Source: a virus
Reading direction: 5' to 3' (one strand)
DNA length: 6,469 nt
Virus record (IMG/VR): IMGVR_UViG_3300020030_000027
Coordinates: 1-6,469 of that record
The position numbers and the translations under genes were made by a program. This document shows positions 1-6,469 of this stretch, piece after piece. Under the pieces are notes generated by a model, which did no database searches, was not told where the DNA came from, and worked only from the letters and a program-made list of their open reading frames with translations. The stretch's first letter is position 1. The number at the start of each line of letters is the position of its first letter.

Positions 1-121
1 GCAGGAATGAATCCAGATTTAGCATACGGCAATGTTAATGGCACTGCTCCCGCTAGTCCTGGTATGACCTCCGGAGAACCCTCTCTACCTGTTGATTATT
101 CTGCTATTGCTGGAAAGCAAA
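1..121. repeat. Terminal direct repeat, copy 1 (identical to 6349-6469); over-read of a circular genome
   Basis: Base-by-base comparison shows 1-121 (gcaggaatgaatccag...ggaaagcaaa) is identical to 6349-6469. The repeat lies inside a continuous reading frame (VP2), as expected for a circular molecule written out linearly with overlap. Confidence 0.97.
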
Positions 122-900
122 CTATTGGTTCGGCTGTCTCCCAAGCCTTGTCGAATGAGCAAGCCCAAGCAAATATAGCTCTGACGCAGGCCCAAGAGAA
201 TAAAATGAACCAAGAAGCCGGAAAGATTTCGGAAGAAGCAAATGGTGTTCGTATTGATAATCTGACTAGAGGTGAATCCAATACTCTTGAAATTCAGCTT
301 AAACAAGGAGTTATTAAACTTAACGATTCAGTAAAACAACTGAACGAACAGAATAAGAAGAATTTACAACAACAGTTGGAGAATCTTAAATTGGAAAGTA
401 ATAATCTTGCTGAACAATGGCAGGTTATTCGTGAAACTTGGAGTAATCTAAGAGTAGATAAAGCTCTGAAAATGATTGATTTAAAATTTCGTGAAAAACA
501 GAATGTTTTTATTTTGAAAAAAATATCTAGCGAAACTAATCTCAATTATGTACAAGCTTCGTCTATGACAAAACGCCTTATGTTGGATATGGCTCTAGGA
601 AAGACGCAAATGAATCTTATGACCCAACAGGCAATTACTGAAACTCAAAAGCGTGTAAATATGCGTACTGAAGATTGGTATAACCGTGGTAAGATTCGAA
701 GTGTTTATTTACAAAATGGACAACTATCTTTTGATTTTAGTCAGTCTATTAAATGGGATGATACAATGAAATCTATTGATTGGTGCGAGAAATTCTGCCG
801 TTCAATATTCATGCTTACGCAGTCATTCCAAGGCGCTGCCTCTGGTTCTATACCAAAGGCAGGCGGCAATCCGTTTTACCCGCAAGGTGTGAATTGGTAA
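1..900 (+). CDS. VP2: DNA pilot / minor capsid protein VP2 (phiX174 H-like); 3' part of a junction-spanning gene whose true start is 6142
   Basis: The frame is open from base 1. The listed ORF 7-900 begins at an internal Met, and the same frame is open upstream from 6142 to 6348 on the circle. The motif NSPAAYRARLAAAGMNPDLAY spans the junction and matches my recollection of the conserved N-proximal motif of gokushovirus/alpavirus VP2 proteins. The middle part (about 259-450) is Q/N/L/E-rich and heptad-like, as expected for a coiled-coil pilot-tube protein. Third codon positions are T-rich. Stop TAA is at 898-900. Confidence 0.85.
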   Translation, partial: AGMNPDLAYGNVNGTAPASPGMTSGEPSLPVDYSAIAGKQTIGSAVSQALSNEQAQANIALTQAQENKMNQEAGKISEEANGVRIDNLTRGESNTLEIQLKQGVIKLNDSVKQLNEQNKKNLQQQLENLKLESNNLAEQWQVIRETWSNLRVDKALKMIDLKFREKQNVFILKKISSETNLNYVQASSMTKRLMLDMALGKTQMNLMTQQAITETQKRVNMRTEDWYNRGKIRSVYLQNGQLSFDFSQSIKWDDTMKSIDWCEKFCRSIFMLTQSFQGAASGSIPKAGGNPFYPQGVNW

Positions 901-904
901 ATGT

Positions 905-926
905 GAGGCAGGTTGTTACCTGCCTC
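905..926 (+). terminator. Perfect GC-rich hairpin just downstream of the VP2 stop (possible intrinsic terminator or ssDNA structural element)
   Basis: GAGGCAGGT (905-913), loop TGTT (914-917), ACCTGCCTC (918-926). This is a 9-bp perfect stem beginning 5 nt after the stop codon, followed by CTTTACGATTT, which is T-rich but not a clean U-tract. Confidence 0.5.
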
Positions 927-956
927 TTTACGATTTATTCGAAAATCGTTGCTCTA

Positions 957-1000
957 TAACTTGATAATGTATAAGCAACTGACACACGTTTGATTATCAA
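957..1000 (+). other. Candidate + strand (rolling-circle) origin: phiX174-like nick decamer embedded in an 8-bp inverted repeat
   Basis: TAACTTGATA at 957-966 matches 9 of 10 positions of the phiX174 gene A protein cleavage decamer CAACTTGATA (958-966 exact), and is followed by AT-rich sequence as in phiX. TTGATAAT (961-968) is the reverse complement of ATTATCAA (993-1000). The site is intergenic, about 110 nt upstream of the Rep (VP4) gene. Confidence 0.3.
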
Positions 1001-1073
1001 CATCTTCGATGCAGTTGCGATTTGCTTTTAAGTACTCCTACTGTGAGTAGGTTTGTCCTAAAACCGATTTAGT

Positions 1074-2426
1074 ATGTATAATTTGTATTGTGAACACCCT
1101 GTTATTATTCGACATCCTCGTTTGAAGGATTTGTTACCTGTTTTTGGTTCGTATCGTACTCCTAACGGTTTGTATGATTTAACTCCATCCCAGTGTCATA
1201 CGTGGAAATATCGTTTTCCAGAGTGGTTATTTTCCGCTCGCAAGTGTGGCGTTACTCTTGATAATATTGATGATTTCCAAATCATTAATCTAAGAACTGG
1301 TGAGACTTCTCCTATGTTTATGGCTGTTCCATGTGGGAAATGTATTCTTTGCCGTGATAAGAAAAAGAGAGAATGGTCTTTTCGTGCCACATGTGAGAAT
1401 GTATTCTCTACTTCAATCCCTATTTTTGTGACCCTTACTTACAACAATAAACACCTCCCTAAACATGGTGTATTTAAAGAAGAGATACAACTCTTCATGA
1501 AACGTCTCCGCATTCGTTTAGATCGTCTAGGTTATAAACATCAGATAAGATATTTTTTCTGTTCTGAATATGGTTCTAAGTCTGGTAGGCCGCATTATCA
1601 TGCTATTTTTTGGAACTTTCCTCGTGATGGTGCTTTGGTTAACATTTGGAATGTCGTTAAGATGATTGAGAAAGCCTGGTCTTATAATGGTGAGCCCCTC
1701 GGATTTGCTTATGCCGTTTCTTGCGATAAAGGTGCTATTGGTTATGTGATGAAGTATATGTCTAAAATACCCCGCATTCCTGATAATATGAATAATGTGT
1801 TTTTTCTCTCATCTCGCAAAGATGGCGGAATAGGCGCTGCCTATGCTCGTCGTTTGATGCCATTTTATCGTGCTAATCCTCAATGTCTAGATATAACTGT
1901 TTGTGACCCTTATAGCGGTATGTCTACTACTGTTACTTTACCGGAATATTTTAAGCGTTTGTATTATCCTGCTAATTCTAGTGTATTATCTAAAGAAATC
2001 CGTGATGCGTTTAAAAAATTGTGTGATTGTATATCTGATAGGTATACTATTCATTGTGCCGGAAATTATATTGATAAGTTACGCTTCTCTGATATTGAAA
2101 AGAAAGTGCTTCGCAAGTATTCGTTTCTAAGTCCTAAGGTTTGTAAATATCCTATCGGTAAAAAGATGGATTATTATACTCAAATTCCTTGGCAGGCTCT
2201 CGATGATATATATGTTGCTAATGAGTGCGAAATAGCTTCCCTATGTCGGTTTCTTATGCTTGAAAGTATTGATACGACTTGGTTTGAAATTCGTGATGAA
2301 ATTTTACAAAAGCGGCAACGTGCTATAGATGTGCGTTTTTCCAATATGCAACCTATCAATATAAATGATGTTAAATACAGGAAATTAAATGCTCTAAAAC
2401 TTGCAGAATTAAGGGAAAAGGTATAA
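1074..2426 (+). CDS. VP4: Replication initiation protein VP4 (HUH rolling-circle endonuclease, Microviridae type)
   Basis: ORF of 450 aa. RCR motif I is FVTLTY (aa 118-123, nt 1425-1442). Motif II (HUH) is HYHAIF (aa 174-179, nt 1593-1610). Motif III is YVMKYMSK with the catalytic Tyr (aa 224-231, nt 1743-1766). The Cys cluster CGKCILCR (aa 87-94, nt 1332-1355) and the N-terminal C-x-x-P-V-I-I context are typical of microvirus VP4. Codon usage is T3-rich. Confidence 0.93.
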   Translation: MYNLYCEHPVIIRHPRLKDLLPVFGSYRTPNGLYDLTPSQCHTWKYRFPEWLFSARKCGVTLDNIDDFQIINLRTGETSPMFMAVPCGKCILCRDKKKREWSFRATCENVFSTSIPIFVTLTYNNKHLPKHGVFKEEIQLFMKRLRIRLDRLGYKHQIRYFFCSEYGSKSGRPHYHAIFWNFPRDGALVNIWNVVKMIEKAWSYNGEPLGFAYAVSCDKGAIGYVMKYMSKIPRIPDNMNNVFFLSSRKDGGIGAAYARRLMPFYRANPQCLDITVCDPYSGMSTTVTLPEYFKRLYYPANSSVLSKEIRDAFKKLCDCISDRYTIHCAGNYIDKLRFSDIEKKVLRKYSFLSPKVCKYPIGKKMDYYTQIPWQALDDIYVANECEIASLCRFLMLESIDTTWFEIRDEILQKRQRAIDVRFSNMQPININDVKYRKLNALKLAELREKV

Positions 2427-2454
2427 TTTTACCACGTAATCAAAATGTATCGTT

Positions 2455-2628
2455 ATGAGTAAGCCTATATGTTATAATTGGATTTTACGTATTGTTGACC
2501 AAAATGGTGAACGGTATGAGAGTAGAATGGATTATACGTTAGCTAATATGCGTAAATGCTTGAATTTTTGGCGCTCTAAGCCTGGTGTTTTGAGTGTCTC
2601 TGCTTATAAACAATTTACTAATCTTTAA
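2455..2628 (+). CDS. Hypothetical small protein, 57 aa (below the ORF-track cutoff)
   Basis: Hand translation from ATG 2455 to TAA 2626-2628 gives MSKPICYNWILRIVDQNGERYESRMDYTLANMRKCLNFWRSKPGVLSVSAYKQFTNL. About half of the third positions are T, as in VP1 and VP4. It fills an otherwise empty gap after VP4 in a compact genome and has a net basic charge. I recognise no family. Confidence 0.45.
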   Translation: MSKPICYNWILRIVDQNGERYESRMDYTLANMRKCLNFWRSKPGVLSVSAYKQFTNL

Positions 2629-2644
2629 TGTTTCACGTGGAACA

Positions 2645-2878
2645 ATGGAAAAAAGAGTAATTTTAACTACATTACGTATTATGCGTAGGGCAACCTTAGA
2701 GCCTATTGTAGATATAAAACTAGGTGTGTTTGAACGTCCTTCACAGTCTGAAAAGATTCGTGCGTCTCTTGTGGAATCCAATCCGGATTTTATATTTTTG
2801 GCTAAACATGAAGAGTTATGTCCTAATTTATTTCCAGATGATGAAGATAACGCCCAATCAATGCATAGAAATAGTTAA
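2645..2878 (+). CDS. Hypothetical small protein, 77 aa (ATG start inside the listed 2594-2878 ORF)
   Basis: The listed 2594 start is GTG and would overlap the 57-aa ORF. The first ATG, at 2645, gives MEKRVILTTLRIMRRATLEP... with a basic N-terminal half and an acidic C-terminal tail (PDDEDNAQ). Third positions are T/A-rich. I recognise no family. Confidence 0.5.
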   Translation: MEKRVILTTLRIMRRATLEPIVDIKLGVFERPSQSEKIRASLVESNPDFIFLAKHEELCPNLFPDDEDNAQSMHRNS

Positions 2879-3038
2879 ACTTATTTCTACTTTCGTAATA
2901 GGTATTATTACTACTTTGTTTGTACAAAGTTGTACTTTGTCTCTTAGCGTTGCTAAGAATAATAATAACGCTACACAGAAAACCGAACAGACTTCGACTT
3001 CTAGTGTAGATAGTACTCATGTAAATTTATATCGTTAA
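2838..3038 (+). CDS. Small membrane / lipoprotein-like protein, 66 aa (candidate lysis or exclusion factor)
   Basis: ATG ATG at 2838-2843 lies in the frame of the listed 2724-3038 ORF, whose 2724 start is GTG. An alternative ATG is at 2808. The protein is MMKITPNQCIEIVKLISTFVIGIITTLFVQSCTLSLSVAKNNNNATQKTEQTSTSSVDSTHVNLYR. It has one hydrophobic helix, LISTFVIGIITTLFV (nt 2880-2924), followed by a lipobox-like VQSC (Cys at 2931-2933) and a polar N/T/S-rich tail. Third positions are T-rich. It is the only open frame across 2879-3038. Stop TAA at 3036-3038 is 2 nt before the VP1 ATG. Confidence 0.5.
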   Translation: MMKITPNQCIEIVKLISTFVIGIITTLFVQSCTLSLSVAKNNNNATQKTEQTSTSSVDSTHVNLYR

Positions 3039-3040
3039 TT

Positions 3041-5476
3041 ATGGCTAATGGTGCTTTTGATGCTACTTTAGATGTTAACAATGAGATTAAGGTTAACAAT
3101 TTTGATTGGTCTCACGCCAATAATCTGACTACTCAAATTGGTCGTGTTACTCCGGTGTTTTGTGAACTTGTTCCGGCTCATGGTTCGGTAAGAATCAATC
3201 CCCGATTCGGTTTGCAATTTATGCCTATGGTATTTCCTATTCAGACTCGTCTGCGTGCTCGTATGATGTTTTTTAAATATCCTCTCCGTGCCCTATGGGA
3301 TGGCTATCGAGATTTTGTAGGTAATTTCCGTGAAGATTTGGAAGAGCCCTATCTAGATTTGAATACATCGACCCGTCTTGATGCTATGGCAAAAACTGGT
3401 TCGCTTGGTGACTACTTAGGACTTCCTACTACTTTATTTGGTAAGTTTGGTACTACTATTTCGGTTAATACTACCGGACATATTTGGGGATTGAAAGGTA
3501 ACCAATTTAACGGTTCTGACCAAATGCAGTATGTTCCTAGTATTCCTATTGATTCAGTTTCTAATATACTTGCATTTTTAGGCTTAAGTCCTTCTCCTTC
3601 TGATACTCCCTCCGACCGTATTAGTTGGACTGTTCCTTCTCCGGGGTCTGCTTCTGCTAGTAATACCGTCAATATCGTACCCTATATTTCTGCTTCTGGT
3701 ATTGCTGGCTCTGATTCTATCACTGCTAATTCTCGTTTGGAATTTGATATACCTTGGAAACGCATTTCTAATCCTACTTCTGCCGATTTGACTGCGTTTA
3801 GCGAAGGCGCTGTTTCAGGATTTGCGAAGAAATCTAATTCTTATACACTATTGAATTTTATTCAAGCTACGTTCAATGCTGTTGATGGCGATAGATTTGT
3901 TAAGTTATTGTTCTCATTTCCGGAATCAATGTACGGTTCTACTACTGACGATTTTGAGTTTTTTTCATTCTTAAATTTATATTCTGCATTTGGTAGACGT
4001 ATTTCAGGAAATACTACTGCTTGGGGATTGCAAAATACTTCTCTTGGTCGTGCTTTTTTAGATATTCCTGATGGCGAGAAAACTACGGGTTTTCTTCTTC
4101 GAATATCTGATTTTGATTTAGCTGGTTCTGGAGCACAAGCTCATTATTATCTTACTGCTGATAAACCTGTTGATTTGACGCTTAATTCTTCGCCTTATTA
4201 TAATTCCGGTTCGTCAAATAAGGATAAACAGATTAAAATTTCTGCTTATTCATTCCGAGCTTATGAAGGTATTTATAACGCTTATATTCGTGATAATCGT
4301 AACAATCCTTATTATGTTAATGGACAAGTCCAGTATAACAAATGGATTCCTACTTATGATGGTGGTGCAGACCAGAATATTTATGAATTGCGTTACGCTA
4401 ACTGGGAAAAAGACTTCCTTACTACTGCTGTTCAATCTCCGCAACAAGGTACTGCACCTCTTGTAGGTATTACTACTTATACGGAAACGGTTGAAACAAC
4501 GTCTGACGATGGTACACCTGTTACTAGGGAATTATCTCGTATTGCTCTGGTAGATGAAGATGGTAAGAAATACCAGGTTTCATTTGATTCTGATTCCGAG
4601 GGTTTGAAAGGTGTATCTTACGTTGAACTTGATAATGAAGTTAAACTTCGTCAGCCTCGTAACCTGATAGATGTTGTAACGTCTGGTATTTCAATCAATG
4701 ATTTGCGTAATGTAAACGCATACCAAAAGTTTTTGGAGCTTAACATGCGCAAAGGGTATTCTTATCGTGATATTATTGAGGGTCGTTTTAACGTTAAAGT
4801 CCGCTATGATGAATTGTTGATGCCCGAATTTTTCGGCGGTTTCTCTCGTGATATTGAGATGCATTCTATCAGCCAGACCGTAGACCAAGACCTCAATGGC
4901 TCGCAGACTTATGCAAAGGCGTTAGGTTCTCAATCAGGTATTGCAGGTGTTCGTGGTGATTCTGGAAGAGCTCTTGAATGTTTCTGCGATGAAGAGAGTA
5001 TAGTTATGGGTATTTTGATTGTCACACCGTTGCCAGTGTATACACAATTGTTGCCTAAACACTTCACTTATCGAGGTTTGTTAGACCATTATCAGCCGGA
5101 GTTCAATCATATAGGATTCCAACCTATTTTGTACAAAGAAGTTTGTCCGTTACAAGCTTATAGCGACGGTCCTGACACTTTGTCCGATGTATTTGGCTAT
5201 AATAGACCGTGGTATGAGTATGTGCAAAAGTATGATCAGGCGCACGGATTATTCCGTACAAACTTGTCAAATTTCTTGATGCATCGTGTCTTTAATCATA
5301 AACCACAGCTTGCTCAATCATTTTTAGTTATTGACCCGGCTCAAGTAACCGACGTGTTTGCAGTGACGAAAGCGGATGACGGTACAGAGCTTACAGATAA
5401 GATATATGGTCAAATCTGGTTCGACTGTACGGCGAAATTGCCGATTAGCCGTGTCGCTATACCTCGGCTTGATTAG
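3041..5476 (+). CDS. VP1: Major capsid protein VP1 (phiX174 F-like jelly-roll), 811 aa
   Basis: The conserved Microviridae F/VP1 landmarks appear in the correct order. These are the N-terminal FDWSH...TTQIGRVTPV...ELVP; GDYLGLP (aa 123-129); SFRAYEGIYNAYIRDNR (aa 404-420); ISINDLRNVNAYQKFLELNMRKGYSYRDIIEGRFNV and PEFFGG (aa 550-600); and the C-terminal block WYEY...HGLF. The T3 codon bias is very strong. ATG is at 3041 and TAG at 5474-5476. Confidence 0.95.
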   Translation: MANGAFDATLDVNNEIKVNNFDWSHANNLTTQIGRVTPVFCELVPAHGSVRINPRFGLQFMPMVFPIQTRLRARMMFFKYPLRALWDGYRDFVGNFREDLEEPYLDLNTSTRLDAMAKTGSLGDYLGLPTTLFGKFGTTISVNTTGHIWGLKGNQFNGSDQMQYVPSIPIDSVSNILAFLGLSPSPSDTPSDRISWTVPSPGSASASNTVNIVPYISASGIAGSDSITANSRLEFDIPWKRISNPTSADLTAFSEGAVSGFAKKSNSYTLLNFIQATFNAVDGDRFVKLLFSFPESMYGSTTDDFEFFSFLNLYSAFGRRISGNTTAWGLQNTSLGRAFLDIPDGEKTTGFLLRISDFDLAGSGAQAHYYLTADKPVDLTLNSSPYYNSGSSNKDKQIKISAYSFRAYEGIYNAYIRDNRNNPYYVNGQVQYNKWIPTYDGGADQNIYELRYANWEKDFLTTAVQSPQQGTAPLVGITTYTETVETTSDDGTPVTRELSRIALVDEDGKKYQVSFDSDSEGLKGVSYVELDNEVKLRQPRNLIDVVTSGISINDLRNVNAYQKFLELNMRKGYSYRDIIEGRFNVKVRYDELLMPEFFGGFSRDIEMHSISQTVDQDLNGSQTYAKALGSQSGIAGVRGDSGRALECFCDEESIVMGILIVTPLPVYTQLLPKHFTYRGLLDHYQPEFNHIGFQPILYKEVCPLQAYSDGPDTLSDVFGYNRPWYEYVQKYDQAHGLFRTNLSNFLMHRVFNHKPQLAQSFLVIDPAQVTDVFAVTKADDGTELTDKIYGQIWFDCTAKLPISRVAIPRLD

Positions 5477-5567
5477 AAAATAGTTTTTCTTTTGTTTTTC
5501 CGACAATGCCTAAACTGCGCACTTTAGCCGGATTGCGTCAAGGGTTATTGTAGTAAAATATGTTAAA

Positions 5568-5593
5568 TGCGCGCGTGCGTTTCGCGCGTGCGT
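5568..5593. repeat. GC-rich tandem direct repeat (2 x 13 nt) that can also fold as a CGCGCG hairpin
   Basis: TGCGCGCGTGCGT (5568-5580) and TTCGCGCGTGCGT (5581-5593) differ at one position. CGCGCG 5570-5575 can pair with CGCGCG 5583-5588 across a 7-nt loop. The repeat is flanked by the inverted TTAAAT (5563-5568) and ATTTAA (5594-5599). A third copy of the octamer GCGTGCGT lies at 5721-5728. Confidence 0.8.
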
Positions 5594-5619
5594 ATTTAAT
5601 AGATTTTAGTACAATGTTC

Positions 5620-5651
5620 ATTGACCTTTCCGGATAAAGTACCTATCTTTG
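5620..5651 (+). promoter_or_regulatory. Candidate Bacteroidetes-type promoter (-7 TAnnTTTG with an upstream TTG)
   Basis: TATCTTTG at 5644-5651 matches the Bacteroides -7 consensus TAnnTTTG. ATTG at 5620-5623 lies 20 nt upstream, a partial match to the -33 TTTG. The position is suitable to drive ORF125-VP2-VP4. This is a motif match only. Confidence 0.3.
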
Positions 5652-5669
5652 CATTATCGTGAAAATTAA

Positions 5670-5722
5670 AGGGAAAGTATTTTCCCTCTGCGTGAAACGC
5701 AAATTAATAGCAACTCTGTTGC
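5670..5722 (+). other. Cluster of three closely spaced stem-loops in the long intergenic region
   Basis: Three hairpins: AGGGAAA-GTAT-TTTCCCT (5670-5687, 7 bp); TGCGT-GAA-ACGCA (5689-5701, 5 bp); GCAAC-TCT-GTTGC (5710-5722, 5 bp). GTGAAA recurs at 5659-5664, 5692-5697 and 5752-5757. Confidence 0.4.
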
Positions 5723-5764
5723 GTGCGTTAGGGATAGAGGCGAGTATCGGAGTGAAACGTAGAT

Positions 5765-6142
5765 ATGTTTGAGCCGGATAGCCCGCTCGAACGCTCAAAT
5801 TATAAATCTTTAAATTTTTTAATTATGGCACTTAGAAAATTGATTCCGCAAATTAATTCGGTTTCTTGCAAATTATCTTCAAAAGATATGCTTGTTACAA
5901 AACCGGATTTGGCGATTACGCCTAGTCAAGTCCAAGAATTAACGAATAAAGGTATTTCGGTGAGTTTGCCGAATGCAAAACAATTTTTGGACGGACATGC
6001 TATAGAAACGGCTAAGAGTTGGGACGTTGACCCTATATTTAAACGTGATGCAAATATTTGTACTATGTTTGAACTCGAAAGAGATTCTCAAGGCAAGATT
6101 ATTCGTGCCCATAAAGTTGACCGCAAAAAATTTGGTGATTAA
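5765..6142 (+). CDS. Hypothetical protein, 125 aa (105 aa if started at ATG 5825), translationally coupled to VP2; possible scaffolding-type protein
   Basis: ORF from ATG 5765 to TAA 6140-6142. The stop overlaps the VP2 start as TAATG (6140-6144). The alternative start 5825 sits in TTAATTATGGC (5819-5829), the same 11-mer that surrounds the VP1 start (3035-3045), so 5825 may be the real start (MALRKLIPQ...). I recognise no family with confidence. Confidence 0.6.
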   Translation: MFEPDSPLERSNYKSLNFLIMALRKLIPQINSVSCKLSSKDMLVTKPDLAITPSQVQELTNKGISVSLPNAKQFLDGHAIETAKSWDVDPIFKRDANICTMFELERDSQGKIIRAHKVDRKKFGD

Positions 6143-6469
6143 TGTACGGTTTAATTGGTGCGGCACTTGGCGCAATTTCCCAAAATTTTAATATCTCCGA
6201 ATCCATTGCAGCAAACAAGCAAGAACAACAGTCAAATCGTGATTACAATTTGAATCTTGCAAAGTTGCAAAATCAATGGAATCGTGAACAATGGGAAAGA
6301 GAAGCCCAATATAATTCACCTGCTGCGTACCGTGCCCGTCTTGCAGCGGCAGGAATGAATCCAGATTTAGCATACGGCAATGTTAATGGCACTGCTCCCG
6401 CTAGTCCTGGTATGACCTCCGGAGAACCCTCTCTACCTGTTGATTATTCTGCTATTGCTGGAAAGCAAA
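6142..6469 (+). CDS. VP2: DNA pilot / minor capsid protein VP2, 5' part (continues through the circle junction into 1-900)
   Basis: Hand translation from ATG 6142 gives MYGLIGAALGAISQNFNISESIAANKQEQQSNRDYNLNLAKLQNQWNREQWEREAQYNSPAAYRARLAAAGMNPDLAYGN..., with no stop up to the window end. The ORF track omits it because no stop occurs inside the window. Bases 6349-6469 duplicate 1-121 in the same frame. The full gene is 6142-6348 plus 1-900, which is 1107 nt and 368 aa. The N-terminus is hydrophobic and Gly/Ala-rich. Confidence 0.85.
   Translation, partial: MYGLIGAALGAISQNFNISESIAANKQEQQSNRDYNLNLAKLQNQWNREQWEREAQYNSPAAYRARLAAAGMNPDLAYGNVNGTAPASPGMTSGEPSLPVDYSAIAGKQ
6349..6469. repeat. Terminal direct repeat, copy 2 (identical to 1-121)
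   Basis: Exact 121-nt identity with the window start. See the copy 1 entry. Confidence 0.97.

What the first reader, a model, noticed from the sequence alone, without database searches (positions are those of the whole stretch)
2838..3038. Small membrane/lipoprotein-like ORF just upstream of VP1: candidate for the missing lysis or superinfection-exclusion function
Non-phiX microviruses generally lack an identified lysis gene. This 66-aa ORF is the only open frame over 2879-3038, has the T3 codon bias seen in the major genes, and ends 2 nt before the VP1 ATG. It encodes a K-containing N-region, a 15-residue hydrophobic helix and a lipobox-like VQSC. The mature part would be about 35 aa, polar and N/T/S-rich. 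That architecture resembles single-gene lysis proteins (phiX174 E, a small N-terminal TM protein) and small phage lipoproteins (Rz1-type o-spanins, T5 Llp and Cor-type exclusion lipoproteins). Its 5' end overlaps the 3' end of the 77-aa ORF in another frame (2838-2878), and both frames are open over 2724-2878.
Basis: partly seen in the sequence, partly recalled or inferred. Interest (0 to 1): 0.7.

Follow-up and report, generated by a model that had tools for sequence, protein, structure and literature searches.

The report
Conserved small lipoprotein gene of Bacteroides microviruses
A 65-codon gene just upstream of the capsid gene of this gut Bacteroides microvirus is real and strongly conserved, it encodes an exported small lipoprotein, and it is the best current candidate for the unknown cell-lysis function of these viruses, although that function is not proven.

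Summary
The ORF is real. It runs 2841(2838)-3038 on the + strand, ends 2 nt before the VP1 ATG, and encodes a 30-residue signal peptide, a lipobox (VQSC) and a 35-residue S/N/T-rich tail.

A syntenic homologue is present in every related locus that includes the DNA upstream of VP1. dN/dS is about 0.03 where dS is about 1 (VP1: 0.22). The variable sites follow this reading frame.

The family has 1376 clusters at 90% identity and 104 at 50%. All members are unannotated and lie on roughly 6-kb microvirus contigs or Bacteroides prophages. The lipobox Cys is present in 97 of 97 representatives that cover it. None of 75 members carries the acidic surface-export signal, so the lipopeptide should face the periplasm.

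In an evenly spaced sample of 21 related GenBank microviruses, the slot between the VP4 end and the VP1 start holds this lipoprotein (5), an unrelated small lipoprotein (2) or an M15 peptidase (8). The peptidase is 40-47% identical to Bacteroides dsDNA-phage endolysins. No genome has both a lipoprotein and the peptidase.

Embedded E-like ORFs are not conserved. The best reading is a lipoprotein-type lysis effector (probability about 0.45). An Llp/Cor-like exclusion protein is the main rival (about 0.25). No experiment exists.

The parts
2841..3038 (+). Small lipoprotein gene (65 codons plus TAA). An alternative ATG lies at 2838.
   Evidence: ORF and translation. Syntenic homologues in 41 loci. 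dN/dS 0.02-0.04 at dS 0.35-1.1. Variable columns by codon position 13/4/43.
2841..2930 (+). Predicted signal peptide, residues 1-30. The n-region is MKITPNQCIEIVK and the h-region LISTFVIGIITTLFV. The lipobox begins at V28.
   Evidence: Hydropathy and PS51257 match. AF2 models a confident helix here, pLDDT 84-95. This region diverges between clades but stays hydrophobic.
2922..2933 (+). Lipobox V-Q-S-C. The Cys31 codon TGT is at 2931-2933 and is the predicted lipidation and cleavage site.
   Evidence: PS51257 core match. Cys is present in 97 of 97 representatives that cover the column; the other 6 of 103 are fragments. Position -1 is S/A/G in 98% of the 75 curated members.
2931..3035 (+). Predicted mature lipopeptide, 35 aa: CTLSLSVAKNNNNATQKTEQTSTSSVDSTHVNLYR. 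Conserved motifs are C-T-x-S-[LM]-S-[VI]-x-K-N-N, Q-x-x-E-Q and (V)-D-S-T-x-[IV].
   Evidence: Column frequencies. Pairwise identity is 0.40, against 0.27 for the pre-Cys region. No D/E at +2..+6 in 75 of 75 members. AF2 pLDDT is below 50, consistent with disorder.
2841..2878 (+). Overlap of the lipoprotein gene start with the 3' end of the 77-aa ORF, which lies in another frame.
   Evidence: In relatives the overlap shrinks to 4-17 nt (for example an ATGA overlap in L014), typical of coupled genes.
2645..2878 (+). Conserved upstream 77-aa ORF of unknown function (motif RPSQSEK[IL]RASL..NP..FLAK.E). It is the first neighbour in the same gene string.
   Evidence: Homologues sit upstream of the lipoprotein gene in the related loci with upstream DNA. 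No Pfam, PHROG or PADLOC hit.
3041..5476 (+). VP1 major capsid gene. Its ATG lies 2 nt after the lipoprotein stop.
   Evidence: Pfam Phage_F 5.7e-43 and phrog_514 1.6e-86. The 2-nt spacing is kept in nearly all relatives.

Best explanation
The ORF 2841-3038 is a genuine, strongly constrained gene of a temperate, Bacteroides-infecting microvirus lineage.

Its product is a pre-lipoprotein. A 30-residue signal peptide takes it through the Sec pathway. Lgt and signal peptidase II act at the invariant Cys31. This leaves a lipid-anchored, intrinsically disordered, S/N/T/Q-rich peptide of about 35 residues. The peptide lacks the Bacteroidota surface-export signal, so it should stay on the periplasmic side of the envelope.

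I propose that this lipopeptide is the lysis (progeny-release) effector of these viruses, which encode no muralytic enzyme. The signal peptide left in the inner membrane may contribute as well. The product would act on a conserved envelope component. In working principle it would resemble colicin lysis proteins, not phiX174 E.

What is shown: gene reality, purifying selection, lipoprotein architecture, the invariant Cys, the Bacteroides host, and the positional and mutually exclusive relationship with an endolysin cassette.

What is inferred: actual lipidation, periplasmic orientation, the lysis role, and the target, which is unknown.

The confidence of 0.45 refers to the lysis role. Gene reality is about 0.97 and lipoprotein processing about 0.8.
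For: Gene reality:
- Syntenic homologues occur in all 41 related loci that include the region.
- For window versus L004, dS = 1.03, dN = 0.034 and omega = 0.03, against 0.22 for VP1.
- Variable sites by codon position are 13/4/43.

Lipoprotein architecture:
- The PS51257 core matches.
- Cys is present in 97 of 97 representatives covering the site, and S/A/G occupies position -1.
- The hydrophobic region diverges while the tail is conserved: pairwise identity 0.27 versus 0.40.
- No acidic residue occurs at +2..+6 in 75 of 75 members. The export-signal definition is from PMC5080379.

Host: an integrated prophage in the Bacteroides sp. f07 chromosome carries an intact copy.

Indications of a lysis role:
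- In an evenly spaced sample of 21 GenBank microviruses with related VP1, the slot between the VP4 end and the VP1 start holds this family in 5, another small lipoprotein in 2 and Peptidase_M15_3 in 8. No genome has both a lipoprotein and the peptidase.
- Across 139 loci, 41 carry the lipoprotein, 85 the peptidase and 0 both.
- The peptidase is 40-47% identical to annotated endolysins of cultured Bacteroides phages such as B40-8, BF3-TP1 and BS-TP3.
- The family is found in three deep VP1 lineages. L041 VP1 is only 23% identical to the window VP1, yet its lipoprotein is about 40% identical.
- No other conserved membrane-targeted ORF exists. The hydrophobic ORFs embedded in VP1 and VP4 are broken by stops in relatives.
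- The tail is nearly invariant while VP1 dN reaches 0.24-0.33. That fits a conserved host target better than a variable receptor.
Against: - There is no experimental or expression evidence of any kind.
- SignalP and LipoP could not be run. Many members have Q, E or D at lipobox position -2, and only 55 of 104 representatives pass the strict PROSITE rule.
- The mutual exclusivity with the peptidase is largely phylogenetic. The peptidase genomes form essentially one clade in the VP1 tree, so it may reflect only one or two displacement events.
- Five of the 21 sampled genomes have neither gene. The slot therefore does not always hold a recognisable lysis gene and may simply be an accessory-gene hotspot.
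- No lipoprotein-type single-gene lysis protein is documented in ssDNA phages in the literature searched.
- A 35-residue disordered peptide gives no clue to its target.
- Module recombination inflates the apparent conservation for some pairs. L009 has 95% nucleotide identity in the lipoprotein gene but 64% in VP1.
Confidence: 0.45

Rival explanations
1. Superinfection-exclusion or receptor-masking lipoprotein that works like T5 Llp or Cor. The periplasm-facing outer-membrane lipopeptide would bind the phage receptor, for example a SusC/TonB-dependent transporter, from the inside. This would block further adsorption and protect released progeny from debris and outer-membrane vesicles.
For: - The protein is a small, periplasm-facing lipoprotein encoded directly next to the gene for the receptor-contacting capsid protein VP1.
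- The lineage is temperate, with prophages in Bacteroides chromosomes, so immunity-type functions would pay off.
- Llp is a periplasmic outer-membrane lipoprotein that blocks FhuA allosterically (PMC9586334).
- There is one faint PHROG hit to a 'Sie-like' family, E = 0.077.
Against: - The faint hit is not significant, and none of 52 family members reproduces it at E < 0.01. There is no PADLOC hit.
- The tail is nearly invariant across viruses whose VP1 surface insertions are highly divergent: VP1 dN 0.24-0.33 against 0.03 for the lipoprotein. The family even spans lineages with 23% VP1 identity. That is the opposite of the receptor-specific co-variation expected of Llp/Cor-type proteins.
- Llp is a folded 61-residue domain with a disulfide. 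This tail is 35 residues, has one Cys and is predicted disordered.
- An exclusion gene would not be expected to be replaced, in the same slot, by an endolysin cassette.
Confidence: 0.25
2. The functional unit is the N-terminal membrane helix, acting as a holin-like or E-like membrane peptide. The Cys and polar tail would be a lineage-specific addition. The protein may be a signal-anchored membrane protein, not a cleaved lipoprotein.
For: - Pfam DUF6486, a 31-position model, matches only the N-terminal helix of some long-form members: P0242, P0269 and P0296, E 1e-7 to 4e-12.
- It also matches a stand-alone 30-aa ORF at the same locus in Dulem virus 262 (L055 6290-6382, 36.9 bits). That ORF is followed by a hairpin, with no remnant of a tail.
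- L055 has neither a peptidase nor a full lipoprotein.
- AF2 models one long confident helix.
- From my own knowledge, the released signal peptide of the pCloDF13 bacteriocin release protein is itself toxic.
Against: - In the long form the tail is more conserved than the helix, 0.40 versus 0.27.
- The Cys with a small residue at -1 is invariant. A plain membrane anchor does not require that.
- The window protein itself does not match DUF6486, even when only its signal peptide is scanned at E up to 1.
- Ser codons in the tail switch between TCN and AGY while Ser is kept. I inferred this from the high raw pN alongside the conserved residues.
Confidence: 0.12
3. An accessory envelope-modifying factor unrelated to lysis or exclusion. 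Examples would be interference with a periplasmic or outer-membrane host defence, with lipoprotein sorting, or with vesicle or capsule biology. It would be kept because it raises burst size or lysogen fitness.
For: - The VP4-to-VP1 slot carries varied cargo: two lipoprotein families, a helix-only peptide, a peptidase with or without small membrane ORFs, tiny amphipathic ORFs, or nothing. This is typical of accessory hotspots.
- Five of the 21 sampled genomes have neither a lipoprotein nor a peptidase.
Against: - An omega of about 0.03 is unusual for a dispensable accessory gene in a 6.4-kb genome.
- So are presence in every member of the window's clade and persistence across three deep lineages.
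- No similarity to any defence or anti-defence family was found.
Confidence: 0.15

Closest known systems
Colicin lysis proteins / bacteriocin release proteins (Pfam Lysis_col; ColE1 Kil, pCloDF13 BRP)
   Same: Both are very small lipoproteins. The precursor is a few dozen residues long. The mature lipopeptide is about 30-35 residues, polar, S/T/Q/N-rich and has no enzymatic domain. Both are co-transcribed next to the cargo that must leave the cell. In the BRP case (from my own knowledge) the lipopeptide and the stable signal peptide together cause quasi-lysis. This is the closest match in how the protein may work.
   Different: No sequence similarity: no Pfam hit for the window protein or for any of 52 family members. 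The signal peptide here is unusually long, median 29 residues, with a conserved amphipathic n-region. The host is Bacteroides, not Enterobacteriaceae. The element is a virus, not a plasmid. Dependence on an outer-membrane phospholipase is unknown.
T5 Llp and Cor-type exclusion lipoproteins
   Same: [quoted passage not shown] The gene lies next to the gene for the receptor-binding protein.
   Different: Llp is a folded 61-residue domain with a Cys11-Cys58 disulfide. Here the tail is 35 residues, has a single Cys and is predicted disordered. No sequence similarity was found. There is no co-variation with the capsid.
phiX174 protein E (single-gene lysis, MraY inhibitor)
   Same: A small protein with an N-terminal hydrophobic helix in a microvirus that lacks a muralytic enzyme. 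It would fill the same step of the life cycle.
   Different: From my own knowledge, E acts through its transmembrane helix, its C-terminal part is replaceable, and its gene is embedded in gene D. Here the helix is the more variable part, the exported tail and the lipobox Cys are the conserved parts, and the gene stands alone. The embedded hydrophobic ORFs of this genome are not conserved.
Rz1-type o-spanins
   Same: A small phage outer-membrane lipoprotein with a short mature part.
   Different: No i-spanin partner, holin or endolysin occurs in these genomes. Pro is 1.6% and there is no additional conserved Cys, whereas Rz1 is Pro-rich and disulfide-linked (my own knowledge).
Pfam DUF6486 (PF20096), an uncharacterised ~31-residue family
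   Same: It matches the N-terminal helix of some long-form members and a stand-alone 30-aa ORF at the same genomic position in a related microvirus.
   Different: The model covers only the helix and carries no functional annotation. The window protein does not match it. The lipobox and tail are not part of that family.

Membership tests
Bacterial lipoproteins (signal peptidase II substrates; PROSITE PS51257) | Positively charged n-region followed by an uncharged hydrophobic h-region | tested here: met
   K2 and K13 are followed by the 15-residue LISTFVIGIITTLFV, Kyte-Doolittle 2.42. The feature is kept in the family.
Bacterial lipoproteins (signal peptidase II substrates; PROSITE PS51257) | Lipobox ending in [AGS]-C within the first ~35 residues | tested here: met
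   GIITTLFVQSC matches the PS51257 core, with Cys at residue 31. The strict rule is met by 55 of 104 representatives. Most of the rest fail only through D/E or another residue at -2, or are fragments.
Bacterial lipoproteins (signal peptidase II substrates; PROSITE PS51257) | Invariance of the lipidated Cys among homologues | tested here: met
   97 of 103 small representatives have Cys in the aligned column. The other 6 are fragments with a gap there.
Bacterial lipoproteins (signal peptidase II substrates; PROSITE PS51257) | Actual diacylglyceryl modification and globomycin-sensitive cleavage | not testable with these tools
   This needs labelling or globomycin experiments. SignalP and LipoP were not available.
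Bacteroidota surface-exposed lipoproteins | Lipoprotein export signal: a polar or Lys residue followed by at least 2 acidic residues at +2..+6 | tested here: not met
   0 of 75 family members have any D/E at +2..+6, and the window has T-L-S-L-S. The definition is from PMC5080379.
Colicin lysis proteins (Pfam Lysis_col) | Sequence match to the family model | tested here: not met
   The family did not appear among Pfam hits at E <= 0.1 for the window protein or for 52 family members.
Colicin lysis proteins (Pfam Lysis_col) | Small lipoprotein with a non-enzymatic mature part of ~30 residues | tested here: met
   The mature part is 35 residues, S/N/T/K/Q-rich and matches no domain.
Colicin lysis proteins (Pfam Lysis_col) | Causes quasi-lysis through phospholipase activation | not testable with these tools
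   This needs an expression experiment.
T5 Llp / Cor exclusion lipoproteins | Sequence or profile similarity | tested here: not met
   The only hit is phrog_8545 'Sie-like' at E = 0.077. It is not reproduced in 52 members at E < 0.01. No PDB sequence hit at E <= 1.
T5 Llp / Cor exclusion lipoproteins | Folded ~60-residue domain stabilised by a disulfide (Llp) | tested here: not met
   The tail is 35 residues with a single Cys, and AF2 pLDDT is below 50 over residues 46-65. Llp facts are from PMC9586334.
T5 Llp / Cor exclusion lipoproteins | Co-variation with the receptor-binding protein or receptor | tested here: not met
   Lipoprotein dN is 0.03 while VP1 dN is 0.24-0.31 for the same pairs. 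The family is shared by lineages with 23% VP1 identity.
phiX174 E-type amurins | Activity resides in a conserved N-terminal transmembrane helix, and the gene is embedded in another gene | tested here: not met
   The helix region is less conserved than the tail, 0.27 versus 0.40. The gene stands alone apart from a 38-nt overlap.
Rz1-type o-spanins | Partner i-spanin plus endolysin and holin in the same genome; Pro-rich mature part with an intermolecular-disulfide Cys | tested here: not met
   No peptidase or endolysin occurs in any of the 41 lipoprotein-bearing loci. Pro is 1.6% and Cys 0.4% of the mature parts after Cys+1.
Pfam DUF6486 (PF20096) | Match to the 31-position model above the gathering score (22.7 bits) | tested here: not met
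   The window protein, and its signal peptide scanned alone, give no hit. Members P0242, P0269 and P0296 and the L055 30-aa ORF do match.

The most novel reading that the evidence does not exclude
These Bacteroides microviruses lyse their host with a lipoprotein-type single-gene lysis system. The system would be a lipid-anchored, disordered peptide of about 35 residues, possibly acting together with its released 30-residue signal peptide. It would kill from the periplasmic side by engaging a conserved envelope machine of Bacteroidota, such as lipoprotein sorting, outer-membrane biogenesis, or a step of peptidoglycan synthesis or turnover. This would be a mode of phage lysis not described for any ssDNA or ssRNA phage. 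It would also act as a natural 'protein antibiotic' pointing to a new target in a dominant gut phylum.
Probability: 0.3. Interest if true: 0.85.

Novelty: new variant of a known kind. Interest (0 to 1): 0.66.

Why it matters
How microviruses other than phiX174 leave their hosts is an open question. Only protein E has been characterised, and an M15 peptidase has been proposed for some genomes (PMC3394797). The roughly 6-kb Bacteroides microviruses ('Alpavirinae'-like) are among the commonest phages of the mammalian gut.

This work supplies three things:
- a defined 65-codon candidate gene;
- a family alignment with clear mutational targets (Cys31, the K-N-N, E-Q and D-S-T motifs, and signal peptide versus tail);
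- a natural comparison set of sister genomes that carry an endolysin cassette, a helix-only peptide or a second lipoprotein family in the same slot.

Together these make the question directly testable in genetically tractable Bacteroides. If the lysis role holds, the target of the lipopeptide would be a new vulnerability of the Bacteroidota envelope. If the exclusion role holds instead, this would be the first exclusion system described for a microvirus.

Tried and rejected
1. Known-family searches. Pfam, PHROGs, PADLOC and PDB sequence searches with the window protein and with 52 family members gave nothing significant. The exception is DUF6486, which matches the N-terminal helix of a few members.
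2. Structure. AF2 with a 19-sequence alignment gave a single long helix that is confident only over the signal peptide. The tail has pLDDT below 50, so I did not attempt a fold search.
3. E-like embedded lysis genes. The hydrophobic alternative-frame ORFs in VP1 (4263-4466) and VP4 (1903-2130, 1570-1665) are interrupted by stops or lose their starts in relatives. I rejected them as by-products of T-rich third codon positions.
4. Antisense ORF 2823-3020. It is not conserved.
5. Own promoter. There is only one Bacteroides-type -7 box (TATTTTTG, 2793), with no -33 element, which is about the chance expectation. The full TTTG-N19-TAnnTTTG motif occurs only at 1021-1055, upstream of VP4. This gives no evidence for separate lysogenic expression.
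6. Wider co-occurrence survey through IMG/VR.
   - The peptidase alignment was too divergent to search with.
   - One single-peptidase query found nothing.
   - The other returned mostly 30-60-kb dsDNA phage contigs. That is useful only for showing the endolysin relationship.
7. Last protein search. I spent it on the L055 short form and it returned nothing. The abundance of the helix-only form is therefore unknown.
8. Literature. Searches for an Alpavirinae or microvirus lipoprotein, or for a lipobox-containing single-gene lysis protein, found nothing relevant. The colicin review I wanted to cite is not held, so statements about BRPs rest on my own knowledge.
9. Rfam. No family was found in the window.
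Full report
**What the window is.** The 6469-nt window is a complete microvirus genome with all genes on the + strand. It has a VP2-like ORF (7-900), the replication initiator VP4 (1074-2426), two small ORFs (2455-2628 and 2645-2878), the ORF in question, an unusually large VP1 of 811 aa (3041-5476) and a 125-aa ORF (5765-6142). VP4 matches phrog_942 at 1e-55 and Pfam REP_ORF2-G2P. VP1 matches Phage_F at 6e-43.

**Observation check.**
- The frame 2724-3038 is open, with ATG codons at 2838 and 2841.
- The stop (3036-3038) lies 2 nt before the VP1 ATG.
- The 5' end overlaps the 77-aa ORF that ends at 2878.
- Third-position T is 0.51, as in VP1 (0.52) and VP4 (0.53).
- The strongest hydrophobic 15-mer is LISTFVIGIITTLFV.
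- GIITTLFVQSC matches the core of PROSITE lipoprotein rule PS51257.

There are two corrections. Relatives whose frame opens only at MK[ILV]T show that 2841 is the likely start. An antisense ORF (2823-3020) is also open in the window, but it is broken in relatives.

**It is a real gene.** A VP1-based scan of IMG/VR returned 37 related loci. Every locus that includes the DNA upstream of VP1 has a 64-81-aa ORF with the same architecture, and in nearly all of them it ends 2 nt before the VP1 ATG.

Nei-Gojobori estimates show strong purifying selection. For window versus L004, dS is 1.03, dN is 0.034 and omega is 0.03, against 0.22 for VP1 in the same pair. Values are similar for L002, L003 and L006. 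Within the close clade, the variable alignment columns fall 13/4/43 on codon positions 1/2/3. That fits this frame and is the reverse of what the antisense frame needs.

Some of the apparent conservation comes from module exchange. L009 is 95% identical in this gene but 64% in VP1. The pairs with saturated dS are not affected by this.

**Anatomy of the product.** The family is large. It has 1376 clusters at 90% identity, 104 clusters at 50% identity with a profile, and 57-72 GenBank microvirus records. All are annotated 'hypothetical protein' or not annotated at all.

Across the 103 small representatives, the aligned lipobox Cys is present in 97. The other 6 are fragments that do not reach it. 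Position -1 is S, A or G.

The region before the Cys has a median length of 29 residues. It consists of an amphipathic, K/E-containing n-region followed by about 15 uncharged residues. It diverges freely between clades, with mean pairwise identity 0.27. The segment after the Cys is better conserved, at 0.40. It carries the motifs C-T-x-S-[LM]-S-[VI]-x-K-N-N, Q-x-x-E-Q and (V)-D-S-T-x-[IV].

This is the pattern of a cleavable targeting signal plus a functional exported part. It is not the pattern of a functional membrane helix with a dispensable tail.

None of 75 members has an acidic residue at +2..+6. The family therefore lacks the Bacteroidota lipoprotein export signal defined in PMC5080379. 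The lipopeptide is predicted to face the periplasm.

AF2 gives a confident helix only for the signal peptide. pLDDT is below 50 for the end of the tail, so the tail is probably disordered on its own.

**Host and lifestyle.** A VP1 scan of one genome per species found three Bacteroides records. One is an integrated prophage in a 3.7-Mb contig of Bacteroides sp. f07. It lies between a gyrA/TPR gene pair and a universal-stress-protein gene. Its gene order is small ORFs, lipoprotein, VP1, a 105-aa ORF, VP2, VP4. The lineage is therefore temperate and infects Bacteroides.

**The genomic slot.** The family reaches far beyond the window's clade. In bajarodmic virus 670 (L041) and Dulem virus 213 (L042), VP1 is only about 23% identical to the window's VP1 over its C-terminal part. 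The lipoprotein is nevertheless 38-40% identical over its full length.

To see what genomes without the gene carry, I took the 21 best-ranked records (H48-H68) of an evenly spaced ('spread') list of GenBank VP1 matches. I fetched those not already classified and scanned them with local profiles. Between the end of VP4 and the start of VP1 they carry:

| Content of the slot | Genomes | Details |
|---|---|---|
| This lipoprotein family | 5 | One of them (L055) is only a helix-only relative |
| A second, apparently unrelated small lipoprotein | 2 | MKKLTVPLVLMTLLFLSAC-STSHRCES..., overlapping the VP1 start; L051 and L143 |
| Peptidase_M15_3 gene | 8 | Pfam E 1e-13 to 1e-20; some with 35-52-aa membrane ORFs beside it |
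| Neither | 5 | Two are partial records |
| Undetermined | 1 | Truncated record |

No genome has both a lipoprotein and the peptidase. Across all 139 loci the counts are 41 with the lipoprotein, 85 with the peptidase and 0 with both.

The microvirus peptidase is 40-47% identical to annotated endolysins of cultured Bacteroides dsDNA phages (B40-8, BF3-TP1, BS-TP3). It is therefore a credible lysis enzyme acquired from phages of the same hosts, as Roux et al. proposed (PMC3394797).

On a VP1 neighbour-joining tree, the lipoprotein occurs in three deep lineages, while the peptidase genomes form essentially one clade. The simplest history is an ancestral lipoprotein that was displaced once or twice.

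**Mechanism.** I consider it most likely (about 0.45) that the lipoprotein is the lysis or release effector. Four observations point that way:
- It is the only conserved envelope-targeted product of a genome with no muralytic enzyme.
- It is under core-gene-like constraint.
- Its slot is otherwise filled by an endolysin cassette.
- Its tail stays constant while the capsid surface changes. This suggests a conserved host target.

The working principle would be closest to that of colicin lysis proteins. From my own knowledge, these are tiny non-enzymatic lipoproteins whose lipopeptide and stable signal peptide together destabilise the envelope.

The helix-only relative supports a role for the signal peptide. 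It is a 30-aa ORF in L055 that matches Pfam DUF6486. The same model matches only the N-terminal helix of some long-form members. It shows that this part can exist as a gene of its own at this locus.

The steps from sequence to export and lipidation rest on rule-based prediction and conservation. The steps from lipopeptide to lysis are inference. The target is unknown.

**Rivals.**
- An Llp/Cor-like exclusion or receptor-masking protein (about 0.25). It fits the temperate lifestyle, the periplasm-facing lipoprotein and the position next to VP1. It is weakened by the lack of co-variation with VP1, the short disordered tail, the absence of any profile similarity, and the replacement by an endolysin cassette.
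- A helix-centred holin- or E-like peptide (about 0.12).
- An unrelated accessory envelope factor (about 0.15).

**Caveats.**
- The exclusivity argument rests on few independent events.
- A quarter of the sampled genomes have neither gene.
- Dedicated signal-peptide predictors could not be run.
- About half of the representatives fail the strict PROSITE rule, mostly through position -2.
- No expression or phenotype data exist.

**Novelty.** The searched literature describes no lipoprotein in 'Alpavirinae' or other microviruses. It also describes no lipobox-bearing single-gene lysis protein. The only database footprint is the uncharacterised DUF6486 model, which covers the helix of some relatives. 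I rate the finding as a new variant of a known kind (small phage or plasmid lipoproteins acting on the envelope), with a well-defined experimental path.

Noticed in passing
window 5477-5764: The ~290-nt non-coding gap after VP1 is the only part of the window with megablast-level DNA matches to GenBank microviruses (75-84% identity to bajarodmic, Tortoise and Rattus microviruses). It contains a long GC-rich hairpin around AAATGCGCGCGTGCGTTTCGCGCGTGCGTATTT. Its conservation is mosaic: L020 is 78% identical here but 63% in VP1. It could be an origin, packaging or terminator element. There is no Rfam match.
   Followed up: partly
L009 3592-3789 versus window 2841-3038, and the adjacent VP1 genes: The lipoprotein gene of L009 is 95% identical in nucleotides to the window's (dS 0.16), while the adjacent VP1 is 64% identical (dS 1.67). 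This points to a recombination breakpoint at or near the lipoprotein/VP1 junction, so these genomes are mosaics of modules.
   Followed up: partly
L055 (PP511385.1) 6290-6382: A stand-alone 30-aa membrane peptide (MSKKNTWRTILEVIGAVISAVLGALGASSL) lies at the position of the lipoprotein gene. It matches Pfam DUF6486 (36.9 bits), has no Cys or tail, and is followed by the hairpin AAAGGGAGCG...CGCTCCCTTT before VP1. This genome has no peptidase. The same Pfam model matches only the N-terminal helix of long-form members P0242, P0269 and P0296.
   Followed up: partly
L050, L052, L054, L056, L058, L141, L142, L145 (region between VP4 and VP1): Related ~6-kb microviruses carry a Peptidase_M15_3 gene in the slot that the lipoprotein occupies in the window. 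The peptidase is 40-47% identical to endolysins of cultured Bacteroides dsDNA phages. In L052 and L056 a 35-52-aa membrane ORF (holin-like) precedes it. In L050 the peptidase has its own N-terminal hydrophobic segment. In L142 and L145 a 29-aa membrane ORF (MKQKLLSVLFKTLSYFITALAGALTASAI) follows it.
   Followed up: partly
L051 (OM869564.1) 5893-6060 and L143 (OM869565.1) 5875-6063, both wrapping the record origin: A second, apparently unrelated family of small lipoproteins (MKKLTVPLVLMTLLFLSAC|STSHRCESLHRATLQFSDTIVYKSNNFISNEKYIFSD) overlaps the end of VP4 and the start of VP1. These genomes have neither the first family nor a peptidase. It is not annotated in the records.
   Followed up: no
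L048 6404-6517; L052 5861-5950; L054 6143-6247; L056 5653-5739; L141 6009-6095; L144 1479-1562: A tiny (27-37 aa) amphipathic, C-terminally basic ORF sits immediately upstream of VP1 in several peptidase-bearing genomes and in genomes with neither gene. Examples are MKKLIKILEVVAYFVNCFLNFFKPSSNPNHTKIK and MNIFKKILSWLQFIVDFIKFLTNYKRN. It may be a further membrane-active component. No family match was found.
   Followed up: no
L039 ~5100-11560 (Bacteroides sp. f07, NZ_BAABXI010000001.1): An integrated microvirus prophage lies between a gyrA plus TPR-protein gene pair and a universal-stress-protein gene. The host TPR gene reads in the same direction into the prophage's small-ORF/lipoprotein/VP1 string. 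No integrase was seen.
   Followed up: no
window 2645-2878 and homologues in L001-L037: The 77-aa ORF upstream of the lipoprotein gene is itself a conserved family (motif RPSQSEK[IL]RASL..NP..FLAK.E) with no Pfam, PHROG or PADLOC match. Its stop overlaps the lipoprotein start by 4-38 nt in different relatives.
   Followed up: no
L041 5730-5996 (wraps the origin), L042 5538-5780 (wraps the origin), L044 1090-1356: In the distant VP1 lineage, an extra acidic ORF of 80-88 aa with a short hydrophobic patch (…WDLIASLIFACHEMIE…) lies between the lipoprotein gene and VP1. L044 has this ORF but no lipoprotein gene and no recognisable VP4, so it may be defective or misassembled.
   Followed up: no
window 2862-2864 (codon 8 of the lipoprotein gene): The window has Cys (TGC) at residue 8 of the n-region, where almost all close relatives have Trp (QW-IEIVK). 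This adds a second Cys upstream of the lipobox that is specific to this genome.
   Followed up: no
window 1021-1055: This is the only full match in the window to the Bacteroides promoter consensus TTTG-N19-TAnnTTTG. It lies about 20 nt upstream of the VP4 start codon (1074).
   Followed up: no

Follow-up and report, generated by a model that had tools for sequence, protein, structure and literature searches.

Large insertions and variable loops in microvirus capsid proteins

In the mammalian gut, few phages are as abundant as microviruses. In the Bacteroidales-associated microviruses, treated as Alpavirinae by Krupovic & Forterre 2011 and Roux 2012 and as 'Family 5' by Kirchberger 2022, the major capsid protein (MCP, VP1) can reach 780 aa and carries large insertions at six hot spots, all mapped to outward-facing loops (Roux et al. 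2012, PMC3394797). One of these, a 231-aa insertion in VP1 of Human_feces_B_007, was described as beta-rich and probably a domain of its own, for which databases offered no homologue and whose origin was obscure (PMC3394797).

In SpV4 and the other solved microviruses, the subloops of the EF loop form the outer surface of the capsid, EF4 of SpV4 spanning aa 218-306 (PMC11281519). EF4 is hypervariable across Suborder III (PMC9239249), and in Ebor the three-fold protrusions, which are embedded in the MCP, bind LPS and mediate attachment (PMC11980548). In phiX174, residues 100-102 of the F protein take part in host recognition and lie on a raised ridge of the surface (PMC2935103). Here we describe a capsid protein in which a much larger element is found in the same loop, upstream of EF4.

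Genome, host and affiliation of the phage

The window analysed in this study is the whole 6,469-nt stretch of the IMG/VR record IMGVR_UViG_3300020030_000027. Once its 121-nt terminal overlap is removed, it gives a circular genome of 6348 nt with the gene order VP1 (811 aa), a 105-aa ORF, VP2 (368 aa) and Rep (450 aa); the genome of BMV1 is 6.3 kb. As marks of the Alpavirinae we used Bacteroidales hosts, integrase-less proviruses with short direct repeats, and a genome of at least ~6 kb that encodes, besides VP1 and VP2, a long VP4 (Rep), long Rep genes having been noted in alpaviruses (Roux et al. 2012, PMC3394797). The genome is of this kind, exceeding ~6 kb and the size of gokushovirus genomes and carrying all three genes with a long Rep, while a Bacteroidales host is indicated by relatives at 55-64% MCP identity rather than by the window itself.

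Indeed, a search of genome contigs returned only three matches, all of them Bacteroides records. In the one labelled L042, cellular genes of a 3.7-Mb Bacteroides sp. f07 contig, NZ_BAABXI010000001.1, surround the MCP-to-Rep gene set at about 1.876-1.883 Mb, and the set is flanked by a 15-bp repeat, ATAATGATTATTCCC, whose copies are 6468 bp apart; no recombinase domain was found in the prophage stretch. This repeat has no match in the window at up to three mismatches. There is no 'Alpavirinae' node in the NCBI taxonomy, and our assignment of the phage as a Bacteroides-associated, Alpavirinae-type microvirus is made from host, genome size and gene order.

A 265-residue insertion in the early EF loop

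When we annotated the capsid gene, we distinguished the following features, all on the plus strand:

3041..5476, plus strand: major capsid protein (VP1/F) gene, 811 aa, identified by Pfam PF02305 Phage_F, PHROG 514 and 120 metagenomic homologues
3041..3427, plus strand: N-terminal core, aa 1-129, comprising the jelly-roll strands that precede the EF loop and having GDYLGLP at its end, aligned to 8des 29-141
3428..3451, plus strand: conserved entry linker TTLFGKFG, aa 130-137, with T130, T131, G134 and G137 invariant in 121 sequences
3452..4156, plus strand: hypervariable beta-rich domain, aa 138-372, predicted to fold independently, supported by AlphaFold2 (AF2), entropy, dN/dS and the lack of an outside homologue
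3497..3517, plus strand: conserved island GNQFNGS, aa 153-159, within the variable domain, with G153, N154 and G158 invariant in 121 sequences
3992..4024, plus strand: conserved island GRRISGNTTAW, aa 318-328, within the variable domain, with G318, R319, G323, T326 and W328 invariant
4157..4237, plus strand: clade-conserved exit linker DKPVDLTLNSSPYYNSGSSNKDKQIK, aa 373-399, recognised by BLAST alignment to relatives with other insert types
4238..4294, plus strand: ISAYSFRAYEGIYNAYIRD motif, aa 400-418, the first EF-loop helix, where homology to other microviruses restarts (matched by 8des 144-167 and, from its residue 139, by 9cgm)
4451..4678, plus strand: counterpart of EF4, the 'mushroom' loop of gokushoviruses, at aa ~471-546, in which query ~478-545 aligns to SpV4 9cgm ~225-305

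A mechanically called ORF of 86 aa on the minus strand (3412..3672) overlaps the insert; the assigned protein-coding genes are all on the plus strand.

The 811-aa product is a Microviridae major capsid protein. It matches Phage_F with 147.9 bits (cut-off 25) and the 'major head protein' profile PHROG 514 with an E value of 1.6e-86 (profile positions 20-515 of 531, covering aa 14-810), it has 120 full-length metagenomic homologues at 64-93% identity, and in the PDB phmmer recovers 8des (E 1.1e-21) and 9cgm (E 1.2e-10). The assembly index has no entry for the window's own MCP. The N-terminal core has a mean identity of 73-91% over the 120 relatives. The Phage_F match is split into two stretches, the better of which runs from aa 394 to 805 on profile positions 123-496.

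The last residue of GDYLGLP is aa 129 and the first of ISAYSFRAYEGIYNAYIRD is aa 400, so that window positions 3428-4237 encode aa 130-399 between them. When the protein was aligned by phmmer with the EC6098 MCP (8des), residues 19-131 matched 29-141 and residues 397-420 matched 144-167; since residues 131 and 397 correspond to 8des 141 and 144, the two motifs are 2 residues apart in EC6098 and 265 apart here. About 265 residues are thus inserted between two normally adjacent motifs, as an earlier note made from this DNA, which put the block at about 270 aa, had proposed, and the split profile match agrees with this. The note had credited the block with most of the excess length of the protein; in fact the protein is 245 aa longer than its 566-aa EC6098 counterpart, and the insert explains all of this. 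In distant microviruses that lack the insert (genomes of 4.2-5.3 kb), query residue ~398 aligns ~137-153 codons into the MCP gene.

The insert falls between 8des 141 and 144, before 9cgm 139, and upstream of the FRAY..IYN helix, which AF2 predicts at aa 402-416 within the ISAYSFRAYEGIYNAYIRD motif. This motif anchors to phiX174 F 116-133, and by alignment the insertion site corresponds to phiX174 F ~112-118, ~10 residues after F100-102. The alignments thus place the insertion site in the early EF loop, distinct from the EF4 three-fold loop. The insert is not the three-fold 'mushroom' insertion of gokushoviruses, being upstream of EF4, whose equivalent is present and conserved in the clade (mean entropy 0.45 bits).

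The block had also been described as rich in Ser, Thr, Gly and Pro. The description fits in part, Ser making up 13.8% of the insert vs 6.0% of the rest of the protein and S+T+G+P 36% vs 24%, and SPSPSDTPSD and PSPGSASASN both lie inside it; however, the block is not of low complexity and contains no tandem or direct repeats. Its folded variable part (aa ~138-372, window 3452-4156) is framed by the two linkers. The pattern of the entry linker, TT.[VF]G.[YF]G, is retained even where the inserts of relatives cannot be aligned, and only in the exit linker DKPVDLTLNSSPYYNSGSSNKDKQIK, which is absent from gokushoviruses, does BLAST align the insert with relatives that carry other insert types (52-77% identity).

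Predicted fold of the domain and search for relatives

Modelled alone by AlphaFold2 (residues 135-372), the domain reached a pLDDT of 91.1 and a pTM of 0.87, the five models all lying between 88 and 91. The model is compact and mostly beta, with ~17 predicted strands and a mass of 27 kDa. In a run on the full-length protein the domain again had a pLDDT of ~90 and the exit linker one below 60; the core was left unfolded (pLDDT 20-30), an effect of the near-invariance of that region in the 121-sequence alignment. These models support the view that the insert is an autonomous, folded beta-rich domain, separate from the ordinary jelly-roll strands.

No homologue outside microvirus MCPs was found when the 270-aa block was compared by phmmer with 1.84 billion representative sequences, the seven matches consisting of five short MCP-fragment-like sequences and two repetitive junk translations. 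A profile built from 14 diverse inserts matched neither PDB sequences nor Pfam, where no family had an E value below 0.07. Foldseek searches of the full-length model against the PDB, and of the domain model against the PDB and BFVD, gave nothing at E <= 1e-3, with TMq <= 0.30. No significant match to a CBM- or lectin-like beta-sandwich was found in the PDB, where the best CBM-like Foldseek matches, 4c8x, 8jiy and 1of4, had E values of 0.05-0.06, TMq of 0.16-0.27 and rmsd of 13-15 A; the sub-threshold cluster of CBM, ephrin-receptor and Cry-toxin beta-sandwiches, with TM <= 0.30, does not count as evidence. An internal duplication was rejected, as hhalign of the two halves gave a probability of 0.2%. 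The domain is possibly a new protein fold. The receptor- or glycan-binding activity that the earlier note had suggested for it finds no backing in Pfam, in the PDB or in a significant Foldseek match.

Comparison with described capsid elements

Large beta-rich orphan insertions in Alpavirinae VP1 have been known since 2012 (PMC3394797), and the insert described here is a better-characterised example. That class comprises insertions of >15 aa relative to BMV5 VP1 that are beta-rich, likely independent domains and without database homologues; the present insert belongs to it by size (~245-265 aa), by fold (~17 strands, pLDDT 91) and as an orphan, and shares the association with the gut and with Bacteroidales. 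What is new beyond the 2012 description is a confidently predicted fold, variability that has shifted from EF4 to the early EF site, the dN/dS contrasts, and the occurrence of several mutually unalignable insert types on close cores. The earlier note had overstated the novelty of host recognition embedded in the capsid, which is established for the EF4 protrusions of Ebor (PMC11980548).

Like the EF4 loop of gokushoviruses and Ebor, the insert is embedded in the MCP, hypervariable and within the EF loop, with surface exposure presumed in its case. In contrast to EF4, which is a flexible trimerising loop of ~55-90 aa, it is a predicted globular domain of ~235 aa, and the EF4 equivalent of the present protein is a different subloop, ~80 residues downstream. 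The variability is also reversed, EF4 being conserved here (0.45 bits) and the new domain variable (1.79 bits). In phiX174 F the corresponding site adjoins residues that affect attachment (PMC2935103), but there single residues are involved and no domain is present. The phiX174 G protein is also beta-rich (Roux et al. 2012, PMC3394797), but it is a protein of its own, a pentamer at the 5-fold axes, and no G chain was among the top 50 Foldseek PDB matches listed.

The resemblance to certain unrelated capsids is one of analogy only, as shell folds and lineages are different and no similarity of sequence or structure was detected. The I-domain of the P22 coat protein and the P domains of tombus-, calici- and hepeviruses are autonomous beta domains built into or attached to a shell fold, each subunit displaying one.

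Variability, selection and turnover at the site

Comparison with related genomes showed the hypervariability that the earlier note had put forward as a check. Mean entropy over aa 132-377 is 1.79 bits vs 0.30 in the core, and 70-87% of the amino acid differences between the window's MCP and those of its 13 closest relatives fall within the insert, which is 30% of the protein. The insert is also where nucleotide identity along the genome is lowest in comparisons with L004 and L045. In 16 codon-aligned pairs covering three insert types, dN/dS over aa ~132-377 was 0.36-0.50 vs 0.02-0.09 in the core, with similar dS. The domain is thus shown to be the most variable and fastest-evolving stretch of the genome, still under purifying selection. 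Since mean omega is below 1, positive selection is not demonstrated, and relaxed constraint would yield equal averages.

For the pair formed by the window and L004, the insert has a dN of 0.104 vs 0.010 and a dS of 0.285 vs 0.06-0.14, and recombination may have acted in this pair; we rejected a raised rate of mutation or recombination in the insert as a general effect, as the 15 other pairs have similar dS in insert and core. Within the domain, entropy is 1.91 bits in predicted strands vs 1.59 bits in coil, and strands are thus as variable as coil, unlike the usual arrangement in which a conserved scaffold carries the variable tips. Two islands stand out against this background. GNQFNGS is found in the insert-family members L004, L009, L010 and L042; GRRISGNTTAW occurs in degenerate forms in L043, L016 and L017, is missing from the short insert types, and could be a shell contact or a functional site.

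An insert is present in every relative examined in the clade. The distance from motif to motif gives 186-279 aa in 25 of 25 loci, and no relative in the clade is without it; the variable parts, 159-252 aa long, share one site, and several insert types are mutually unalignable. The types include one of ~250 aa in the window and L004, one of 193 aa in L024 and one of 171 aa in L023. The insert profile matches the Bacteroides sp. f07 prophage with an E value of 3e-48 and does not match L003, L023, L024, L027-30 or L040, though the cores of these are 72-77% identical, and on the core tree they are interleaved with members of the insert family. In L032, the insert contains a 10-aa tandem duplication. 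As read from these alignments, the inserts at this one site in close relatives have either diverged past recognition or been replaced.

Probable surface placement, proposed function and alternatives

From the position in the EF loop, we infer that the domain is displayed at the capsid surface, and all 60 copies would then lie outside the T=1 shell as an added outer layer or as turrets. The opposite orientation, with the domain facing inwards as a built-in scaffold or a DNA-binding module for assembly or packaging, could draw on the fact that the clade's only candidates for scaffold and DNA-binding proteins are small unassigned ORFs. We consider it very improbable, given an insertion point in a loop that is external in all solved microviruses, a slightly acidic domain (net charge about -5; K+R 6.6%, D+E 8.5%) unsuited to binding ssDNA, and a hypervariability atypical of internal assembly interfaces; moreover, by our estimate 60 x 27 kDa would take up a large share of an interior that already packs 6.3 kb. 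That the insert is an artefact, whether from mis-assembly, from a frame error or as a chimeric ORF, or that its variation is made by a diversity-generating retroelement, is scarcely credible. The same architecture of 797-814 aa recurs across over 120 independent assemblies as well as in the prophage of the 3.7-Mb Bacteroides contig, and the gene is one unbroken ORF with conserved flanks. As for a retroelement, no ORF has a reverse transcriptase domain (Pfam, PHROG), and we found no template/variable repeat pair, no tandem repeats and no direct repeat of at least 30 nt in the genome.

The block is an extra domain of ~235 residues, carried by the single-jelly-roll coat protein in the opening part of its EF surface loop. 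In the mechanism that we propose, it would bind a variable surface structure of Bacteroides (for example capsular polysaccharide, LPS or an outer-membrane protein). Point substitutions, indels and probably also exchange by recombination would diversify it as phage and host compete in an arms race, and the conserved EF4 three-fold loop probably retains a constant function, be it in trimer contacts or as a trigger of capsid opening. We rate at about even the chance that this domain, displayed on the shell, is chiefly responsible for adsorption and host specificity; in the literature searched, no Alpavirinae isolate has a known receptor. A stronger version, in which the host-range determinant was relocated from EF4 to an exchangeable cassette of orphan domains, unrelated between lineages whose shells are near-identical and swapped by recombination to track Bacteroides surfaces, is possible and we hold it only tentatively.

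The same variability would look different if the domain were a surface decoration or shield with no role in receptor binding, stabilising the shell, masking it from the gut (proteases, bile, secretory IgA) or tethering it to mucus, its variation then coming from immune or environmental pressure, or its bulk alone mattering. Insertions in gut microviruses have been proposed to cope with gut-specific factors (Roux et al. 2012, PMC3394797), variation that extends over the whole domain, strands included, would fit a demand for any fold-compatible sequence, unrelated variable parts of widely differing length are tolerated at the site, and no lectin-like match emerged from Foldseek, Pfam or the PDB. 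However, this explanation leaves unaccounted for both the main hot spot of divergence between near-identical genomes and the invariant islands GNQFxGS and GRRISGNxTAW, and the hypervariable surface elements of the MCP in microviruses studied so far are adsorption elements (PMC11980548, PMC2935103); we regard it as rather unlikely, if worth keeping in view. A largely dispensable passenger, expanded or captured in a permissive loop and drifting under weak constraint with no specific function, would be expected to show a raised omega, inserts that are unalignable in sister lineages, ongoing indels such as the duplication in L032, and a domain that is an orphan in both sequence and fold, all of which we observe. 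Yet omega stays below 1 in a confidently folded domain, which speaks for purifying selection, and every relative examined has kept ~700 nt, never lost, in a packaging-limited genome of 6.3 kb, so that we give this possibility little weight.

Significance

For practical purposes, aa 130-400 should be masked in MCP clustering and in primer or HMM design for this clade, and the domain could serve as a marker for strain-level typing in viromes. A 27-kDa, confidently predicted domain that is carried by every coat subunit and holds most of the strain-level variation is an obvious candidate for host specificity. The locus offers an example of a minimal ssDNA virus evolving a new loop domain that then undergoes fast turnover, and the relocated cassette, if true, would give a T=1 coat protein its own modular system for receptor binding.

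Genome organization and relatives

The window is a complete circular microvirus genome of 6348 nt once the 121-nt end overlap is removed: positions 1-121 and 6349-6469 are identical and represent an assembly overlap, of the same kind as those of the related loci L004 (79 nt) and L045 (141 nt). All recognisable genes lie on the + strand.

Genes and ORFs of the genome (window coordinates)
1074..2426, + strand: rolling-circle Rep, 450 aa (PF23343)
2455-3038, + strand: three small overlapping ORFs (57, 94 and 104 aa) separating Rep from the MCP gene; none matches Pfam or PHROG
3041..5476, + strand: MCP, 811 aa (Pfam Phage_F, 147.9 bits; PHROG 514)
5765..6142, + strand: small ORF downstream of the MCP gene and upstream of VP2; no Pfam or PHROG match
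6142-6469 continuing at 122-900, + strand: pilot-like VP2, 368 aa, spanning the contig junction, start ATG at 6142; no Pfam or PHROG match

The VP2 start codon shares 1 nt with the stop codon of the ORF before it, and the protein has the length of the one called in L045; the ORF listed at 7..900 is a truncated reading of this gene. For the ORF upstream of VP2 an internal Met is the probable start, and its product would then have 105 aa, the same as in L045. Where the window has its three small ORFs, L045 has called genes of 57, 77 and 66 aa. The 104-aa ORF contains the hydrophobic stretch LISTFVIGIITTLFV and could encode a lysis or membrane protein.

The intergenic region 3′ of the MCP gene (5477-5764) holds an imperfect hairpin of about 120 nt (5521-5640, apex repeat CGCGCGTGCGT) with a single-stranded DNA minimum free energy of -36.6 kcal/mol (z = -8.6), and none of 200 shuffled sequences folded as well. 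Similarity to GenBank microviruses at the megablast level was confined to 5437-5829 (75-84% identity), and Rfam gave no match across the entire window. A complementary-strand origin is one possible role for the hairpin; a site of packaging or recombination is another.

Among GenBank records, the closest are unclassified microviruses with genomes of 6.0-6.9 kb from faeces of rodents, tortoise, pig, dog and chicken. When 185,579 species genomes were searched, the only matches were three Bacteroides records. In Bacteroides sp. f07, a 6.5-kb MCP-to-Rep gene set (L042 5092-11574; NZ_BAABXI010000001.1) encoding an MCP of 788 aa, a 105-aa ORF, a VP2 of 340 aa and a Rep of 460 aa lies between cellular genes on a 3.7-Mb contig, with a gyrA/TPR gene pair on one side and a Usp-family gene on the other. 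A 15-bp direct repeat, ATAATGATTATTCCC, stands on either side of it, the copies being 6468 bp apart; even with 3 mismatches allowed, no match to this repeat was found in the window. No recombinase domain was found within the L042 stretch. This arrangement agrees with integration of the XerCD/dif type, as put forward for microviruses of Bacteroidetes. The host, the size and gene order of the genome, the long Rep and lysogeny without an integrase all match the Bacteroidetes-associated microviruses (Alpavirinae; PMC3091885, PMC3394797).

Insertion site and predicted fold

The observation in the earlier note holds: of two motifs that are normally adjacent in the capsid protein, GDYLGLP has its last residue at aa 129 and ISAYSFRAYEGIYNAYIRD its first at aa 400, so that window 3428-4237 corresponds to aa 130-399. 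When we compared the protein with PDB sequences using phmmer, residues 19-131 aligned with 29-141 and residues 397-420 with 144-167 of the gokushovirus EC6098 MCP (8des), that is, about 265 residues here against two in the solved structure. The alignment with SpV4 VP1 (9cgm) restarts at its residue 139, equivalent to our residue 394, and in phiX174 F the FLG motif occupies 109-111 and the LFQGYLNIYNNYF helix 120-133. The insert, which directly precedes the first EF-loop helix, sits at what we take to be the end of subloop EF1. Distant microviruses with genomes of 4.2-5.3 kb are without it. The nearest 40 or so GenBank relatives, with MCP genes of 2.1-2.4 kb, aligned by tblastn in two pieces covering 60-73% of the query; they carry a sequence of similar size at this site that tblastn cannot align.

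Conserved borders, an entry stub (TTLFGKFG, aa 130-137) and an exit linker (aa 373-399, DKPVDLTLNSSPYYNS.S.NKDKQIK) that is kept even where the insert body of relatives is unrelated, enclose a variable body (aa 138-372). Within the body, GNQFxGS (153-159), P169, P201/A204, N312 and GRRISGNxTAW (318-328) form invariant islands. The insert is rich in serine (13.8% vs 6.0%), slightly acidic and not repetitive, with no internal duplication.

AlphaFold2 on aa 130-385 alone gave a confident model of about 17 beta strands and a few short helices (mean pLDDT 91.1, pTM 0.87; all five models 88-91). The insert is thus predicted to be a folded domain, and this model refutes its reading as ordinary jelly-roll strands as well as that as a disordered S/T-rich linker. 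In the full-length run, based on an alignment of the protein with 120 metagenomic homologues, residues ~138-372 again reached a pLDDT of about 90 while the jelly-roll core stayed unfolded (20-30), because its columns are near-invariant in this shallow alignment and give no covariation signal; the low values are a property of an alignment of 121 close homologues and not disorder.

A search of 1.84 billion cluster representatives with the 270-aa block retrieved only five short MCP-fragment-like sequences and two repetitive junk translations, and a 14-sequence insert profile had no match in PDB sequences or Pfam. Foldseek found no neighbour of the domain model in PDB or BFVD at E <= 1e-3 (best query-normalised TM 0.30), nor any of the full-length model in PDB; weak CBM-like matches were not counted as evidence. 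The domain is therefore an orphan among the databases searched, and the model leaves a new fold as a possibility.

Variability and turnover of the insert

Hypervariability of the block is evident from the alignment with 120 full-length homologues from metagenomes, at 64-93% identity: averaged over 30-residue blocks, identity was 0.22-0.62 in aa 121-390 and 0.73-0.99 elsewhere, and entropy was 1.79 bits in aa 132-377, against 0.30 for the core and 0.45 for the EF4 equivalent (aa ~471-546). In 16 codon-aligned pairs representing three insert types, dS was alike in insert and core while dN was 6- to 30-fold higher in the insert, giving an omega of 0.36-0.50 vs 0.02-0.09. This 30% of the protein holds 70-87% of the MCP amino-acid differences to the 13 closest relatives. 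It is also the most diverged stretch of the genome relative to L004 and L045 (79-91% nucleotide identity, against ~94-98% over most of the remainder).

Lesser dips relative to the same two near-identical genomes (81-88% vs ~95% elsewhere) were seen at ~693-893 (VP2 C-terminus), ~2293-2426 (Rep C-terminus) and ~5641-5840 (intergenic), and the C-terminal part of the pilot protein may co-vary with the capsid insert.

With the insert profile, members of the same family were recognised in the window's own subclade and, at E 3e-48, in the Bacteroides sp. f07 prophage. In L043, L016, L017-19 and L032 the profile detected only weak, collinear remnants, and in L003, L023, L024, L027-30 and L040 nothing; this last group has 72-77% identical cores and variable insert parts of 159-193 aa. 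On a core-only NJ tree the unmatched types are interleaved with members of the insert family, which implies either very fast divergence with indels or recombinational replacement at the site. Indel change is still under way in L032, otherwise near-identical to L017-L019, whose insert carries a perfect 10-aa tandem duplication (FSSFRDKYFT x2, aa ~190-210 of the insert).

Position on the capsid and proposed function

The insert is not the gokushovirus EF4 'mushroom', which in SpV4 comprises aa 218-306 (PMC11281519), corresponding to our residues ~478-545; it lies about 80 residues upstream of the EF4 equivalent, after the conserved (D)YLGxP motif. Within the conserved EF4 equivalent, MCP aa 475-532 (window 4463-4636) match Pfam DUF1093 below threshold (E 0.0037, 18.3 bits vs a cut-off of 26.3), and the full-length, low-confidence model predicts a beta meander of four strands for the loop.

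Apart from EF4, the EF subloops of SpV4 lie on the outer surface round the 2-fold axis, and EF1 is one of those whose structure differs most from one subfamily to another (PMC11281519). In phiX174 numbering the site falls at F ~112-118, ten residues past F100-F102, residues of a raised surface ridge with a direct effect on attachment, and adjoining F115, which is listed as lying at or close to an F-F contact (PMC2935103). Large alpavirus insertions were all mapped to outward-facing loops by Roux et al. 2012 (PMC3394797). From the EF-loop position, the phiX174 site, this mapping, the acidic composition and a simple volume argument, external display of the domain appears well motivated, and an internal role very improbable.

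Sixty external copies would then provide the primary contact with the Bacteroides surface and determine strain specificity. Anchorage of the domain to the shell would fall to its conserved linkers and internal islands, and the conserved EF4 loop would retain an invariant role; we give this reading about an even chance. A precedent exists in phage Ebor, in which protrusions of the MCP bind LPS and bring a penton into position for opening (PMC11980548). A decoration or shield with no receptor function, which would be displayed in the same way, is a less likely candidate. That the domain is a weakly constrained passenger is unlikely: its omega exceeds that of the core, but omega below 1, and an insert kept by all the relatives examined, point to a folded domain with a function. 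An artefact, or variation driven by a DGR, we reject. The reading in the earlier note is supported in part: the analysis shows a domain that is inserted, folded and hypervariable, while its surface display and recognition of the host we infer.

Relation to earlier work

Large alpavirus VP1 insertions are already known as a phenomenon. Roux et al. 2012 described alpavirus VP1 of up to 780 aa with six insertion hot spots, including in Human_feces_B_007 an insertion of 231 aa, beta-rich, probably autonomous and without homologues (PMC3394797), much like the insert studied here in being large, beta-rich and homologue-less. Krupovic & Forterre 2011 noted an alpavirus-specific 14-aa insertion not present in gokushoviruses, and Kirchberger et al. 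2022 treated hypervariability within VP1 as typical of the suborder as a whole and equated the variable regions with the EF4 protrusion (PMC9239249). The literature searched contained no paper on receptor binding or structure of any Alpavirinae virion. Our analysis adds the exact insert site, distinct from EF4, an orphan fold predicted with high confidence, numbers for how variability has moved from EF4 into the insert domain, and several unalignable insert types on near-identical shells. The domain is no conceptual surprise but a good target for experiments on structure and host range.
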